Below are positions 1 through 64,000 of a DNA stretch of 64,000 nt, piece after piece (the stretch's first letter is position 1; the number at the start of each line of letters is the position of its first letter). The position numbers were made by a program, and so were the translations under genes. Source of the DNA: Escherichia coli (GTDB taxonomy: Bacteria > Pseudomonadota > Gammaproteobacteria > Enterobacterales > Enterobacteriaceae); the NCBI GenBank assembly GCA_002099625.1, contig GCA_002099625.1_4857.1, one strand, 5' to 3'. The notes under the pieces are model-generated. The model did no database searches. It saw only the letters and a list, made by a program, of their open reading frames with translations, and was not told the origin of the DNA.

Positions 1-257
1 CTCGGTGCGTATTCGGGGTCGCCTTTACCTTCCCAATAACCGACCGTTTGTGGATCGATGTAGAAGATTTCTTTTGCTTTTGCATCATTGGGGTCGATTT
101 TGTGGTAACATGAACCGATCATTTTCATTGTCGGAACATCGAATGCCACGTTTGCCAACGTTAAGATGTAGGCATCTGGACGTAAAGCCAGGGTCTCTAA
201 GTCCGTCCCAACAACAACGGTGGGCGTTAAAACAGGCAGAATTTTAGGATATGTCAT
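1..257 (-). CDS. partial CDS (N-terminal ~85 codons; gene continues past window start); possible DEDD-type 3'-5' exonuclease
   Basis: Minus-strand ATG near 257 preceded by GGAGAG RBS; translation MTYPKILPVLTPTVVVGTDLETLALRPDAYILTLANVAFDV... has a D-x-E (DLET) Exo-I-like motif; no stop before window edge; not in ORF track because truncated. Confidence 0.35.
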   Translation of the reverse strand, partial: MTYPKILPVLTPTVVVGTDLETLALRPDAYILTLANVAFDVPTMKMIGSCYHKIDPNDAKAKEIFYIDPQTVGYWEGKGDPEYAP

Positions 258-303
258 TTCAACTCTCCACGAGATTATATATCACACTATTGACTATTAA
301 CGT

Positions 304-340
304 AAAAAAGGAAATCCCCTCTTACCCGAAGGTAAGAGGG
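304..340 (-). terminator. rho-independent terminator (approx coords)
   Basis: 10-bp stem CCCTCTTACC/GGTAAGAGGG with CGAA loop, followed on the minus strand by a T-rich tract; directly after stop of lipoprotein gene. Confidence 0.5.
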
Positions 341-345
341 AGTTT

Positions 346-825
346 TCATTGCACAAGGCAACTACTTTTGTGCCGTTCGTAGGCATGATTAAAAGACTCT
401 CTGTCTTCGCGATAGCTGCGAATGAGAGACTTAATCTGTCGTGACAAATCACGACTAATGTCCTGAGGGCTACGAGAACCAGGGTCGAGATATATCCCGG
501 AGGGTATATCATGAAGAGTGGGGCGAATAAACTCTTCACAAAGCGGTGCGGCCATCGGGGTGCGCCACCCCTTAGCTTCTGCGTAATTGTTCAACGACTT
601 AGCGTACAGATAAACGTAATAAGCATAAGCGTTCACATCCGCAACAAACATTTTCCCTGCCAGCTTTTTCGCCTCAGGACTGTTCCCACCAGCATAAACT
701 GGTGGGTGTTCTAAAGGACGAAAAGGCCAATCTCCGGTTGAGGAGTAATCTGGGTCTACGTGACGGATGGCTCCAGGGCATCCTGTCAACAATAGCACCA
801 GTATCGCCACCAAAAATAACTTCAT
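346..825 (-). CDS. lipoprotein (candidate o-spanin-like / outer-membrane lipoprotein)
   Basis: N-terminus MKLFLVAILVLLLTGC with lipobox LTGC; GAGGAG RBS 6 nt upstream; start overlaps stop of upstream membrane-protein gene. Confidence 0.55.
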   Translation of the reverse strand: MKLFLVAILVLLLTGCPGAIRHVDPDYSSTGDWPFRPLEHPPVYAGGNSPEAKKLAGKMFVADVNAYAYYVYLYAKSLNNYAEAKGWRTPMAAPLCEEFIRPTLHDIPSGIYLDPGSRSPQDISRDLSRQIKSLIRSYREDRESFNHAYERHKSSCLVQ

Positions 826-834
826 GTATGCTCC

Positions 835-1350
835 TCATGGATTATTAAGCGTACTGATAATCTCCTGTCGGAAATCATTTGCCTCCTGCGACCCTACCGG
901 GCGAGAAGCGGCCTGGTATTTCTTGGCAGGTGGGCTAGACGGATTTAACGGTGCCGGCGGTGTTACCGGCTTGAGTTCTACAGGCGGAACCGCGGCCTCA
1001 GTGCCTGTTCCTGTTGGAGATTTGGTACCATCATATGGCGGTCGAGAACCCAGGCACGTGAAGAGACGATCGTACAACTTATTGTTCTCCACTTCGCCAT
1101 GATCGGACTTCTCTTTTAGCTCCTTATAGGATATCTCCAGATACTGAGTACGCGATTGAACGCTAACCAGTGTGTGGTATTGAACAATGTAGGCGTATGA
1201 GACAAATGCAGAGAACGCGATCAGTGCCACTATCACTAGTGTCACTATTTTCCCGGCTCGTGTTACTTTCTCCCCCTCGCCCGGTTTAAATGCTTCCCAC
1301 AGCATTTGTAAGAATGGAAGCAGTTTGAAAACTGATGCTATCATGCTCAC
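835..1350 (-). CDS. membrane protein with single TM and Pro-rich periplasmic tail (candidate i-spanin-like)
   Basis: Hydrophobic segment IVTLVIVALIAFSAFVSYAYIV, then charged helical region and PPAPLNPSSPP; GAGGTG RBS; translationally coupled to downstream lipoprotein; likely start at second Met (1344). Confidence 0.55.
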   Translation of the reverse strand: MSMIASVFKLLPFLQMLWEAFKPGEGEKVTRAGKIVTLVIVALIAFSAFVSYAYIVQYHTLVSVQSRTQYLEISYKELKEKSDHGEVENNKLYDRLFTCLGSRPPYDGTKSPTGTGTEAAVPPVELKPVTPPAPLNPSSPPAKKYQAASRPVGSQEANDFRQEIISTLNNP

Positions 1351-1368
1351 CTCGGAGAGTTTTTAATT

Positions 1369-2748
1369 ATGTATGATTTACAAGGCTTTATTCAAATAGC
1401 GGCTCTGATTGATAATGGCCCTGGCAACACCGCTCCGGTAGGTGAGTTGTCTGAGCTGTCATATTCGTTCGCTAAAAGCAAGCAGTATTTTACTAAAGAA
1501 AATCTGCAGGTGGAACTGGTTGCTTTTACTTCTAAACGTGACGAGTTGCCTATTAAGACCCCGGCCGTCTTTAGCGACCACGTTCTTACTGTTTCCCAAT
1601 GGATCTACCAACAGTCTATCCTGGGCAACTTAAGAAACGACGAAGTTGAATTCCAGCGTTTGCTGTTGGGGCAATTTAATAGTGTCATCAGCGGTGTTCA
1701 GTCTGGCGCGATGATTCAGACTAACAGTAACTGGTTCCCACGTTGGGTCAGTTGGAAACTTGAAACCACAGCAGATAAAGTCGAAGACCCATCTGATGTG
1801 AATAACCAGATTATTCTCTGGTTTGCTGATGAAGATTTCAATCAGGACTATACCGGATTTGAAATTGAAGTCCAAATGCCGATATTACCGGTTGATACTT
1901 TCTTGGCTGTGAAATCTGTAGTCGAAAAGGCAATGGAAGGGTTCAACCTTCCGGATCACCATAATAAGATTAACGAATTAGCTGACGGTTATCCGTACAC
2001 TAGCCTGATTACTAACATCTATACTTGGCACGACCAGGAAGACTTTGATTCCACCTTACCGATACCGATGTCGGCTATCATCTACGGACGCGCGGGTCGT
2101 AACCCGAGCAGGATTAAACAAGCGTTGCGTGATTACATTTTGGCAAACTCCAGTTTTACTGTGGCGTTGGGTGTCAAGGTGTTCCCAGAAATCTTTACGA
2201 CCACCAAGTTCACAATTGTTCCGGGTTGGTCAATTCGTGGGATTCCAAATGAGGAAGACGTTGCGGCATTATACTCGCCGATTCTCCCATATGATTTCTG
2301 GGTCAAAGCAATCTCCCGATTTGGGGAGTGGACTGTTCAAACCATTACGGAAAAAAATAGTGGAGCAATCTCAACTCCAACTACCGATGTAACGGATTTA
2401 CCGTCCATCTATAAATCACTAAACGCTGTAGTTATCGCAGGCCCTGAAAACGATTCACGCAAAACGACCCTGCACGATACGATTCCCGACTACGCATTAA
2501 TCGGCACTAACAATGCAGATATTGCGAGAATGTCGAAGAAAACCACCGAGTGGCTGGACCTGTTCTTCCAGGCGTTAATCGCAGCGGAAGAGTATCACCC
2601 ACATTCCACCCCGCTGGATATCGTGAAGCTCGTAGACGACGTTGATCCTAATGTTTACTTCTACGTCTTCGAATTCGATAACGTGGAGTATCGTGTCTTG
2701 GCCCGCAAAGCTGTTTGGGATGTCCCTGCGGCAGAGCCAGAAGCCTAA
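1369..2748 (+). CDS. hypothetical protein (459 aa)
   Basis: Long ORF, GGAGAG RBS ~8 nt upstream of ATG, tightly followed by next gene. Confidence 0.7.
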   Translation: MYDLQGFIQIAALIDNGPGNTAPVGELSELSYSFAKSKQYFTKENLQVELVAFTSKRDELPIKTPAVFSDHVLTVSQWIYQQSILGNLRNDEVEFQRLLLGQFNSVISGVQSGAMIQTNSNWFPRWVSWKLETTADKVEDPSDVNNQIILWFADEDFNQDYTGFEIEVQMPILPVDTFLAVKSVVEKAMEGFNLPDHHNKINELADGYPYTSLITNIYTWHDQEDFDSTLPIPMSAIIYGRAGRNPSRIKQALRDYILANSSFTVALGVKVFPEIFTTTKFTIVPGWSIRGIPNEEDVAALYSPILPYDFWVKAISRFGEWTVQTITEKNSGAISTPTTDVTDLPSIYKSLNAVVIAGPENDSRKTTLHDTIPDYALIGTNNADIARMSKKTTEWLDLFFQALIAAEEYHPHSTPLDIVKLVDDVDPNVYFYVFEFDNVEYRVLARKAVWDVPAAEPEA

Positions 2749-2758
2749 GGAGGGTTAA

Positions 2759-3382
2759 ATGGCACAACTGTTGCCTAACACGCCTCAGGTTAACCTTGAG
2801 GGGTTGTTCAAGGTTAAGGCACCTTATACGTTGCCGGATAAAGTGATTTATCGTGTTGACGCGGTACAGAACTTTCCGAAACTCCAACGTAACAACATTG
2901 ACGTTTATAACAAGTATTATAAACCTGTCGGCCTAACTCGTGACGACTATATCAGCGACGCTAATGTCGAAGCCTCGATTGTAACATTAAAGTCGAGGGA
3001 CGGTCAAGTCTACGAGTTGCCTGATACGTACATTGAGACGTATCCTGGACTGAACGGGTTAAATTATAGACGCAATGTGGTGGTTATTGACCTGGCATTA
3101 ATACCCGAATACGTCGATGTCACACTGCTAACGAACGACCTGAAAAGCATCTTAGAACGCGGTTTAGGAATCGATGCACGTGTGGACATCACATCGATGG
3201 ATTACGAAGGGACGGTGACGGAAGAAGAACACTTGCAAATGGAAGCGGTGCGTAAAGCCAAAATCCGTGAGCAGATTCCTCTGACAGAACAAGTTGCAAC
3301 ACTCACTAAGCAGAATCAAGAACTGCAGGCGTTGAATGATGCGATGTTGAAAATCCTGAAAGATAATGGGTTAACAAATTAA
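2759..3382 (+). CDS. hypothetical protein with C-terminal coiled coil (207 aa)
   Basis: Strong RBS AAGGAGGG before ATG; C-terminus heptad-like (LTEQVATLTKQNQELQALNDAMLKILK); followed by terminator. Confidence 0.7.
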   Translation: MAQLLPNTPQVNLEGLFKVKAPYTLPDKVIYRVDAVQNFPKLQRNNIDVYNKYYKPVGLTRDDYISDANVEASIVTLKSRDGQVYELPDTYIETYPGLNGLNYRRNVVVIDLALIPEYVDVTLLTNDLKSILERGLGIDARVDITSMDYEGTVTEEEHLQMEAVRKAKIREQIPLTEQVATLTKQNQELQALNDAMLKILKDNGLTN

Positions 3383-3394
3383 AGAAAAAAAGAA

Positions 3395-3436
3395 CTACCT
3401 ACTCCCAAGGGAGTAGGTAGGCTTTTATTTTTTTAT
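3395..3436. terminator. bidirectional rho-independent terminator (approx coords)
   Basis: Stem CTACCTACTCCC/GGGAGTAGGTAG with AAGG loop flanked by A-run upstream and T-run downstream; sits between convergent genes. Confidence 0.65.
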
Positions 3437-3440
3437 CGCA

Positions 3441-4574
3441 TTACTTGCCGATGATATCGCGGACCATTGCTTTGATTGTGGCAGCGGTACGTTTCTTTTT
3501 CGGCAGCTTGCGGATTTCTGCGTACAGTTTATCCAGGTTCAGCGTTTTCTGTACCTGCGCAACAATCTGCATTTGCTCTTCGTCGATCTTCACTTCGACG
3601 GTTTGTTCCTGCATTTTGCCCAGTTCCTGAATCACACTGGAAACCGATACCGGATAAGCTGTTGATTTTGGACGTTCGATACCGAGGGTGACAAAGATTT
3701 CGTCGTCAATAAACACATTTTCGATATCAACCAAGTTTTCCAGAATGATTTCATCGTGGCCTTCATCTTCCGACGCATTCGGGTATGGACGTTTGTAGGT
3801 GTAATCCCACACGTCATAACCGAGTTTATCTGCGAGTTGTACGAAACCTTCCCAGGTTACTTCGCCGGGGTTGATAGTCTGACCACGGAAACCGGGGTTG
3901 GCCGTAAAGACTTTCACCCAGTCGATGTTCGCGATGTTACGGCACTCTTCCAGCGGCGCGTAACGATCTCCCACTTCGTCATTGTCAGTCTCTTCAACAT
4001 GCTCTGCTTCACAACGCTCGAAAGTAACTGAGTGTGGTTTACCGTCACCGAAGATAACGGAGGCAGCACGCCAGTCTTCGATAGTCCACTGGACATGAGT
4101 CAATTCAATGTAACAATGCCCAACCTTAGCACGGCCCTGTGGGGCACTTACTGGTTTAATCAACTCACCTGGTTCGAAGAAGAATCCGTCAGAATGTGCA
4201 ATGGCATACCAGACACCATCAACACCTTCAACGAGAATAGACCAGTTATAAGGCGCGTGGCAATTTTGGAAAGCTACGCCCAGCATACTTCCCCAACGGT
4301 CATCTGGCGAATATTTCAGTGGCGGCAGGTTATCAAACTGAAGAGTTTGAGAAGAAAGGCACAACTTATTACGCAGGTGCGGCAGCGGCAGATAAGCCTC
4401 CACATTGTTATCGACCAGCGCATTGTAAAGATCCGGGTTGATAACACCGGTGCCAGTGACGTGTTGTGCAATCAGAGCTTCTGAATATGCACGAATACCC
4501 TCGTAGCTAAGCACATACGCACGGTCACGTACTACACGAGCCATATCTTCGATTACGGAAATTGGAAATTGCAT
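3441..4574 (-). CDS. hypothetical protein (377 aa from internal ATG)
   Basis: Track ORF 3441..4598 begins with a non-ATG codon; ATG at Met9 (MQFPISV...) has AAGGAC RBS; long acidic protein of unknown function. Confidence 0.65.
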   Translation of the reverse strand: MQFPISVIEDMARVVRDRAYVLSYEGIRAYSEALIAQHVTGTGVINPDLYNALVDNNVEAYLPLPHLRNKLCLSSQTLQFDNLPPLKYSPDDRWGSMLGVAFQNCHAPYNWSILVEGVDGVWYAIAHSDGFFFEPGELIKPVSAPQGRAKVGHCYIELTHVQWTIEDWRAASVIFGDGKPHSVTFERCEAEHVEETDNDEVGDRYAPLEECRNIANIDWVKVFTANPGFRGQTINPGEVTWEGFVQLADKLGYDVWDYTYKRPYPNASEDEGHDEIILENLVDIENVFIDDEIFVTLGIERPKSTAYPVSVSSVIQELGKMQEQTVEVKIDEEQMQIVAQVQKTLNLDKLYAEIRKLPKKKRTAATIKAMVRDIIGK

Positions 4575-4634
4575 GTTAATAGTCCTTATAAAAGTCAATG
4601 GTATTTTCAGATGATTAGTTACTGCTGTAAAAAA

Positions 4635-4901
4635 CTAGTTACGGTCGGAATTAAAGACGTGCCAGGTACTACGCCAGCGAAAGAATCGGGTTATGAAACC
4701 ACGTATGTGGTAGCCTGAGAACAACATCCAGATGGTAAGAAAGAGTTGCGCCCATGGAGACGTGAGTTCCATCAGATGCGCGACGATCGCACCGATCACC
4801 AACATTACCGTAGAGAATAACAAACTATACATCATCGGAATGTTGTGGCTATAGCGTTTCTCCATCCAGTAGAGAAAATTTATTAAACGTTTCACGAACA
4901 C
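4635..4901 (-). CDS. small membrane protein (two predicted TM helices)
   Basis: 88 aa with hydrophobic stretches LLFSTVMLVIGAIVAHL and LFLTIWMLFSGY; lies between a terminator and the next gene. Confidence 0.4.
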   Translation of the reverse strand: MFVKRLINFLYWMEKRYSHNIPMMYSLLFSTVMLVIGAIVAHLMELTSPWAQLFLTIWMLFSGYHIRGFITRFFRWRSTWHVFNSDRN

Positions 4902-4910
4902 ACACCCAAG

Positions 4911-4947
4911 AATTAAATAAAAGGTGGTCAGACCCGAAGGTCTGACC
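4911..4947 (-). terminator. rho-independent terminator (approx coords)
   Basis: Stem GGTCAGACC/GGTCTGACC, loop CGAA, followed on minus strand by T-rich TTTTATTTAATT. Confidence 0.5.
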
Positions 4948-4952
4948 GTTAA

Positions 4953-5546
4953 TTACGCTTCGGCCTCAAAGAACGGCTGGTTCGGTACCACTGCATATTC
5001 GAGCACGAAAAGATGTTCTGGGGCATCTTCTGCTCGCCACAGTTTGTGGCACGTTGCCAGTTTTTCCAGGATGGTCAACCAGCTGAGCTGGCAGAAAGCA
5101 CGATCGCCGAAGAACAGTTTCTGCAGTGCAATCGACACATCCATATACGCCTGTTTGAAGTCGAGTTCTTTATCGTAACCCGCCGACTGTCGCCACGTCA
5201 GCACGAAGCCTGCTTCGGTTTCGTTAATTGCTGGACGTAAACCACAAATCCACATCAGCGCCAGATTAACGTTCCAGTCGAATTCGATACCTTCGTCTTC
5301 GTCATCACCAAACGCCGCGTTTAACGCGTCGTAGAAACCGTGGTTCTCTGCGAACCATTCGCCGTACTCAACGTAGACAGGTGCTTCGACAGCTTCCCCA
5401 TCGGCTTCACCGATAGGACGCTCAACGTAGTTCGGATTGGTTTGAACGTGTTCCGCACCCGCGCGAATCAGTTCGTAAACGTCTTTGGCGGTGATTTGTG
5501 CGGCTGTTTTAAGACCTGGATACCAGGGGCGTGTTACGAGTGTCAA
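4953..5546 (-). CDS. hypothetical acidic protein (197 aa)
   Basis: ORF with AAAGGAG RBS 6 nt before a probable TTG start; overlaps stop of upstream gene by 4 nt. Confidence 0.55.
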   Translation of the reverse strand: MTLVTRPWYPGLKTAAQITAKDVYELIRAGAEHVQTNPNYVERPIGEADGEAVEAPVYVEYGEWFAENHGFYDALNAAFGDDEDEGIEFDWNVNLALMWICGLRPAINETEAGFVLTWRQSAGYDKELDFKQAYMDVSIALQKLFFGDRAFCQLSWLTILEKLATCHKLWRAEDAPEHLFVLEYAVVPNQPFFEAEA

Positions 5547-6265
5547 AGCAATGCTCCTTTCATGATAGTGTTATTTGCCAGTAATGTACCGGCCGCAGGT
5601 GATATTTTGGTGTACAGCGTATCCCAGATTTTCTGAAGTTCGGCGACGCGTTGGTCGTGGTCTTCCTTCGCAAAAGCAAGCTGACGTGTTTCAGCTTTCG
5701 GTGGTGTCATTTTCGCACCGTAGAATGCTGCGTCTTTTCGGTAGCTGGCCATCCAGCGTTTCCCGACCGGTGATTTCTTTTTAATCATCGCAACAGCAGC
5801 ACCCTCACCGAAGCGGTAGCCTAAAGCGATTTCGGCTGTGCTCGGCTTGCGTTTGAGTTGTTTTGTCAGATGATCCTCGATGTGTTTCATGTAAACGGCA
5901 GCAAGCTGTACAGCATACTTCGGTTTATTAAGGTCCGCATTCTTTGGGATGTTAAGTTGTTTCCCATACAGACGTATCATGGAGCGTTTAGTGCCTGTCG
6001 TCATTTGGACAACACTACTAGCACTGCTCGATTTATTCTTACCCACGTTTTTATTAAAACGGGATTCACGATAAATGGTGGTCGCGAGCATCCCGGCATG
6101 TACGCCTTGTTTTCGAGATGCGGTGACGATGAGAGGTTTAATCTCATTGAACTGGTCCTGGATAAGGACGAATTCTTTTTGGTGTTTGTTACTGGTGGTC
6201 TGGTAAGAAGCGTTGCTGTTGAACGTAGTCATTGCTACCAGAAGAAATAAAATGGTGCGAAACAT
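5543..6265 (-). CDS. secreted lytic transglycosylase-like protein (SLT-domain candidate)
   Basis: Signal-peptide-like N-terminus MFRTILFLLVAMTTFNSNA; motif IYRESRFN resembling the SLT catalytic E-S-x-F/W-N block; GGAGA RBS. Confidence 0.5.
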   Translation of the reverse strand: MFRTILFLLVAMTTFNSNASYQTTSNKHQKEFVLIQDQFNEIKPLIVTASRKQGVHAGMLATTIYRESRFNKNVGKNKSSSASSVVQMTTGTKRSMIRLYGKQLNIPKNADLNKPKYAVQLAAVYMKHIEDHLTKQLKRKPSTAEIALGYRFGEGAAVAMIKKKSPVGKRWMASYRKDAAFYGAKMTPPKAETRQLAFAKEDHDQRVAELQKIWDTLYTKISPAAGTLLANNTIMKGALL

Positions 6266-6364
6266 GGATGTATCTCCAAACGGATTTATACTTTTCCGTT
6301 CCCAATCCGGGAAGACGGCGCGGACGGCATTGTGCTCCTTTGTAATGTGCCCTGATGATAATAT

Positions 6365-6865
6365 CTATTTGAAACTATTTGGGATGATTTTCTCTGCTTC
6401 CTTTAGCAGTGTGTCCGGTAAATAGAATCGATAAGTCTGCTCCGTGTGTTGTAGTCGTTTCTGTAAGTGTATAAAGATTTCCAATCGCTCATGGTAACGT
6501 AACCAACCGTTAGCCATCCCTAGGGGCGGTATCGCAATCCCTCCTTCTAAGTCTTCCCCTAGTCGCGCCAGCGCATCAATGCCGGACGTGACATAGTAAA
6601 TCTGCGATTTATAGCGAAAATGGGTTTTAGTAGGAAGGAGTATTACCCCTTCCTCAGGATAACAATAGACCTCACCGATAACGATTTGCTCTTTACGACA
6701 TTTCTGGCGATAGTCATTATAAAGCGATGGGAAGCGTTCTCGGCACGCCAAAGCAATGCCCCTTCCCATTGCACCAACACAGTTAACTGTAACGACCTTG
6801 AAGCGCTCAGGCGCGTTAAACAAGTCGTGGGAGATAACGGCCTCGTCGATCAGTTCGAGTGACAT
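6365..6865 (-). CDS. macro-domain-like protein (candidate ADP-ribose binding/hydrolase)
   Basis: 166 aa; KVVTVNCVGAMGRGIALA resembles the macro-domain V-N-A-A-N...G-G-G-V block; assignment by eye only. Confidence 0.4.
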   Translation of the reverse strand: MSLELIDEAVISHDLFNAPERFKVVTVNCVGAMGRGIALACRERFPSLYNDYRQKCRKEQIVIGEVYCYPEEGVILLPTKTHFRYKSQIYYVTSGIDALARLGEDLEGGIAIPPLGMANGWLRYHERLEIFIHLQKRLQHTEQTYRFYLPDTLLKEAEKIIPNSFK

Positions 6866-7064
6866 CTATTGCCATACCCCATTGTGAAATAACCGGAGAC
6901 TGAAGCAACGATTCCAGCTCAGTAAGAACTCTGGCTTTTGCTTCTTCGCGCAACTTACGGACTTCCGGGTCAGGTTTTCCTGCGCCCAAATATTGGGGTT
7001 CTGTTTGTGGGGTAGGGAAGCCACAGAAAGAACCAACCGTTATTCCGATGATTGTTTTTTGCAT
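6816..7064 (-). CDS. hypothetical small protein (82 aa)
   Basis: Start abuts stop of upstream gene with AAGGAA RBS; 3' end overlaps macro-like gene by ~50 nt. Confidence 0.4.
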   Translation of the reverse strand: MQKTIIGITVGSFCGFPTPQTEPQYLGAGKPDPEVRKLREEAKARVLTELESLLQSPVISQWGMAIDVTRTDRRGRYLPRLV

Positions 7065-7487
7065 TTAGCTATTCCTTTTCACCCAGGCTTGTACCGCTGA
7101 CTCGAAACCTTCGTGTTCGATACCGAGTCGTTTCATTGCCAACATAGTGTTGAGGCTATTCGTAATTTCTTCACGGTAGCGATGGTCGTCCATCTTACGC
7201 CAACACTTCTCCGGGTCAACACCTAGGCGTTGGAGTAGATACGCCTCACGCACCATACCAGGCCGCCAGAACTTAGGACGGGTAATCGCAATTTCAATCA
7301 TCGGCGTCATGTCCAATGTGTGCGCGAGAATACTAACCGGCGTTTCCCCAACTTTATCACGTAGCGCTAAACGTAACCACCACTGAACATTTGCTTTGGT
7401 TTCAGGTAACAGGTCGTAGAATAAGGCTGTTTCTTCTTCTGATAAATGATCGTATAGTGATTTTGTTTCGCGAATAGCGGTAACCAT
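7065..7487 (-). CDS. hypothetical protein (140 aa)
   Basis: ORF in same-strand packed operon. Confidence 0.6.
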   Translation of the reverse strand: MVTAIRETKSLYDHLSEEETALFYDLLPETKANVQWWLRLALRDKVGETPVSILAHTLDMTPMIEIAITRPKFWRPGMVREAYLLQRLGVDPEKCWRKMDDHRYREEITNSLNTMLAMKRLGIEHEGFESAVQAWVKRNS

Positions 7488-7498
7488 TTTAATGCTCC

Positions 7499-7762
7499 TT
7501 AGGGTAAAGTTGCCTCCCAGTCGTGGTGGTGAGGCTCAGGCAGCGTACCAAGCGCTGCTTTAATACACGTACTCAGCGGAGTATCATCGAACGCAACACG
7601 CCCGATAGTACCCACGTTGATGTGTTTAGGATTTACGGGTAAGAACTCCTTCACCCGCTCGTACTCAGCCCAACAGACATCGGTGTTTAAAGCTGAAAAC
7701 CCAGGACGGTGAAACATAAATAGCACTCCTCGCGTAAAAATACCCCACTCATAGTGAGGCAT
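7499..7762 (-). CDS. hypothetical protein (87 aa)
   Basis: ORF in packed minus-strand operon. Confidence 0.5.
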   Translation of the reverse strand: MPHYEWGIFTRGVLFMFHRPGFSALNTDVCWAEYERVKEFLPVNPKHINVGTIGRVAFDDTPLSTCIKAALGTLPEPHHHDWEATLP

Positions 7763-7787
7763 AATCGTAAGGAGTGCTAAAACAGGA

Positions 7788-8303
7788 CTATGCTACCGCA
7801 GTCCTTAAAGGTTCATCTGCTTCCGCAGGAACCTGCTTCTTAAATTCAAGCCATTGTCCGTCTGTAGAGACGGTCTTGTCAAAACCGCGAGCGGTAAAGA
7901 ACGCAATACCAGCTTCCTGGCAAGCGTATATTCCCCCATGCGCACTGGTGAACTGTTCATTCACATCAAGCGCATCAAAAATCTGCGTCATCGTTTTACG
8001 ACGGCGTGCCATTTCAGACACGAACATCGTACGAATCTTCAGAACCCCAGCGATTACGCGATACAAACAGTAACCAACAGGGGTGCCCCCTTCCAGAGCA
8101 ACGCAAGCACGGTTCCCCGCCAACAGTTTCTCCAGAGTGAGGTTCGGAATCTCACCTTTTTCGATATGGAGTATGGTACGTTGGTGGTTCAGAAATTTAT
8201 AATGCAGCCCCAACAGCTGTTTATTTTGTGCTTCCGTTAAATCTGAAGATGAGGAAAGAATGACAATTTCGGCCATGAGCTGAATTCCTAAGTGAGCTTT
8301 CAC
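7788..8303 (-). CDS. hypothetical protein (171 aa; possibly starts at Met10, 8276)
   Basis: Minus ORF consistent with operon direction; first codon appears to be GTG; internal ATG at Met10 has AGGAA RBS. Confidence 0.55.
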   Translation of the reverse strand: MKAHLGIQLMAEIVILSSSSDLTEAQNKQLLGLHYKFLNHQRTILHIEKGEIPNLTLEKLLAGNRACVALEGGTPVGYCLYRVIAGVLKIRTMFVSEMARRRKTMTQIFDALDVNEQFTSAHGGIYACQEAGIAFFTARGFDKTVSTDGQWLEFKKQVPAEADEPLRTAVA

Positions 8304-8422
8304 CTGCGATGAAAGCGAGTAACGAAGAATTGCGTTTGTGTTTTCTTAAGTTTACCGGTAAAGCTTAGCGGTGTATACCGCTGCAGGTAAAGACCAGTTC
8401 TCTATCGGAACCGTGTCTTTAA

Positions 8423-8701
8423 TCAGCAACGTCGTTGAAAACGTCGCGATGCTGAGGTAACCTTCCGTCGCCACATTCGCTCATGGCGCTTCTGATTACC
8501 ACGCCAGTCTTCCCCGACTGTGCGTGAAACTGCAAAATCGTCCGGCCCGCAGACTTCCGCGATGTCTGCTAGAAGGTTCTTTGAAGACCCTATAGCCATC
8601 CCCACGCTCGAAAGAACGATACGCCGGGTTGGCTCGGCCGCCCCTGAACCCACGACCACGGGATCAGAGACTGTTTCACTGTCACATGATACTTCTCCCA
8701 C
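8423..8701 (-). CDS. hypothetical small protein (92 aa)
   Basis: GGAGGG RBS ~10 nt upstream of probable GTG start; basic C-terminus. Confidence 0.35.
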   Translation of the reverse strand: MGEVSCDSETVSDPVVVGSGAAEPTRRIVLSSVGMAIGSSKNLLADIAEVCGPDDFAVSRTVGEDWRGNQKRHERMWRRKVTSASRRFQRRC

Positions 8702-8929
8702 TTCGTAATTACCCTCCTGTTAAAACCAACCTTGCGTCAATGCAAGGATTGCGCCTAGGGCGTATGCGCCTGCTCCTAGTACCAGGCTACAGATGATACA
8801 CCCAACCCACTTCACTAAAATAACCATGATGCCAGAAATGCTCCGATTGCACAGATGATAATCGTAATGCCAAGGTCTGTCCAGGTGGTACCATCATACG
8901 CACCTGTTGCAATCATGGCTGCGTTGACA

Positions 8930-9133
8930 CTATTCACGACTGTCATAAGCCGGGTCCCTTAAACGCGGGGGCTTGCTCCACAGATTACCGAAGTAAACCC
9001 CTTCTAAGAACACCAAAACAACTAAGCCCCAGAAGGCAGGCGTGGCACGAGACAAGAAAATGCCCATCAGCACTACAGTGTGCATTACCACAACTGCCCA
9101 AAACTTTAAACGACCCGGTTTACGTGTTGCCAT
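8930..9133 (-). CDS. small membrane protein (67 aa from internal ATG)
   Basis: Track ORF 8930..9178 begins GTG; Met16 ATG has AAGGA RBS; two hydrophobic helices (FWAVVVMHTVVLMGIFL, FWGLVVLVFLEGVYF). Confidence 0.45.
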   Translation of the reverse strand: MATRKPGRLKFWAVVVMHTVVLMGIFLSRATPAFWGLVVLVFLEGVYFGNLWSKPPRLRDPAYDSRE

Positions 9134-9220
9134 GGAATGCCCATCCTTTCGTGCGGATAATCCAACCCCAGGCACCACGAATCAACCACAGTGCGATACC
9201 GGTTAGTACGATACCTTCAA

Positions 9221-9412
9221 TCATGTCCGTTCCCCTATATCTCGCCACTCACAACGCGTGTCAAAAAGACGTTCTTTAAGAGCAGAGGCTAAATACACAA
9301 CCGCAGCGATAACCACCACGGTTGCACAAAAGGAGAGGTACAGCACCATCACAACAAACTGAAGGAACTGAAAACCCCACCAAGCCCATAAGCGCCAACC
9401 TTTATGATGCAT
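9221..9412 (-). CDS. small membrane protein (63 aa)
   Basis: ATG start overlapping 3' end of upstream ATPase gene; hydrophobic core FVVMVLYLSFCATVVVIAAVVYLA. Confidence 0.45.
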   Translation of the reverse strand: MHHKGWRLWAWWGFQFLQFVVMVLYLSFCATVVVIAAVVYLASALKERLFDTRCEWRDIGERT

Positions 9413-11912
9413 ATTTGATTATTACCCCTTCGTTATACACCGGTGGAAGCGTCACACCTTCTGGTTCTACGACACAGTAGGTGGCTTCGTTAAGTTTAGA
9501 ATGAACTTCCGCTTCATGCGAAACGACCAGCAATTGAGAAAACTCTCCCGACAACGCCAACGATTTAATGAAGTTAACTAATCGGTTTTTGTGTTCTTCA
9601 TCCATGCCTTCAGATGGTTCATCCAATAACAAAGGATAGTTTTGTAAACCAAGTGCTTTATACGCCGTTAAACGAAACATCATGTTGAAAATAATGCGCT
9701 GTGCTTTTGAACCTTTCTTCACATCCGGCACCAGTTCTTCATGGTCTTTTAATCGCACTGGGAATGTATAATCCAAATCCCCGTCGGTTAAATCGCATGG
9801 AATAACCTGCATCGGATATGCCCACACCATCTCAATATACCGATTCATTAAATCCATGATGCGTGTAATCGCAGAATAGAAGTAACGTCTCAGTAAACCT
9901 TTTTCAGGAGAGACCGCGTTAATAATCAATCTGGCGTGGTGATGCTCTTTAAGCAATTCAGCTTGCTCTTTCTCCAGTTCCGCTAAGCGGGCAATAGCGC
10001 CTTCCATTTGTCGAAAACGTTCGCGCGCCGAGGTGTATGCATCTAACTTCGCTTCACGCCGGTTTAATAACTCGCGGACCACGACATTATTAACGGAAAT
10101 GTTCATTTCCGATATTAGATGCTCGTAACCTTTTTGGAAGCGTTCAATTGCATCCTTGGTTTGTTGCAACTGAGCAGTCTCACGTTCCAACTCACTGGCT
10201 TGTTTACGGTATTCTATTAACCGCCGATTAGCCCCATCCAGCTGTGACCGTACGTGTTCGATTTTCTGACTTAATGCGCCGTCGACGTTACCGACCGCAG
10301 CAACCGCTTCCTGCCACTCTCTTTCTGCTGTTGCAAGTTTTGCCGACTGACGTAGGTACATCATAGCCGATTCCATTTCTTCGGTAAAGGCACGTGCAAT
10401 AGCACCATAACGATCACGTGACGTAGTGAAGATATCCAACTCTTGCAGTTTGCGGAAGAACAAACCCACAACAGGATGATTGGAGTAAGACATGACGATT
10501 TCTCGAATCGTTCGTAAACTGCGAACGTCTTCTTCAATCTCTTTGCGGTCACGCAGAAGACTTTCCATTCCGACTTTCAGCTGTTTCTTCCAACCCTCGT
10601 TATCGTTGATCGCATTCTCAATTTCAGGTAGCGACTTGCGAATACCTGGACGGAATCGGTGGTTACATTGGGGGCAATCGACTTCTGCGGTTTCTAAGAA
10701 GTGCTGACGGTCGTGGTACAAACCGTGTAACACATTCTCGCAGCGCTGCAGTTTTTCAGATAGGTCTGCGGAGGTTAAATCCATACCCTGTAAACGTTTC
10801 TCTAACGCGCCCAGACGCTCTGTTGTCTTTAATTGGTCCAGATGCATAGACAACGGCAAGTTCCAGTTACAGGCGTCGTTTAGTGTGCTCTGAATGCTAT
10901 CCACGTCGATGCGGGTACCTTCAAACAGTTCAGGGAACAACCAATTTTGCTGGAATGTCGAAAGTTCCTGTTTTAAGCTGTCGATGGTTTGCTTTAGGCC
11001 GGCGTGATTACGCATCAGGTACGATTGTCGCGATTCCTCGTCCAGTAGCTGGGACAACTCTTTGTTGTACATACTGCATTCGGTCTCGGCTGAAGCTGCT
11101 TGTTCGCGCCATGCCACTACACGACTTTGAAACTCGTTAATCAGCTCGTCGGAAGGCAGTACACCGTACCGTTCCATGATAAGCTTTACAGCTGGCTGTA
11201 ATGACACAATACGTTTTCGGATACTATCAACCGAAACGGCGTTGTCTAGGCCAGGTCTCGCTTCAATTGTGCGGTTTAATTCCTGAAGCTCAGCATCGAG
11301 TTCTTTCAAACGAACTTCTAAACGTGCACGATCTTCTTCATCATCAACGACGCGCATTTTTGCTTCGCCGATTTTTCGTCCGGTGTGTTCGATGGCCCCG
11401 CTTAAACTGGAAGCGAGTTTACGCAAACGTCGATAGCAGCCAACGACATACGTTAAATCCGATTCTGACATTAACGTAAACCATTTGCGACGAACTTCGG
11501 TAGTGGCGTCAGTTAATAAGGTCTCGCCATTAATTAACTCTTTGATTTCTTTGGTGATTCCGGTTAACTGTTCCACCATGGAGTTGTAAACTTTGGCGTT
11601 TACCGAGTCCACAATAGGGACGCCTTTGGTGATATTGAAAATACTACAAGACAAAGAAGACCCACGTCGCAGGACTTCAAACTTAAGACGGTCGTCCCCG
11701 ACTAACGCGTAGTTAGTGTAAGAACCACCTTCACGGAATTCAGATTTTGCTGGAGCTAAGGGGAGAAAAACAGACAGGAGGCTTGTTTTACCGCAACCAT
11801 TGCCACCGAGGATGATGGTAACGGTTGACTTAAGGGTGAAATCAAACGTTTCGATTTCGTGTAACCCCATACCGGTAAATCCTTTCAAAATGATACGTTC
11901 GACCTTGAGCAT
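9402..11912 (-). CDS. Rad50/SbcC-like ABC ATPase with coiled coil and zinc hook
   Basis: N-terminal Walker A GGNGCGKTS; C-terminal signature/Walker B LLLDEPSEGMD and H-loop VVSHE; long heptad-rich middle; central CPQC (C-x-x-C) hook-like motif. Confidence 0.8.
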   Translation of the reverse strand: MLKVERIILKGFTGMGLHEIETFDFTLKSTVTIILGGNGCGKTSLLSVFLPLAPAKSEFREGGSYTNYALVGDDRLKFEVLRRGSSLSCSIFNITKGVPIVDSVNAKVYNSMVEQLTGITKEIKELINGETLLTDATTEVRRKWFTLMSESDLTYVVGCYRRLRKLASSLSGAIEHTGRKIGEAKMRVVDDEEDRARLEVRLKELDAELQELNRTIEARPGLDNAVSVDSIRKRIVSLQPAVKLIMERYGVLPSDELINEFQSRVVAWREQAASAETECSMYNKELSQLLDEESRQSYLMRNHAGLKQTIDSLKQELSTFQQNWLFPELFEGTRIDVDSIQSTLNDACNWNLPLSMHLDQLKTTERLGALEKRLQGMDLTSADLSEKLQRCENVLHGLYHDRQHFLETAEVDCPQCNHRFRPGIRKSLPEIENAINDNEGWKKQLKVGMESLLRDRKEIEEDVRSLRTIREIVMSYSNHPVVGLFFRKLQELDIFTTSRDRYGAIARAFTEEMESAMMYLRQSAKLATAEREWQEAVAAVGNVDGALSQKIEHVRSQLDGANRRLIEYRKQASELERETAQLQQTKDAIERFQKGYEHLISEMNISVNNVVVRELLNRREAKLDAYTSARERFRQMEGAIARLAELEKEQAELLKEHHHARLIINAVSPEKGLLRRYFYSAITRIMDLMNRYIEMVWAYPMQVIPCDLTDGDLDYTFPVRLKDHEELVPDVKKGSKAQRIIFNMMFRLTAYKALGLQNYPLLLDEPSEGMDEEHKNRLVNFIKSLALSGEFSQLLVVSHEAEVHSKLNEATYCVVEPEGVTLPPVYNEGVIIKYAS

Positions 11913-11964
11913 GTTTGCCTTCTAATGAGAAAGTATTAGTCGTTCATATCCAAAAGGCCATGCG

Positions 11965-11997
11965 TAAAAAAGAAGAAATGGAACCCCGAAGGGTTCC
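11965..11997 (-). terminator. rho-independent terminator (approx coords)
   Basis: Stem GGAACCC/GGGTTCC, loop CGAA, T-rich tail on minus strand. Confidence 0.5.
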
Positions 11998-12008
11998 AGA
12001 GAGGAGAG

Positions 12009-12635
12009 TTACTGCGGAATAAACTTACGGTGTCCGAGCGATTCCCAAAAACTGTCGGTGCGCTCTTTGGTTAATTCATACCACGCACGCCCGGCATCAG
12101 AATCGACAACCTTTAACGTTTCAGTAAGCAGGAATTTGAACAGTTCAGCGCTACGACCAGGTGCTACACCGTCGAGATATATCGGAATTAAATAACCGGT
12201 TTTGATTTCTTCGTACGGTTGCGATTGGTGCTGACCAACAACCCAGGCATCAGCAGCGCTACCGACCAAAGTGGTGTTTACAGTTAACTCATCAGAAATC
12301 CAGTTAACTGTATCAGCCATTATTGAATCGCCATTGACGTAGAAGAAAACTAAACGTTTAGGTTGTTCCACCGAACCAGCCAAATCTAATGCAGTAGTTC
12401 CGGTGAAGATCGTATTATTGGGATTACGTTCTGCAATAGGTAGAGCAAACCATGCTTCGAGCTGTTCCCAGCTACGTGGTAATGCTTCTTTAAACCACTT
12501 TACTAGCCGCGGGTATTCCAGAAACCCTTCGACTTCTTCTTCCATCAGATTGATACGCAGTTTGGTATCCTGACGATTCGCTTTCTGACACGTCACCATG
12601 TCGTCAATGAAACGAATCAGGGTAATCTCGTTCAT
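12009..12635 (-). CDS. hypothetical protein (208 aa)
   Basis: Long ORF between two terminators. Confidence 0.65.
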   Translation of the reverse strand: MNEITLIRFIDDMVTCQKANRQDTKLRINLMEEEVEGFLEYPRLVKWFKEALPRSWEQLEAWFALPIAERNPNNTIFTGTTALDLAGSVEQPKRLVFFYVNGDSIMADTVNWISDELTVNTTLVGSAADAWVVGQHQSQPYEEIKTGYLIPIYLDGVAPGRSAELFKFLLTETLKVVDSDAGRAWYELTKERTDSFWESLGHRKFIPQ

Positions 12636-12651
12636 GTTTAATCCTTCTTCA

Positions 12652-12681
12652 ACAAAAAAAGAAGGTAGCCTACGGGCTACC
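12652..12681 (-). terminator. rho-independent terminator (approx coords)
   Basis: Stem GGTAGCC/GGCTACC, loop TACG, followed on minus strand by T7 run. Confidence 0.55.
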
Positions 12682-12689
12682 TCTCGTAT

Positions 12690-13190
12690 TTACAGCCCCA
12701 TATGCATAAGGGAAATGATTGGGACCTTACGGCCACGAATCATTGCATACGGTTCGTACATTTGTGCGTTAGTTTCGAATAACTCACAGGCCGGAATGCG
12801 GTCACCGGTAGAGAGTTGTAAGACTTCAATTTGGTCGCCCCAGAAGTTATTCACTAATACATGGTCGACCGTGTTGTCTTCACGACCTTCTGGGGTGTTG
12901 CAATAAGTGGCTGCAGCGTACCAGCCCTTACGGTATGCTTCATAACCCGCATGAAGCATCCGGTAGTACGGGCGAAGTTGTGGGGCATTCAGAGTAGCAT
13001 CTAGCCACTCGCTGTGAATGGTGTTAATTAATACGGTTGCTTCTGCTGGCCAGTCGGTGCGGTTTAGGGTTAACTCGCCTAACAGCTTTAATTTCCAGCC
13101 AGTGGAAAGAATAGCACGGGTACGTTCGGGATTGACGTTCATCTGAGTAAAGAAAGAAGAACGGGTATCGTCGAGAATGTTCATGTTCAT
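12690..13190 (-). CDS. hypothetical protein (start placed at Met23 of track ORF 12690..13256)
   Basis: Track ORF first codon is non-ATG without RBS; Met23 (MNMNILDD...) has AAGGA RBS 8 nt upstream. Confidence 0.5.
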   Translation of the reverse strand: MNMNILDDTRSSFFTQMNVNPERTRAILSTGWKLKLLGELTLNRTDWPAEATVLINTIHSEWLDATLNAPQLRPYYRMLHAGYEAYRKGWYAAATYCNTPEGREDNTVDHVLVNNFWGDQIEVLQLSTGDRIPACELFETNAQMYEPYAMIRGRKVPIISLMHMGL

Positions 13191-13319
13191 TTGCTTAATC
13201 CTTACGAGTAATAGTCGATTAAAAAGGACCCTGCGGCTAAGTGTTGGGGATATCACCGCAGGGCCAAAGTGAGATGGGTCGTCATCTCACGTTATAACAT
13301 CAGTCTGAAAACTTTTCGG

Positions 13320-13703
13320 TTACTGGTCGAGCGCTACTGAACCACGCACCACCCCTTGCTGTTCAATAACCAGGAGGCGTTGTTTGGTTTTCGTATTGTA
13401 AGCGAGCGACGCGCGAAGCGTCGGGTCGCACGTTATTGTCTCTACTGGCACAATCTCTTGTGCCTTTGAGTTCAACAGAAAGTAGTAACCTGCCGGACAA
13501 GTTTCCTCGCCCTTTGCGTGGACTAGGATGTACTCGTCGTGCCGGCTGACTTCTTCACATCTACCATCGTCACCAGTACAGACTTCGAACGAAGGCGGAT
13601 TGTACTGATACGGTGTGCCTGGTAGTAAATCTTCTACGCTGGTTGTAGCTGAAGCAGAAGCGGTAAAGAACACCGCCACGATAATACCCATAAATCCACG
13701 CAT
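13320..13703 (-). CDS. small secreted protein (signal peptide, Cys-containing)
   Basis: N-terminus MRGFMGIIVAVFFTASASA; AAGGAA RBS; several Cys in mature part. Confidence 0.6.
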   Translation of the reverse strand: MRGFMGIIVAVFFTASASATTSVEDLLPGTPYQYNPPSFEVCTGDDGRCEEVSRHDEYILVHAKGEETCPAGYYFLLNSKAQEIVPVETITCDPTLRASLAYNTKTKQRLLVIEQQGVVRGSVALDQ

Positions 13704-13716
13704 GTTGTTTCCTTAC

Positions 13717-14127
13717 TTAAAAGTCGAGTTTATTGATACCTACGTTTTTCTTAATCGTAGGGTCGTACATGATAACCGTCAGGGCATTATCACCTGGGTC
13801 GCGAGTAAACTCAGCAACGGCTTCACCACTGCAGGCTTGGTTATCATTGTAGTTCATGGATTCGGCTTGCCCGGTTGCCATGTTAATAACCCCGTATTCA
13901 GGGTCGCCACATGCGACACCGCCCATCGTTTTCACTAACAGGTAACGGTTGTTATCGGACATCGCAACGATCTGGCAGCTACCGCCTTGTACGTCAGAGT
14001 TCTGGCACCAGAACGGCCCGCCGTATTCGTGATCGTTAACAACTTTTGGTAACTCGATACTTCCAGCGCGAGCGAAGAAACTAATGGCCAGAGTAGCAAG
14101 TAAAACTGGTAATAAAAAATGTTTCAT
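13717..14127 (-). CDS. small secreted protein (signal peptide, Cys-containing)
   Basis: N-terminus MKHFLLPVLLATLAISFFARA; GAGGTG RBS. Confidence 0.6.
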   Translation of the reverse strand: MKHFLLPVLLATLAISFFARAGSIELPKVVNDHEYGGPFWCQNSDVQGGSCQIVAMSDNNRYLLVKTMGGVACGDPEYGVINMATGQAESMNYNDNQACSGEAVAEFTRDPGDNALTVIMYDPTIKKNVGINKLDF

Positions 14128-14149
14128 AATAGCACCTCAATTTTTTGAG

Positions 14150-14641
14150 TTATTCTGAATAGTCGATTGTTTTGATGGTTTCCATACCGTAGTACATAGC
14201 GATGGAGGCCAGAGTTTTGGTATCCGGTCGCTGTACAAAACCGGCCCTGAAATCTTTGCTGCAAATTTTCTCCACTGATAGTTCATCACGATTAGGGATA
14301 AGCCATAACGCGTCACCATTGTGACGGTCGACTGCACCCCACCAACCACCTGGGCAATCTTTATCGCCAGGACGGTGTACGATAGCGACACGACCGTTGA
14401 AGGATATGTCAACTACACGACACTGTTTCTTAAGCAGCTTACGCGCATTGCACCAGAACGGCTTATCATTAAGATTGATGGTGCGGGTATATGCTGGAAT
14501 GCTGCCGTTAATACTGCCCTGGAACCCGCTGAATTCGTCAGCGTGTGCCTTAGAAATCCGTAGCCCAACAACAACTGCCATCAACAGCACAGTAAAAAGC
14601 ACCACTTTGGCCAAGTGGCGATTAACGTTATTGCATTTCAT
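14150..14641 (-). CDS. small secreted protein (signal peptide; start at Met16 of track ORF)
   Basis: Met16 MKCNNVNRHLAKVVLFTVLLMAVVVGLRISKAHA is signal-like with GGAGA RBS. Confidence 0.6.
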   Translation of the reverse strand: MKCNNVNRHLAKVVLFTVLLMAVVVGLRISKAHADEFSGFQGSINGSIPAYTRTINLNDKPFWCNARKLLKKQCRVVDISFNGRVAIVHRPGDKDCPGGWWGAVDRHNGDALWLIPNRDELSVEKICSKDFRAGFVQRPDTKTLASIAMYYGMETIKTIDYSE

Positions 14642-15029
14642 TTTTAATATCTCCACGATTAAGGGTGATGCGACCGACGAGCACATCGTTGTGATAAAAG
14701 CTCACAGCAACCATATTCGGTAATTCCAGTGGTGACACACTGACCGAGGTGACTTTTGGTTGATTGCACGATATGTCAATCAACCGCTGATACATTTTCA
14801 ATTTCTTATCAGCGATAACCAGCCCTGTGCAGTTCTTACCGTCCGTCAGTCTGTAGATTTGTAACTGTTCGACCTCACGCATCAGTTCTGGTTTTTCATT
14901 CGGCGCAATGCCATAATCCGAATCAGCTGATGTGTATTCAGTCACGTCTGGCTTATCGAAAGCATAAGTTGCTGCAATACCACATGCGGCCAGAACTACT
15001 ACTGCTTGTAAGAACTTCTTGATAGTCAT
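14628..15029 (-). CDS. small secreted protein / putative lipoprotein
   Basis: N-terminus MTIKKFLQAVVVLAACG with lipobox-like LAAC. Confidence 0.6.
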   Translation of the reverse strand: MTIKKFLQAVVVLAACGIAATYAFDKPDVTEYTSADSDYGIAPNEKPELMREVEQLQIYRLTDGKNCTGLVIADKKLKMYQRLIDISCNQPKVTSVSVSPLELPNMVAVSFYHNDVLVGRITLNRGDIKNEMQ

Positions 15030-15051
15030 GTTTTACTCTATAGTCGATTGG

Positions 15052-15083
15052 TTTAAAAAAGAATAGGCTACCCGAGGGTAGCC
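15052..15083 (-). terminator. rho-independent terminator (approx coords)
   Basis: Stem GGCTACC/GGTAGCC, loop CGAG, T-run on minus strand. Confidence 0.55.
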
Positions 15084-15134
15084 AGTTGAGTTAATCTCTT
15101 AACTCTCACCTAGGTAATATATATCTGAGATATT

Positions 15135-15722
15135 TTACAATGTGAAGGTTGTGTTAAGAATACGAAAACCCAATGCTCGCTTAGCGATTTGCATATTTGC
15201 AGGCGTGAAGTCCACCAGTTTGATTTGAACGATCGATAAATCGTAAAGCTTGTGAAGCACTTCGATTTTGTGTCGCCAATCTGTTTTTTGGTGCAGCTCT
15301 ATCGTCGTCGGTAACTCACCCAGTCTCGGCAACTGCGCCCCAAGTAAACGATGATGGACTTTACCGTTTATAGTTGGGGTGCCTTCCGTGACCATCAGTC
15401 GCGCATCGATGTAGTTATTTCGCTTAGCGTACTCCATAAAAGTTTTGACATTTATCTTTTCCTCGTATAGAATGCTGCGAAAGTATTCGTAAATGATGTG
15501 TCCTGCCTCCCTACCGCTTTCCGAGTCTGGAATAACCTTATCGATGAAAATCGCAGAGACCACTTCGCTCCCACGCGAATGCATTGTAATGACCCTATCC
15601 CCGTGCTCTGCGGCAGTTAATAATCCACTCACATCAAGCCCCACCGGAAACAAGCCACGACTACGCATTACGTGCAGGTCTTCTAACTTGTTCTCTTGCA
15701 GTCGTAAAATACGTTCTGTCAT
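15135..15722 (-). CDS. hypothetical protein (195 aa from Met4)
   Basis: GAGGTG RBS 6 nt before internal ATG; track start is GTG. Confidence 0.6.
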   Translation of the reverse strand: MTERILRLQENKLEDLHVMRSRGLFPVGLDVSGLLTAAEHGDRVITMHSRGSEVVSAIFIDKVIPDSESGREAGHIIYEYFRSILYEEKINVKTFMEYAKRNNYIDARLMVTEGTPTINGKVHHRLLGAQLPRLGELPTTIELHQKTDWRHKIEVLHKLYDLSIVQIKLVDFTPANMQIAKRALGFRILNTTFTL

Positions 15723-15754
15723 ATACCACACCTCAAATTAATTTGAGTTAAGTG

Positions 15755-15796
15755 TAAAAAATAAGAGGACTCCAGTAACCGCGAGGGTTACTGGAG
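15755..15796 (-). terminator. rho-independent terminator (approx coords)
   Basis: 11-bp stem CTCCAGTAACC/GGTTACTGGAG with GCGA loop and T-rich tail on minus strand. Confidence 0.6.
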
Positions 15797-15801
15797 ATAA
15801 A

Positions 15802-16329
15802 CTACACACTCAACGTTTCAATGAATTTGATGCGCGCTGGGTGAAATGTGTGATAAACAGTTACTGGCGCGTGCGGGCCTTCGGCTGCGTGTATTGCGCC
15901 ATCGTATCCGCTCAGCAACAGATGGTCATATATCGCACTACAGTTATACGCCACCGATGCCCATAGTGGTAACTTGTCAAACTCTTTAGGGTGTTGGTGG
16001 TAAACCTCCATCAAACCCTTTTCAGGATGACGCTCTTGGATACGCTCCCACTCATTTGTTTCAATGAGCAAGTTCCCTTTCTTCTGTGCAACTGTCTGGT
16101 ATTGATGCGGGGAAAGAATCTCGCGGAAATTACCGATATCGACGAACGGGTCAGTAGGATCGTTGATAAACGGATTGGTGATTTCCAAAGAAACGTGGTT
16201 GATTAGCCAGCTGGGATTCGCTTTAACAATTTCAGCAGGGACATCGATGTCTTTATAGACAACTTGAGAACGTGAAAGGTTAGCCTCAACAAACGGCTTA
16301 TCAGTAACAATATAACCTTCGAGTTTCAT
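15802..16329 (-). CDS. hypothetical protein (175 aa)
   Basis: AAAGGAG RBS; ATG overlaps stop of upstream gene (TAATG). Confidence 0.65.
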   Translation of the reverse strand: MKLEGYIVTDKPFVEANLSRSQVVYKDIDVPAEIVKANPSWLINHVSLEITNPFINDPTDPFVDIGNFREILSPHQYQTVAQKKGNLLIETNEWERIQERHPEKGLMEVYHQHPKEFDKLPLWASVAYNCSAIYDHLLLSGYDGAIHAAEGPHAPVTVYHTFHPARIKFIETLSV

Positions 16330-16892
16330 TATAAGGCTCCTTTAAAGTGATATGTTAAGCTTTCTACGAGATGGCAGGTTTGGCTTTCAAAGAAGTGTAA
16401 AATGGGCTCAATGGGCACACCGCCGAGATTATAGACTATTACGTCCTGCTTTAATCCGGCCTCGACTTCGCTAAGAAACGATTCGGTTGCGAGTTCACTC
16501 TCTGACGAGGAAAGGGTAATCGTTGTTTCCCCGTCGCCGCTGCTACCAGAGACATCCTGTAAACGCAAAACGGTCGGTACAGTTTTACTGATACGAATAT
16601 CTGGCGGGAGTGTAACCTCCAGTAGCGGTGTACGGACTTTACGCGCAAGATAGTTGGTGAATAGATTGGGATCAAGCTCACTGACGCCACAGCAAATGCA
16701 GTTCAGTAAGGTCGACAAGCTTGTCGTTTTGCGTTCAAATATCCCCTTGATCTGTTTGGCTTTATCGCTATAAAGGAACACCAACAGCTGGTCGGGGTTA
16801 TCCGGTAAATCACTTTCAACCCCTTCCCACTCCGGATCGTTGCGGATGTGCTCTTGCCAGATATCGTTTCGAATTTCTAGTAAACGGAACAT
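16329..16892 (-). CDS. hypothetical protein (187 aa)
   Basis: AAGGTG RBS; translationally coupled to neighbours. Confidence 0.65.
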   Translation of the reverse strand: MFRLLEIRNDIWQEHIRNDPEWEGVESDLPDNPDQLLVFLYSDKAKQIKGIFERKTTSLSTLLNCICCGVSELDPNLFTNYLARKVRTPLLEVTLPPDIRISKTVPTVLRLQDVSGSSGDGETTITLSSSESELATESFLSEVEAGLKQDVIVYNLGGVPIEPILHFFESQTCHLVESLTYHFKGAL

Positions 16893-16901
16893 ACGCTCAC
16901 C

Positions 16902-17483
16902 TTACGCAATGTAAATACCACGGTGGTTACGGAAACCGTGTTCTTCGGTAAGGTAACGCGCATAGGTGTGCTCAACGGATGGGGTGTAGCAAACCAGATG
17001 CAGTTCCTGACCTTCAGCTAGGCCCGGTAACATGACGTTTAGCCAATCCATCCCGCCGTTCTGCTGTAACGTATCTTGCGACAGCGTTAGTGGCTGAACA
17101 ATATGCGCTGGGTTACTGTCGTCTTCGCTTTTCGTAAAACGAAGAATAGCCGGACGGGAACCATCTACTAGTACCGTGCGTGGTAAGTCAAAAGCAACCA
17201 CCTTCGCTTTCTGTTCGTAGGATGATTTATAACGACGTAACAGTCCAATATCGGTATCTAGTACGGTAGCCATCACGTTATACAGCATCACTAGACGGTC
17301 GTCGTTATCGGTGGTGACGTGTTTTACGAACACCAACATCGGAACACCTTCGCGTTGGAATACCACGAAGTCTGCTTCTTTGTATTTCTCGCAACCTTCT
17401 ACTACCCGTGGGGCTTTCACGCGATAGCGGCGGGTCAGTTCTTCGTAGTTCATTTCATGTTGTTCAATAATTGGTTGTGGCAT
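16902..17483 (-). CDS. hypothetical protein (193 aa)
   Basis: ORF in coupled operon. Confidence 0.65.
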   Translation of the reverse strand: MPQPIIEQHEMNYEELTRRYRVKAPRVVEGCEKYKEADFVVFQREGVPMLVFVKHVTTDNDDRLVMLYNVMATVLDTDIGLLRRYKSSYEQKAKVVAFDLPRTVLVDGSRPAILRFTKSEDDSNPAHIVQPLTLSQDTLQQNGGMDWLNVMLPGLAEGQELHLVCYTPSVEHTYARYLTEEHGFRNHRGIYIA

Positions 17484-17504
17484 GGTTAAATACTCTTTAC
17501 GGTT

Positions 17505-17533
17505 AAAAAATAAGAAGGGGGTACAAGACCCCC
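17505..17533 (-). terminator. possible terminator hairpin (approx coords)
   Basis: GGGGG/CCCCC stem with 7-nt loop, T-rich tail on minus strand. Confidence 0.4.
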
Positions 17534-17543
17534 GATGACGAGA

Positions 17544-18782
17544 TTACAGTAAACGCAAATCAGCGACAAACAATAGTTGACGGCCGTACTTAGTCACTTC
17601 TTTCCAGCCATTGTTAACACCCCATTTGATGATGGCATCGTAATGCCACTGTTTCAGTTCGTTGGTACCCCACGCATCCCGTACCGCCTTCGCCGACATC
17701 AAATAAGCAGGTTCGGCAACGGAGCGCATTTCAGAATCTGGCAGGCGAGAAACAACGGAACTGTTCACACGTTGCAGTGTACCGGACACTTGCACCCAGA
17801 ATGCGGGCGATACCATATTTGTCGGTCGACAGTCAAATACCCAGGCCGTGTCATTTTCACTGGCCGGGGTCTTACGCTTATAGATGCTTAACAGTATTTC
17901 CGATTGGATAACTTCGCGGAAAACGTTAAGAAGGGTGACGACCTTCTCATTAACCACCTCACCCTTTTCGACCTTATAGTAATCTTTAAGGTTTCCGGGC
18001 TCTGTTATCGGCATTACTGACCAAACATCGGCGTCTAACATCTCACCGAAATAATGGTTAGCGTTTTCATCAGATGTCCAGAACATCGTATTGCCATCAT
18101 TGGCTATGGTGACTAGATCACGCAGTGCTTCCTTGGTGTCTTCGTCAATTTCCACAGGTTTGGCTGCTTCTCGCGGTGCGTTTTTCGTGTAGAATCTGCG
18201 CTTGCTTACCGCTCTATTCCATACGGTAGTAATTTGGTACGCAGTGAATTCGGGGAACTGCTGCACTAACACTTCCGCATCAACATCGAGTCGCTCTGAA
18301 TTAAAGTTTTGTAATTTCTCATTAAACCCTGTATTCAGCTCTCCGCCAGTCCACCAGTTGCTATCGCTTAGTGCAGGCATGTCAGGTGTTAACTCGAACA
18401 CCGGTTTACCGGTCAGCAGAGTAAGAATGTAGTGCACCCACATTGTGTTACCCTCAGCAATGGCGCGTCCGATGTTTTGATTACCCGATAGGTAAGCTAC
18501 CCGCGAATCCCCTTCGAATGTCATGGTTAACTCAACCCACGGCGCTAAGTCAGAGACGTGGTGGCCTAAACGGCACTTTACTTCCCCTTTGTCAAGCAGC
18601 CTCTTTTCGACAACGGTTGAGAGCTTTTGTGGCAGGTACGCACAATCCTGCCACGTTACGTCGCTGTAAGCCATACTCCGAACACTGAACTGCATTCCCA
18701 ACAGTACAATTGAGTTAGTAATTACTGCATTAAAGAATGCTTCTTTCGGTGTCTGGTAAACTAATTCGTATTCGTTATACAT
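17544..18782 (-). CDS. hypothetical protein (412 aa)
   Basis: Long ORF with AAAGGA RBS. Confidence 0.7.
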   Translation of the reverse strand: MYNEYELVYQTPKEAFFNAVITNSIVLLGMQFSVRSMAYSDVTWQDCAYLPQKLSTVVEKRLLDKGEVKCRLGHHVSDLAPWVELTMTFEGDSRVAYLSGNQNIGRAIAEGNTMWVHYILTLLTGKPVFELTPDMPALSDSNWWTGGELNTGFNEKLQNFNSERLDVDAEVLVQQFPEFTAYQITTVWNRAVSKRRFYTKNAPREAAKPVEIDEDTKEALRDLVTIANDGNTMFWTSDENANHYFGEMLDADVWSVMPITEPGNLKDYYKVEKGEVVNEKVVTLLNVFREVIQSEILLSIYKRKTPASENDTAWVFDCRPTNMVSPAFWVQVSGTLQRVNSSVVSRLPDSEMRSVAEPAYLMSAKAVRDAWGTNELKQWHYDAIIKWGVNNGWKEVTKYGRQLLFVADLRLL

Positions 18783-18849
18783 TTGGTATTTCCTTTAAAG
18801 TACACTAAAGTGACCAAAAACTGTTACTAAAGAACAGTTGGTGTTTAAG

Positions 18850-18890
18850 CGACTGTGGGTTTATACACAATGCTCACTAAGATGACATCT
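18850..18890 (-). promoter_or_regulatory. candidate sigma70-like promoter (approx coords)
   Basis: Minus-strand ATGTCA -17 nt- TATAAA in the ~120-bp gap upstream of the 412-aa gene. Confidence 0.2.
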
Positions 18891-18902
18891 ATCTGTAAAA
18901 AC

Positions 18903-19220
18903 TTAGTATACAACCAGTACGATGCAGTCATCGATAGCCAGATTCAGTAATGCGTAGTCGTTACTTAACCGCTGGTAACGCATCCCTTTTTCAAACTGAC
19001 TTAGTTGTTCAGTCGGCATGACGTATACCGCGCTTTGCACTACTCCCGTAAACAGTTCGTTGTAGAACTGGTCTACTTCCCCGACTTTGTAAAAGCGCAT
19101 TCTTTGATTGTTAGCAAAGACGCTGTCTAGCTTCCCGTTACTGGCTTTCTGTACCGCAGTAAAGGCACTGTCTGCATCATTACGCTCTAATGCACTTTTA
19201 ATGGTTTGAAATAAAGACAT
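18903..19220 (-). CDS. hypothetical protein (105 aa)
   Basis: GAGGAG RBS ~10 nt upstream of ATG. Confidence 0.55.
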   Translation of the reverse strand: MSLFQTIKSALERNDADSAFTAVQKASNGKLDSVFANNQRMRFYKVGEVDQFYNELFTGVVQSAVYVMPTEQLSQFEKGMRYQRLSNDYALLNLAIDDCIVLVVY

Positions 19221-19400
19221 GGTACTGCACTCCTCGTTAGGTTAAAAGTCAAGGTCAACTACAAAAAGGATGTCGGTATCCTACGGATACCTCCGTTTAT
19301 GTTCGCATCCAATACATAAACCCCCTTACCCCCGTACTCTCCTCGATTGTCAAACGATGAGATCGAAACGTAAAAAAGTGTAGTATGAGAGGAGGGTGGT

Positions 19401-20333
19401 ATGAATAAATCTAAGTCAGGGTTGCACATCTTCTCGATAGGTATCGTCGCGGAAGATAAACCTCGTGGTGCCACTCGAGTTAAAGTCATCCCTATCGAAG
19501 TTAACTTTATTAATCCTACAGCTGTCGATGCAACAGAGACACCTGTAGAGAAGCAACACAACAGTTTAAGTGGTACTGACAACCTTACTGTAAAGCAAGG
19601 TAATGCCATCACTGCAAAATGGATGAAGTCCAACAGCAACCGGGTTAACCCTCCGGATGTGAAAAAAGAAGACTACGTAAGAATCTGGCGTATCGGTGAA
19701 ACCGATATGTACTTCTGGGAAGATTTAAACAACAGTAACGTTAAGCGACTGGAAGATGGGGTATACGCCTGGTCTGCTGACCCAGTAAACCAGATGGCCG
19801 ATGACCTCTCTAACGCCTACGTACTGAATATCTCCCCGATGGATGGTCACGTTACTTTACGTACCAGTATGACTAACGGTGAGAAAAATGCGTATTTGCT
19901 CCAGCTGAATACCCGTGATGGGTTTTGCCAGTTAGTGGATGACGAAGGGCGTAAGTTCTACCTCAATTCTCCGGAGGATGACTTAGGGTTTGAAAACGCC
20001 TGCCGGTCGAAGATTAATATCAATAAAGAGGACGCTTTCATTTATGCTAAACGTTCTATTAATCTCGAGACAAAGACGATTAACGAGAAGTGCGAAACTC
20101 GCAACTCTACAGCGTCGAAAAACATGGCATGGACGACTGAAGACTGGAAGACCACATGCCCAACGAATCTATTTACCGGTAACCTGGAAGTAGGTAAGAA
20201 TTTCCTCTATAACGGCAAGGGTGAGGGTAAGGGCACATTCACAGTTACCGAATCGGTTATCGGCGGCATCACCTTTACTCTTCACGTACATACTGGCCAT
20301 GGTCCGGGCAACGACACCAGTACACCGCACTAA
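19401..20333 (+). CDS. hypothetical protein (310 aa)
   Basis: Strong RBS GAGAGGAGGG 5-6 nt before ATG. Confidence 0.7.
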   Translation: MNKSKSGLHIFSIGIVAEDKPRGATRVKVIPIEVNFINPTAVDATETPVEKQHNSLSGTDNLTVKQGNAITAKWMKSNSNRVNPPDVKKEDYVRIWRIGETDMYFWEDLNNSNVKRLEDGVYAWSADPVNQMADDLSNAYVLNISPMDGHVTLRTSMTNGEKNAYLLQLNTRDGFCQLVDDEGRKFYLNSPEDDLGFENACRSKININKEDAFIYAKRSINLETKTINEKCETRNSTASKNMAWTTEDWKTTCPTNLFTGNLEVGKNFLYNGKGEGKGTFTVTESVIGGITFTLHVHTGHGPGNDTSTPH

Positions 20334-20365
20334 GTTATTTACGTGTGTGGGGTATAATGTGACAA
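20325..20365 (+). promoter_or_regulatory. candidate promoter with perfect TATAAT -10 box (approx coords)
   Basis: GGGGTATAATG ~185 nt upstream of the small DUF1471-like gene; -35 region weak. Confidence 0.3.
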
Positions 20366-20540
20366 TAAACCCCTAACTGTAACGATAACCCGAATCGCTT
20401 GTGCACAGTTAGCCACTTTTTTCGCACAAAAGCCGGTTTATTGTCAACTAATTTACGAGTCGGGGCAGTTAATATGCCTCGAAGTACAAGTAGTTGAACA
20501 TAGGGTTCTTCTGCTATCATTTGTTAATGGAGATAAGTAA

Positions 20541-20750
20541 ATGAGCATTCGTGAAATCACCGCAGGCAGCGACGTTTCTGGTCTGGTAGAAGCAGGCACC
20601 GTTCAGGTTTCTGGACTGAGCACCGTTACCGAAGTTACCGAAGCGCTGGCTAAGAAAGCCGAAGCTGAAGGCGGCGTAGCATTTAAAGTTACCGCTTGCG
20701 GCGGCAACAACAAAATGTTCGGCAACGCCATCTATTACATAAACGCGTAA
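20541..20750 (+). CDS. small DUF1471 (YdgH/BhsA/McbA)-like protein lacking signal peptide
   Basis: 69 aa; by-eye alignment to BhsA-type mature domain: GTVQVSG...TEALAKKAEAEGGVAFKVT...NNKMFGNAIYY; in-frame stop immediately upstream of ATG excludes an N-terminal signal peptide; GGAGA RBS. Confidence 0.55.
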   Translation: MSIREITAGSDVSGLVEAGTVQVSGLSTVTEVTEALAKKAEAEGGVAFKVTACGGNNKMFGNAIYYINA

Positions 20751-20763
20751 TCGGCCTGCGGGC

Positions 20764-20820
20764 AAAAAAGATATAGGTACCCTACTCCCGTTGGGAGTAG
20801 GGTTTACCTTTTATTTTTTT
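20764..20820. terminator. bidirectional rho-independent terminator (approx coords)
   Basis: Stem ACCCTACTCC/GGAGTAGGGT, loop GTTG, A-run before and T-run after. Confidence 0.65.
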
Positions 20821-22073
20821 CGTGCTTTGTAGCGATGCATTTCAACAAATGGCTTACCCCAAGCCCCGAAAGGCCCGACGATTGCCTGCGCGTCGTTTAC
20901 CAAATTCTGGTTATACCAACGCGCGTTCCCCAACAAAAAGTTTTCCCGGTCGAAGAATGTGGTATTAAAGACCCACTCCCCTTCTTCCCAGGTCGGCCAG
21001 TACCCTACACATTTACCAATACGGTTAAAGATAGGACCTAGCGTCTTCTTCCCATCTGGGTCAGTCGGGTCTTTTAAATAGAACCGGCCCCAGATAGCGT
21101 TGTGGCTTATTCCGTGAATCTCTTTTTCGAGATACGGGTTGTCTATCGTAAAGATAAACGAGGATTCGTGCGTCAGCAACGCTTTTAACGTTTCTGAGTT
21201 ACGAATACGTTGAACGGACGTAGGCGTACTTAAATCACCTACACCGATGGCGTCCCAATCGTAATAGCGACGGGTTTCCAATACAATCTTCGCCACGCTA
21301 AGGTTTGGCAGACTCAGCATAATCGCACGGTCGCTGAAATAGCCCTGCGGTGGCAACCAATGCAGAATACCCCCGATGACGAACCCAACGGTTTTCCCTG
21401 TAATGGAATCGGGTAAGGTCAGCATTAACGAAGAATAGTAATCTCGCGTAGTATCGAGTTTGTTCATCGTTAAACTGGATATGGGGTAGGTCTTTACTTT
21501 ACCGATATTTGCCATCACCAGACAGCCAATGTCTGGCGTATTGGCACGCCGCACGATATTACCAGCGCCGGTTAAGCGAACGCCCACTGGGTCAGATTGG
21601 TGAGGTACCCACTGGCCATTGATGTTGTACAGCACCCCAGTACGGTATTTCTCTTTCCACTCATCGTCGCAGACTACAACAACGTCGTGTGCATCATCGG
21701 GATTGAAGTCCTGAGTGTAATGGTACCCAGGAGGGCACAGGTGCGTTTCTACGGGCACATCTGCATTAATAGACTGGTAGTGTGCCTCAACGAATTCGAG
21801 CTTCGGTAGGCCCTTCCCAAGCGTTGGAATCGCGATTCCTGACTTGGTGTTTAACCAATCTTGCAACGTGTCCGTACGGTTTTGTAAATCAGCCAGGTGA
21901 TACTGGCTATAGAAGGTATATTCAGCACCTAGTGCTTCTAGTCCTACTTCGAAAAAGTGGTAGTTAGCACAAAGGGTATTTAAGGGCTGCGTGACATCGA
22001 TGGTTCCCCAAGTTCGGGTGTCTCGAGAGAAGCCAAAAGCGCTGTCGGCCCGCACTTGATAAGCAGTAGTCAC
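20811..22073 (-). CDS. hypothetical protein (420 aa), divergent from the tail-fibre operon
   Basis: Long ORF with AGAGGA RBS. Confidence 0.7.
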   Translation of the reverse strand: MTTAYQVRADSAFGFSRDTRTWGTIDVTQPLNTLCANYHFFEVGLEALGAEYTFYSQYHLADLQNRTDTLQDWLNTKSGIAIPTLGKGLPKLEFVEAHYQSINADVPVETHLCPPGYHYTQDFNPDDAHDVVVVCDDEWKEKYRTGVLYNINGQWVPHQSDPVGVRLTGAGNIVRRANTPDIGCLVMANIGKVKTYPISSLTMNKLDTTRDYYSSLMLTLPDSITGKTVGFVIGGILHWLPPQGYFSDRAIMLSLPNLSVAKIVLETRRYYDWDAIGVGDLSTPTSVQRIRNSETLKALLTHESSFIFTIDNPYLEKEIHGISHNAIWGRFYLKDPTDPDGKKTLGPIFNRIGKCVGYWPTWEEGEWVFNTTFFDRENFLLGNARWYNQNLVNDAQAIVGPFGAWGKPFVEMHRYKARKK

Positions 22074-22140
22074 TGGCTGTTTCCTCTAAGGATTCGGGTC
22101 ATAGTATGAACTCGACGCCCTCAGAGAAAAGGAGTGTAAA

Positions 22141-25100
22141 ATGGCTGTCGTCCCTGACCCGCACTATCAAGAACCGGGGAATATGCAGACCGGTGAAGCG
22201 GTAACGCCGATCGGTACTAAGTACCGGATGTTGTTCCCCGCACACGCCCCCTTTTATACCACATCCCTGGTGGTCAAGAGTGGCGGCAAGAAATTAACAT
22301 TAGGTGATGATTACGTCATCACCCATGCGTACGTTACGGGCATGGCACGCACTGGCCATGTTTGTCATGGTGGTGTGTGGATTACCAACCCGAAATATCA
22401 GAGTGGCTTTACACTCGATTACCACGCAATTGGCATCGGTGAAGCCACTGCAGAAATGATCGCCGCAGAACGAGAAGCGAATAAAGATCGCTATCCCGTG
22501 GACTGCCAATGGGATAACGTCATTGGGGATTTATATTTCCCACCGGTCGATATTAAGTTCGACTGGGAAAACTGGCGTGGCGAATCCGAGTTGATGGAAG
22601 CCATTGTTGCGGTTGGCGCTAAGCTCGGTGAAGCGATCAGTCGCGTTGACCCGATTGCTCGTAACACGTTAGACCTTCAATATCGCGCCGGTGTCACGCT
22701 TATCACATCCGAGCAGTATGCGACGTACGACGGTACTGGCGGCTACACGTATAACGCGAAACGTCGTCGTTATTCGTTATCTTACCAGAACACGACGTTC
22801 AATGCGTATTCGTTAGCGGTAAAACACCGTTTACCGAGCATTCCACCGGAAACAACGTTAAACCCAGGCGAGTTGATCGATTGGATGCTCTGTTACGCAA
22901 ACGGTGGGACAAGTATCCTGCGTCTTCAGTTGAAGCAACGCGCGATTTATCTTACCTTAACGACGGCGATTGGTTCTGGTTCGTCTAATTACAGCTATAC
23001 GTTGACGACTGGCCTGACCGATACCGAGTTGGCGGGTGATATTGAGCTTAGCGTGGTCAGACGCGAAGGTAACGGCGTTTACGACATTACCGTTAAAACA
23101 AGCAAGCAAACCGTTAACTACAGCTTTAACGTTGACAACCCACCGAGCGAATTTGCACCAGGGTATCAGAAAACTGATGTCGCAAAATGGTTGAAGTTTA
23201 AATCGGGCGTCAACCTAAACTGGTGGGCAGGTGAGAACGATTACGTCCAGATTCGTTCATTACCAGGCGCACCGGCACCTGACGTTAACAACGACGTGTA
23301 CCAGCTGCTGGTAAAATATCACCAGATTGTCGATAAGCTGTACCGTGATGCACCGGCACATACGCACGTGCCGCGCAAGGATAACCCACATCGCGATTCG
23401 TGGGGCGCAATCCGTGCTTTGGAGAATAACGGTATTGCTTCGGACGCGACACTGGTATACGGAAAAACGCAACCGCAGCTGACAGATTACGTTAACAATC
23501 TGTTGCCGAAACTGTCAACGCTGGCGAATAAGCTTTTACGTTTACCGGCGGCTGCACAGTCTATCAACGGCACTTTCGGTATGAGGCCTGGCCTGACTTC
23601 GATAACGTCAGCAGTGGGTACCGATGAGTCTGAAGGAGTGGGTGCACAATTCACGGTTGACCCGAAGGTTATCCGTTTTATTGGACGCGATTCGCAAACC
23701 GTTAACGCCGGGAACAATCCGATTACATGGCAAGGTGGGGCTAACCAACTCATCCTTTATCCGGATTCCCGTGGATTGGAGTTCAACGGTAAGAAACTAT
23801 TGGACCCTACTACGGTCGGGCCGTACCTGCCGGGTAACGAGTCAGGTGGTGATGGACTGTTTTACGGAACATCCACAGCTACTGTAACCATTAACGGCAA
23901 CGGTATTCAGTCTGTTCCGTTCATTTGTACTTTTGTTCCACCGGAGTCCGACGACCTTGGCCTGATGGCTGTCCGTTTGTTGGCTACTGAATTCGGTGAT
24001 CGTGAGGACTTGGCCGCAACGCCGGCACTCATCAAGAAATTGGATCAGCAGTTTACGGGCAAGTTGGTTGCTGTTAAATCGTACATCAACGACATGCCAC
24101 TGACGAGTTCTATTTACATCGATAAAACTAACTTCGGCTTATCGAACGTACAGAACATCCCAGATGTGCAATTGCCGATTTCCCCGCTCCAACGAGCTGA
24201 GCTGGACAAGTACGCAGTCGTCGGTCACACACACACTCCTGCTGCGCTCGGGATTAAGCGTGCAACAACGACGGAGTTCGGTTTAGTACAGTTCGGCACC
24301 GCGGTTGACGATGCCACGCTGGCATTAGACGGCGGTGAGGTCATCCGACAGGCGGACGCCATCACAGAGATAGAGAAGGTTGCGAAGACAGTCGACTCTG
24401 GTGCTTCAATCAACATTATTCGTTACGGTTTACCCGGCACGGACATCATTGAAAACGGCATCACTTACACCGACTGGATGGTTACTATTAAAGCGAACGA
24501 TTATTTCGTTGGTCGCGAGTACAAAGTACCTCTCTCCACATTTAACTTGGCGGAGCTATTCCCAGCGACGCACGAAGATGCTGAGTTTGGCGTGTATGTT
24601 GACGCGGCGGGCGATGACGGCAAGTACATTATCTACGAAAATCCAAACACGGCAGAAACTGAGACGATGACCAAAATAGGTTCCATCATCACCAGTGAAA
24701 CCGGTGTGGTTTTTGTAGAAATCCGCAACGTGACGCGTTTAGGTGAGTTCCGTGAATTAGGCGAGCATATCGAGGATGATAACGCCCATATTCGTCGGGG
24801 CATGACGCAAGCTGAATTCGGATTTACTTACGGTACTGGCGGGCCTGTGTGGTCCACGGGCGCACCGGGTACAAAACGTATAGATGCCGATTGGCGTTAC
24901 GCGCAGGCTAGCAGCTATACACCTATGTTGAAAGCGGACTACGATCCGGCTGCTGATAAATGGACGTTTAAAACAACCAGTTTATCTGTAACCGATTATC
25001 GTTTTGTCCACAACACATTCCCGATGTTCCAGAATAACGGCATTACCGCAACGTGGACACCTTTAACCGCAACAGCGGACAGTGTGCTAGAAACGGTAAT

Positions 25101-25854
25101 TGGGTGTTGCCATCACTCGGCCACGTTCATGCACCGTATTTCTGTACTCGTCGCACGCACCGCAGGACGTATTACCACTCCAGGCGGCGTGAGCACGTAT
25201 GCGGGAATCGCGGTTAACTACGGACGTGCTGCACAGGTTGTTATTGGTCTGAATGGCGTTACTGGTGCCGGCCATGACTGGACGGCACTTAATCCATCGG
25301 TGCGTTTCAGCCACGCGCGAACAGCGGACGGTATTTCGTTCGTGGGAACGATTAACATCGATTCCAAAACGATTAACTTTGAGCTGACGCTAACCGCGAC
25401 AACAAAGACGCTGAAATACACCTTGCAGTCGACCGGCGAGTCGTGGACTGAGGATTTGTCTACCCGTCTCCGTCCTGACTATATCGACTTGACGAAACTG
25501 ATTACCGATCCGAGTACGCCGATTTATCACGGCGTGGGTGGTTTGTTTAGTTCCGACACAGAAGCGCGTTTGACTTACGCTAACCTGAACACGATGCCGA
25601 CAAAGAATCGTTATTACGCCACGTTCCTTGACTATGCGATTAACTATTCCGGCTTAAACCGCGCAAGATTCTTTACTGGCGTGGTGGATGCAGGTTCAAC
25701 GATCAATGAGATGAACAGCGCGATGTGCAACTATTCATACAGTTCGTTCCGACCAGTGGATACAGGTAAAATTCCACTGGTGGCACACCCGTCCAAGATG
25801 ATGACGTTCAATCCGAAAAACACGTCAGGTCGAACACTTATTATTCGTGATTAA
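22141..25854 (+). CDS. tail fibre protein 1 (1237 aa)
   Basis: AAAAGGAG RBS; HTHTPAALGIKRATTTEFGLVQFG resembles the T4-type fibre repeat H-x-H...A-S/T-x-x-x-G-V/L-V; shares N-terminal region pattern with the next three genes. Confidence 0.8.
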   Translation: MAVVPDPHYQEPGNMQTGEAVTPIGTKYRMLFPAHAPFYTTSLVVKSGGKKLTLGDDYVITHAYVTGMARTGHVCHGGVWITNPKYQSGFTLDYHAIGIGEATAEMIAAEREANKDRYPVDCQWDNVIGDLYFPPVDIKFDWENWRGESELMEAIVAVGAKLGEAISRVDPIARNTLDLQYRAGVTLITSEQYATYDGTGGYTYNAKRRRYSLSYQNTTFNAYSLAVKHRLPSIPPETTLNPGELIDWMLCYANGGTSILRLQLKQRAIYLTLTTAIGSGSSNYSYTLTTGLTDTELAGDIELSVVRREGNGVYDITVKTSKQTVNYSFNVDNPPSEFAPGYQKTDVAKWLKFKSGVNLNWWAGENDYVQIRSLPGAPAPDVNNDVYQLLVKYHQIVDKLYRDAPAHTHVPRKDNPHRDSWGAIRALENNGIASDATLVYGKTQPQLTDYVNNLLPKLSTLANKLLRLPAAAQSINGTFGMRPGLTSITSAVGTDESEGVGAQFTVDPKVIRFIGRDSQTVNAGNNPITWQGGANQLILYPDSRGLEFNGKKLLDPTTVGPYLPGNESGGDGLFYGTSTATVTINGNGIQSVPFICTFVPPESDDLGLMAVRLLATEFGDREDLAATPALIKKLDQQFTGKLVAVKSYINDMPLTSSIYIDKTNFGLSNVQNIPDVQLPISPLQRAELDKYAVVGHTHTPAALGIKRATTTEFGLVQFGTAVDDATLALDGGEVIRQADAITEIEKVAKTVDSGASINIIRYGLPGTDIIENGITYTDWMVTIKANDYFVGREYKVPLSTFNLAELFPATHEDAEFGVYVDAAGDDGKYIIYENPNTAETETMTKIGSIITSETGVVFVEIRNVTRLGEFRELGEHIEDDNAHIRRGMTQAEFGFTYGTGGPVWSTGAPGTKRIDADWRYAQASSYTPMLKADYDPAADKWTFKTTSLSVTDYRFVHNTFPMFQNNGITATWTPLTATADSVLETVIGCCHHSATFMHRISVLVARTAGRITTPGGVSTYAGIAVNYGRAAQVVIGLNGVTGAGHDWTALNPSVRFSHARTADGISFVGTINIDSKTINFELTLTATTKTLKYTLQSTGESWTEDLSTRLRPDYIDLTKLITDPSTPIYHGVGGLFSSDTEARLTYANLNTMPTKNRYYATFLDYAINYSGLNRARFFTGVVDAGSTINEMNSAMCNYSYSSFRPVDTGKIPLVAHPSKMMTFNPKNTSGRTLIIRD

Positions 25855-25866
25855 GGAGATTTTTGA

Positions 25867-28800
25867 ATGAAAACGTATCCTTACGATCCTCGGGGTGTAA
25901 ATCCTGAGTGTCACTTCATCGAGGAACGTATCATCGACTCCGACAATCCTAACGATCGGGTGGTGATGCTAGATCATCGCCCGTTTTTCGAAGGATTGGT
26001 GGTAAGGCTCGCCGGCTCGTCCATACCGCTTACCCGCGGGACGGACTATGAGCTGGAGTATGCTTTAACACCGTTGGACGACTCGGTGACGACCCCGGTG
26101 TTTTGCGGGGTGCATCTTATTAACCCTAAACTGCGTGGTGCGGTGGTCTTTGAAGGCCAGATGCTCGGGGGTACGTTTTACAGTGGTTTGATTGAGATGT
26201 TGGATGAGCTAGTTAAGGCACTCAACAATCCAACGGCTGCAGATTGGCTGCTTTTAGGTAATCGTCCTTCCCTGTACCCAGCCACTCCTGCAGCGGTAGC
26301 TTGGTCAGACATGCTGAATAAAAAGTATGTTGCCTCTGCAGTGCATGATGTGGAGTTAGATGCCGGGGCGGCCAACGAGCAGATCCGTGAAAAGCTTACT
26401 GAGCTGAAAGATGCGGTTTTGGGCTTAGGAACTGAAATCGCCACATTTAACTACCCCGGACACATTGCGTCCACTAACCCTCATGGGACTACCGCGGCGC
26501 AGGCCGGTGCGCATCCTGTCAACCTGAAAACGCCAGATACTTTCCTGGCGTATGGAAAGACGTTGCGTCAGTTAACCAACGAGGTCCGTGCACTGGGTCT
26601 GCAACAATCGGATATCGACAAGTACATTTCTAAATGGGTGTCGAAAGAATCCAAAGGGGTGTTTAATGCGACGATATCCGGTACTCGTGCCCTGTTCCGT
26701 TCTCCTGCTGGTGAATCCGAAATTGTGTTCTCTGCTGAGGCATTCACTCTTAAATCTAATGGCTCTGTTGTGTTGGCGTGTGGGTATGCCGACACTACTG
26801 GAACCGTCCGGTTTATGGAGTGGAAAGCAGGCATCAATACATTACGTATTGAGTCGACTGGCAGTGCCTTGGGGATGGATAAGCTGACGCTTAATGGTAC
26901 GACGTTACTGACCACAACTGCTCTCATGGGCTATCAACAAGACCCTGGTACCAGCGGTGGTACCGTTGACCCGGATGACAACAAACTGTACATTAGCGGG
27001 GTGAACGGCATTACTTTCACGGGTAAAGGGTCAAAAGCCGATCCCGTCACCGGGAAGGTCACAGCCAAACCCGCGACGACCTCTGAACCTGGCGTTGTGA
27101 CGTTGACCGATAAGCCGAGCGATGTAGTCAAAGGACAAGCAGCCACCCCGGCTTCGCTCTTACCATACGAGGGTGATCTGTCTTCGTACGTCAGGAAGAC
27201 AACGCTGCTGAATAACCAGCCGATGGACACCGGTAGCCGAACGCTAACGAAAAAGGATTTGGGTCTGGACTTGGCTGATAACACAGCTGACGTCGATAAA
27301 CCACTTTCTGATGCGTTGGCAGAAGCAGTTACCGATCTTAGTGATAAAGGTCACCATCACAACTTCGCCGATTTACAGATCCCAACGGCTTCTCAAACAG
27401 TTCCCGGTATCGCTCGATATTCTACCAACCTAAATAGCTTGTCGGATAATCGCGGCGTTACCCCGAACGTACTGAACGATTTGTCAAAACGTTTAGACGT
27501 AGTTGCAGCTGCGCTAGCAAACGCGAAAGAGGACACCGTGACCGATTTTGCCGCTGTGCGCGGTAAGACTTGGACTGTGGGATCTACACGTACCACAGTC
27601 GCCGTAACGGATTTGAATTATTTCTATCTGTTAAATGGTGCACGTAAAGAGGGGACGGTATCTGGTTCGATAGACCTGCAAACCACACCGATGTTCCAGT
27701 GGTTCTCTCCAGATAACCGTATGGAAAGAACGTGGCAGAACGCGGTAATTAATACCGGTGCCGGTATTGATTTTAGTGGGTTTGAGGTTGCCGTCCCGGA
27801 AACGAACTACGGTGCGCAGATTGGTTTAACGACAACCGGAATGGGTGATTTGTCAGTCGTTAACCTCTTGGCGAAAACGTGGGTTCGTTGCGACTCTGGT
27901 AAGCTGCGGATTTGGGTTCGTGGCGGTGGTGCTGTTTCTGTTTATCTGGACGGTGAAATTATCGGTGCGGGTATTACAGAAGCGGGGTATCTGGAGGCGA
28001 CTGTCAAGGAGGGATGGAAGCAACACTGCTTAGCGTTCCGTGCAGAGTGTAACGATAGCGCTAAAGCGGCTGCAATCCGTTTCACAATCTACGACGGTGA
28101 CTTTGCGGTTGGGGCCTCTGATAAAAACACCAAGGTTGCTCGCCTTCAGGAGTTTGTTAAGACTCCGAACGGTTTAAGGCATTACCTTTACGTGAACATG
28201 ATAACCGATGCGTTATATTCACGCGCCGAACCTATTGTGGACACGGAAGGTATTAACCTGGAACGTGGGTATATCGGCCACATTGATGTCCCTGACGCGG
28301 GATTGGTTGCAGGCACGACTTACGAGTTTGAAACGACATTTGATTTTGGCATGGCGTCCGAACTTAAACGGCACTTCGAAACACGTCTAGCACACGGGGT
28401 GAGTAACACCGACTGGTCGTTGACGGATAACCCGAAAATGCTGCCGTTGAATAAGGTTGATCCATTACCTAAACAATGGCTGTATGCGTATCCAACTAAC
28501 CCGTCTGTATCTGGGGATAACCTCGTTCGTTTAGATCGTGGGTTATTTGATTATAAATTCGTAAGTGCCACCTCGCTCAGGATTCTTCTTGCGGCGGTTG
28601 TTTCCACTGAAAACGCGTCCCCGTATTGCTGGTTTACACCAAGCAACCCGAAAGAAAATGGAATGGCGACATTCGAGGGTTCGGTGGTAATCGACACTGA
28701 TTATCCTGAAGTCCCAAAAACCTCGGACGTCGAAGTTTCATTAAACTTCATGGCCCCTTCTGCTGATGGGAAAGGTAAAACCAGAGTCCTGCGGTGGAGT

Positions 28801-29997
28801 AACTCCCACACCAGTTTAAACTGCGGCTTTATTGCTGCGCCGTACGATAAACCAACCGGAAGAATTGCCACCACACAATCCAGCGTTACTAATACGCTGG
28901 TTGATGCTCCTCGTGTAATCAAGAGCGTGGATGTTCAGTCGCCTGACTGTTTAGACTATCTCCCGGTTTCAATCGCTAGCGAGTTCGCAGCCATTGGTTC
29001 GCGCTGGCTTATTCGTTATCGCTATATTGTTGATACGCAGATACTGCGAATATCGTCGATTAGTAAGATAGGTGGGCAGGCTTCGGCGACTGTTCGTGAG
29101 ATAGAATACGACATTCCGTTTGACGCGATTGATTATTTTAAAGGTGGCGCTTTATCGATTGGTGTTACTGGCCTCGAAACTGGTGAAGGCGTCACAATCA
29201 ACCACGGTTTGATGGACCCTTCCACAACAGAAGTGGATTTAAATCGTTTCCATTATCTACGCTCGCTATTTGAGTCGTATATTGAGCGTTCTCCGGACAG
29301 CCAGTCTTCTGGGCATGAGGAGATGTCGATATCAACCGTCGCGTTCGCGAACTTTGGAGATAACGTCGATAACCCGGTTACGGAATACATCACGATGTCT
29401 GCTGCAAGTGAGGGTTATCCGGAACTTGCACCGAACGGTAAACTCCCCGCACCGTTTTACAAAGGGCTGCAGAAACGTGGTGCTCCGCTACTTGAGTCGG
29501 CTCCTGCAGACTATACGTCTAACGGTGGTGAATGGAAGTACGGCTTTATGCGGGCTTATCGCCCAACTCAAAATGAGCGTTTTGTGTCGGTAAATGGGAC
29601 AATGCTCTCTAACTACCCTGGATATATCATCGTGGGTAGTGAGAAAATTCCGGGTAATGTTATACCTTTCAGTGCATCGACAACAGCTGTTCAGATATCT
29701 GGGACTCTTGCCCGCACGAAACCGATGCAGCCAATTCACATCGTGTTCGTGCCTCCGGAAGGTTCTGTGCCGCCGCTGCAAGCGAAGTTCACTATTAACG
29801 GTGTGGGTAGTAGTGGTAATCCGATGTTCGTGATTACTGAAACGACACCGGTGGAACTTCGCACGGGTGGCGAGACGATTCTCATTGAGAAGCGTAATCC
29901 ATTCCACATCCCCACCAGGACATGGGATTGGATTTTACAAACGTTGGATACTGAACGTAGAAACGAAGGCAACAACTCGGGTGAGTGGGCCTCTTAG
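25867..29997 (+). CDS. tail fibre protein 2 (1376 aa)
   Basis: TAAGGAG RBS; motifs HHHNFADLQIPTASQTVPGIARY and KPATTSEPGVVTLT (fibre-repeat-like). Confidence 0.8.
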   Translation: MKTYPYDPRGVNPECHFIEERIIDSDNPNDRVVMLDHRPFFEGLVVRLAGSSIPLTRGTDYELEYALTPLDDSVTTPVFCGVHLINPKLRGAVVFEGQMLGGTFYSGLIEMLDELVKALNNPTAADWLLLGNRPSLYPATPAAVAWSDMLNKKYVASAVHDVELDAGAANEQIREKLTELKDAVLGLGTEIATFNYPGHIASTNPHGTTAAQAGAHPVNLKTPDTFLAYGKTLRQLTNEVRALGLQQSDIDKYISKWVSKESKGVFNATISGTRALFRSPAGESEIVFSAEAFTLKSNGSVVLACGYADTTGTVRFMEWKAGINTLRIESTGSALGMDKLTLNGTTLLTTTALMGYQQDPGTSGGTVDPDDNKLYISGVNGITFTGKGSKADPVTGKVTAKPATTSEPGVVTLTDKPSDVVKGQAATPASLLPYEGDLSSYVRKTTLLNNQPMDTGSRTLTKKDLGLDLADNTADVDKPLSDALAEAVTDLSDKGHHHNFADLQIPTASQTVPGIARYSTNLNSLSDNRGVTPNVLNDLSKRLDVVAAALANAKEDTVTDFAAVRGKTWTVGSTRTTVAVTDLNYFYLLNGARKEGTVSGSIDLQTTPMFQWFSPDNRMERTWQNAVINTGAGIDFSGFEVAVPETNYGAQIGLTTTGMGDLSVVNLLAKTWVRCDSGKLRIWVRGGGAVSVYLDGEIIGAGITEAGYLEATVKEGWKQHCLAFRAECNDSAKAAAIRFTIYDGDFAVGASDKNTKVARLQEFVKTPNGLRHYLYVNMITDALYSRAEPIVDTEGINLERGYIGHIDVPDAGLVAGTTYEFETTFDFGMASELKRHFETRLAHGVSNTDWSLTDNPKMLPLNKVDPLPKQWLYAYPTNPSVSGDNLVRLDRGLFDYKFVSATSLRILLAAVVSTENASPYCWFTPSNPKENGMATFEGSVVIDTDYPEVPKTSDVEVSLNFMAPSADGKGKTRVLRWSNSHTSLNCGFIAAPYDKPTGRIATTQSSVTNTLVDAPRVIKSVDVQSPDCLDYLPVSIASEFAAIGSRWLIRYRYIVDTQILRISSISKIGGQASATVREIEYDIPFDAIDYFKGGALSIGVTGLETGEGVTINHGLMDPSTTEVDLNRFHYLRSLFESYIERSPDSQSSGHEEMSISTVAFANFGDNVDNPVTEYITMSAASEGYPELAPNGKLPAPFYKGLQKRGAPLLESAPADYTSNGGEWKYGFMRAYRPTQNERFVSVNGTMLSNYPGYIIVGSEKIPGNVIPFSASTTAVQISGTLARTKPMQPIHIVFVPPEGSVPPLQAKFTINGVGSSGNPMFVITETTPVELRTGGETILIEKRNPFHIPTRTWDWILQTLDTERRNEGNNSGEWAS

Positions 29998-29999
29998 GA

Positions 30000-30074
30000 C
30001 GGACTGCCTACGGGCGGGTAGTCCGTAGGTAAACCGCCCTTCCGTTATTGGGAGGGCGGTCTCCGTTTTATTAC
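30000..30074 (+). terminator. tandem hairpins followed by T-run (terminator/attenuator, approx coords)
   Basis: Hairpin 1 CGGACTGCCTACGGGCGGGTAGTCCG; hairpin 2 CCGCCCTTCC-GTTATT-GGGAGGGCGG, then TCTCCGTTTTATTA. Confidence 0.5.
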
Positions 30075-30092
30075 AGATTAGGAGTGTTTGCA

Positions 30093-33000
30093 ATGCCGAG
30101 AGAAGATGCGGCGCAGTTTAACGGTACCCTCAGTACCGCTACTTACCCGAACCGTTATTCGACGGTCATTCCCGTCGAAGCACCGTTCTATCGCATCGGG
30201 TTAACGTTAACCGTTACCGATAAAACAACCGGAACCAAACGCAAGTTAATAGAAGGTCTTGATTATTTCTTAGGACATTACTTCCAGGAATTAGCCGAGG
30301 CTGAGAACGATGCAATATACGGCAGCATAATGCTGCTGAACGCCACAGAGGTAGAATACGAGTTGTTGTCGGTTGGTCGACAGTATCGCATCCCTGCTTC
30401 TGAAATCGGCAAGTATCTGGTTAAGACGGATATGAAAGACCCACGCAACTGCGATTGGTCTGAGCTGATGAAATATCCGCCGATTATCTCGCCAATCGAC
30501 CCGCCAAAAGATCTCGAAGAAGCCATCCTTCGCGATGAGATTGTAAAGGCGCTGGAAGATATCCGACTGGGCATTTTAGAACGTGCCCACGAACTGGATG
30601 AGGCTTTTGCCGAAGTTACCGATTTGATTTATCAGAACGGTAAAAAGGTGTTTGATGACGAAATGTATCAACACCATCTGATTAAAAATGCACATGGTTA
30701 CACCTGTGGCGATATCGGTGCACTCCCTGTGCTCGGTAAGGCCGTGGATGCGACTAAGGCGTTTGGACGTACACTGGCAGAGTTAGTGACGCTAATGTCT
30801 ACCAGCGGTATCCAACAGAAACATGTTGACATGCTTCTGGATAATACCCTGGGTGATTTACTGGGCCGTATGCGTGTTCTGAATAACGACGCGATTACGT
30901 TCCAAACAACGTCTGGCCACGTTATCAGCATGAAGGGTGAGAAGTTCATCATCACCTCGACAAAACCGCTGGTATTAAAAGCTGACCAGGATAACAACGA
31001 ACCGGGTATCGCTACGGAGTTCAGTGCTGGTCTGAACACGCTTTGGGTTCACTCGGGTAAAGCAGGTGACAAGTGGGGCGCTTATGATGCAGGTGTGCTT
31101 GCTCCTGTGTATAACAGCGTCTATCTCGTTACACCGGATATGGTTAAGATGTACTTGACCTCGGTGAAGATACTTCCAGCAAACGCCTACTTCAAGTCCA
31201 GCGACACGTTGAAGATTTACGGCTCTGGTAAAGAAACAAACAAAGTTTACATGAATGCGGAACTGCCTGCAGCAACCACAACTGTGCAGGGCTTGTTTGC
31301 GATTACTAACCTTTCGGCGTCCGCTGCAGCGTCCACAGCGATTTCCCAAAAAGCTGTTACTGACTTGAAGAACAAACTAGACGGATATGTGGACGACACG
31401 TATACGGTCAATGGTAAAGGGTTTGTGTTAGACGAAAACGGTCAAATGCATTTAACATTAACCGCGTCGGATTTCGGTATTGAGAAGATGAACAATACCG
31501 GACCGCTGGAGAAACCGGTTACTAATGCGTTGCGCACCGTGCTATCAGGCAAGGCACTCTCAACACACACCCACACCATTGCTGATCTCGATAACGTGCC
31601 GTACGCATCCACGTCTGTTACAGGTTTGGCTAAACTGTGGGATGCTATTGACACCACAACAGATAAGATGGTTACTGCCCGCCAGGGTTTCTTGCTCGAA
31701 CAGAAAATCGGTACACTGAATGACAAGATTGCTACGTTGTTGCCGGCATGGACCGTTGGCGGATCATCGTACGGCAACAATAACTTCTTGCCTATACCTG
31801 TCCAGGGGAACTACGAAGGGTACACCAAAAACCAAACTTGGCAAAAAGGACTGGCGCGTTACGAGGCTGGTAAGGTTTACTCGTTGCGTAATGGTTCCAA
31901 CGGGAACCCGCCAGGTGACTGGGCTATCTATTACGCCTATGCTGATGTGTCGCCAAGCAATACGCTGGAAAATATGCAGCAGACGTCCGTACGTTATCAC
32001 CCCGCTGGAATGTCGGCGTATCCTGGGGTGAATCTGGTTGCTATTCTGATTACCGGTACAGATGCAATGATCTGCTTAGGCAGTGACTATGCGTATTATC
32101 TGGTCATCTTTGACGGCACCATTGACCATGCAAAACATCATCGCGTTGTTAAAGTTTACTTGGGCGATTACCGAAATGGTAACGCGGCCGGTGTGATTAC
32201 AACCACACCATGGGTTGCCGATCCATCAACAAACGATTTGATCGTTTGCAACGATCGGGTTTATCTACTCCGCACTGTCCTTACCTCCGGTGACTATTTC
32301 GTGAGTATGCGTAGCATCGCACTCAACGAACTTAATCTGGGTGGTAGCAACACGTTTGTGGCGGATGTGTTAACAGGTGGGATGTTAACGTCGGGAGATA
32401 ATATCTACTTGCGTCAGGGTCAGAAACGTTCTGATACAGATGTGTTGGTAGCGCCAGTAACACAAATCTACGCAGATGCATCGGCGAAGTGGAATAGTGC
32501 GCGAAATTTCGTCCATGGTCCGGAATGTAATCACGCGATTGCTGTGGATGGGCTGAACTTTCGTGTTGGTTTAACGCCAACAGTCTGGTTTGCTTCTACT
32601 ACAGGGCAAACTATTAACTTTAAACAATGGGTGTCAAGCTTTGTTGTTGATTGCAGTTCAATGACGGTAACGCTGGAAGGTGCCGATCGATTCCCTATCG
32701 TGGCCGATCTTACCACGGTCCGTTATAACGGCGGGGCTGAGATTGGGATTCCGAGCCGGAAGTGGGGCGAAGGTCAAGCTAATAACCGAACCTTTGCAAC
32801 ATCGCAAGACAAGTATATTGTTTCGCAAGGACATGCAGGCGATCGCGACCTAATGCCTTATGTCACGATTACAACGTTAGATGACGGTGTGAGTTGGTAC
32901 GAGTACCTGTCGTGTGACTACAACTTCACTGCCAGAAGTTTTAGTGCGGTAATGTTAAACCAAGGTCGTGGTTCTATCTACGAGCTGGGTATGGCGTATC

Positions 33001-35276
33001 CGCTGACTCTGGGAGCGAATTCCAGACTTATCTGGTTGTCACAACCGCGTTCCCGTTTGGCAATTGAAGTTGAGTTTGATCCGAACACCACTTACTCAGG
33101 TAAGGCGGGGTATGGCCCAACTAACAATCGTCGTGTAGTAGATTCTATCACGTATGAGAATCTGTCGCAGATGTGCCACATTGTTACACCGGCGTCGCCT
33201 GGTACAGAGTTAAACGGCTGGTATTGCACAGGACCAGAAACATTCCCTTACCACAACGTTTCCGGCACTTTCACGATTCATGCCGATCGATTGACGCTGT
33301 CACAAGCTGAATGGGATAAGATGAAGCAGATGATCATCGACGGAGCACCGGCAGGCGCTGCGAATGGTTATGCTTCGGAATTTATCCTTGCTGCAAATAA
33401 CGCAGGAAAGGCATTGTTTTCCGTTTGGTTCATCGGCATCGGAACGGCCACACCGCTCACATTAGCACAAGTAGCATGTACACGTACTGTGAACAATGTT
33501 AACTTGTTAGATATCTACTACTTTACACTGAAACCAACAATCAGCAACGGGCAGGTAACATTCCCCGCAGCGATATTGGCACTGTTTGACTTCTATAACA
33601 ACCTCGACTATGGCTTGAACTATGCTACGTTGGGAGAGATAACGGGAGGAAAAACACGCCGGCCGGGACAACCTACCATGGTGTCGGTAGATGGTACGCA
33701 GTTCGGGTTGTATCTTCCACACACGTTAACCTTGCGCCAGATTGGCGACTTGGGTGCGCTTAACTACGCTGCTGGTCTTACGCTGTCTAATGGTACCTGG
33801 ACGCGTTCTTCTGCACCACACGGCGTTGGACGTATGGCACCGTCACACACTCCAGTCAGCCCAGCTTATCTGGCTCATCGTGATCAGGTGATGCTACACA
33901 ACTCATCTCTCGACTACGTCTATTGTGGTGGTATCGCAATGTCGTCGAGTGATTTTGTTGCACGTCCGAGTTTCGGTGGGGCGACTGAGACTGTTGTTAT
34001 CGCCGGTGTGGAAACAGCCGAAGGTTGGCTGGTATATGTGACTGAGGAAGTTAACCTGCGTTTCGGCTCGAGCACTTATAAGCTGCCTACGTGGTATATT
34101 GACCTCAGCGCAGCGTTTCCAACAAACCATCAGAACCGGACATTCTACCTGCACGCTAAGGTAGAAAATGGTACACCGAAGTACGTAATGGACGTGGTTC
34201 AACATCCAGACACTGAAACGGAACTCTACATCGGGTATGTTAAAACGGGCTCGTCGCGAGTCGTCGAGACTAACGTCGACCATGCTAAGCGATTGGGGGC
34301 GGTAAAACAGCTGTTGGAACACGCGGCGGTTGAGAATAAGCATGATGTGGAAGTGGGAAGGGATGCAGCAACGGGCAGACTGGCACCATTGCGTAAAGAA
34401 GCGATGGGTCCTTTGTCAGTCGATGCTACGAAAGGCTATCTGGATAGTCAGTTGCTTTATACCGTATCTGACGCACAGCGTCGCGGTAAAGCGATGGTGT
34501 CCAAACGTTTCGAAGGCTTGAAAACTTTGCCGGCGTTTACTCAGGCAAACAAGTCGGGGGCGTTTTGGAAACATCCTACAACAATCGCGACGGTAACGGC
34601 CGACGAGAACAGTGAAGCGACATCGTTGGGTATGGAGTGGGTAGGTATTCCAACGCCCGCTTTCGCTCCGACTTCAACAAACTTGATGGTGGTGGTGCAA
34701 AGTAAATTCGTCGTCCCAGGTACACTGGGAGTAGAAACGACCTTTAATGTCCACGTTGCCCCATGGGAGGCGGTGGATGGCTTTTTCTACAACGTCGAGG
34801 CGGAAGGTACGGATGTTAACATTGACGAAAATCCAGAAGTGTTATTGCCGTCACCACATACCGTGCACCACAAACAGCACTCTCTGCCAGCAGGCGTGCC
34901 GTGCACCTTTACATTTGTCGCGGCGGTAAGTTCTTCAGCGCTCGAAACAGCTAACCAGCATATTTGCTCTTGGCTTTTCACGGACGCTGGGGGTCTACCA
35001 ATCACCACCGATCTTTCGGATAGTAAGATTCAAATCTTACCACAGTCGGGAGAGACCAACGGCACACCAGTTGTTCTGAACAGTCGTAGCTACACGTTTA
35101 CGAATGTGACAGGTGCAATCCCGGTTGTTACCACGGGCGCTCAGGGTTTATTCCCACCACCGATCGTGGCGTGGGATGGCGATGATCTTACGTTAACGAT
35201 TGCGCACGATTGGGTGAACGAGAGAGGACGTCAACAGCCTGATATTATCCAGGTCAATCTTATGTTCCGTACCTAA
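30093..35276 (+). CDS. tail fibre protein 3 (1727 aa from Met16 of track ORF 30048..35276)
   Basis: GGAGTG RBS 6 nt before internal ATG; motifs HTHTIADLDNVPYASTSVTGLAKLW and PAATTTVQGLFAIT. Confidence 0.8.
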   Translation: MPREDAAQFNGTLSTATYPNRYSTVIPVEAPFYRIGLTLTVTDKTTGTKRKLIEGLDYFLGHYFQELAEAENDAIYGSIMLLNATEVEYELLSVGRQYRIPASEIGKYLVKTDMKDPRNCDWSELMKYPPIISPIDPPKDLEEAILRDEIVKALEDIRLGILERAHELDEAFAEVTDLIYQNGKKVFDDEMYQHHLIKNAHGYTCGDIGALPVLGKAVDATKAFGRTLAELVTLMSTSGIQQKHVDMLLDNTLGDLLGRMRVLNNDAITFQTTSGHVISMKGEKFIITSTKPLVLKADQDNNEPGIATEFSAGLNTLWVHSGKAGDKWGAYDAGVLAPVYNSVYLVTPDMVKMYLTSVKILPANAYFKSSDTLKIYGSGKETNKVYMNAELPAATTTVQGLFAITNLSASAAASTAISQKAVTDLKNKLDGYVDDTYTVNGKGFVLDENGQMHLTLTASDFGIEKMNNTGPLEKPVTNALRTVLSGKALSTHTHTIADLDNVPYASTSVTGLAKLWDAIDTTTDKMVTARQGFLLEQKIGTLNDKIATLLPAWTVGGSSYGNNNFLPIPVQGNYEGYTKNQTWQKGLARYEAGKVYSLRNGSNGNPPGDWAIYYAYADVSPSNTLENMQQTSVRYHPAGMSAYPGVNLVAILITGTDAMICLGSDYAYYLVIFDGTIDHAKHHRVVKVYLGDYRNGNAAGVITTTPWVADPSTNDLIVCNDRVYLLRTVLTSGDYFVSMRSIALNELNLGGSNTFVADVLTGGMLTSGDNIYLRQGQKRSDTDVLVAPVTQIYADASAKWNSARNFVHGPECNHAIAVDGLNFRVGLTPTVWFASTTGQTINFKQWVSSFVVDCSSMTVTLEGADRFPIVADLTTVRYNGGAEIGIPSRKWGEGQANNRTFATSQDKYIVSQGHAGDRDLMPYVTITTLDDGVSWYEYLSCDYNFTARSFSAVMLNQGRGSIYELGMAYPLTLGANSRLIWLSQPRSRLAIEVEFDPNTTYSGKAGYGPTNNRRVVDSITYENLSQMCHIVTPASPGTELNGWYCTGPETFPYHNVSGTFTIHADRLTLSQAEWDKMKQMIIDGAPAGAANGYASEFILAANNAGKALFSVWFIGIGTATPLTLAQVACTRTVNNVNLLDIYYFTLKPTISNGQVTFPAAILALFDFYNNLDYGLNYATLGEITGGKTRRPGQPTMVSVDGTQFGLYLPHTLTLRQIGDLGALNYAAGLTLSNGTWTRSSAPHGVGRMAPSHTPVSPAYLAHRDQVMLHNSSLDYVYCGGIAMSSSDFVARPSFGGATETVVIAGVETAEGWLVYVTEEVNLRFGSSTYKLPTWYIDLSAAFPTNHQNRTFYLHAKVENGTPKYVMDVVQHPDTETELYIGYVKTGSSRVVETNVDHAKRLGAVKQLLEHAAVENKHDVEVGRDAATGRLAPLRKEAMGPLSVDATKGYLDSQLLYTVSDAQRRGKAMVSKRFEGLKTLPAFTQANKSGAFWKHPTTIATVTADENSEATSLGMEWVGIPTPAFAPTSTNLMVVVQSKFVVPGTLGVETTFNVHVAPWEAVDGFFYNVEAEGTDVNIDENPEVLLPSPHTVHHKQHSLPAGVPCTFTFVAAVSSSALETANQHICSWLFTDAGGLPITTDLSDSKIQILPQSGETNGTPVVLNSRSYTFTNVTGAIPVVTTGAQGLFPPPIVAWDGDDLTLTIAHDWVNERGRQQPDIIQVNLMFRT

Positions 35277-35323
35277 CAGATAGCGCTATGGGGCAAGGAA
35301 GCCCCAATCAAAGGAGTTTGGCA

Positions 35324-36526
35324 ATGGCCGAAATCATTTATCAGTACCCGCTTGACCTTACCGGGACATTAACGTCGAACGCCGTTACGCGGCGTATTAC
35401 GTTAGGTTCTGGTAAAGTTAACCGGGCTTTTGCATTTCCTGACGGAGCTTTCTACGCGGATACCTTCCGCTTGGCGGCTGCGAATAAACCAGGTGTCTAC
35501 CCGTACAAACGCGGCACAGACTACGAACTGATTTTTGCACATACTGCATATCAGAAAATGACCAAGAACCGCGAAGTGGTCATGGGTGTGGTGGTAACTA
35601 ACTCGGCCATTCCTACTGATATCGAAGTCTCTGCGCAAGTCGTTGGTGGTTTTCAGTCCGCGAACGTCGAAGGTATCCGACAAGCGATTGCGTCGTTGAA
35701 AATTGAAGACCGTGTGGTGGACTTCAAGGATCTTCGAAACGTACCTGATACGTTCCCATCCGCCCCGACGTATAAAGACCTTGGCGATATCTACGGTTTT
35801 GAGTATATCATTACCGTACTCGCTGGGATTAAAGATGCGATTAACTCCGGCTCTGCAGTACAGCTGGAAGAAATCAAAGGTATTCTGGACGGTCTGAAAA
35901 ACGACTTCCTCGATGCCTTAAATGCCCACGTCAACGCCGAAGGTAACGTACACAATCTCGACATTCATCAGGTTAATGGCCTGACGGAGACGGAGATTCG
36001 TGCTCTGATTCAAAGTGTACAGACTGCCATTGACGCCACTATCAAAGATATCGGCGACTTAAGAGCAGCAGACACGGCGTTGGGACAACGCATCGATGCA
36101 GTTGTGGCTTCGTTAGCCGCGTGGAACGACCAGCTTAATGTAGTTGCTCAAAATTACCAGAAAATGTCGTTAGCATTAGCTAACCTTAATTCTCTGGTGT
36201 TGCAATTACAGAAGAAGGTTAACGATCTTCAGTCTGCGCTGAATGAAACAAATCAGCGTGTCACGGATCTTGAGAATCAGGGCAAAGACTTCCAACAGCA
36301 AATTGATAACCTGCAAGGACAAATCAACAGTCTTAAAACTCAGGTTGTAAACAACACCAACGCAATTTCGCAGGCAAACCAGAATCTGGCGAACCATGCG
36401 GCTGCGGATAACCCACACCCGAATTACCTCCATAAACAGTATGGCGGTGTTGTGCAGGCTGCTGTTCACGTCAACAACAACCTCACCTCGCGCGACGATG
36501 TTCAAGCTGAAGCGGGTACTAAGTAA
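35324..36526 (+). CDS. tail-fibre-associated coiled-coil protein (400 aa from Met13)
   Basis: AAGGAG RBS 7 nt before internal ATG; N-terminus resembles those of the three large fibre genes (RGTDYELIF...); long Q/N-rich coiled coil. Confidence 0.7.
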   Translation: MAEIIYQYPLDLTGTLTSNAVTRRITLGSGKVNRAFAFPDGAFYADTFRLAAANKPGVYPYKRGTDYELIFAHTAYQKMTKNREVVMGVVVTNSAIPTDIEVSAQVVGGFQSANVEGIRQAIASLKIEDRVVDFKDLRNVPDTFPSAPTYKDLGDIYGFEYIITVLAGIKDAINSGSAVQLEEIKGILDGLKNDFLDALNAHVNAEGNVHNLDIHQVNGLTETEIRALIQSVQTAIDATIKDIGDLRAADTALGQRIDAVVASLAAWNDQLNVVAQNYQKMSLALANLNSLVLQLQKKVNDLQSALNETNQRVTDLENQGKDFQQQIDNLQGQINSLKTQVVNNTNAISQANQNLANHAAADNPHPNYLHKQYGGVVQAAVHVNNNLTSRDDVQAEAGTK

Positions 36527-36539
36527 CTTGTTTACGAGC

Positions 36540-36580
36540 CGGACTATGTTTATGGACATAGTCCGCTCGTTCTACTTTTT
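36540..36580 (+). terminator. rho-independent terminator/attenuator (approx coords)
   Basis: 9-bp stem CGGACTATG/CATAGTCCG, 8-nt loop, then CTACTTTTTAA; lies between fibre operon and first Cys-rich peptide gene. Confidence 0.5.
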
Positions 36581-36591
36581 AAGGAAGCGTA

Positions 36592-36984
36592 ATGGCGATA
36601 TCTATTAAAGACGTCAGAAACCGCGTCCAGATAGTCGAAGCTAACATGGCGACAGGCCCCCGTATCGACGCGCAAGTGGCCTCTAAAGCCCATAATGCGG
36701 CAGACCGATTTGGGGGTTGGACGAAAGCACAGCTAGATTGCGGCGGGACATGTTCTTGGACGTGCTCTAACGGTTGCTCGCATGGCTGTTCGAGCTGTTC
36801 AGGAAGCTGTTCTGCTTCTTGTATCGGTAGCTGTTCTTCGACGTGTGGCGGTAACTGTTCTGGTTGCTCTGGTTGTTCTGGTGGTTGCAGTAGTAGCTGT
36901 ACCGGTAACTGTTCAGGTGGTTGCGGCGGCTCTTGTTCCGCAAACTGCTCCGGGGCCTGCTCCGGCGGCTGTTCAGGTCGCTAA
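36592..36984 (+). CDS. Cys/Ser/Gly-rich precursor-like peptide P1 (130 aa): ~50-aa leader-like N-terminus plus 21-Cys repeat core
   Basis: AAGGAAG RBS; N-terminus MAISIKDVRNRVQIVEAN...; core DCGGTCSWTCSNGCSHGCSSCSGSC... with Cys every 3-4 residues; ends CSANCSGACSGGCSG. Confidence 0.65.
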   Translation: MAISIKDVRNRVQIVEANMATGPRIDAQVASKAHNAADRFGGWTKAQLDCGGTCSWTCSNGCSHGCSSCSGSCSASCIGSCSSTCGGNCSGCSGCSGGCSSSCTGNCSGGCGGSCSANCSGACSGGCSGR

Positions 36985-36994
36985 GGGGGATTAA

Positions 36995-37399
36995 ATGGCA
37001 ATTGGATTAAAAGAACTGAATAACCGATTAAACACGATCGATGCAAACGCTTTAAAGAACACCACGAATGTGCAAAACTACATTCGCAATAAAGCTACGA
37101 ATAACGCCGACTTGTTCGCAGGTCAAGGCCGTTCGCACTATGACTGTGGCGGCACATGCTCTTTTAGTTGCTCGAGTTGTTCTGGCGGGTGTACTGGGTC
37201 CGCTACGGGTGGTTGTGGGTCGACTTGTTCCGCAAACTGTGTATCGGGCTGTAGCAGCAGCTGTACGGGCTGTAGCTCTTCGTGCTCGGGTGGTTGTAGC
37301 GGCACGTGCACAGGCAGCTGTTCTGGGGGTTGTGGTAAATCCTGCTCCGCAAACTGCTCAGGTGCGTGCTCTGGTGGTTGTTCAGGTCCTAACTCCTAA
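36995..37399 (+). CDS. Cys/Ser/Gly-rich precursor-like peptide P2 (134 aa)
   Basis: RBS AAGGGGG; N-terminus MAIGLKELNNRLNTIDAN... paralogous to P1; core about 21 Cys; same C-terminal CSANCSGACSGGCSG block. Confidence 0.65.
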   Translation: MAIGLKELNNRLNTIDANALKNTTNVQNYIRNKATNNADLFAGQGRSHYDCGGTCSFSCSSCSGGCTGSATGGCGSTCSANCVSGCSSSCTGCSSSCSGGCSGTCTGSCSGGCGKSCSANCSGACSGGCSGPNS

Positions 37400-37414
37400 C
37401 TGACGGAGGCTTAT

Positions 37415-37621
37415 GTGATCAGTCTCAAGGCTATTCGAAACCGTCTCGTTACGGCAGAAGGTTACATTACAACCGCACAGGCAAACAACTATATCGCTAA
37501 CCAGGGCACCGTGTCAACCACGAACAACCTGGCTGGTTTACCGCTTTCCCACTATAACTGTAATGGTGGGTGTAGCTGGTCCTGCAGCGGAAGCTGTAGC
37601 CGTGGAGCGGGGAATCGATAA
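37415..37621 (+). CDS. short precursor-like peptide P3 (68 aa, 4 Cys), probable GTG start
   Basis: RBS ACGGAGG; N-terminus (M)ISLKAIRNRLVTAEG shares leader motif with P1/P2; core NCNGGCSWSCSGSCS. Confidence 0.5.
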   Translation: MISLKAIRNRLVTAEGYITTAQANNYIANQGTVSTTNNLAGLPLSHYNCNGGCSWSCSGSCSRGAGNR

Positions 37622-37643
37622 CAGAAAACGTTCGGAGTATTAA

Positions 37644-38531
37644 ATGAAAAACGATTTGCATCTTGCGTATAAAACCACATTCAACCACCCGCTGCATCTA
37701 TCTTCCCCAGACTCGGTGCGTGCACACCTCGCTGACAAAGTCAGACTGATTGCACAGATTCCTGGTGAGTGGCCAAAGGTTCGTGGTCGCTTCTTGACCG
37801 ACAAGAAGAACTACACCGTAGAAAATACGTTTAAGATCCGTGATATGGTTGCAGAGGCCATCGTTATCTTTAACGGCGATGGTAACTCTCGCGGCGTGTT
37901 AGTCGACGGTAAGTATTTCTTCAGTGAAGGGATTTTGAACAACAGCGTCGATTTAGAACTGATGTTTACACCGTTTGACGAACTTGAAGCAAAACCGATG
38001 GCGCGCCGTTGGTGGAGTCCGGACTATCTGGGCTCGTTCCCTTACTACTTTGTACTGGTACCTGCCGATACGGAAACGTATTTCGACACCGAACCATACA
38101 TCGATATCGAGGGGTATAAAGAACTCGGCATCACCCGTTTAGCGGACATGATGGCGTATAGCTATAAGTTCGTGTGGGATAAAAAGCGTTCTGTCTGGTA
38201 TGCGCTGACTGACGATTTTGAAATCACCAAGCGTATTCGTAAGCCGTGGATGCAACACCTGGTTCAAACTCGATATGGGGATTACCCGGCGACAGAAGCG
38301 GATTTGAGTAAGCTGGTAAGTTTCCTCTTAACGAAGGTGGATTTAACGAAAGAAGAAGCAGAAGCTGTTTCTGAGATTCGTGGTCGTTCGGTAACGTTGG
38401 CCGATTTGAAACGTCTGAACGAAAGACACGCCGACCTGAACAAAATTTTAGCTGCCTATCACGACCCGATGTTACTGGTGCCTGGCGCTAACGTAGACGA
38501 AGATCCTTTATTCGCCATTGATTATATTTAA
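37644..38531 (+). CDS. hypothetical protein (295 aa) in peptide/rSAM operon
   Basis: ORF with RBS, between peptide genes and rSAM genes; no motif recognised. Confidence 0.65.
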   Translation: MKNDLHLAYKTTFNHPLHLSSPDSVRAHLADKVRLIAQIPGEWPKVRGRFLTDKKNYTVENTFKIRDMVAEAIVIFNGDGNSRGVLVDGKYFFSEGILNNSVDLELMFTPFDELEAKPMARRWWSPDYLGSFPYYFVLVPADTETYFDTEPYIDIEGYKELGITRLADMMAYSYKFVWDKKRSVWYALTDDFEITKRIRKPWMQHLVQTRYGDYPATEADLSKLVSFLLTKVDLTKEEAEAVSEIRGRSVTLADLKRLNERHADLNKILAAYHDPMLLVPGANVDEDPLFAIDYI

Positions 38532-38553
38532 AAATATACTGGAGCAACCTGCA

Positions 38554-39468
38554 ATGACAGATCAAGTAGAATCCAGGATCTCGTCTGAACTGTACGACAA
38601 ACCGTCAATTCTGTCGGTTGTCGCAACTTCTAAGTGTAACTTAGACTGTAGCTTCTGTGGAGGGGCTTATTACATGGATAGAGAAGATACTTCTCGTGAG
38701 TTTCAACGTGAAGAGATTCTCTCGATTTTAGAGAAGAATCCGGATATCGGTGAGATTCATTGGACGGGCGGTGAGCCGCTGTTAGCGCAGCGTAAGATTG
38801 AAGACTTCGTGAACGAGTTGAAGGAGTCTCATCCGAACCTCCGTCATCACATGTACACCAACGGTTTAAAGATGCGTAAATCACATCTGCCGTTGCTGAA
38901 ACAGTTCGACCTTATCTTTGTGTCCATTGACGGCTACAAGAAGTCGGAACGTCCGTTTATGAACTTTGTAAACGGTGGTAATCACGAAGCGCTGGAAGTG
39001 CTGTACGAGCTGGACAATTATTACACCTGGGGTGTGATGACGCGTGACCAGTTAGGCGATAAACGCTGGTACGAAGATTTCATCGAGCTGCACCGAGCAA
39101 TCTATCATTACCGTCCAGGTGGTGTGTCGTTGTTGTTTGATGCGATGATGCCGAAACCGTTATCGCCAGACCACGTCATGAACTTCATGTACGGGTATTG
39201 GAAAATACTCGACAATATCGAACGCCTTAACATGCAGAACGACTCTGAATGTGGGCTTGCGATCAGTAAAATGTTCGATACCGAGTGCAACACGTGCAGT
39301 GAAGTGCTGTGGCTTAACGCCGACGGTACGCAGGAGCAAATTCAGAACGCCCCAGAGATATTGGAAGTCGGCTGTAATCGCCTGGCGCGTTCTATCGGCG
39401 TTGATGCGTATAACTACATCAACCGTGTAATTTCTGCTAAGCGTAAACGGGCGGCGAACAATGAGTAA
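38554..39468 (+). CDS. radical SAM enzyme 1 (304 aa from Met13)
   Basis: CNLDCSFCGG (C-x3-C-x2-C) near N-terminus; WTGGEPLL glycine-rich SAM motif; additional C-terminal Cys (C-x12-C-x2-C...C) suggesting an auxiliary cluster. Confidence 0.75.
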   Translation: MTDQVESRISSELYDKPSILSVVATSKCNLDCSFCGGAYYMDREDTSREFQREEILSILEKNPDIGEIHWTGGEPLLAQRKIEDFVNELKESHPNLRHHMYTNGLKMRKSHLPLLKQFDLIFVSIDGYKKSERPFMNFVNGGNHEALEVLYELDNYYTWGVMTRDQLGDKRWYEDFIELHRAIYHYRPGGVSLLFDAMMPKPLSPDHVMNFMYGYWKILDNIERLNMQNDSECGLAISKMFDTECNTCSEVLWLNADGTQEQIQNAPEILEVGCNRLARSIGVDAYNYINRVISAKRKRAANNE

Positions 39469-40789
39469 TAGCGAACAGCAAATCCAGTACACACCACGCA
39501 CGTATCAGGTTGTGACTAACCTGTCATGTAACCTGGACTGCGAATACTGCTACGAGCGTAAATATCCGCGTAACAACAAAGTAGCAGACGTGATTGATTT
39601 TATCCACGCTTGTTTCGAGCGTGATAAAGATATCCCGAACGTTGAAGTCATCATCGATATCATCGGTGGTGAGCCGTTCATGCAGCCTAAACTTCTTTTG
39701 GCGGCCTTTGAAACCGCAGAGAAGTTATGCGCAGAACACAATCGCCCGTATATGTTCAGTATCTCCACGAACGGTACGCTTCTGGACCGTCCGCTGAACA
39801 AAGAAATTATCGAGCGCTGGAAAGACAAACTGTCTATTGGGGTCTCCATCGATGGTTTACCTGAAGTCCATGACAAATATCGTATCTTTACCACGACGCG
39901 TGAAGGGTCGTACGAAGCTGCGGTACGCGGTTACAATTATCTGAAGAGTGTTGGCATCGCTGAACTGGGCGTAAAAGCGACGTTTACGATCGATACATTG
40001 CCGCACTATGCCGCCAGCATGAAATCGTTAATTGACATGTCCGGCGGTGGTACCATTTCTGGTAATGTAACGTACGAAGATATCCTGCCGCGCCATATGG
40101 CGTTGGATATCGCGAACCAGATGATGGACGTGATGGACTACTGGATTGAGAAGGGTCTGCACACCAACCCGCGTAACACGATTACACACATCATCCCGGA
40201 TGGCCTGAACTTTATGGCAACTTGGGACCCGGATTGGCGTGACAAACTCTTGCACGACGACTCTGTTCGTCTCGACCCAGAACGCCTGAAACCGTACTGC
40301 GGTACGTTGACGCACATGACCTGTCTCGGCTTTGATCGCAAGATTTACGGTTGTAACCGTTTCATGTCCACGGTAACTTCCCGCTCTGCTGTAGCGGAAC
40401 TGGTCGGTCGTGAGTTTGTGAGTCTGGACGGTGGTAAGCTGTTAGAAGAGATTCAAACGCAGTACACCAACTACCCAGAAACCTGTTTAGGGTGTCCGAT
40501 GAAGCACAGCTGCGGTAGCTGCGCAGCAGCATCGTACGAAAACGGTGAAGGTACACTGGAAGACCGTAAAGCGTATCACGCCGAGCGTCGTCAGTGTGGT
40601 TGGACTACTGCGAAGCTGATGGCGGCGGAATATTGGTATCAAAAAACTGGTACGACTCGCGCATCAGATTTGCACGATAAATCCATGTGCTATTGTTCAC
40701 GTTGTGTACGCCAACGTGCCGAAGCAGAAAAATTACAAAACGGAGCCCAGAATGAAGTCAATACTGATTCACAATTTTACGAAGCGTAA
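39461..40789 (+). CDS. radical SAM enzyme 2 with SPASM-like C-terminal domain (442 aa)
   Basis: CNLDCEYC (C-x3-C-x2-C); IIGGEPF; C-terminal Cys cluster CGTLTHMTC...C...CLGCPMKHSCGSC typical of SPASM/twitch; start overlaps rSAM1 stop by 8 nt. Confidence 0.8.
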   Translation: MSNSEQQIQYTPRTYQVVTNLSCNLDCEYCYERKYPRNNKVADVIDFIHACFERDKDIPNVEVIIDIIGGEPFMQPKLLLAAFETAEKLCAEHNRPYMFSISTNGTLLDRPLNKEIIERWKDKLSIGVSIDGLPEVHDKYRIFTTTREGSYEAAVRGYNYLKSVGIAELGVKATFTIDTLPHYAASMKSLIDMSGGGTISGNVTYEDILPRHMALDIANQMMDVMDYWIEKGLHTNPRNTITHIIPDGLNFMATWDPDWRDKLLHDDSVRLDPERLKPYCGTLTHMTCLGFDRKIYGCNRFMSTVTSRSAVAELVGREFVSLDGGKLLEEIQTQYTNYPETCLGCPMKHSCGSCAAASYENGEGTLEDRKAYHAERRQCGWTTAKLMAAEYWYQKTGTTRASDLHDKSMCYCSRCVRQRAEAEKLQNGAQNEVNTDSQFYEA

Positions 40790-41318
40790 ACTGCACTTGG
40801 TCGATCGCTTCCTGCGCAAAAGCAAGCTGTACAATGTGCACGCAATTGTGGCAGGGGAAGACTTCACTGATGAAATCCAAAGCCTGTTGATTAAATACGG
40901 GCTGAATGTGATGATCCCGGTCTACTGCGTTGAGAAAGGACACGAGTCTGTCGCGGAAATCGAAAAGCGCAACCCTGGCTTTGAGAAGCGACTGCTTGCA
41001 TACCCACGCCACAAAATCGAACTGCTACGTCACTCTATTGATGAAGCCAGTCCTGAAAGTTTAGTGGCATTGGGCTTGTCATTCCCGCGGATGCGTATTC
41101 GTAACTTACGCTCCAATAACCCGGTTGACGCTTATTACACAGAACGTCAAATCTTCGAAGAACACCTGCTCCCGCAGTTGGAAGAAGAAGAGCAACACAA
41201 CATTTCTCTGTTGTGGGCCGGTAACCTCGATCAGGACTTCCAGATGCTGGACTTCGGTTTGTTGTTAGAACTTGGCCTGATTGAGGAGGACGAATGTCTG
41301 TTACTGACAAAAGCTTAA
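40752..41318 (+). CDS. hypothetical protein (188 aa from Met17)
   Basis: ACGGAG RBS before internal ATG; overlaps rSAM2 3' end. Confidence 0.55.
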   Translation: MKSILIHNFTKRKLHLVDRFLRKSKLYNVHAIVAGEDFTDEIQSLLIKYGLNVMIPVYCVEKGHESVAEIEKRNPGFEKRLLAYPRHKIELLRHSIDEASPESLVALGLSFPRMRIRNLRSNNPVDAYYTERQIFEEHLLPQLEEEEQHNISLLWAGNLDQDFQMLDFGLLLELGLIEEDECLLLTKA

Positions 41319-41965
41319 CGAACGAAGAGATCCGCGCCCGTTATTTCCAGCGCGATTTGCCGATTGATCGTCACGGTAATTTCATGGAACGAATCGGTGC
41401 GCAGGATCAGGGTCGTACTGGATTTTGTGCATTACTCCATTACCATCTCATCGAAGGGATGTCTGATAAAGAAGCCCTGGCACGCATGAAGCTGTATGAG
41501 ATGTCGGAGATTGAAGCTAACTTCACATTGAAACGCACGAAAGAGTTTATTGCTAATGTGCTGGAGATTGACCTCGACGAAATTCGCGGGAATCTGAAAT
41601 CTACCGCACGTTACATTTACGAAGACGTGCAGAAGATGCTGTTGGAACTTGACCATCGCTACGAAGATGAGCGCCATGGTTATATCGAGTTTGAAGGTAG
41701 CCACTTTCAAGCCGATGAATCGTCGCGTACCATCCTCGGTCAATATATTCAGGCGGATACCGCACCAGAATACTGGCTCGATACGCTGAATACTAAGCAC
41801 AGTCCGTTTACAGTAGACCAATGTAAAGCGTTGTTGGCCGCTATTGTTGCACGTGACCAAGTGTTGCACTCAGCAATGGCAGATAACAAACGCCAAATCC
41901 GTGAGTTGGCTGAAAAGCGCGATTACACTGGATTAAAAACATTGTCCGAATCTCTCGGCATGTAA
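41294..41965 (+). CDS. hypothetical protein (223 aa), last gene of operon
   Basis: GAGGAGGA RBS; followed by strong terminator. Confidence 0.6.
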   Translation: MSVTDKSLTNEEIRARYFQRDLPIDRHGNFMERIGAQDQGRTGFCALLHYHLIEGMSDKEALARMKLYEMSEIEANFTLKRTKEFIANVLEIDLDEIRGNLKSTARYIYEDVQKMLLELDHRYEDERHGYIEFEGSHFQADESSRTILGQYIQADTAPEYWLDTLNTKHSPFTVDQCKALLAAIVARDQVLHSAMADNKRQIRELAEKRDYTGLKTLSESLGM

Positions 41966-41967
41966 GC

Positions 41968-42024
41968 AAAGAAAATAAAGGCCCTACCTCCCCGAAGGGA
42001 GGTAGGTACCTTTTATTTATTTCT
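41968..42024. terminator. bidirectional rho-independent terminator (approx coords)
   Basis: 10-bp stem CCTACCTCCC/GGGAGGTAGG, GAA loop, A-run before and TTTTATTTATTT after. Confidence 0.7.
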
Positions 42025-42046
42025 TAGAAACTACTAAGTTGTTTTG

Positions 42047-42574
42047 TTAAACGAATCCGTCCAGTTCACCGTTGGTGGTGCTCAGGTCAGTTTTAACGAC
42101 TGGCTGCGTTACAGTATAAACTGCAAGGCTGGCAGGCTGGTATTTAATGTGGCCTTCTTTCACCTTAACAGTGATGATTTTCTCACCACTGTCGCCGTCC
42201 TCGCGTGTAATGGTGAGTTCAGACAATGCAAACGCATCTTCCGTTTTACCGGCAGCAATTAGATCTGCGTTGACAAAAGCAAGCACTTCTTCATCGGTAT
42301 CCCATTCTGCCTGGTCAGCGGTCACTGCTTTCGCACCGATAATGTTCAATGAATTGAGGCGGGTATAATGCAGCTCTTTCTCGCCAGTAAAGTTAGCGGA
42401 TTCCGCGGTGGCAGTGATGGTGAGTTTGGAGTTGCGAGTGTCTCCAGAATCTGCTGGTGAATAGTCGGCAACAGCGCCGAATGTAACGTCAGCAGAAGTT
42501 AACGGACTAGACAGTCCGCTGTTTGCAGCATTAAACAGCGCAACGAGTTGGTCTTTTGCAGAGATGACTGCCAT
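42047..42574 (-). CDS. small member of the fibre-like paralog family (175 aa) with C-terminal NGELDGF motif
   Basis: N-terminus MAVISAKDQLVALFNAAN resembles family N-termini; ends TTNGELDGFV; AAGGAA RBS. Confidence 0.65.
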   Translation of the reverse strand: MAVISAKDQLVALFNAANSGLSSPLTSADVTFGAVADYSPADSGDTRNSKLTITATAESANFTGEKELHYTRLNSLNIIGAKAVTADQAEWDTDEEVLAFVNADLIAAGKTEDAFALSELTITREDGDSGEKIITVKVKEGHIKYQPASLAVYTVTQPVVKTDLSTTNGELDGFV

Positions 42575-42697
42575 GGTTGTTTCCTTATAGTAGGTTTGTG
42601 GTGCATACTAAATCATTCTAAAAAATACATAGTGGGCTTAATATGACAGTAAAGTTGGCTGTTAAACAAGAAATTTTTTACCACTGAAAGGTACTCT

Positions 42698-43189
42698 ATG
42701 AAACGTCTATTTATCGTATTCGCGATTATAAACCTGTTGGCCGGTTGTGTTCAGTCGCCAAGCAACATAGGACAATTTAGCGCCACACCAGTAAAGAATC
42801 ACGACTTGGTGATTTATACATGCACAGGGACGCAGGAGAAGTTTATAGACTACCGTCCGGTTCTGGACAATCTACAGATGATGCCGCGGTCAGTAACAGT
42901 AATGGATGTGGGTGCAAACTGGGTAGCAACGTGGGACGGTGGCAAACTTGAGTCACCGATGATGTTTAAAGATGTGGTTGGCAAAATCGACGGGAATGTT
43001 AACACCACCACGGGCGAGCGTTATTACCGTATTAATAAAACAGCAAACGATAGCCCAACTTATTCTTTTTCGGATGTGAACCCACATACCGGGGAAGGTA
43101 AAGGGATGACATTCTTTCGCTGCAGCGCCGGCTTTATCGACGAAGTTCCTACGCCGATTATGATTGTTCCGTTAGAAGAAAATAAATAA
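42698..43189 (+). CDS. lipoprotein (163 aa)
   Basis: MKRLFIVFAIINLLAGC lipobox LAGC; isolated plus-strand gene with own terminator. Confidence 0.65.
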   Translation: MKRLFIVFAIINLLAGCVQSPSNIGQFSATPVKNHDLVIYTCTGTQEKFIDYRPVLDNLQMMPRSVTVMDVGANWVATWDGGKLESPMMFKDVVGKIDGNVNTTTGERYYRINKTANDSPTYSFSDVNPHTGEGKGMTFFRCSAGFIDEVPTPIMIVPLEENK

Positions 43190-43234
43190 TGCTTACCCAC
43201 TCCCGTAAGGGGAGTGGGTATGGGCTTTATTTAC
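43186..43234 (+). terminator. rho-independent terminator (approx coords)
   Basis: Stem ACCCACTCCC/GGGAGTGGGT, loop GTAA, followed by GGGCTTTATTT. Confidence 0.6.
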
Positions 43235-43239
43235 CCTCT

Positions 43240-43285
43240 AAAACGCTCTGTAACGCTCTCTAAACGCATTAAACGTCTTGGATGA
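43240..43285. repeat. four tandem ~10-bp direct repeats, core AACGC (approx coords)
   Basis: CTAAAACGCTCTG / TAACGCTCTC / TAAACGCATT / AAACGTCTTG in convergent intergenic region. Confidence 0.3.
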
Positions 43286-43314
43286 TAAATGATATTACTT
43301 TTGATTAAAGTGGC

Positions 43315-43830
43315 TTAGATTTTAACTAGCTTGCTCCAATCGATGGGTTGTTGTTTAACCACTTTAACGGTACCACGTGTCGGTGACCAGAAAGTGATAT
43401 CAGGCTGGTTGCGTACGTCAACATGCAGCCAGGTAATATCGCACTCGATAAAGTGAATAAACGGAAACTCGTTAGGGTTCGCGGCAATATAGTCGTGTAC
43501 TTTCTGCAACGGAGTATCAAGCATTGTTGCATCAAACGCATTGCCGAATTTATGCATACTGCCTGATTCCGCGTACAGTTTGTTTGCACGAGTTTGCCAA
43601 TCGCCACCCTTTGGTTTCTCTTGATTAATAAAGAACTGCAGGGTACGCAGACTACGCTGTTGCTGGGAACTGGTTAAAATCACCATCCGCCCAAAACGAT
43701 TACGAATCTGTTGGAGCGAGATTAGCAGTAACGGATTAAGGAAACGAATAGCACCTTCACCGTATTTCGCGATGTACTCCTGCGGCATCAACTCTTTTAA
43801 CGCGAAGTTGGCAGGATTCGGATGAAACAT
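43315..43830 (-). CDS. LAS-type zinc peptidase (peptidase M15-like; candidate endolysin L-alanyl-D-glutamate peptidase)
   Basis: SMHKFGNAFDA matches S-x-H-x-x-G-x-A-x-D zinc-binding block; downstream LHVDVR (H-x-D); AAGGAG RBS. Confidence 0.6.
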   Translation of the reverse strand: MFHPNPANFALKELMPQEYIAKYGEGAIRFLNPLLLISLQQIRNRFGRMVILTSSQQQRSLRTLQFFINQEKPKGGDWQTRANKLYAESGSMHKFGNAFDATMLDTPLQKVHDYIAANPNEFPFIHFIECDITWLHVDVRNQPDITFWSPTRGTVKVVKQQPIDWSKLVKI

Positions 43831-43839
43831 TTTCTCTCC

Positions 43840-44481
43840 TTAAGGGGTAGTCAGGAACGCACGTTTGATATTCAAATACTGCACGTTTACCGGTTGCCCA
43901 TTAGTAATGTCAACACGTTCGTGTTCAGGAATCGCTAACGTACGCGACGTTCTAAAGAACAGGTAGTTGCGATTATAGGACAACGTCTTTTCTACCGGCC
44001 GGCTATAAACCACCTTAGAGTTATCGTCTACATAGGACGGCCAACCAAACTCGTGAACGGCATGGTAGAAGGACTTACGAATAAAGGTATCAACGCCTAA
44101 TGCCTCCATGATACGTAAGAACATCAGGTCAGCGAATGTTTTGTCACATGCACGAGATAGATTACCTTCGACAGTGTCAGGGTAAAAGCCTACCGATGAA
44201 CGTTTCTGGTAAAACAAATCATGCACACAAGCGGCAGCGGCCCAAGGCCCATCCGGATGCAGGATAGGACGTAACGCTTCTGGAATGCTTGCCAGGTCCG
44301 TCACAAATCCTCTCGGTACCGTTACCCATAACGGGGTATCCGGATGCACACCTGCTAATGCTACCATCGCATCCATTCCGGTCTGTTCACGATAGAGGCT
44401 GCGCAACGTAAACTCGAAATGGAAATCATCCGTGAGGATAAACCACGGCTTCTCTAACAACTTATACTCAAGTGCTTCCAT
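43840..44481 (-). CDS. hypothetical protein, DUF1353-like (213 aa)
   Basis: Motif PRGFVTDLASIP...HDLFY reminiscent of DUF1353 phage proteins; GTGAGG RBS. Confidence 0.5.
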   Translation of the reverse strand: MEALEYKLLEKPWFILTDDFHFEFTLRSLYREQTGMDAMVALAGVHPDTPLWVTVPRGFVTDLASIPEALRPILHPDGPWAAAACVHDLFYQKRSSVGFYPDTVEGNLSRACDKTFADLMFLRIMEALGVDTFIRKSFYHAVHEFGWPSYVDDNSKVVYSRPVEKTLSYNRNYLFFRTSRTLAIPEHERVDITNGQPVNVQYLNIKRAFLTTP

Positions 44482-44488
44482 ACTGACC

Positions 44489-44581
44489 TCACGTCATATA
44501 ACGCACGAGCATCGTGAGGACCATTAATCCCAGTAAAATGGGCATTAAGCCTTTCGGCCAGTCGTCGTTGTCGTATTGCAT
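44489..44581 (-). CDS. possible small TM peptide (30 aa; approx coords)
   Basis: GGAGGG RBS 7 nt before ATG; MQYDNDDWPKGLMPILLGLMVLTMLVRYMT has one hydrophobic helix; below ORF-track size cutoff. Confidence 0.25.
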   Translation of the reverse strand: MQYDNDDWPKGLMPILLGLMVLTMLVRYMT

Positions 44582-44697
44582 GGCTTTACCCTCCGACAGA
44601 AGATCGCGCGTAATAGTTTGAAGAACCCAGAATCGTAATACGTTTCCGGAACGGTTTGTACTTCGGGGAACTTAGGCGGAGTTGGACGGTGGGTCAT
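44545..44697 (-). CDS. possible small protein (50 aa; approx coords)
   Basis: AAGGAG RBS 8 nt before ATG; overlaps neighbouring small ORFs out of frame. Confidence 0.2.
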   Translation of the reverse strand: MTHRPTPPKFPEVQTVPETYYDSGFFKLLRAIFCRRVKPCNTTTTTGRKA

Positions 44698-44773
44698 TAC
44701 GTTTTCTCCTTGCGGCAAAAACAAGGGCGCGCCAGATAGCTTTCATTAAGGCAGCAAACCAATTCTGTTTCAT
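44672..44773 (-). CDS. possible small basic/amphipathic peptide (33 aa; approx coords)
   Basis: ATG overlaps the lysozyme-gene stop (ATGA); MKQNWFAALMKAIWRALVFAARRKR. Confidence 0.2.
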   Translation of the reverse strand: MKQNWFAALMKAIWRALVFAARRKRNDPPSNSA

Positions 44774-45387
44774 TTGCACACCCCCAACTTAGCCACGTAG
44801 TCTGGCATTTCATGATAGACGCGGCCATACCAGCCGTAAGTAAACTCTTCGTTATCCTCACGCCCTTCACTGATTTCCGTGTAATACGCAACCTGATGAC
44901 AGGTTAAAGCGAACATCAGTCGATTCAGGCCCTCTTCCCCACGGGCTTTGATGAAGCCTTCTAACGCTGTTAACGTACGTGGCCCGATACCACCATCGGC
45001 ATCGATATCATCGTATAGTTTACCCTGACGGTTTAATACGTTCAGAATACGTTGCAGGGACTTGATACAGTTACCGCGTCCTGCGTTAATGCCGAAATCA
45101 AACATTCGGTCAGCTAGCAGGACATTCATTTTCATAATCTGGTCTAAACGCATTCGCTGCCACCAGAGCTTGTTGTAAATGTCTAACGCGATTTCTAAGC
45201 TCAGGTCACGCATATCCCCTTTATAGCCATATTCGCGCGCAGTGAGTTCGGTGACACCGCGGTTCGTTGCTTTGCCCAAATCTTTCGGGTTATTAACGTA
45301 ACCGGCTTCGATGTTTACTTTGGCACGAATAATGCCCTCTTTACTCCAACGATCGACCACGATAACCTCCTGAGTTGATAGGGTCAT
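44770..45387 (-). CDS. GH108-like lysozyme with C-terminal PG_binding_3-like domain (206 aa from Met13; candidate endolysin)
   Basis: EAGYVNNPKDLGKATNRGVTELT resembles the GH108 E-G-G-Y-V-N-D-P-x-D-x-G-G-x-T block; DADGGIGPRTLTAL resembles the D-G-x-x-G-P-x-T PG-binding motif; track start lies inside terminator hairpin, Met13 follows it. Confidence 0.65.
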   Translation of the reverse strand: MTLSTQEVIVVDRWSKEGIIRAKVNIEAGYVNNPKDLGKATNRGVTELTAREYGYKGDMRDLSLEIALDIYNKLWWQRMRLDQIMKMNVLLADRMFDFGINAGRGNCIKSLQRILNVLNRQGKLYDDIDADGGIGPRTLTALEGFIKARGEEGLNRLMFALTCHQVAYYTEISEGREDNEEFTYGWYGRVYHEMPDYVAKLGVCK

Positions 45388-45389
45388 AA

Positions 45390-45420
45390 AAAGAAAGCCT
45401 CTTCCCCACAGGGAAGAGGG
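45390..45420 (-). terminator. rho-independent terminator (approx coords)
   Basis: Stem CCTCTTCCC/GGGAAGAGG, loop CACA, T-rich tail on minus strand. Confidence 0.5.
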
Positions 45421-45465
45421 CATGGGTTATCTTCAGGCTTTAAACCCGTCAAGTTCCTCGTTAAA

Positions 45466-47643
45466 TTACGATAACGGTATCGTTGGCCGCACCCACGGTT
45501 TAGGGGCAGATTTGGTATACGGATTACATTCCATCATTTTACCGAGATACGCATCGTAATACACGAAGCGATCGACGTAGAACTTCTCCACCGGTGCACT
45601 ACTGGTAGCCGATTTCACCCGGTTGCGTTCCACAGCGAGGCTAATCGCCCCGGTAGGTGCGGGTTTTAGCGTGAACATTACCGCGCGGTTGTAACGCCAA
45701 GTGTCGTGCACAATATCAAACTCCGATACACAGTGTGCCATGATACCAAACAATGTGGTGGCTGGTAAGTTGGCTACAGCATCGCCGTATGGTGTTCCCA
45801 CCAAACCGCCGGGTATGTTTTGCTTTTTGAACAGCGTACCTGAAATAATCGTACCTAAGAACTCCACAACTACAGGTTTGGTTGGGTCGGTGACTTTATC
45901 TATCCCATCCGCACTGGCCAATCGGTTGGCATCTAAATCTGCGAGGTAGTCGAGGAACTCTTGGTACTCGTCGGTGACATTCGGTTTCACCGTTCCGACG
46001 GATACCCAGTTGACGATACTTTTATTCCCACCGACGGCTTCGCCTGCCATCCCAGGGCGAGTCCATGACATCCCGTCTTCACGACCGTAGACATAGACTG
46101 GCGAGCCGGTAGCCGGGGTGTTCCATTGCTCGAACGCTGTATATCGTCCCGGCTGGCCCCAATCCCCACCCGGACCGCCATAGTAGCGACTCTGGTAGCC
46201 GGTAAATTGTGCGACGACTAACTGGGTAGCACCGCCTTTGTCACGGGACCCAGCTAAGCCGTTACGGTTATTGGTGCCGCTGGGCACCGCCGCGCCTGGC
46301 CCGAGAGGCGCACCACCAGCTCCACCGATCTTGGTGGTGCTAAACGCATAGTAGTCGCCCCCACCCCCACCACCGGCGATGGTGCCGTAGTTTTCGATGG
46401 TGACTTTGCCGCGGAAGGTATCGGTAATGTGGATTGCGTCAGCTCCGTCTGCTGATGTGTTCGCAGGCAGAGAATAGACCATACCCGAACCACCACGACC
46501 AAGAATGGTTCCCCGGTTAACGAAGTTCCAAACCACCTCGCCAATTTGCGGCAATTCGTCGATAACGAACGTCGGTTTCAGGTTGCTGTCGCGATAAACG
46601 AAAGCCCCCGCATCTACGGTCACGTTAACAAACAAACGCCCGCACGCCGCATGGTTGGTCAACGTTGTGGCCCAGTAGCTGTCCGAAACTTGCGACGTGG
46701 TTGTGTAATTCAGGTTAAGGGTTTGCTCGTTATCTTGATAGCGTGCCACATTCAACGTGGCACTGCCCATGACTTTGTACGAACCCTCCACGGGTGCCAA
46801 TTGCACTTGTCTTGGCCACTCGCCTGTCAAGTTCTCTACAGGAGCAATTTCGTTTACATCAAAAACACTCCGAATGCCGAGTGTCTCGATGGCCAGAGCA
46901 TCGTGCAGGCTACCGGTGAAATCATCCGGGACGTATGTGGTTTTGCCTGCATATGTCTCGAGTTTGTTACGTGAAAAGAACACATACTTCGTCCCAAACA
47001 TCCCGCTCCCCGGTCTAGCGGTCAAAGCCACGACGCTGTTATACGCAGAGGTTTGGCCTATATCCTCCGGGGACATCGGGGCGCTGACATCGACTTTATC
47101 AAGATCCACGATCCGTTTGGCTGCATTAGAGTAGAAGTTAATCCACTGCTGTTTATTCGCAGCCTTTAGCGTGAGAATGATATTGGTAACAGTGTAGACG
47201 GTGTTGATATCCACGTCGCCGTTTATCACATCTAGCGTTTGGCTGCCGTACCAGACAAGACTTGTCTGTTTCGCCTGGAACGTGATGCGCGCAGCATTGT
47301 TTGTCCAAGTGATAGGCAGGTCTTCAAAGTCGTCGGTTAAAAAGGTAATCCCCAGTAAAGTGTCTAAATGCGGCAACAGTTCGTGAATGGATGCACAAGT
47401 GGGAATGGCATCCAACTTAACCTTAGCGAAATAATCAGCAATATTTTGCTTCGTGACTTGGGCCGTAATTTGACCGTAACTTGAATACCCCGGACCCCCT
47501 GTCAGTGTGACGTCTAGGGTTTTTTCGTCATGATGCTCCACGGACACCAGGCGAACGTTAGCGGGGTCTACTGCTTTGGCGACCGCGTTTTTACGGTTGA
47601 GCGACCGAATCACGGTCGCCACTAAATCAGGAGTGTAGGACAT
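45466..47643 (-). CDS. fibre-like paralog family member, long form with Gly-rich region (725 aa)
   Basis: AAGGTG RBS; family-type N-terminus; Gly-rich segment GGGGGGDYY...GGAGGAPLGPGAAVPSG. Confidence 0.75.
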   Translation of the reverse strand: MSYTPDLVATVIRSLNRKNAVAKAVDPANVRLVSVEHHDEKTLDVTLTGGPGYSSYGQITAQVTKQNIADYFAKVKLDAIPTCASIHELLPHLDTLLGITFLTDDFEDLPITWTNNAARITFQAKQTSLVWYGSQTLDVINGDVDINTVYTVTNIILTLKAANKQQWINFYSNAAKRIVDLDKVDVSAPMSPEDIGQTSAYNSVVALTARPGSGMFGTKYVFFSRNKLETYAGKTTYVPDDFTGSLHDALAIETLGIRSVFDVNEIAPVENLTGEWPRQVQLAPVEGSYKVMGSATLNVARYQDNEQTLNLNYTTTSQVSDSYWATTLTNHAACGRLFVNVTVDAGAFVYRDSNLKPTFVIDELPQIGEVVWNFVNRGTILGRGGSGMVYSLPANTSADGADAIHITDTFRGKVTIENYGTIAGGGGGGDYYAFSTTKIGGAGGAPLGPGAAVPSGTNNRNGLAGSRDKGGATQLVVAQFTGYQSRYYGGPGGDWGQPGRYTAFEQWNTPATGSPVYVYGREDGMSWTRPGMAGEAVGGNKSIVNWVSVGTVKPNVTDEYQEFLDYLADLDANRLASADGIDKVTDPTKPVVVEFLGTIISGTLFKKQNIPGGLVGTPYGDAVANLPATTLFGIMAHCVSEFDIVHDTWRYNRAVMFTLKPAPTGAISLAVERNRVKSATSSAPVEKFYVDRFVYYDAYLGKMMECNPYTKSAPKPWVRPTIPLS

Positions 47644-47657
47644 GGTGACACCTTAGT

Positions 47658-48977
47658 CTATAGCGGTGGATACCAAGGGACCGGGGCGGTTTTGCTATAT
47701 GGACTGTAGACCATATAGCCGCCTTTGCTTGGGTCGTAATAGATGAAATAGTTACAGTAATTCGAGTAAATACTCGTCATTTGTTTGGATTGGTATCCGT
47801 TACGGTATAGTCCCTGGTAAGTAATAGCTGATGTCGTGGTGGTGTAAGCAGTGTGGTACAGTACCCGACGCCGGTTAGCAATACTTTCTTGGAACATTTC
47901 TTCGGTCGGAAACGCGTGTTGCATCAGCCGTCGAATACTCCCGGTACAGTATCGAGTGCCATACGGGGAACCCGTTAAATCATCCGCTGTTTCAGGCGCT
48001 TCCGCCCGAGTCAACACGTACTCGTTTTGATACAACGTGACGCTCATCGAATTTGAGCTGGTTTCCCGGAACCTCATGTAACGCGCATAACGTTCGACGT
48101 CCTCTTCCTGCGCCAAATAGGCCACGTTATTTTTCGGACCAAAGTGCAAGAAGAACGGACGGCGGAGATTACCCATATCCTCAGGTGGCGTCAACTTCAC
48201 GCAGTAATTGTACTCCCCACGCATATCAGGGTCTAAGCCTGGGTTGTTATTGCGTGTAGCGACATACCCATAGAGGTCATACGGGTTATCAGTAGCAGCA
48301 TTACCGATAGTGAACGGGATGCCCGACCATGCCGACAGCGCCGCGATGAACTGGGTCATGTACGAGTTACTGTTTAGTCGCAGCGGGGTACCCATCGGGA
48401 TATTGATTATCTGTTGGGTGTACATGCTCCAGTCGAGTCGATAGACCGTGCTGTAAACATCCATGGGTTCCCAAGCTCCGGTTTCGGTGGTGTGGTACAA
48501 GTCGGCAAAGCTGGGCTCTTCACGAATAAAGCTAATTGGAATGTGACCCGTGAATGCGGGGTTATCCGATTTAATCGCCACCGTCCGATCGCCCGTTGCC
48601 ACAGTGATCATTGCAAACTGGCTGTCAGGATACGTTAAATCGTCAGCAGTAAGCACCAGCCCACAAGCTGCGGAAATCCGATCGATGATGTCGCGGTAGG
48701 ACGTCGCCCGATAAGGTACTTTAACCGGTACGCTGACGCCTTTAAAATACTGCGAAAGGTTTAAGCGGTCGTAGTAGATGTCCATCTTACCGCTGTAACC
48801 ACCACCCTGTAATCCGTTTACCACTATACGGCTGTTGCGGCCATCGCGCAAGGCATTGGTTAAAGGACCTTGTAATAACGCCACGTTGGTTGCGTTGAGT
48901 GGTTTCTTGAGCTGCGGGTTATCACGATTAATCTGATCCCAAACCAGCTGCATGACAGGTTTGTTATAGTTGATCAT
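47658..48977 (-). CDS. fibre-like paralog family member (439 aa)
   Basis: N-terminus MINYNKPVMQLVWDQINRDNPQL...GRNS...YYDRLNLSQYF carries the family NRDNP / YYDRLNL motifs. Confidence 0.75.
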   Translation of the reverse strand: MINYNKPVMQLVWDQINRDNPQLKKPLNATNVALLQGPLTNALRDGRNSRIVVNGLQGGGYSGKMDIYYDRLNLSQYFKGVSVPVKVPYRATSYRDIIDRISAACGLVLTADDLTYPDSQFAMITVATGDRTVAIKSDNPAFTGHIPISFIREEPSFADLYHTTETGAWEPMDVYSTVYRLDWSMYTQQIINIPMGTPLRLNSNSYMTQFIAALSAWSGIPFTIGNAATDNPYDLYGYVATRNNNPGLDPDMRGEYNYCVKLTPPEDMGNLRRPFFLHFGPKNNVAYLAQEEDVERYARYMRFRETSSNSMSVTLYQNEYVLTRAEAPETADDLTGSPYGTRYCTGSIRRLMQHAFPTEEMFQESIANRRRVLYHTAYTTTTSAITYQGLYRNGYQSKQMTSIYSNYCNYFIYYDPSKGGYMVYSPYSKTAPVPWYPPL

Positions 48978-48987
48978 TGCAACGTCC

Positions 48988-49028
48988 TAAAAAAAGAAAA
49001 TAGGCCCCGAAGGGCCTATTTTTAGCTG
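48988..49028 (-). terminator. rho-independent terminator (approx coords)
   Basis: Stem TAGGCCC/GGGCCTA, loop CGAA, flanked by A/T runs. Confidence 0.55.
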
Positions 49029-49051
49029 TTATGGTGAAGTACGCTATCCCT

Positions 49052-49144
49052 TTAACTCCAGCTGATTCGACCTGCGTGTTGGGGATTATCCCGCTGAATG
49101 AGCCGACACAACAGCTCAAGTGCAGTGGATGAGTAAAACCCCAT
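49052..49144 (-). pseudogene. decayed remnant of a paralog-family gene (N-terminal ~30 codons fused to degenerate 3' end; approx coords)
   Basis: Minus-strand RBS+ATG gives MGFYSSTALELLCRLIQRDNPQHAGRISWS-stop, matching N-termini of the 480/498-aa paralogs; the following ~35 nt resemble the 3' end of gene 59342..60169. Confidence 0.4.
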
Positions 49145-49155
49145 ATTAGCTCCTG

Positions 49156-50058
49156 TTAGCTAAGAACCAGTTCGATAACGTGGACTACCGACGCGCTATT
49201 GGTCGAAGAGGTGTACGATGGTAAGTCTGGTGAGCCGCTGCGATAATACCACGGGCTGGCGTTGTCATAACCGTTGGCAAACAATGTTGCGGTTGACTCG
49301 GTTGGACTACTGCCGGAGCGCGTCGGTAAGTCGCCAAAACGTCTTACGATGCCCGCGTACCGGAACAAGCTTGCGAACGTGTTGTGCCACTCGCCGTCTT
49401 GAAAATAACCACCGCTGCTTAGGTAGGTGCTGTGCCCATAACTGTAGTCTCCGAGTCGAGGCAAACGTACCACATACTCGTAACCGTCTTTATTAAATGT
49501 CCGACGCTGGTTAGTGGTAGTGACGCTCCGCGGCGGGAAACCGTAGTCATCTGTTCCCCAGGCCAGACCTTGCTGGTATTGTTCGTTCCACGTCGTCCCT
49601 AAACGGGTCACCGTGTCAGGAATGAACAGAATGCGTCCTTTGAAAACGAATTTATGGAACAATGTTGGAGCTTGGTTCCAGGCATTAAAGCCAATTAAAC
49701 CATTCAGCTCGGCATGGTTAAGAATAAATTCTTCGTTTGTCAGTGTGCCAAAGTAGCCACGATGCCAGTCGCCACGAATAAGTTCCTGTGGGCCGGGTCC
49801 TGTCATTGGAAAGTCGCCCTGTACAATCGGCAGCCCCATAACCTTTTCAGTGCCCTTTACCGCCACGATGCGATATTGATACGTTTTATACGCTTCGGTG
49901 GTCTTGTCCTCGTACGTCGTTGTGTTACCTGGTAGTGTTACAATAGGTTCCCCCGGTGCTACTGGGTTAACATTTTGTCTGGGGTTGTCGTAACGATAGA
50001 TTTCAATGGAATCCAAAGTCTGACCTGGCTGTTGTTTCCAGTTTAAGATAATCGACAT
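49156..50058 (-). CDS. module gene A1: fibre-like protein with FN3-like N-terminus (300 aa)
   Basis: GGAG RBS; motif FPMTGPGPQELIRGDWHRGYFGT shared with A2/A3 and the C genes. Confidence 0.75.
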   Translation of the reverse strand: MSIILNWKQQPGQTLDSIEIYRYDNPRQNVNPVAPGEPIVTLPGNTTTYEDKTTEAYKTYQYRIVAVKGTEKVMGLPIVQGDFPMTGPGPQELIRGDWHRGYFGTLTNEEFILNHAELNGLIGFNAWNQAPTLFHKFVFKGRILFIPDTVTRLGTTWNEQYQQGLAWGTDDYGFPPRSVTTTNQRRTFNKDGYEYVVRLPRLGDYSYGHSTYLSSGGYFQDGEWHNTFASLFRYAGIVRRFGDLPTRSGSSPTESTATLFANGYDNASPWYYRSGSPDLPSYTSSTNSASVVHVIELVLS

Positions 50059-50061
50059 GTT

Positions 50062-51060
50062 TTACTCCACTAACTCGATAACGAATGCGTACAAACCGAC
50101 CTTCTCAGCACTGTCAATTAACGTAACTTGGGAGAGGTTACGTTTCGACGTATTGGTTATACTTGAATCGATAGGCGCAGACCCACGAACCAGAACTAAT
50201 CCCGATTCAGGATCACGTTCCTGGCACAAGAAACCTTTGCCTTGGTAAGCGCCACCGCTCCCATAAATGGACGCTGGACTAATATTAGTCCAGTTAGGGA
50301 GCATTTGTTTGTTAGGGATGCAATCAGCGAACGGATAAACAAAGTCGTTATATTCGCAGCGACCATATTCCAAGTCATCATGGTCTGCGTTTCGTAACGA
50401 TTCATCCAACGTCATTACTGTCGGTTCGTCCCCGTCGGTTAAACCGCGCAGCAATCGCATCCGATAGGTGTCGCCTTGCCATTCAAACAACCCACTCTGG
50501 TCAACACCTGCCAGATCCCCACGTCCGTTATCAGGACCAAATCCGTCTACGCCGTATACAAGACCCGCGTTATAAATGTCATTCCACGAGTAAAGTGTAG
50601 AGTTAAATCGTCCGCCGTTGTACATCATGTAGTAAACTTTACCATGACGATAAAACTTGTTCATGATTAGCGTGCCCGTGCCCGATATCCCTGTTAATGC
50701 ACGAAAGCCTGCAGGCAACGCGTCATAGGTCATCTGTTCTTCGAACGGCAACTGCCCCAGAAACGCCAAGTCGTCAGTATCGGAATAGTTAATCTGGTCG
50801 ACGCCACCCACACCACGACGGTTTTTAATGACAATGGATTTTTGTGGACTACCTACGGTACGACCGTTAACAGTTACTGTTAAAAGATACCAGTAACGGG
50901 TGTTAAGAATAACGGTTTCGTCCGTCCATTCCGTTTCGCCATTACTTAAAGTTGCAATAGGGGCTGGTAATGCGGCTGTATTTATTTTAGCCGTGCCCCG
51001 ATAAATGTTAACAATTGAACCTGCCGGATTTTCATTTTTCCAGCGTAGTGTGAAAGCCAT
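50062..51060 (-). CDS. module gene B1: fibre-like protein (332 aa)
   Basis: AAGGAG RBS; N-terminus MAFTLRWKNENPAGSIVNIYRGT paralogous to B2/B3. Confidence 0.75.
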   Translation of the reverse strand: MAFTLRWKNENPAGSIVNIYRGTAKINTAALPAPIATLSNGETEWTDETVILNTRYWYLLTVTVNGRTVGSPQKSIVIKNRRGVGGVDQINYSDTDDLAFLGQLPFEEQMTYDALPAGFRALTGISGTGTLIMNKFYRHGKVYYMMYNGGRFNSTLYSWNDIYNAGLVYGVDGFGPDNGRGDLAGVDQSGLFEWQGDTYRMRLLRGLTDGDEPTVMTLDESLRNADHDDLEYGRCEYNDFVYPFADCIPNKQMLPNWTNISPASIYGSGGAYQGKGFLCQERDPESGLVLVRGSAPIDSSITNTSKRNLSQVTLIDSAEKVGLYAFVIELVE

Positions 51061-51070
51061 CTGTTACTCC

Positions 51071-52513
51071 TTAGAAGCCGTTCAACTCACCGTTCGCGGT
51101 TGCTAAATCTGTTTTAAGTGGAGGTTTTGCCTGAGTAGGCGGTAGTGGACGCGGTGCGTCGACGTGTGGTTCAAGTACAACCATCGGCCTAACTGTACCT
51201 ACGCTGTTCGACACTGTCGATAACGGCAGCGCAGTATCGACGTTTGGTTCACCCACCACAATCGGGCTGATAGGTTCTTCCACCTGTTCCGCAGTTGTTG
51301 CTAGAGGTCTCGGCGCATCTGTTGTCGCAACCACGACTGCAAGAGGGCGAATGCTATCAGGTTGTGGTGATGGTACATTAGGAATAACCCTAACGCGCCA
51401 CACAACATCCCCTTCCACATCAGCTAAAGGTAAGACGATGTCGTCCTTATTGATTTCCTCTAAAACAGGCCACCAGTAAGTGGTATCTGTAAGGGTTACC
51501 CATTCAACTGAGCCACCGCGCATATTGCAACGTTGTACTTTAACAGGGTTACCCCCGGTTAACAGTTGTTGCGTGAAGAAGACGGTGGTTCTGGTTAACG
51601 TGGTGTCATTTGCCCAGTCGCCGCCCGTAGAACCGTCACCGAGTTGTGAAATAAGCCACAACGGTGTGGCCTTTGATAAATCAGGGCTAACCGGAACGGA
51701 GACGCGGTAATAATGCGTCTTGTTATTCTCAGTTTTCGTGACAATCAAAGCCTGGTCAACAGGTTCGATACCGTCTGGATACGGACCAGCGTCACCTGTA
51801 CCGAAAATGGCACCCGCTTGATAAAGGGCCGTCCAGGTTGCTGTTAACGTTCCGGTAGTCGGTAGATAAACAATCTTACCATCCTTGAAAAATTTCAACC
51901 ATTCGAAAGTCATTTTCGTTGGGGCAACATCAGGACGAATTAGGTTGTTTAGTTCAGCAAAGGTAAATAACTCTTGCTGAGAAACGTGGCCGAAGTATCC
52001 GTTTGTGCTGTCCCCTGCCAACAAATATTTATTGCCTGGCCCAGAATCTGGATAGTAGCCCACGGCTTCATTCAAATAATCGACCGGGATATAGCCGCGA
52101 TAGCATACGCTATTATACACGGTTAAATTAATACGTGTTGGCGTTGCCAGCGATTTGATAGGCGCGTCTACCGACTGTACACTGCTATCAGATAACCAAA
52201 CACCGTATAAATCGCGTAGAGCTGGGAGAAGATCCCGCACGGTCTTGGCCGTTTGTGGTACGTAGATGCGCGGAGCTATTTTAAATAGATCTGATAATGT
52301 TAAACGGTCGTAATAAACCGTGCACTCCCCAGAGAAACCTTTACCGGGTTTTCCTACCAACGTAATTACCGTGTTACGACCATTCTTAGTGGTCTCGGCA
52401 GGAATACCCCTCACCCCAATCGAATCAGCGCTGATTCTTCCTGCGAGTTCAGGGTTATCCCTTACGACTTGCTGGCAGAGTAATTCCAGTTCGGGTGCGC
52501 TATACAATCCCAT
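51071..52513 (-). CDS. module gene C1: fibre-like family protein with C-terminal NGELNGF (480 aa)
   Basis: AGGAGA RBS; N-terminus MGLYSAPELELLCQQVVRDNPELAG...YYDRLTLSDLF; PRPL repeats near C-terminus. Confidence 0.75.
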   Translation of the reverse strand: MGLYSAPELELLCQQVVRDNPELAGRISADSIGVRGIPAETTKNGRNTVITLVGKPGKGFSGECTVYYDRLTLSDLFKIAPRIYVPQTAKTVRDLLPALRDLYGVWLSDSSVQSVDAPIKSLATPTRINLTVYNSVCYRGYIPVDYLNEAVGYYPDSGPGNKYLLAGDSTNGYFGHVSQQELFTFAELNNLIRPDVAPTKMTFEWLKFFKDGKIVYLPTTGTLTATWTALYQAGAIFGTGDAGPYPDGIEPVDQALIVTKTENNKTHYYRVSVPVSPDLSKATPLWLISQLGDGSTGGDWANDTTLTRTTVFFTQQLLTGGNPVKVQRCNMRGGSVEWVTLTDTTYWWPVLEEINKDDIVLPLADVEGDVVWRVRVIPNVPSPQPDSIRPLAVVVATTDAPRPLATTAEQVEEPISPIVVGEPNVDTALPLSTVSNSVGTVRPMVVLEPHVDAPRPLPPTQAKPPLKTDLATANGELNGF

Positions 52514-52524
52514 GAAGTCTCCTG

Positions 52525-53424
52525 TTAAGGCAGAACGAGTTCAAGTACCGCAATGGAGCGTATTGTAGTGGTACCGTAGTTACTCCACGACGGCGACTCA
52601 GGGTAAGGTGGACGGTTGTACCACTGACTGGACGTGTTATTCATAGCCGCAAAGAATGCAGATTGTTGGGCAGTAACCGAATCGATTGGACCGACCGGAA
52701 GGTCGTCAAAGCGCGGAAACTGCCCACTGTAGTTGTACAGGCGCGCGAAGGTGTTAAACCACTCACCGTCGAGATACAACTCAGTGTTACCGCTTCCAAC
52801 GTAAGACGTCCAGTATTTGTAGTCGAACAAATACGGCAAGCGCACCACGTATTCGTAACCGTTCTTCGCCACCGTGCGGCGTTGGTTACGTGCAGTAGCC
52901 CAGCCCGGTACATATCCATTGCCATCCTGGCCGTACATCATCCCCTGGTTATAAATGAACTGCGGGCTAGCGTTTATTATCGAGTTATCGGACATAAACA
53001 GAATACGGTTTTTGTAAATGAATTTATGCCAGGCACCAACGGCGGAACTGAACATATTCACCACGAGGCCGTTCAGTTCCGTGTTAGTGAATAACTCTGC
53101 CGGCGTTACTGTTCCAAAGTATCCAGCGTGCCAGTCGCCGTATAACAGCTTCTGGGGGCCAGGCCCGGTGTCTAAAAAGAACCCTTGGGCGGTAGGGGTG
53201 TTGAAGACACGCTCACCGTCTTTAACCGCAGCTATCCAATAACGGTAAGTGGTGTTGTTTTCCACAGCGTTGTCTTCGTACGATGTAGCGTCACCCGGAA
53301 GGGTTGCCAGAGGCGTTCCCGGTGCATTAACATCAATGGTGGCGTTGCCAGGCGTCTTGCGATAGATTTCGATGTTATCGAGCGCCTGTGGCTTCCGTTG
53401 TGCAAAGTTTAATGTAATAGGCAT
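52525..53424 (-). CDS. module gene A2 (299 aa from Met13 of track ORF)
   Basis: GAGGA RBS before internal ATG; LDTGPGPQKLLYGDWHAGYFGT. Confidence 0.75.
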   Translation of the reverse strand: MPITLNFAQRKPQALDNIEIYRKTPGNATIDVNAPGTPLATLPGDATSYEDNAVENNTTYRYWIAAVKDGERVFNTPTAQGFFLDTGPGPQKLLYGDWHAGYFGTVTPAELFTNTELNGLVVNMFSSAVGAWHKFIYKNRILFMSDNSIINASPQFIYNQGMMYGQDGNGYVPGWATARNQRRTVAKNGYEYVVRLPYLFDYKYWTSYVGSGNTELYLDGEWFNTFARLYNYSGQFPRFDDLPVGPIDSVTAQQSAFFAAMNNTSSQWYNRPPYPESPSWSNYGTTTIRSIAVLELVLP

Positions 53425-53426
53425 GA

Positions 53427-54416
53427 TTAATCCTCGATAAGCTCGATTACTGGAATCCAAATACCGCCCACGGTCGCACCAGGGACATGTTGTATACGCT
53501 GGAGGTTATCCACGGTATCAGTGGAATCCGCCGCCGCCCATCCGCGCGTCAGCCCCAACTTACTGTCTGGGTCAAACTCCTGACAATGCGCCCCACGGCC
53601 TGCCACCAGCGATCCGTTTCCGAATATGCTGGAGTTCGACCACTTTATCAGGGACATCACTTTTTTCTTTTCTGGGAACCAGCTACTTATCCCATAGATG
53701 AGTCGGTTGTATTCGCTATCGGCAGTATACGGTGACGCGTCATGGAGTTTACCGTTCCACTGTGCGTCGAGTGTCATGACCGGGCTTTCACTGTCGAGCG
53801 TTAACCCGCGCAGCAGGCGCATCCGATAGCGGTCACCCAACCACGTAAACTCCCCAGCCTGGTCAACGTCAGGTAAATCACCATGACCGCCTTCCGGACC
53901 AGGTCCCGCCACACCGTACAGCAAACCCGCGTTATAAATCGCATCACGGCTATACAGCGTGTTGCCGTTCACACGAAGACCACTAAACAGATACAGAATT
54001 TTACCGTCTAGCTGGAACTTCATCAAGCCCGGCTTAACAGTTGGGTCGTATCCAGAAAGGGCCACAAACCCTGGCGGATAATCACCCGCGCTAGGTAATT
54101 CACCGTACGCCACGTACCCGTAATACGCAAAGCGGTCATCACCGTACAGTGGAGCCACGATGCCGATACCGCGACGGTTCTGAATCAGAATTGATTTCTG
54201 CGGACTGAACAGTGTCCGACTTCCCACTGTCACGGTGGTCATGTAGTAATACGTTGTCCCCAGTATCGCTGTTCGGTCAGTATACTCAGTTTCCCCGTTA
54301 GTGAACGTTGCCAGGGGTTCAGGTAATGCCGTACGCACCAGAGGTTTGGTGTCGCGGTACAGCTTCACGGTCGAAGCCCCAGGGTTATTGTTCGTCCAAC
54401 GAATTGTAAAAGCCAT
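53427..54416 (-). CDS. module gene B2 (329 aa)
   Basis: Paralog of B1/B3 (MAFTIRWTNNNPGASTVKLYRDT). Confidence 0.75.
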   Translation of the reverse strand: MAFTIRWTNNNPGASTVKLYRDTKPLVRTALPEPLATFTNGETEYTDRTAILGTTYYYMTTVTVGSRTLFSPQKSILIQNRRGIGIVAPLYGDDRFAYYGYVAYGELPSAGDYPPGFVALSGYDPTVKPGLMKFQLDGKILYLFSGLRVNGNTLYSRDAIYNAGLLYGVAGPGPEGGHGDLPDVDQAGEFTWLGDRYRMRLLRGLTLDSESPVMTLDAQWNGKLHDASPYTADSEYNRLIYGISSWFPEKKKVMSLIKWSNSSIFGNGSLVAGRGAHCQEFDPDSKLGLTRGWAAADSTDTVDNLQRIQHVPGATVGGIWIPVIELIED

Positions 54417-54428
54417 TGTCGTTACCTC

Positions 54429-55925
54429 TTATTGGAATCCATCCAACTCACCGTTAGTATCGCCCAGAGTAATTTTTGAAGGTTGGGCGATTTGGTCAGT
54501 CGTGAGAATAATCGGTCTAATCTTAACGCTAGCCATACCTGTTACCGCGACGGAATATGCACGTTCATCATTGTCCGTCGTGGCAAGCAGAGGACGTGGT
54601 GAGTCTGATGACGCTTCCCGCACCCAGGCAGGGGTGGCAGTTTCGGTGTTGTCGGTGTTGAAAACTAACGGACGTGGATTCGCTGCGGCGGAGGTTTCCG
54701 TAATAGGCACCACACGAAGCGATTCATTTTGGTCGATGTCCGTCAGAGTAACCACGGACGGTGCCCATGTTAGTTCTGCACCTTCGTCAATCAACGGCAC
54801 AGGTTCATTGGCAATATCAAACATCTCCAGGATTGGCCAAAAGCCAGAAGAGGTGTAGATGTAGGTGTTTGAACGATAGCTCCCACTGATAGACTGGTAA
54901 TACGCTTGGTCGGCACCGAACTGGTGTCGTAACCACACGTAATCCAGGAAGTTAGCATCAGTCGTGCTAAGAGTTCCCCATTCCCCATATACGTTCACCG
55001 ACCCCAATTTGCTGGTCAGTGACAGGATAGAGGTGATTGACGGCGGTTTACTCCAATCAGGCGCGGCGGCGTTCTCGGTGTAATACGGGATAGACATTCT
55101 GAAATAATGCGTTCCTTCATCATCCCGTTTTACCATGTATTTCAACTGTTCAACATCGACAGGTGTGTAAGTCGACTTCGGGCGAGGTCCTGCGTCTCCG
55201 GAATCAAATATTGCACCCTTGTTGTACAGGTCTGCCCAGGTAACGTTGCAAATCGCACGGGTCGGAACAAACACTACCGCCCCATTCAGAAAGAATTTGA
55301 GCCACTTGATAGCGTAGCGGTTAGGCCAGTTGGTGCCGTTATAAAGGGCATACACCATTTCATCAGATGTGAATAACTCTTCCGCGCTTACCAGCCCAAA
55401 GAATCCGTATAACTCATTACCAGCCATTAATCCTTTTGGCCCAGGACCCGACTTCGGATACATCGCAATCGGTTCGTAAACATAGGTCATCTTGCATGAC
55501 CCGGTATAGCACAAGGAGTTAGCGTGCGCCGTCAGAGTTACAGTTTCCGGCGTAGCGTATTTCATTAATGCAACGTTTGGACTGGTGATATCACTCGCGG
55601 TTAAGTTCAACCCATTCAATTCATTGAACGCCGGTAACGCTTCCGCATGGGTTTGTGCGCTACGTGGAATACTCACCATATTCGGGCCAGACTTAAATAG
55701 ACTGGCCAGATTCAACCGGTCGTAATATACCGTTATTTCCCCAGCAAATCCTTTACCGGGTTTTCCTACCAACGTAATCTGTGTGTTTCGTCCGTTAACG
55801 TTTCTCGCAACAGGAACACCCCTGACCCCAACGGAGTCAGCGGTGATTTTTCCTGCTAAACTGGGATTGTCACGCACAATTTGTTGGCAGAGCAGTTCCA
55901 TTGAAGGTTCTGTATACAACCCCAT
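54429..55925 (-). CDS. module gene C2 with C-terminal NGELDGF (498 aa)
   Basis: ACGGAG RBS; N-terminus MGLYTEPSMELLCQQIVRDNPSLAG; SPRPL repeats. Confidence 0.75.
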   Translation of the reverse strand: MGLYTEPSMELLCQQIVRDNPSLAGKITADSVGVRGVPVARNVNGRNTQITLVGKPGKGFAGEITVYYDRLNLASLFKSGPNMVSIPRSAQTHAEALPAFNELNGLNLTASDITSPNVALMKYATPETVTLTAHANSLCYTGSCKMTYVYEPIAMYPKSGPGPKGLMAGNELYGFFGLVSAEELFTSDEMVYALYNGTNWPNRYAIKWLKFFLNGAVVFVPTRAICNVTWADLYNKGAIFDSGDAGPRPKSTYTPVDVEQLKYMVKRDDEGTHYFRMSIPYYTENAAAPDWSKPPSITSILSLTSKLGSVNVYGEWGTLSTTDANFLDYVWLRHQFGADQAYYQSISGSYRSNTYIYTSSGFWPILEMFDIANEPVPLIDEGAELTWAPSVVTLTDIDQNESLRVVPITETSAAANPRPLVFNTDNTETATPAWVREASSDSPRPLLATTDNDERAYSVAVTGMASVKIRPIILTTDQIAQPSKITLGDTNGELDGFQ

Positions 55926-55938
55926 GGCTTTTACTCCG

Positions 55939-56862
55939 TTACGGTAAGACTAATTCGAAAGCAAAGAAAATTGTTACAGCAACACCCACTCCTGATGAGT
56001 TGGTAATCCCCGCCGGGGCATAACCGTACGCATAAGCGAAAAGGTTGCTGTTCCATAAAGGAGCTAGCACGGCTGCACCTGTTTCGTTAGGCTGGGCAGT
56101 TGAACCTTGCGGCGGTATTGAATCGATGGCACCAAGACCAATAGGCGGGAACTGTGCACCGACAGGATACAAACGGCCCATTGTGTTTCGCCATTCGCCG
56201 TTGTTGTAATCCTGTCCTGAGAGAGCCGCGTCGTACGGGACTGCGTAAGGTAATCGGATACGGTACGTACGACCATCCTTCGTGACCTTACAATCTTGTT
56301 TAGTCGCCGTGGCTCCCTGCGGGACTATGATCCCGTTATCATCGGTCCCGTACATCATCCCGTACTGATACGCCATCTGTACCGAGTTGGTTTTCGAATG
56401 CATCGTCGCTGGGAAGAAGACAATTCTCCCACGGAAAATAAACTTGTGCCATTCCTGAGGGTCGTAGGTAAACATGTTTCCCTGCTGCGCAGTTAACATG
56501 AGTTTTAACTCGGCAGTATTAAAGAACTCTGTATTCGGTACTGTACCGAAATAACCTGAAGCCCAGTCACCTCGCAAAATAGTTTGCGGTCCCGGTCCAG
56601 TGTCTGGATAGAACCCTTGCGTAATCGGATTGCCGATAAGTCGTTCACTGTCTTTTACAGCAGCTACCCAATAACGATAAGTTGTATTCTTCGTCAGAGT
56701 ATCAATATCGTCTACGAACTCTACCGCGTTGCCTGATAAAGTTGCGTGGGGCGTGCCTGGATTGTAAACGTCGATTGTTGCGTTCCAACCTTCCTTGCGG
56801 TAGATTTCAATCGCGGTAAGACCTTTGCTGGCTTGGGACGGCCAGCTTAACCGTATAGTCAT
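55939..56862 (-). CDS. module gene A3 (307 aa)
   Basis: AAGGGG RBS; YPDTGPGPQTILRGDWASGYFGT. Confidence 0.75.
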   Translation of the reverse strand: MTIRLSWPSQASKGLTAIEIYRKEGWNATIDVYNPGTPHATLSGNAVEFVDDIDTLTKNTTYRYWVAAVKDSERLIGNPITQGFYPDTGPGPQTILRGDWASGYFGTVPNTEFFNTAELKLMLTAQQGNMFTYDPQEWHKFIFRGRIVFFPATMHSKTNSVQMAYQYGMMYGTDDNGIIVPQGATATKQDCKVTKDGRTYRIRLPYAVPYDAALSGQDYNNGEWRNTMGRLYPVGAQFPPIGLGAIDSIPPQGSTAQPNETGAAVLAPLWNSNLFAYAYGYAPAGITNSSGVGVAVTIFFAFELVLP

Positions 56863-56871
56863 GACTGCCCC

Positions 56872-57870
56872 TTACTCGACCAGTTCAAAGATAGGGTAGT
56901 AACGCCCTTTCGTGGTGGGTGATAAATAGTTTATACGCTGAATCGCTGATACGGGTGTTCCACCGGCATTGTTAAAGATACCACGATGGAGCACACGGTC
57001 TTCCGCGGTGTCGTGTTCCATACAGAGAACTCCGGCACCGAAATACGTTGCCGAGGTTCCCAAATTAGCCTGTCCCAGATAAGTATAACCGATTGTTGCC
57101 CAGTTAGCCCAACGTTGTTTCTTCGGCACCTCGTTAACCATCGTGTAAAGTAAATCGTTATACTCGCACGGGTTGGTTAGAGAAGCGATTTCATCGTGGG
57201 TTTTCCCATTGTAGTCAGCCACGAAAGGATACGCAGGAGACTCGCTAGACGTCGTCAGGCCGCGAGGAAGACGCATAATGTACGTATCCCCTTTGTGGAC
57301 TATCTTAGCGTCTTGTGGAGTGGCCGGTAGCGTTCCATGGCCGTTCTCTGGGCCAGCATCGCCTGTACCATAGACTAAACCAGCTTGATAGAGGGAAGCC
57401 CAGTCCACAGGCGTATTCGGGAACTGCGACGTATTAGATAGCATGTAATAGATCTTCCCGTTTCGGGTAAATTTATACAACGCCACACGATCGGTTAATA
57501 GATTAGGGAACATCGCCAAAAATGCAGGTGGCATTTGCGACGGAAGCCATTGTTCGTCGTAAGGAACCGCACCCATAAACCCTAAACGGTCGTTACCGTT
57601 TAGAATAGTCATTGGGCCAATCCCACGCTTTATCTCAATGGTGTATTTCTGGCTAGACGATGCCACTGTTTTACCGTTGGCGGTTACCGTCAGAAGGTAA
57701 TAATAGGTTGCGCCTGGTGCGGCGGTGGTATCACGCCATTCTGTCTCGCCATTTGAGAGCGTTGCAATCGGTTCAGGCAAAGCGCTCGGTGTGATATCTT
57801 TAACGTCACGGTAGATTTTTACTACCGTAGAGATTACGTTTGGATTTTTCCAACGCAAAGTAAAAGACAT
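56872..57870 (-). CDS. module gene B3 (332 aa)
   Basis: Paralog of B1/B2 (MSFTLRWKNPNVISTVVKIYRDV). Confidence 0.75.
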   Translation of the reverse strand: MSFTLRWKNPNVISTVVKIYRDVKDITPSALPEPIATLSNGETEWRDTTAAPGATYYYLLTVTANGKTVASSSQKYTIEIKRGIGPMTILNGNDRLGFMGAVPYDEQWLPSQMPPAFLAMFPNLLTDRVALYKFTRNGKIYYMLSNTSQFPNTPVDWASLYQAGLVYGTGDAGPENGHGTLPATPQDAKIVHKGDTYIMRLPRGLTTSSESPAYPFVADYNGKTHDEIASLTNPCEYNDLLYTMVNEVPKKQRWANWATIGYTYLGQANLGTSATYFGAGVLCMEHDTAEDRVLHRGIFNNAGGTPVSAIQRINYLSPTTKGRYYPIFELVE

Positions 57871-57881
57871 GGATGATACCT

Positions 57882-59294
57882 CTACTTAAAGCCGTTCAGT
57901 TCACCGTTAAGAGACGTTAACGATGTCTTGTCGGGTGGCGTATACATTTCAGCGGTAGCCGCAATGGGTTGGAAGTCGACTGTCTTCGGCAGCATTAAAG
58001 CAGGCGGATGCAGTGCGAAACTGTTTTCTGAAGTAACAACTACCGGTTCGAAATCGGTAGTATCTGGATTACCGAGCACCAACGGCTTGAGACTAAACGT
58101 GTTTTCTGCGGACACGCTGCACGGTTGGAGACTGTAATCTACCGCACCATGGATATCTTCTAAACCCAAGGTAACTGTGGACTTATCCACCAACTCTAGC
58201 ACCGGGAACCAGTAGTAGTTGCCTGCGCTCGATGATTTTCCTAAGTTTGTCCAACTGGCTCCAGACAACGTCGCCATGCGATGATTGGCGACGTTGGTGT
58301 TCAGTGTATCTTTCAATAAACAGAACAGCGTCCAGTAACTGTTAATCGGTTTGTCCCACGTTCCATTATACAGAAAGTTGAACATCTCAAACTCACTACC
58401 TGCTAACTCAGCGGCAGTTGGGGTGCCGCTGACGTATGGGTCTTTCCCGGCACTAGGTAGACGAACACGGAAGTAAAACCTTTTGTTGTCTGCGCCTGTA
58501 AAGCTAATGATGCGTCCCTGGTTAACGGGCGTCGCCGCAGGGTATTTACCATTATCGTCTGTTCCGTAAACGAGTCCGTTTGTATATAACGTATTCCAGG
58601 AGATGGAGCTAGCGACAGGACTAATCGGGAGGTAAATAACCCTACCCTGGTAAAAGAACTTGTACCAACCTTCGGCACCAGAATGTACCGGTGGTAACGC
58701 ACCGGCCGATATAGTGGCATTAAGAAGTTGAGAGTGTGTAAACAACTCTGCAATTGTGGTTGTTCCGAAATAACCCGCGATAGTGTTACCTTGCAGCAAC
58801 GTTTTAGGGCCAGGTCCAGAATCGGGGTAAATTGCACCACTCGGGACGGTATAACGTATCGTTAAGCTGCCTGTAAACGCAGGGCAATTACCTGAGATAT
58901 TTAATTTCAACGTCTGCGGCGAAGCGCTCGGTTTAGGTAAACTTGCGTCAGGTGACTGCAAATCAGAAGCAACTAATGTAAGCCCCAATGCGTCGTTTAT
59001 TGCAGGTAGCGCGTCTCGTACCGTTAAGACTGTATCTTTGATAGCCACAGTCGGCACAAAATTAAATAAAGTGGCCAGGTTAATCCGGTCGTAGTACACG
59101 GTAACATTACCTTGTACACCTGTCCCTGGATACCCGGTGAAAACAGCTTTGGTGTTACGTTGGTTTAACGTAACTGAAGTTGGGCCGCTGGTTAAAGCAG
59201 CGATAGCCGGCGTCAGCTTAACAACTAAATCAGGATTATCCCGATTGACTTGGTCGTATACAAGCAGTGCCGACTCCTTCGAGTAAAATAGCAT
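57882..59294 (-). CDS. module gene C3 with C-terminal NGELNGF (470 aa)
   Basis: CGGAG RBS; N-terminus ...VYDQVNRDNPDL...YYDRINLATLF. Confidence 0.75.
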   Translation of the reverse strand: MLFYSKESALLVYDQVNRDNPDLVVKLTPAIAALTSGPTSVTLNQRNTKAVFTGYPGTGVQGNVTVYYDRINLATLFNFVPTVAIKDTVLTVRDALPAINDALGLTLVASDLQSPDASLPKPSASPQTLKLNISGNCPAFTGSLTIRYTVPSGAIYPDSGPGPKTLLQGNTIAGYFGTTTIAELFTHSQLLNATISAGALPPVHSGAEGWYKFFYQGRVIYLPISPVASSISWNTLYTNGLVYGTDDNGKYPAATPVNQGRIISFTGADNKRFYFRVRLPSAGKDPYVSGTPTAAELAGSEFEMFNFLYNGTWDKPINSYWTLFCLLKDTLNTNVANHRMATLSGASWTNLGKSSSAGNYYWFPVLELVDKSTVTLGLEDIHGAVDYSLQPCSVSAENTFSLKPLVLGNPDTTDFEPVVVTSENSFALHPPALMLPKTVDFQPIAATAEMYTPPDKTSLTSLNGELNGFK

Positions 59295-59310
59295 AGGGAC
59301 TCCGCATCGC

Positions 59311-59340
59311 CAAAAGATGGGGCTCCGAAGAGCCCCTACA
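59311..59340 (-). terminator. possible terminator hairpin (approx coords)
   Basis: Stem GGGGCTC/GAGCCCC, loop CGAA; weak T tract on minus strand. Confidence 0.3.
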
Positions 59341-59341
59341 C

Positions 59342-60169
59342 TTAGCTGTTATAGTGGTAGTACGCCACGCCTTTCACGCCTTCCTCATCGATACCCGTTT
59401 GGATAACCACGCGGTCGTACGATTTGTTAGCGAACTGTGCGGTGGAAGTCGGCACATCCTGAACGGTGTTACTGTTCAGTGGCCCCGCGTAGTTCGGAAT
59501 ACCCAGGTCATCCAACACCTTACGCAAACCAGCCCACTGCGGTAGGCCAGAAGCATCTACTGTCAGTAGGTTTTTATACGCGGTAAAGTCAATACCGTAC
59601 GTCAACAAATCAATACACTTCTTACCGAGAGACGGTGAAATAGGCTCTTGAATCGCATTCAAGACATCTGATTTCACCGAAGTGTCTAGTACCGGTAAAC
59701 CACGGTTATAACGCAACGTCGCAGAACCGATATAAGCCGGAGATGTCGATAGCGCTGCAATGGTCTGTGTATTGGTGTAATTTGGGGTATTGGCACCCGC
59801 CAGTGAGTAGTTTTGGATATCGATTGCGGAGAAGTTTACTCCGTAGGTATCCAAGAGCACCGAAAAGGCTGAGTGGAGGTTGGGAGCGTCAAACGTGACG
59901 AACTGCGCCTGGACGGAAGGACCCCACGGCAATAACCGCGCTAAGTTCACACGGTCGTAGTAAACGGTGATTGCGTCTCGAAATCCGGAACCCTGAATAC
60001 CGCGCAAGCGTGCCGACGTATTGCGGTTGTTGGAAGCTGCATTAACGGGAACCTGTGTCACTTTCTCCACGTAGCAGTTTGCCGGCGACGCTTTAATAGG
60101 TAGGTTTGGGTTATCCCGGTTAATGAGGTCAAAGACCAACTCGTTTGACGGCTTAGCATAGTTGATCAT
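59342..60169 (-). CDS. fibre-like paralog family, short form (275 aa from Met2)
   Basis: GAGGT RBS; N-terminus MINYAKPSNELVFDLINRDNPNL...YYDRVNLARLL; C-terminus ...YYHYNS. Confidence 0.75.
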   Translation of the reverse strand: MINYAKPSNELVFDLINRDNPNLPIKASPANCYVEKVTQVPVNAASNNRNTSARLRGIQGSGFRDAITVYYDRVNLARLLPWGPSVQAQFVTFDAPNLHSAFSVLLDTYGVNFSAIDIQNYSLAGANTPNYTNTQTIAALSTSPAYIGSATLRYNRGLPVLDTSVKSDVLNAIQEPISPSLGKKCIDLLTYGIDFTAYKNLLTVDASGLPQWAGLRKVLDDLGIPNYAGPLNSNTVQDVPTSTAQFANKSYDRVVIQTGIDEEGVKGVAYYHYNS

Positions 60170-60172
60170 CAA

Positions 60173-61060
60173 TTATACCTCGCTTGGATCGTCCAGATCG
60201 TTGAACTGGAGATACAACGTTCCGACGATGGTGGTACAAGTAACAGGCAGTTTCAACACCAGCGCATACTTGTACTTCGCGTTTGTCGGCATTGCAACAG
60301 GGTCATTCAAACCAACGCTGACAACCTCCGCGCCCGCCAAACCGTAGGAAGCGGAGGTGGTCGCTACCCATGCAGTACCCGTGATATCTTTCAGCAGGTT
60401 AACCATATCCGTTAACGGCTGTCCGGACAGAATACCCGGCACGTATGCCAGCAACTCATCACGGTATTTGGTGAAGTTGTACGGGTAGGAATAAACCTCT
60501 GCAATGACCGCAGTAACGGTTTCGGAACCCATCTGACCGTTCGGGTATTTCAGACCGGTCAGGACGTTAGTGGTGACTGCAGAGACTAACGACTCATCGC
60601 CTTTCACGACTTTAAATGTCGCCTGTCCAACCCAACCGATAGACTCAGGATGTGCAACAACACGCACAGTTCCTTCGGTCTTATCACCGTTCCATTCGAT
60701 ATCTGCGTCCTGCAGGTCAGCTTCTTCCAGAACAAAACCGTAACGTTGGTTCAGTCCAGGAATGGCCGCATACAAGGTTTCGTTGGATGGGCCGATCGCC
60801 AACGTGTCACCAATCAGCACTAACAAGTCTTCGATTTTCATGCGGTTGTAGAAGACATTTTTCTTACCCGACCAGGTAGAGCCCGTTACCCCATCTGCCG
60901 TAATTTTAATTTGCGTGTTACGGTTAGTCAGCGTTTCCTTCTCCGTACCACGGATGTCCTTTGGCGAGGACCAGATGATGTCAGTCATCTTAACAGCAAG
61001 CGAGTTCTGTGCGTTCACTGCTGCCAACAGGACGTCTTTAGAAGGTTGATAAATAGCCAT
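60173..61060 (-). CDS. fibre-like paralog family, short form (295 aa)
   Basis: AGGAA RBS; family N-terminus MAIYQPSKDVLLAAVNAQN; C-terminus ...LYLQFNDL. Confidence 0.75.
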   Translation of the reverse strand: MAIYQPSKDVLLAAVNAQNSLAVKMTDIIWSSPKDIRGTEKETLTNRNTQIKITADGVTGSTWSGKKNVFYNRMKIEDLLVLIGDTLAIGPSNETLYAAIPGLNQRYGFVLEEADLQDADIEWNGDKTEGTVRVVAHPESIGWVGQATFKVVKGDESLVSAVTTNVLTGLKYPNGQMGSETVTAVIAEVYSYPYNFTKYRDELLAYVPGILSGQPLTDMVNLLKDITGTAWVATTSASYGLAGAEVVSVGLNDPVAMPTNAKYKYALVLKLPVTCTTIVGTLYLQFNDLDDPSEV

Positions 61061-61070
61061 TCGCTAATTC

Positions 61071-61910
61071 CTAGTTGTTGTAGTGCAACATACACTCGCC
61101 GATTACTTTCGGGTCGTTCTGAATGCCGGTAATCAGCAATACGTTATCGTACGCTTTATTGGCGGTCGCCAACTCACTCGTTTTGTAGCGGGTAATTGTG
61201 CAGTTCGTCGGATCAAACGACGGTACCCCACGTGCGACCAATGTGGCCATCAGATTGGACGTGTAACCCAAATCAAAGTTACTTCCTACGTCCATTCGTC
61301 CGTTCTTAAACGAGGCCATAACCTGCACTTCATCAGTAAAGTCTTCCCCGTACGTCAAGAAGCCCATGTATTTCTTACCAGTGCTTGCTGCTGCAGGGTG
61401 GTTCAAAGCCGACAAGATGTCGTTTACCACGAGGTCTTCGAGACTATTCTTACCCCGGATAGACATAAAGGTGATGCTGCCAGTGTATTGGATACAGCTA
61501 GCGTTAATACGCATCGTGTTGTTTACGTTCAGATAAACGTATTGTTCTGGGATATCGTCTGCAACCAGGTTTAATCCATAACGACCGTTCAGGTTCTGCG
61601 CAAACGCAGTACGTTTCGACTCCACGTTCAACCAACCGTAGGCATTCGGTGCAGTTACCTGAGGTGTCATGTTCTTAAATAAGTCGTTCAGCGACAAGCG
61701 CTTATAACGGAACGTCTGAGGACCGATATAGCCACGACCTTGACGACCACGAATGATAATCTCAGTATTGGCACCGCTTGCTGTCGGTGTGATTGCTTTC
61801 GGCGTACCGATGATAGCATTGTCTAAACCCATCGGTAGAACAGCATCCGGGTTTTCGGCATTAATCGCATCGTACAGATATTGTCGCTGAGACAGACTAT
61901 ATAAAGCCAT
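61071..61910 (-). CDS. fibre-like paralog family, short form (279 aa from Met7)
   Basis: GAGGAGG RBS 6 nt before internal ATG; C-terminus ...CMLHYNN. Confidence 0.75.
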   Translation of the reverse strand: MALYSLSQRQYLYDAINAENPDAVLPMGLDNAIIGTPKAITPTASGANTEIIIRGRQGRGYIGPQTFRYKRLSLNDLFKNMTPQVTAPNAYGWLNVESKRTAFAQNLNGRYGLNLVADDIPEQYVYLNVNNTMRINASCIQYTGSITFMSIRGKNSLEDLVVNDILSALNHPAAASTGKKYMGFLTYGEDFTDEVQVMASFKNGRMDVGSNFDLGYTSNLMATLVARGVPSFDPTNCTITRYKTSELATANKAYDNVLLITGIQNDPKVIGECMLHYNN

Positions 61911-61979
61911 AATAGCCTCCTCGGCCAAAAAAGAAAGGAGTAGCCAGGAGGAGGATTTCCTCCTCCCAGCGAGGCCTAA

Positions 61980-62891
61980 TTAGGCATTAAAGTGCAGGTA
62001 CATGACGCCCTGGAAGTTGGTGCACAGAGTGTCATCCAGCTGCAGCAGCAGAACCTGGTTGTAAGCAGTGTTTGCACCTTCAACCGGTTTCTTAGGATCG
62101 TCGCCTGAAGCGGTGCCGTCGTCAGCAGTAGAACCAACGTACAACACGTTAGCACCTTTCAGGTTATAATCCGCAGGCTCATCAGATGCAACCCACAGTT
62201 CCGGCACAACTTTATTCAGCTCAACCGGGAATGCAGAGTCGCCAGCGATAACACCTTTCGTCTGTACTTTCAGGAATGCTGCGATTGCTGTGCAGTCTAC
62301 ACCGTAAGAGTAGATGTAACCCTGACCCTTCGCTTCGCTTGCACCATCTGGGTAAACCAGGCCGTCGAGCTTGGTTTGTGTTACCACCAGATTCAGACGT
62401 TCACCAACTTGAGGCTTAGCACCGATTTTAACCGGGATGCTGCCCAGATAAGCATAGCAGTCTTCTTTGAAGGTAATGACGTGGTCAACCGGTGCTGGGT
62501 CCGGATCGTTCGGGTTAGTCAGCGGCGGGTTGGTATTTTCCGGAATAGCCGCCGGAACGATATCGTCTTCGGTCAGCTTCAATCCGTATTGGGTGTTCAG
62601 GGTCGTCAGCAGGTCGGTGGTGGTTTTCGGCAGTTTAACGTCGAGGTATGCTGTTACATTACGGAACAGCGCACTGCCTTCCAGGCGATTATAAGTCACG
62701 TCCTGAGTACCGATGTACCCGGAGTTCTTTTTCGCAGTCAGGGTCATGCTGGTATTGCGATCGGCACCTCCATCGACAATAGGGGTCGGTGTGCCGAGCG
62801 TTATTTTAGAAAGTTCCAGTTCTGCGTCTGGGTTTTTCTCATTAATAAAATCCAGAACCAGCTGATCGGACGTTTTGTTTAAAGGTTTCAT
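61980..62891 (-). CDS. fibre-like paralog family, short form (303 aa)
   Basis: AAGGAAG RBS; C-terminus ...VMYLHFNA. Confidence 0.75.
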   Translation of the reverse strand: MKPLNKTSDQLVLDFINEKNPDAELELSKITLGTPTPIVDGGADRNTSMTLTAKKNSGYIGTQDVTYNRLEGSALFRNVTAYLDVKLPKTTTDLLTTLNTQYGLKLTEDDIVPAAIPENTNPPLTNPNDPDPAPVDHVITFKEDCYAYLGSIPVKIGAKPQVGERLNLVVTQTKLDGLVYPDGASEAKGQGYIYSYGVDCTAIAAFLKVQTKGVIAGDSAFPVELNKVVPELWVASDEPADYNLKGANVLYVGSTADDGTASGDDPKKPVEGANTAYNQVLLLQLDDTLCTNFQGVMYLHFNA

Positions 62892-62912
62892 TCTTACTTC
62901 CTTTACTCAGGA

Positions 62913-63758
62913 TTAATCAGGGTCGTTGTAGTGCAAATACAAACGCCCGCCAAAATTCAGACAGTACAACGACAGCTCCACAATCAGCACGTTGTCGACT
63001 GCTGGGTTGGTTGGTAATTCCGCTTTGTTACGCCCGTTATAGACGACGACAGCTTCACGAAGGTTAAAGTCGATTGGGTTACGGTACGTTGTCCAGTTAT
63101 CACCGGTGACCGTTTTGAGAATCTGCGCCAGACGTTCTGCGGTTATCGCAGCACCTAGTCGTTGAAATTCCTCCGCGAAATTATCAAAGCGCCAGGGATA
63201 CGAATAAACTGCACCTTGACCGACCTTGATGTTGAAATACGGATACTCGTAAGGTGTCACTGTTAAGGGTTCGAAGTTTGCAGGAAGCAACGCATCGCCT
63301 GGTAACAGCTGTACCTGTTGTTGCCCTATCCAACCTAAAGAAGTGGGCGTGGCAATCAGATCCACACGCCATGTCTTCCTGTCGATTTCGGTATTCACCA
63401 CATCTGCGGGTTTAAGGCTGAGACCGTAATACTGGTTAATTAACCCGACCACGTCATGCATCTGGTAAACAGCGTCGAGACGTGCAGGAACACGTAGAGG
63501 TTGAATCCCGTCTGGGTCGGTAAACATGTCTGCGAAGTCAACACGATCGTAATACACGGTAGTGGCACCGATAGCATTAGCGGTGGCCAAAGCCTGAATG
63601 CGCACCATCGCGTTATGACCATTGGCTTTTGCCAGGTCTTCGTCAGACGTCGGTATCGCAGGGACACCGAAAACCACATCTTCGACTTTTAAATCGAGAT
63701 TGTTTTCGACGTTAACCTCCGCGATAATAATCTTTTCAGCAGTGGCTAAAAGTGGCAT
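62913..63758 (-). CDS. fibre-like paralog family, short form (281 aa)
   Basis: AAGGA RBS; ...TTVYYDRVDFADMF; C-terminus ...RLYLHYNDPD. Confidence 0.75.
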   Translation of the reverse strand: MPLLATAEKIIIAEVNVENNLDLKVEDVVFGVPAIPTSDEDLAKANGHNAMVRIQALATANAIGATTVYYDRVDFADMFTDPDGIQPLRVPARLDAVYQMHDVVGLINQYYGLSLKPADVVNTEIDRKTWRVDLIATPTSLGWIGQQQVQLLPGDALLPANFEPLTVTPYEYPYFNIKVGQGAVYSYPWRFDNFAEEFQRLGAAITAERLAQILKTVTGDNWTTYRNPIDFNLREAVVVYNGRNKAELPTNPAVDNVLIVELSLYCLNFGGRLYLHYNDPD

Positions 63759-63768
63759 GTCAAAATCC

Positions 63769-64000
63769 TTATATCGGGAGATAGTGAAGGATGAGATTAC
63801 CGGCGTAGTTGCTGTCCGCAGCTAGCTTGATAATCGCCACACGCTGATAATCGGGGTTGTAACTATCGTTCGGTGTGACTGAAGTTATCCCCATATATCG
63901 TGCACCTTGAAGCGCAATTTGTTCAGGTTGCGCAGTCGCCCCCGTCACATATGCAAACTTTAATGGCACCACTTCGTTAAGCAATTCAACATCCGCCGCG
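63769..64000 (-). CDS. partial CDS: 3' end of a further short-form paralog (start beyond window end)
   Basis: Stop at 63769; C-terminal residues ...AGNLILHYLPI match the family L-H-Y-N-type C-terminus; open to window edge. Confidence 0.6.
   Translation of the reverse strand, partial: AADVELLNEVVPLKFAYVTGATAQPEQIALQGARYMGITSVTPNDSYNPDYQRVAIIKLAADSNYAGNLILHYLPI

What the first reader, a model, noticed from the sequence alone, without database searches (positions are those of the whole stretch)
43315..45387. Lysis cassette with two different peptidoglycan hydrolases and overlapping mini-ORFs
A GH108-like lysozyme with PG-binding motif (44770..45387) and an M15/LAS-type zinc peptidase (43315..43830) flank a DUF1353-like gene. 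Between them are three overlapping small ORFs with strong RBSs, one a 30-aa single-TM peptide, that are too small for the ORF track and could be holin, antiholin or spanin-like components in overlapping frames. Two enzymatic specificities (glycosidase plus peptidase) in one cassette is notable.
Basis: partly seen in the sequence, partly recalled or inferred. Interest (0 to 1): 0.45.

Follow-up and report, generated by a model that had tools for sequence, protein, structure and literature searches.

The report
Phage lysis operon with a phospholipase
A giant Salmonella phage carries one compact operon encoding a cell-wall lysozyme, three tiny membrane-active peptides, a probable membrane-lipid-cutting enzyme (mislabelled in databases as a tail chaperone) and a second wall-cutting peptidase, which suggests that these phages break open their host partly by digesting membrane lipids, something not yet shown by experiment.

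Summary
The window is an SPN3US-like jumbo phage (Seoulvirus, 99% identical to published genomes). On the minus strand, between two terminator-like hairpins, lie six tightly packed cistrons.

- A TtsA-type GH108 plus PG_binding_3 muramidase.
- Three mini-ORFs: A (33 aa), B (50 aa) and C (30 aa).
- A DUF1353 protein.
- A divergent LAS/M15 zinc peptidase.

All three mini-ORFs are under purifying selection in their own frames (pN/pS 0.1-0.35). A is a cationic amphipathic helix, C is a single transmembrane helix, and B carries a conserved basic amphipathic motif. None matches a known holin or spanin family.

The best reading is a late envelope-degradation operon with a muramidase, a peptidase, a phospholipase and small membrane peptides.

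Caveats:
- Nothing here is tested biochemically.
- The peptidase homologue was seen at trace level in virions.
- The same window holds a spanin-like gene pair, holin-like ORFs and an exported SLT transglycosylase.
- The phospholipase is therefore more likely an accessory than a spanin replacement.

The parts
45398..45419 (-). Terminator-like hairpin plus T-tract, directly downstream of the preceding virion gene (45466..47643) and just upstream of the cassette. It marks the 5' boundary of the unit.
   Evidence: 9-bp stem with 6 GC pairs, followed by CTTTCTTTTT. A hairpin plus T-tract sits at the same position in SPN3US (loop differs) and in SPAsTU (stem sequence differs but still pairs). The conserved TTTTTATGACCC that follows may be a start site for late transcription (inference).
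44770..45360 (-). TtsA-type GH108 plus PG_binding_3 N-acetylmuramidase (the endolysin, homologue of SPN3US gp156). It is soluble, with no signal or SAR segment. Databases annotate the start at 45387, but GTG 45360 is more likely.
   Evidence: Pfam. PHROG 315 endolysin, 4.6e-39. Best PDB matches are 6v3z Sen1395 (1.8e-41) and 6v40 TtsA (5.6e-39). E18 of the EAGY/EGGY motif is invariant. Start codon analysis. Maximum KD19 is 0.68.
44672..44773 (-). Mini-ORF A, 33 aa: a cationic (+6) amphipathic helix followed by RRKR. It is translationally coupled to the endolysin by an ATGA overlap.
   Evidence: PHROG 25143 (unknown function), 3.4e-12. Conserved in Seoulvirus, Erskinevirus and the uncultured lineage L020-L023. 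pN/pS is 0.13-0.38. Hydrophobic moment is 0.45-0.61 and KD17 about 1.4, below the transmembrane threshold.
44545..44697 (-). Mini-ORF B, 50 aa: a variable N-terminus followed by the conserved motif GFFK(L/M)LRAIFxRRV. The last 13 residues are a non-conserved extension that overlaps C.
   Evidence: AAGGAG ribosome-binding site. The motif is conserved in 5 lineages with pN/pS 0.09-0.14. In SPAsTU and pEa_SNUABM_29, B ends in an ATGA overlap with the start of C. No slippery heptamer is present for a B-to-C frameshift.
44489..44581 (-). Mini-ORF C, 30 aa: an acidic N-terminus (DNDDW) followed by one transmembrane helix, with a likely N-out/C-in topology.
   Evidence: GGAGG ribosome-binding site. 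KD17 is 2.0. pN/pS is 0.21-0.31. Annotated as hypothetical in SPLA5c, phage 1252 and SaP7. Analogous transmembrane peptides of 37-52 aa sit in the same slot in ChrisDB, L018 and Wellington.
43840..44481 (-). DUF1353 protein, 213 aa (homologue of SPN3US gp157): a probable phospholipase A2 of the TtaP / group XIII-XIV type, with clade-specific N- and C-terminal extensions. It is soluble. Databases label it 'tail assembly chaperone'.
43315..43830 (-). Divergent LAS/M15-type zinc peptidase, 171 aa (homologue of SPN3US gp158). It is soluble and is a probable peptidoglycan peptidase.
43194..43220 (.). Strong hairpin between the convergent ends of the cassette and the lipoprotein gene. It marks the 3' boundary of the unit.
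   Evidence: 11-bp stem with 7 GC pairs, followed by a T-rich tail on the minus strand.
42698..43189 (+). Outer-membrane-type lipoprotein, 163 aa (homologue of SPN3US gp159), convergent on the cassette. It is syntenic with the cassette, so association is possible, but its function is unknown.
   Evidence: LLAGC lipobox. PHROG 9559, unknown function. A homologous lipoprotein lies beside the cassette in almost every lineage that keeps the GH108 gene next to DUF1353 (in L018 it is the second gene downstream and on the same strand). It is absent from the CR5/Phobos lineage.

Best explanation
This is a late envelope-degradation (lysis) operon of an SPN3US-like jumbo phage. Six cistrons lie between two terminators.

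Proposed sequence of events:
1. Three soluble enzymes without export signals accumulate in the cytoplasm. They are a TtsA-type muramidase, a DUF1353 phospholipase A2-type enzyme and a LAS zinc peptidase.
2. The inner membrane is permeabilised. This could be done by the co-encoded mini-proteins (C is a transmembrane peptide, A a cationic amphipathic helix, B an amphipathic basic peptide) or by a holin encoded elsewhere.
3. The muramidase cuts glycan strands and the peptidase cuts peptide stems or cross-links.
4. The phospholipase hydrolyses phosphatidylethanolamine and phosphatidylglycerol in the periplasm-facing leaflets. The resulting lysophospholipids and fatty acids destabilise the outer and inner membranes and help the final rupture.

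Shown here:
- gene content, order, coupling and boundaries;
- coding status of the mini-ORFs;
- family and fold assignments;
- conservation of catalytic residues;
- repeated linkage of DUF1353 to lysis genes in other phages.

Inferred:
- late timing;
- enzymatic activities;
- latency of the phospholipase in the cytoplasm, for example through calcium dependence as in secreted PLA2s;
- which protein makes the membrane lesion;
- the phospholipase's contribution to lysis.
For: Operon anatomy:
- Overlaps of 4, 26 and 37 nt, then gaps of 7 and 9 nt.
- A Shine-Dalgarno sequence precedes every cistron.
- Hairpins flank the unit.

Muramidase:
- Pfam and PHROG matches.
- Close to the solved TtsA and Sen1395 structures.
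- GH108 enzymes are annotated as endolysins in many of the 513 phage records that carry one.

Phospholipase:
- All 36 homologues match DUF1353.
- H87, D88 and D118 are invariant.
- hhalign E = 0.0022, with the catalytic residues aligned.
- The family member TtaP has PLA2 activity that is abolished by D85A. It degrades PE and PG in E. coli lysates and caused no detectable envelope defect when expressed by S. Typhi.
- TtaP lies in the same 3.3-kb islet as TtsA, whose action needs an added outer-membrane perturbant.

Linkage of DUF1353 to lysis genes elsewhere:
- Fusobacterium phage FNU4: autolysin ... DUF1353, then holin.
- Fusobacterium phage FNU1: DUF1353, one gene, then amidase.
- Caulobacter phage DMCA: M15, one gene, then DUF1353.
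- Pseudomonas phage Cygsa01: DUF1353 followed by endolysin.
- By my tally of the family counts, at least 18 of 39 non-redundant IMG/VR loci have an endolysin or holin within three genes on the same strand.

Peptidase: LAS fold and metal ligands.

Mini-ORFs:
- Purifying selection in their own frames.
- At least one small membrane-active peptide lies between the endolysin and DUF1353 in all six lineages that have that junction.

Export: none of the three enzymes has a signal or transmembrane segment.
Against: - There is no experimental evidence for any activity, for expression timing or for a lysis phenotype.
- A GH108-DUF1353 pairing is not general. None of 80 bacterial GH108 loci had DUF1353 within 5 kb.
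- Many DUF1353 loci lie next to tail or fibre genes instead, for example Francisella phage KIRK and several IMG/VR loci with proteins of 800-1,300 aa beside them.
- SPN3US gp158 was detected in virions but not in tailless particles. It was later judged possibly non-specific.
- The window also holds a spanin-like pair of a transmembrane protein and a lipoprotein (346-1350), two small 2-TM ORFs (8930-9412), and an exported SLT transglycosylase followed two genes downstream by a small membrane protein (4635-6265). Holin, spanin and even endolysin functions may therefore reside elsewhere.
- The M15 gene is absent from the cassette in four of the eight lineages compared.
Confidence: 0.55

Rival explanations
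1. Only the GH108 muramidase is a lysis gene. The DUF1353 protein and the LAS peptidase would be virion-associated or virion-assembly factors. On this view DUF1353 assists tail-fibre assembly, as its database label says, or is an entry enzyme. The peptidase would be a low-copy tail lysin that opens peptidoglycan during infection.
For: - PHROG 1158 is labelled 'tail assembly chaperone'.
- The cassette is embedded among virion-protein paralogues (DUF7941 and a GP38-like fibre adhesin domain at 45466-47643) and lies near a DUF4376 gene.
- DUF4376 and DUF7941 were the most frequent Pfam neighbours of DUF1353 in IMG/VR loci.
- In Francisella phage KIRK, DUF1353 sits next to fibre genes.
- gp158 peptides were found in virions but not in tailless particles.
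Against: - gp156 and gp157 are not mentioned among virion proteins in the two SPN3US proteome papers, whose main text was searched.
- gp158 was later regarded as probably non-specific.
- A chaperone would not need an invariant His-Asp...Asp catalytic set shared with PLA2s.
- I found no experiment behind the 'tail assembly' label.
- The tight translational arrangement with the endolysin and membrane peptides argues for a shared function.
Confidence: 0.15
2. The operon is a lysis operon, but the phospholipase does not act on the outer membrane at the end of lysis. Instead it could, together with the mini-peptides, be the trigger that permeabilises the inner membrane in a holin-independent release. 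Alternatively it could clear membrane debris and vesicles so that progeny are not trapped.
For: - No recognised holin lies in the cassette.
- In lineage L020-L023 the cassette has only the amphipathic peptide A and no transmembrane peptide.
- A spanin-like pair exists elsewhere and could deal with the outer membrane.
- Lysophospholipids are general membrane destabilisers (established knowledge, also discussed in PMC11525133).
Against: - A cytoplasmic phospholipase active on the inner leaflet would give poorly timed lysis.
- TtaP caused no detectable envelope defect when expressed by S. Typhi.
- There is no direct evidence either way.
Confidence: 0.12
3. The DUF1353 enzyme serves a function unrelated to lysis, such as remodelling host membranes during infection. 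In nucleus-forming jumbo phages this could mean handling the early membrane vesicle. It could also act against superinfecting phages or neighbouring cells, and its position beside the endolysin would then be incidental.
For: - DUF1353 also occurs as a stand-alone, signal-peptide-bearing protein in ordinary bacterial chromosomal contexts.
- In the CR5/Phobos and Vibrio pVa-21 lineages the gene is not next to the GH108 endolysin.
- No biological role has been found for TtaP.
Against: - Operon structure with the endolysin.
- Recurrent linkage to endolysins and holins in unrelated phages.
- In CR5/Phobos it is still coupled, by a 29-nt overlap, to the LAS peptidase.
- It is not reported as a virion or early protein in the papers I could read.
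Confidence: 0.08

Closest known systems
Typhoid-toxin islet pair TtsA (muramidase) and TtaP (DUF1353 phospholipase A2) of Salmonella Typhi
   Same: - The same two protein families lie within a few kilobases of each other.
- The phage muramidase's best solved relatives are Sen1395 and TtsA (1.8e-41 and 5.6e-39).
- The phage DUF1353 protein keeps residues equivalent to TtaP's H70, D71 and D85.
- TtsA needs an extra outer-membrane perturbant, such as a cationic peptide or bile salt, to release periplasmic contents. The phage supplies a cationic peptide and a lipase in the same operon.
   Different: - In S. Typhi the pair is chromosomal, PhoPQ-regulated and non-lytic, and it serves toxin secretion.
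- There, ttaP is co-transcribed with cdtB and not with ttsA.
- TtaP is 125 aa, whereas the phage protein is 213 aa with extra N- and C-terminal regions.
- The islet has no mini-ORFs and no LAS peptidase.
- The biological role of TtaP is itself unknown.
Classical holin-endolysin-spanin lysis cassettes of phages of Gram-negative hosts (lambda S-R-Rz/Rz1)
   Same: - A soluble endolysin without an export signal is clustered with small membrane proteins.
- The genes overlap and are translationally coupled.
- The logic of one component per envelope layer applies.
   Different: - No member of a recognised holin or spanin family is present.
- The small proteins are only 30-50 aa.
- Two extra enzymes are present, a phospholipase and a peptidase.
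- A spanin-like pair lies about 43 kb away (346-1350), not in the cassette.
Disruptin gp28 of phage phiKT, a cationic antimicrobial-peptide-like outer-membrane disruptor (bioRxiv 10.1101/515445)
   Same: - Mini-ORF A is a short cationic (+5 to +7) amphipathic helix encoded in a lysis cassette.
- gp28 is a 56-aa cationic amphipathic peptide that replaces spanins.
   Different: - A is 33 aa.
- No functional data exist for A.
- This phage may still have spanins.
Mycobacteriophage LysA plus LysB (own knowledge: LysB is a lipolytic esterase that detaches the mycolate outer membrane during lysis)
   Same: A lysis cassette that pairs a peptidoglycan hydrolase with a lipid-cleaving enzyme aimed at the outer membrane layer.
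   Different: - The fold differs: LysB is a serine esterase of the cutinase type.
- The substrate differs: the mycolyl-arabinogalactan linkage.
- The host envelope differs.
- There is no homology to DUF1353.
Secreted bacterial and fungal phospholipases A2, group XIII/XIV (Streptomyces violaceoruber 1LWB, Tuber borchii 4AUP)
   Same: - A helical core with the HD...D catalytic arrangement.
- hhalign aligns the catalytic residues and the C-terminal AVxxFG motif.
   Different: - None of the four disulphide cysteines is present.
- There is no signal peptide.
- The phage protein has large extra domains.
- Foldseek does not detect the similarity.
- Pfam places the two in different families.

Membership tests
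GH108 / PG_binding_3 muramidases (TtsA type) | Both Pfam domains score above the curated thresholds | tested here: met
   Glyco_hydro_108 scores 65.2 bits against a cutoff of 21.2. PG_binding_3 scores 68.6 bits against 24.6.
GH108 / PG_binding_3 muramidases (TtsA type) | The catalytic glutamate in the N-terminal E-(G/A)-G-Y motif is conserved | tested here: met
   E18 (IEAGYV) is invariant in an alignment that includes TtsA and Sen1395. That this Glu is the catalytic residue is my own recollection and was not tested here.
GH108 / PG_binding_3 muramidases (TtsA type) | Muramidase activity on peptidoglycan | not testable with these tools
   Needs a zymogram or muropeptide analysis.
DUF1353 / TtaP-type phospholipase A2 | Pfam PF07087 match above the curated threshold | tested here: met
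   63 bits against a cutoff of 22.5. All 36 aligned homologues match.
DUF1353 / TtaP-type phospholipase A2 | Catalytic His-Asp pair plus the distal Asp (H70, D71 and D85 in TtaP) | tested here: met
   H87, D88 and D118 are invariant in 36 sequences. Short-loop members have TtaP's 15-residue His-to-Asp spacing. The residues align with the H64, D65 and D85 columns of the Streptomyces PLA2, which are invariant in that alignment.
DUF1353 / TtaP-type phospholipase A2 | Fold similarity to group XIII/XIV secreted PLA2 | tested here: inconclusive
DUF1353 / TtaP-type phospholipase A2 | sn-2 phospholipid hydrolysis | not testable with these tools
   Needs an enzyme assay, such as the fluorogenic PLA2 assay and lipid HPLC used for TtaP.
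LAS / M15 zinc peptidases | Zinc ligands H-x(6)-D and a distal H in an HxD/HxH motif | tested here: met
   S91-M-H93-KFGNAF-D100 and W134-L-H136-V-D138. H93, D100, H136 and D138 are invariant in 18 sequences.
LAS / M15 zinc peptidases | Pfam M15 family match above the curated threshold | tested here: not met
   Peptidase_M15_3 scores 16.8 bits against a cutoff of 23.2, E = 0.0076. This is a divergent subfamily, and only 31 relatives were found.
LAS / M15 zinc peptidases | LAS fold | tested here: met
Holins | A small protein with at least one transmembrane helix, encoded beside the endolysin | tested here: met
   This is met by C only (KD17 2.0, 30 aa). A and B fall below the transmembrane threshold.
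Holins | Membership of a described holin family | tested here: not met
   There are no Pfam, PHROG or NCBIfam holin matches for A, B or C, or for the equivalent peptides in relatives.
Holins | Timed formation of a membrane lesion that releases the endolysin | not testable with these tools
   Needs expression and depolarisation assays.
Spanins (two-component or unimolecular) | An outer-membrane lipoprotein signal (lipobox), and/or an inner-membrane anchor with a periplasm-spanning domain | tested here: not met
   A, B and C have no lipobox. C has only about 11 residues outside its helix. A separate pair at 835-1350 and 346-825 does have this topology.

The most novel reading that the evidence does not exclude
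DUF1353 enzymes would be a third kind of phage device for the last, membrane-breaking step of Gram-negative lysis, after spanins and the disruptin peptide. On this reading a phage-encoded phospholipase A2 stays latent in the cytoplasm and is released with the endolysin. It then dissolves the periplasm-facing membrane leaflets, helped or targeted by the co-encoded 30-50-aa membrane peptides. The TtsA-TtaP pair of the typhoid-toxin islet would be a domesticated copy of this phage module. That would also give TtaP, whose role is currently unknown, its function: perturbing the outer membrane to allow toxin release.
Probability: 0.25. Interest if true: 0.8.

Novelty: new variant of a known kind. 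Interest (0 to 1): 0.52.

Why it matters
**Gap in the field.** How jumbo phages lyse their hosts is essentially undescribed.
- A 2026 review of jumbo-phage biology contains the word "lysis" once and never "holin" or "spanin".
- Genome papers on this clade list only muralytic enzymes.

**What the operon offers.** It gives a concrete, testable gene set in a phage that already has an amber-mutant genetic system (PMC5105663).

**If the DUF1353 protein is an active phospholipase used in lysis:**
- It would add an enzymatic, lipid-hydrolysing mechanism to the known ways phages breach the Gram-negative envelope.
- It would correct a widespread database label ("tail assembly chaperone").
- It would offer a rationale for the unexplained fifth gene of the typhoid-toxin islet.

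**Possible applications.** Small disulphide-free PLA2s and endolysin-plus-permeabiliser combinations are of applied interest for killing Gram-negative bacteria from outside.

Tried and rejected
- **PDB sequence searches.** Profile searches with the DUF1353 and M15 alignments gave only chance-level hits.
- **Foldseek.** The DUF1353 model against the PDB gave nothing significant. The AlphaFold-database library was not available.
- **GH108-DUF1353 pairing in bacterial genomes.** None of the 80 best GH108 loci, mostly Sphingomonadales with some Enterobacteriaceae, had DUF1353 within 5 kb. A positive control worked. The pairing is therefore not a general property of GH108 genes. The typhoid-toxin islet itself was not among the loci returned.
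- **Programmed -1 frameshift joining B and C.** This was suggested by the single fused-looking peptides in L018 and ChrisDB. I rejected it for this window because there is no slippery heptamer and C has its own strong ribosome-binding site.
- **Mini-ORFs as spanins.** Rejected because they have no lipobox and no periplasmic domain.
- **Known-function families for the mini-peptides.** None in Pfam, PHROGs or NCBIfam.
- **SPN3US infection time-course proteome.** The paper (PMC6384053) is not held. The supplements of PMC5105663 gave no hits for gp155-159.
- **Per-locus counts of lysis neighbours.** Batch scans return only family counts, so 18 of 39 is a lower bound. The roughly 10% background expectation is my own rough estimate, not a measured control.
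- **Contexts of two distant DUF1353 homologues.** These were uninformative: one prophage end with unannotated small genes and one housekeeping locus.


Full report
**Identity of the window.** Bases 43200-45500 are 99.0% identical to Salmonella phages SPFM4, SPFM11 and others, and 95.9% identical to SPN3US. All are about 240-kb jumbo phages of the genus Seoulvirus. The flagged genes correspond to SPN3US_0156, 0157 and 0158, that is gp156-158. Database annotation of this stretch is inconsistent.
- gp156 is labelled "endolysin" or "hypothetical".
- gp157 is labelled "tail assembly chaperone", "phage tail assembly-like" or "DUF1353".
- gp158 is labelled "hypothetical" or a second "endolysin".
- Different records call none, one or two of the small ORFs.

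**Anatomy.** Everything is on the minus strand.
- A terminator-like hairpin with a T-tract (45419-45398) follows the upstream virion gene. A hairpin plus T-tract sits at the same position in SPN3US and SPAsTU, with differing loop or stem sequence.
- Six cistrons follow: the muramidase, A, B, C, DUF1353 and the peptidase.
- The junctions are a 4-nt ATGA overlap, a 26-nt overlap, a 37-nt overlap, a 7-nt gap and a 9-nt gap.
- Each start is preceded by a Shine-Dalgarno sequence (AGGAGG, GGGGG, AAGGAG, GGAGG, GAGG, AAGGAG).
- A strong hairpin (43220-43194) closes the unit, facing the end of a convergent lipoprotein gene.
- The databases start the muramidase at ATG 45387, which abuts the terminator's T-tract and has no ribosome-binding site. 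The GTG at 45360 has AGGAGG 5 nt upstream and matches the N-termini of all relatives. In pEa_SNUABM_29 the ATG frame stops after four codons. I therefore place the start at 45360.

**The two peptidoglycan hydrolases.**
- The muramidase has Glyco_hydro_108 and PG_binding_3 well above Pfam thresholds. Its best solved relatives are Sen1395 (6v3z, 1.8e-41) and TtsA (6v40, 5.6e-39).
- The glutamate of its EAGY motif is invariant. It has no hydrophobic N-terminus, so it needs a membrane lesion to reach the wall.
- GH108 enzymes occur in 513 phage records and are often annotated as the endolysin.
- The 171-aa protein scores below threshold on Pfam M15_3. It nevertheless has the SxHxxGxAxD and WLHVD motifs, with H93, D100, H136 and D138 invariant in 18 homologues.

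**The mini-ORFs are real genes.**
- In SPAsTU and pEa_SNUABM_29 (78% identical in the neighbouring protein), all three are present. B ends in an ATGA overlap with the start of C.
- phiEaH2 and Asesino-like phages keep A and a short B. An uncultured lineage (L020-L023) keeps only A.
- ChrisDB and L018 have one peptide of 44-52 aa. It combines a B-like N-terminus with a C-like acidic segment and transmembrane helix.
- Wellington-like phages have a 37-aa transmembrane peptide.
- Across these comparisons, substitutions concentrate at third codon positions. pN/pS is 0.13-0.38 for A, 0.09-0.14 for B (excluding the near-identical SPAsTU/pEa_SNUABM_29 pair, which differs at one synonymous site) and 0.21-0.31 for C. 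The same DNA read in the other two frames shows pN about equal to or greater than pS.
- A is cationic (+5 to +7) with a high hydrophobic moment (0.45-0.61) and sub-threshold hydrophobicity.
- C has a clear transmembrane segment (KD17 2.0) with an acidic N-terminus.
- B has a conserved basic amphipathic motif. Its last 13 residues in this window are a non-conserved extension.
- None matches a family of known function. There is no slippery site for a B-C frameshift.
- Every lineage that has the endolysin-DUF1353 junction encodes at least one such peptide there.

**The DUF1353 protein is the key re-interpretation.**
- A 2024 paper showed that TtaP, the DUF1353 protein of the typhoid-toxin islet, is a phospholipase A2. 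Its activity is abolished by D85A and it degrades PE and PG in E. coli lysates. Its catalytic residues are H70, D71 and D85, and it is distantly related to group XIV secreted PLA2s. It caused no detectable envelope defect when expressed by S. Typhi (PMC11525133).
- The phage protein matches DUF1353 at 63 bits. In a 36-sequence alignment H87, D88 and D118 are invariant.
- I rebuilt an alignment of four solved PLA2s from PDB search output. A profile-profile comparison aligned H87 and D88 with the H64 and D65 columns, D118 with the D85 column, and the C-terminal AVxxFG motif, at E = 0.0022.
- Against this, Foldseek found nothing and the hhalign probability is low.
- TtaP's islet also encodes TtsA, the close homologue of this phage's muramidase. 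TtsA alone cannot release periplasmic toxin unless an outer-membrane perturbant, such as a cationic peptide or bile salts, is added.
- The phage operon contains exactly such a set: a TtsA-like muramidase, a cationic amphipathic peptide and a phospholipase.

**Is DUF1353 a lysis gene elsewhere?** The evidence is mixed.
- In favour:
  - It lies in lysis cassettes of unrelated phages: Fusobacterium FNU4 and FNU1, Caulobacter DMCA and Pseudomonas Cygsa01.
  - Gartly et al. report lysozyme-DUF1353 fusions.
  - I grouped 39 non-redundant IMG/VR loci. In these, same-strand neighbours within three genes matched GH108 (7), holin_4_1 (4), M15_4 (3), Phage_lysozyme (2), holin_3_1 (1) and several endolysin PHROGs.
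  - By my tally at least 18 of the 39 loci have a lysis neighbour. That is above my rough 10% expectation, but it is not universal.
- Against:
  - In Francisella phage KIRK and several metagenomic loci it sits beside fibre or very large tail genes. This probably explains the "tail assembly" label.
  - None of 80 bacterial GH108 loci has DUF1353 nearby.
  - In CR5/Phobos-type phages DUF1353 is coupled to the LAS peptidase without an adjacent GH108 gene.

**Other caveats from the same window.**
- A pair of a transmembrane protein (835-1350) and a lipoprotein (346-825) has the topology of a separated two-component spanin.
- Two 2-TM ORFs (8930-9412) look like class II holins.
- An SLT transglycosylase with a signal/SAR-like N-terminus (5543-6265) is followed two genes downstream on the same strand by a small membrane protein (4635-4901).
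- None of these has an assigned function apart from the SLT transglycosylase, which RefSeq names.
- The phage is therefore not demonstrably holin-less or spanin-less. The phospholipase is more safely described as an accessory envelope-degrading enzyme than as a spanin replacement.
- SPN3US gp158 peptides were found in virions but not in tailless particles. They were later considered possibly non-specific.

**Verdict.** The best explanation is a late lysis operon that combines glycosidase, peptidase and phospholipase activities with small membrane-active peptides (confidence 0.55). It is a new variant of a known kind of system. Its interest lies in the phospholipase, the parallel with the typhoid-toxin islet, and the near absence of knowledge about jumbo-phage lysis.

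Noticed in passing
window 346-1350 (minus strand): A 171-aa protein (835-1350) has an N-terminal cytoplasmic stretch, one transmembrane helix, a short helical region and a proline-rich tail. It is followed after 9 nt by a 159-aa lipoprotein (346-825) with an LLLTGC lipobox and three cysteines. This is the topology of a separated i-spanin/o-spanin pair. Both are 'hypothetical' in RefSeq SPN3US and fall in PHROGs of unknown function.
   Followed up: partly
window 8930-9178 and 9221-9412 (minus strand): Two adjacent small ORFs of 82 and 63 aa each have two predicted transmembrane helices. Their size and topology resemble class II holins. Their PHROGs have no known function.
   Followed up: partly
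window 4635-6265 (minus strand): A 240-aa SLT transglycosylase (Pfam 27.7 bits) has a signal-peptide or SAR-like N-terminus (MFRTILFLLVAMTTFNSNA). A 197-aa protein and an 88-aa membrane protein follow on the same strand. This could be a second, exported muralytic module of the SAR-endolysin/pinholin style.
   Followed up: partly
window 42698-43189 (plus strand): An outer-membrane-type lipoprotein (LLAGC lipobox, conserved GQFSTVPV...VIYTCTG motif) converges on the cassette. It is syntenic in almost every lineage that keeps the GH108 gene beside DUF1353 and is absent from the CR5/Phobos lineage. It could be an immunity or inhibitor protein or a lysis partner, but its function is unknown.
   Followed up: partly
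window 45360-45419: The database start of the endolysin (ATG 45387) abuts a terminator T-tract. The conserved sequence TTTTTATGACCC, followed by AGGAGG and GTG, suggests a transcription start right after the terminator and translation from GTG 45360.
   Followed up: partly
L018 3855-4013; L004 (ChrisDB) 2867-3001: Related phages have one peptide of 44-52 aa (PHROG 26367). It joins a B-like N-terminus (PVPPVFPEVQ) to a C-like acidic segment and transmembrane helix. The B and C genes of this window therefore look like a split, or the others a fusion. The mini-protein set is mosaic across genera.
   Followed up: yes
GenBank records LR535906, LR535911, LR535917 and others (SPFM8, SPFM12, SPFM20): In several SPFM genomes this region aligns in 37-38 pieces at about 99% identity. 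Their predicted gp157 and gp158 proteins are scrambled (12-66% coverage). This looks like many small indel errors in those assemblies, not biological variation.
   Followed up: no
window 45466-47643, 47658-48977 and 42047-42574: Paralogues of the DUF7941 'virion structural protein' family flank the cassette. One (725 aa) also carries a glycine-rich domain like the T4 Gp38 fibre adhesin. A DUF4376 gene (41294-41965) and two radical-SAM genes lie just beyond. DUF4376 and DUF7941 were also the commonest Pfam neighbours of DUF1353 in other viral contigs.
   Followed up: no
alignment A1; L186 3178-3783: Distant DUF1353 homologues from bacteria carry N-terminal signal-peptide-like segments. At least one sits in an ordinary chromosomal context. 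This points to an extracytoplasmic site of action for the family outside phages.
   Followed up: partly

Follow-up and report, generated by a model that had tools for sequence, protein, structure and literature searches.

Between the last unit of a gene array and the gene that follows it lies a stretch of 127 nt (49029–49155) of the window, the window being the whole 64,000-nt piece of DNA that was analysed. It raises the question of whether a small gene or the remains of a larger one are found here, and by which steps such remains could have come about. The initial annotation had read it as a copy of a C-gene N-terminus on the minus strand, preceded by a good RBS and stopped after 30 codons, and as a family member collapsed by an internal deletion between paralogs. 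On the evidence assembled below, the stretch is in all probability a non-functional stub of a DUF7941-family gene, placed between the last C-B-A unit and g47658-g45466 and shaped by stepwise deletion and recombination.

Gene Organization of the Locus

The region of the window is about 98% identical to the Salmonella jumbo phage SPN3US and to some 30 further Seoulvirus genomes. The order on the minus strand starts with five paralogs of about 280–300 aa (g62913, g61980, g61071, g60173, and g59342) and a hairpin, continues with C3-B3-A3, C2-B2-A2, and C1-B1-A1 followed by the A1–g47658 gap, and ends with g47658 (439 aa), g45466 (725 aa), a second hairpin, and the endolysin. The intergenic gap between A1 and g47658 is 178 nt long and contains the 127-nt stretch. 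The neighbouring genes needed for its interpretation are the following:

47658..48988, minus strand: g47658, 439 aa, DUF7941 N-domain, with RBS
51071..52513, minus strand: C1, closest intact paralog of the 5' part of the remnant
59319..60172, minus strand: g59342 and its terminator hairpin (59319–59336), full-length DUF7941, 276 aa, resident paralog of the 3' piece of the remnant

In Pfam, g59342 covers the full DUF7941 profile (PF25613, positions 1–276), and C1 (the C gene scanned), g47658, and g45466 match only its N-terminal ~150 positions; g45466 additionally carries a GP38 adhesin domain (E = 4.8e-18). It has been reported that the SPN3US gene cluster forms "paralog family B" (gp138–154), which is assigned to the head because its products are found in tailless particles (PMC5694885, PMC5105663, PMC10052503); family B corresponds to DUF7941 of Pfam. 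The C-terminal tails of the C genes vary by 26-codon steps.

The array was initially described as triplicated, and three units are indeed present, but they are old paralogs with separate Erwinia phage orthologs rather than the product of a recent triplication. Tandem Repeats Finder found no repeats between 45000 and 60300, the divergence of the C-B-A units being too great for a tandem array of recent origin. The C genes fall into three orthology groups, namely C3 with EaH2_Ca and Phobos gp146, C1 and C2 with Phobos gp149, and JN03 C0 with EaH2_Cc, Phobos gp152, and CR5_145; thus, the ancestral array had three unit types, and C1 and C2 are an older duplication of the middle one.

Anatomy of the Remnant and the Adjoining Terminator-like Hairpin

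The stretch and its immediate surroundings can be divided into the following features:

49145..49158, minus strand: stop codon TAA of A1 and RBS region AACAGGAG, a junction of the same type as A2-to-C1 and A3-to-C2
49052..49144, minus strand: 30-codon remnant ORF, MGFYSSTALELLCRLIQRDNPQHAGRISWS and stop, unannotated in SPN3US
49079..49144, minus strand: codons 1–22, "type-0" C-gene 5' end, 61/65 nt identical to the start of JN03 C0
49061..49078, minus strand: codons 23–28 (HAGRIS), C1-like, colinear with C1 codons 23–28
49061..49071, minus strand: GTCGAATCAGC, retained copy of an 11-nt imperfect direct repeat, junction of a 141-nt deletion
49022..49060, minus strand: 3' piece, last 12 codons and stop of a 59342-like full-length DUF7941 gene, 31/40 identical to g59342
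48989..49022, minus strand: intrinsic-terminator-like hairpin AAAATAGGCCC-TTCG-GGGCCTATTTT (48997–49022) with T-run

The TAA of A1 (49156–49158), an AGGAG sequence (49150–49154), and the ATG of the remnant (49142–49144) follow one another on the minus strand, the AGGAG being a strong RBS 7 nt ahead of the ATG. When the 30-aa peptide was searched against the whole window by tblastn, C1 was the best non-self match (residues 1–28, 18/28, E = 4.7e-9) and C2 the second best (15/28, E = 1.5e-7), both matches beginning exactly at the start codons of these genes, with ungapped nucleotide identities of 51/84 and 52/84, respectively; C3, g59342, and g47658 resemble the peptide only around the RDNP motif. 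This motif, RDNP(Q), is encoded by CGGGATAATCCC at 49082–49093 and closes the type-0 segment, and the C1-like segment behind it runs 5 codons further in longer alleles of the locus. In addition, the A1-to-ORF junction (ELVLS, stop, AACAGGAG) is homologous to the A2-to-C1 junction, so that the likeness exceeds the RBS and start.

At the other end, the 39-nt 3' piece matches the last 40 nt of g59342 at 31/40 positions with one 1-nt gap, and blastn stretches the match to 60 nt at 75% identity (E = 1e-5; window 59380–59321), crossing the g59342 stop codon into the g59342 terminator hairpin. The 3' piece stands +1 out of frame relative to the remnant ATG and has a 1-nt deletion besides; read in its own frame it gives GVKGIAYF(-)HHNS and stop, compared with GVKGVAYYHYNS and stop in g59342, and its ancestral stop TAA lies at 49022–49024. 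The C-gene N-terminus proposed at the outset is thus present where it had been placed, the likeness of about 35 nt at about 80 percent to the g59342 3' end was accurate and slightly conservative, and alignment with the 5' ends of C1 and C2 and the 3' end of g59342 extends well past the RBS and start region.

The intact paralogs span 276–498 codons, compared with 30 codons in the remnant ORF, and the stretch shows the features of a pseudogene: homology in register with gene ends, a truncated and disrupted frame, and an ORF length that is not conserved. The 30-aa ORF has no Pfam match at E ≤ 1 and falls below the gathering score of DUF7941 (PF25613), which makes the window ORF a fragment derived from a DUF7941 member and not a member itself; an exact-sequence look-up did not find it on record, as small ORFs are not called. 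Since the ORF length is unconserved, the 3' piece is out of frame, neither a protein nor an RNA family is matched, and the RBS and start are inherited, the stub would be inert; the RBS may still drive translation of the 30-aa peptide, which would have no role. Piece by piece, the alignments show a mosaic of four colinear parts: type-0 C codons 1–22, C1-like codons 23–28, the last 12 codons of a 59342-like gene, and the hairpin of the latter. Two other assignments were considered and rejected: an RNA gene, for which an Rfam scan of 48700–49400 gave only sub-threshold, hairpin-driven sRNA matches, and an origin of the remnant middle (PQHAGRISADSIG...) from the PQWAGLRK... region of g59342, hinted at by a tblastn extension, for which the nucleotide match to C1 is far better (27/31).

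The hairpin has 11 pairs (5 G-C), a TTCG loop, and CTTTTTTT, sits 19 nt before the g47658 ATG, and is retained in the centroid fold; its G+C-rich stem-loop is followed by a T/U run, as in intrinsic terminators. Across 23 related loci the stem is invariant and the loop varies (TTCG, CGAA, TGAA, and TTCA). The four variants make up two reverse-complement pairs, which suggests that the loop flips. Only this adjoining hairpin is likely to be under selection, the stretch itself being apparently inert.

Allelic Series at the Locus

Related genomes carry the following forms at the same position:

Allele (a), 127-aa ORF: C1-like codons 1–70, then the final ~46 codons of a 59342-like gene; two-unit array, behind A2
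Allele (b), 98-aa ORF: allele (a) minus 87 nt in frame; two units; L012–L014
Allele (c), 98/91-aa ORF: like (b), with the first 66 nt of another type; after A1, three intact units; at least 15 contigs and SPLA5c
Allele (d), 30-aa ORF: (c) shortened by 141 nt; three-unit array; the window, SPN3US, and most database genomes
Allele (e), 30-aa C1 hybrid: first 84 nt of C1 fused at GAATCAGC/TGGAGTT to the 3' piece, rest of C1-B1-A1 gone; SPLA3
Allele (f), 11-codon in-frame ORF: first ~19 nt of C1 fused at ATAGCG[C/T]AC to the 3' piece, unit 1 gone; EC001/Lh1B
Allele (g), intact gene: A1 3' end and first 22 codons run into a 504-aa C gene, then B and A; JN03

Alleles of 11, 30, 30 (C1 hybrid), 91/98, and 127 aa therefore occur among genomes that are 94–99% identical in the flanks, and the short ORF is not conserved as such in close relatives. 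Six contigs with allele (a) were read and three of them fetched (L010, L011, and L024); the 127-aa and 98-aa alleles were seen in independent contigs of ~240 kb, and the P0001 allele, which is 141 nt longer than that of the window, is found on at least 15 contigs. Because alleles (a)–(c) recur in independent samples and breakpoints at 6–14-nt repeats are not producible by k-mer assemblers, the polymorphism is real. SPLA5c carries allele (c) but only two units. Its long allele is SPLA5c_PHROGS00159 (WNT48651.1, 91 aa), annotated as a "virion structural protein".

SPLA5c and P0001 share with the window the locus, the flanks, the 5' 84 nt, the 3' piece, and the hairpin; what the window has lost are 141 nt kept by SPLA5c, P0001, and P0002 and 228 nt kept by P0003. 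Unlike the window, P0002 and P0003 have a C1-type and not a C0-type 5' end and follow A2 in two-unit arrays. Along the long allele, nt 1–66 are identical to JN03 C0 at 61/65 positions, nt 67–99 to C1 at a colinear position (27/31), nt 100–129 to C1 nt 186–206 (17/20), and nt 130–264 to the end of g59342 (98/135). The N-part of the 127-aa allele, compared at the nucleotide level, is identical to C1 at 181/207 positions, to C2 at 137/207, and to JN03 C0 at 82/207. In Pfam, residues 1–69 of P0003 (127 aa) fall on DUF7941 positions 1–71 and residues 39–83 of P0001 (98 aa) on positions 228–272 of 276; against the DUF7941 cut-off of 27 bits, the 98-aa allele scores 24.4 and stays below, while the 127-aa allele passes with 51.3. 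As the 127-aa allele has an open frame and passes the cut-off, the longer forms may to some extent retain a role.

Deletion Steps Leading to the Stub

The 141 nt absent from the window are bounded in SPLA5c and L012–L020 by GTCGAATCAGC and GTCGAAGCAGC, and the window keeps a single GTCGAATCAGC. For these 141 nt, homology is found in C1 (ECTxYYD) and in the final 45 codons of g59342 (98/135); as both are paralogs, the long alleles are the ancestral ones and the window form is derived. The long allele thus has the repeat at both ends and the short one a single copy, as in a direct-repeat deletion. Comparison of the alleles shows that the 30-codon form arose from a longer remnant by a 141-nt deletion between the copies of an 11-nt imperfect direct repeat. 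The longer remnant in turn comes from the 127-codon form by an 87-nt in-frame deletion at a TGGGG/TGAGG repeat (ATTGGGG/CTCTGGGG-type), and in the 127-codon form a TAC microhomology (..TATTAC/AATGGGCCG..) already links C-type codon 70 with codon ~231 of the 59342 type. The segments removed in the 141-nt, 87-nt, EC001, JN03, and 78-nt C2 deletions are all bounded by perfect or imperfect direct repeats of 5–14 nt, of which one copy is kept. Slippage at short repeats, or illegitimate recombination between them, may have caused such deletions, and the conserved RDNP..AGRIS patch could have provided a further route by homeologous recombination. As for the proposal that a family member collapsed by deletion, the decayed remnant and the 141-nt deletion bear it out, and a single collapse does not fit, as at least three steps are involved.

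Allele (e) is certainly a deletion derivative of allele (d). On a neighbour-joining tree of the flanking g47658-g45466 DNA the alleles are not monophyletic, and recurrent deletion and inter-phage recombination are therefore not separable; the upstream-flank neighbour-joining tree is confounded by unequal coverage, and the flank trees do not choose between a two-units-first and a three-units-first history. Two schemes fit the data. In Model H, the join formed in C1 and gave allele (a), after which a crossover at RDNP with a JN03-like genome would have given (c), restoring C1-B1-A1 and gaining the C0 5' end. In Model D, the three-unit state would be older, and (a), (b), and (e) would come from separate recombinations between C1 and the remnant.

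Instability of the Array

Two units instead of three are found in SPLA3, EC001/Lh1B, SPLA5c, and the P0002 and P0003 genomes. The breakpoints differ among the relatives with unit loss or collapse, and three of them fall inside the stub: in SPLA3, C1 nt 84 is joined to the remnant with the crossover in GAATCAGC, at the retained-repeat site 49061..49071; in the P0002 genomes, the crossover lies near codons 22–25, between RDNP and AGRIS; in EC001/Lh1B, it lies at ATAGCG[C/T]AC. C1 is the partner in the unit-deleting recombinations of all three. SPLA5c has a B2 nt 542::B1 nt 484 hybrid with a 112-nt duplication and a frameshift at the junction, a variant from a short-read assembly that could be an assembly artefact. 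In JN03, unit 1 has collapsed to C1 nt 1–408::A1 nt 791–903 at the repeat CAACGCCA[A/G]C[A/C]CGT. Whole units are thus gained or lost between relatives, the junctions joining homologous positions in two of them, and the view that the array is recombinationally active is strongly supported, both by the two-unit genomes and by the collapsed JN03 unit 1, each with a different breakpoint.

These junctions show that the stub, by keeping a C-type 5' end behind the array, repeats the C1 5' end in direct orientation and has been a recombination partner in whole-unit losses. Standing after the last unit, it is a target for homeologous recombination and microhomology joining that remove whole units. Up to RDNPQ the remnant shares 94% identity with JN03 C0, past it the two are unrelated, and the mosaic boundaries fall on the conserved paralog motif RDNP (CGGGATAAYCC) and the adjacent AGRIS patch. 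A more far-reaching and improbable idea is that stub and hairpin are a retained docking repeat, used for unit excision and, in mixed infection with JN03-like relatives, for re-acquisition or terminal-cassette swap at RDNP. If this were true, the stub would be part of a modular system varying virion surface proteins.

Origin of the Primary Junction

A deeper question is how a C-type 5' end came to be joined to a 59342-type 3' end. In the Derbicusviruses Phobos and CR5, the order is g59342 homolog, hairpin, g47658 homolog, g45466 homolog, (CBA)n, whereas in phiEaH2 (Erskinevirus) and JN03 it is g59342 homolog, (CBA)n, endolysin, without g47658 and g45466. JN03, phiEaH2, Phobos, and CR5 all have the terminal type-0 unit; the SPN3US-type genomes are without it, and the three-unit genomes keep its first 22 codons in the remnant. 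The 59342-like 3' end and hairpin are linked to g47658, as are Phobos gp143–gp144 and CR5_142–143. The Phobos/CR5 junction is like that of the window, with a DUF7941 end (..GVKG.AYYHYNS and stop), the hairpin GGCCC-TTCG-GGGCC, a T-run, AGGACGTTGCA, and the ATG of the g47658 homolog, and over 211 nt Phobos and the window share 77% identity; the SPLA5c long allele, from CDS end through hairpin to T-run, is 34/40 identical to the gp143 end of Phobos. However, Phobos and CR5 have an intact upstream gene (280 aa) and carry their C-B-A units beyond the g45466 homolog, whereas in the window only the last 12 codons are left, attached behind the array to the 5' end of a C-type gene. JN03 C0-B0-A0 (QNI20851-53) has the A1 3' end, the RBS, and the first 22 codons as in the window (90.5% over 199 nt), but there the gene goes on as an intact 504-aa C protein, followed by B, A, and the endolysin, without g47658 and g45466; the last unit of Erwinia phage phiEaH2 is its counterpart, likewise without these two genes. 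Homology between JN03 and the window resumes exactly at the hairpin preceding the endolysin.

On balance, the primary C-type::59342-type junction is somewhat more probably than otherwise the left boundary of a replacement of the terminal type-0 unit, in which a Derbicusvirus-like block (gp143-like 3' end, hairpin, g47658, and g45466) would have been exchanged for the terminal type-0 unit or units. The deletion between paralogs that was first proposed for this join may therefore be a block-replacement boundary instead. An intact gene at the exact position in an SPN3US-type layout was found neither by tblastn of the frame-corrected 87-aa remnant against 50,697 phage records, nor in a search of 5.8 billion proteins, nor by pattern scans for the hairpin–g47658 junction in IMG/VR and JGI metagenomes; these searches gave only g59342 orthologs and more remnant alleles. 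As no such gene was found in this layout, the primary junction is not directly dated or typed.

The best of the alternatives, though an unlikely one, is a collapse in situ and without block replacement, in which a full-length DUF7941 paralog of ~276 aa, once placed between array and hairpin, was deprived of ~156 central codons by one deletion and was then trimmed; that the lost gene was the positional ortholog of Phobos gp143/CR5_142, with a C1-like N-terminal domain, is unlikely to the same degree. The colinearity of the 127-aa allele with a single DUF7941 profile (1–71, then 228–272 of 276) agrees with it, as do the gene in front of the hairpin and g47658 homolog in Phobos and CR5, which is such a full-length DUF7941 gene, and the many tandem paralogs of the family in the window genome. 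It is opposed by the specifically C-type character of the N-part, which has 87% nucleotide identity to C1 compared with 37% to g59342, and by the A-to-C junction that precedes it; moreover, the N-part in three-unit genomes starts with a type-0 C 5' end whose intact JN03 form heads a C-B-A unit, the endolysin is the next gene after the last A in JN03 and phiEaH2, and an intact copy was found in none of the collections searched.

One large deletion, the literal sense of the first proposal, is less probable still: a fourth C-B-A unit followed by a second 59342-like gene would have lost everything from C codon ~70 to codon ~231 of that gene. Unit-scale deletions at short repeats are documented in the same array, and JN03 does have a further C-B-A unit after A1, with the same A1 3' end and first 22 codons. 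Past codon 22, however, the remnant is C1-like (120/141 nt) and not JN03 C0-like (49/141 nt), so an extra recombination would still be needed; and the last A of JN03 and phiEaH2 stands directly before the endolysin hairpin, without a 59342-like gene, g47658, or g45466, which leaves the proposed ancestor unobserved.

Rather than the origin of the stub, two further explanations concern its nature. A function of the 30-codon ORF, be it as a small gene or as a leader peptide, acting in translation coupling to A1 or in the control of read-through into g47658, is very improbable: it does have a strong AGGAG RBS in an operon setting and is identical or nearly so in ~25 SPN3US-like genomes, but these genomes are 96–99% identical overall, which makes the conservation uninformative, while equally close genomes have 11-, 91/98-, or 127-codon or C1-replaced versions, RBS and start codon are a legacy of the A-to-C junction, and the short form has no Pfam or Rfam match. 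Chance similarity or an assembly artefact can practically be dismissed, for, although the stretch is short and its nucleotide identity to C1 and C2 only ~61%, the matches are in register with the start codon of one paralog and the stop and terminator of another (E = 5e-9 and 1e-5), dozens of genomes sequenced independently contain the same sequence, and the missing homology is supplied by the longer alleles.

Significance

The stub is preserved as six alleles of one scar in near-identical jumbo-phage genomes, an unusually well-documented series in which a short repeat or a conserved motif accounts for each step, and in a model jumbo phage it records cleanly how a gene decays stepwise and how an array is remodelled in nature. 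It shows active flux in SPN3US family B (gp138–154), which is larger than any other paralog family known from one phage: the array states comprise two units, three units, and, in JN03, two units and a collapsed third followed by a type-0 unit, and the same slot can hold either the g47658-g45466 block or a type-0 unit. In the papers searched, no mention of the remnant or of unit-number polymorphism was found. For annotation it matters that the stub is unannotated in SPN3US and called a "virion structural protein" in SPLA5c, and the locus bears on differences between therapeutic Seoulvirus isolates and on the short-read assembly of this repeat-rich region.

Comparison with Known Systems

Short-repeat deletion is well known, and so is motif-mediated module exchange in phage structural-gene loci. 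Deletions between short direct repeats are known in lytic phages, for example, in the T4 rII and T7 deletion mutants. The alleles described here are like these in that repeats of 5–14 nt bound the deletion and one copy is retained; they differ in being natural alleles of field isolates and not laboratory mutants, and the phage is nucleus-forming and phiKZ-like. At the distal tail-fibre locus of T-even phages, recombination at conserved motifs reportedly swaps adhesin modules, as Tetart et al. are said to have described in 1998. The locus resembles the T-even one in that its mosaic boundaries lie at short motifs shared by paralogs, here RDNP and AGRIS, and in that the neighbouring g45466 has a GP38 domain. 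Published proteomics assigns family B to the head (PMC5694885, PMC10052503). Seen beside these systems, the stub is an ordinary pseudogene and a recombination scar of a familiar kind.

Remnant alleles and deletion junctions

On a neighbour-joining tree built from the 3.5 kb downstream of the C-gene remnant (the flank spanning the DUF7941-related genes g47658 and g45466) in related phage loci L001–L024, the remnant alleles a–f are not monophyletic, which implies that co-circulating Seoulviruses recombine often, that deletion has recurred at the same repeats, or both. In Lh1B (L004, ~11994–12006), three "n" calls at the deletion junction (ATGGGATnGnATAGCGnAC) coincide exactly with the bases that distinguish one recombining partner from the other; they may reflect a mixed population or a read conflict, and EC001 has an identical junction without ambiguous bases.

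Further rearrangements were found in two relatives, JN03 and SPLA5c:

L005 13626–14123: second scar in JN03, a C1::A1 fusion
L009 12571–13645: B2::B1 hybrid gene in SPLA5c

In the JN03 scar, C1 nt 1–408 is joined to A1 nt 791–903, and the imperfect repeat at the join is CAACGCCA[A/G]C[A/C]CGT. An in-frame stop lies upstream, and the JN03 record carries no annotation in the 500-nt gap that holds the scar. In the SPLA5c hybrid, a tandem duplication of 112 nt at the junction breaks the gene into two ORFs, and this phage has neither A2 nor C1. The arrangement reflects either a genuine unequal crossover or an error in assembling short reads over near-identical B segments.

The C proteins differ from one another in their C-terminal tails, in steps of 26 codons:

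54599–54670: variable tail segment of C2 (C2 nt 1256–1327)
L009 12388–12395: C2 deletion in SPLA5c

SPLA5c and the two-unit contig L010 lack 78 nt of C2, deleted between two CCACGTCC (PRPL) repeats, and the L010 protein has 472 aa; C3 of JN03 (L005 6778–8268) carries a 26-aa tandem duplication (ENSFALHPPALMLPKTVDFQP..).

Conserved hairpins

48997–49022: terminator-like hairpin beside the remnant, loop 49008–49011, at the same site in L001–L024
~45390–45423: second conserved hairpin, closing the g45466 operon: CCCTCTTCC..GGAAGAGG plus T-run

Across 23 related loci the stem of the first hairpin does not vary, while its 4-nt loop reads TTCG (n = 10), CGAA (n = 6), TGAA (n = 5) or TTCA (n = 2). 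The four loops form two reverse-complement pairs, and the sequences suggest repeated small inversions (loop flips) over a perfect palindromic stem, together with one point change. The g59342 hairpin has only the TTCG loop (9 loci).

The second hairpin is where homology returns on the right-hand side between the JN03 and SPN3US layouts. The start of the mechanical ORF 44770–45423 falls within it, and the endolysin annotated in SPN3US is 36 nt shorter than this ORF.

Adhesin domain and virion location

45466–47643: g45466, with GP38 tail-fibre adhesin domain PF05268

The PF05268 match (E = 4.8e-18) is accompanied by glycine-rich motifs. Published proteomics, however, places the whole of paralog family B, of which g45466 is a member, in the head (PMC5694885, PMC10052503), and the virion location of these proteins seems worth a second look.
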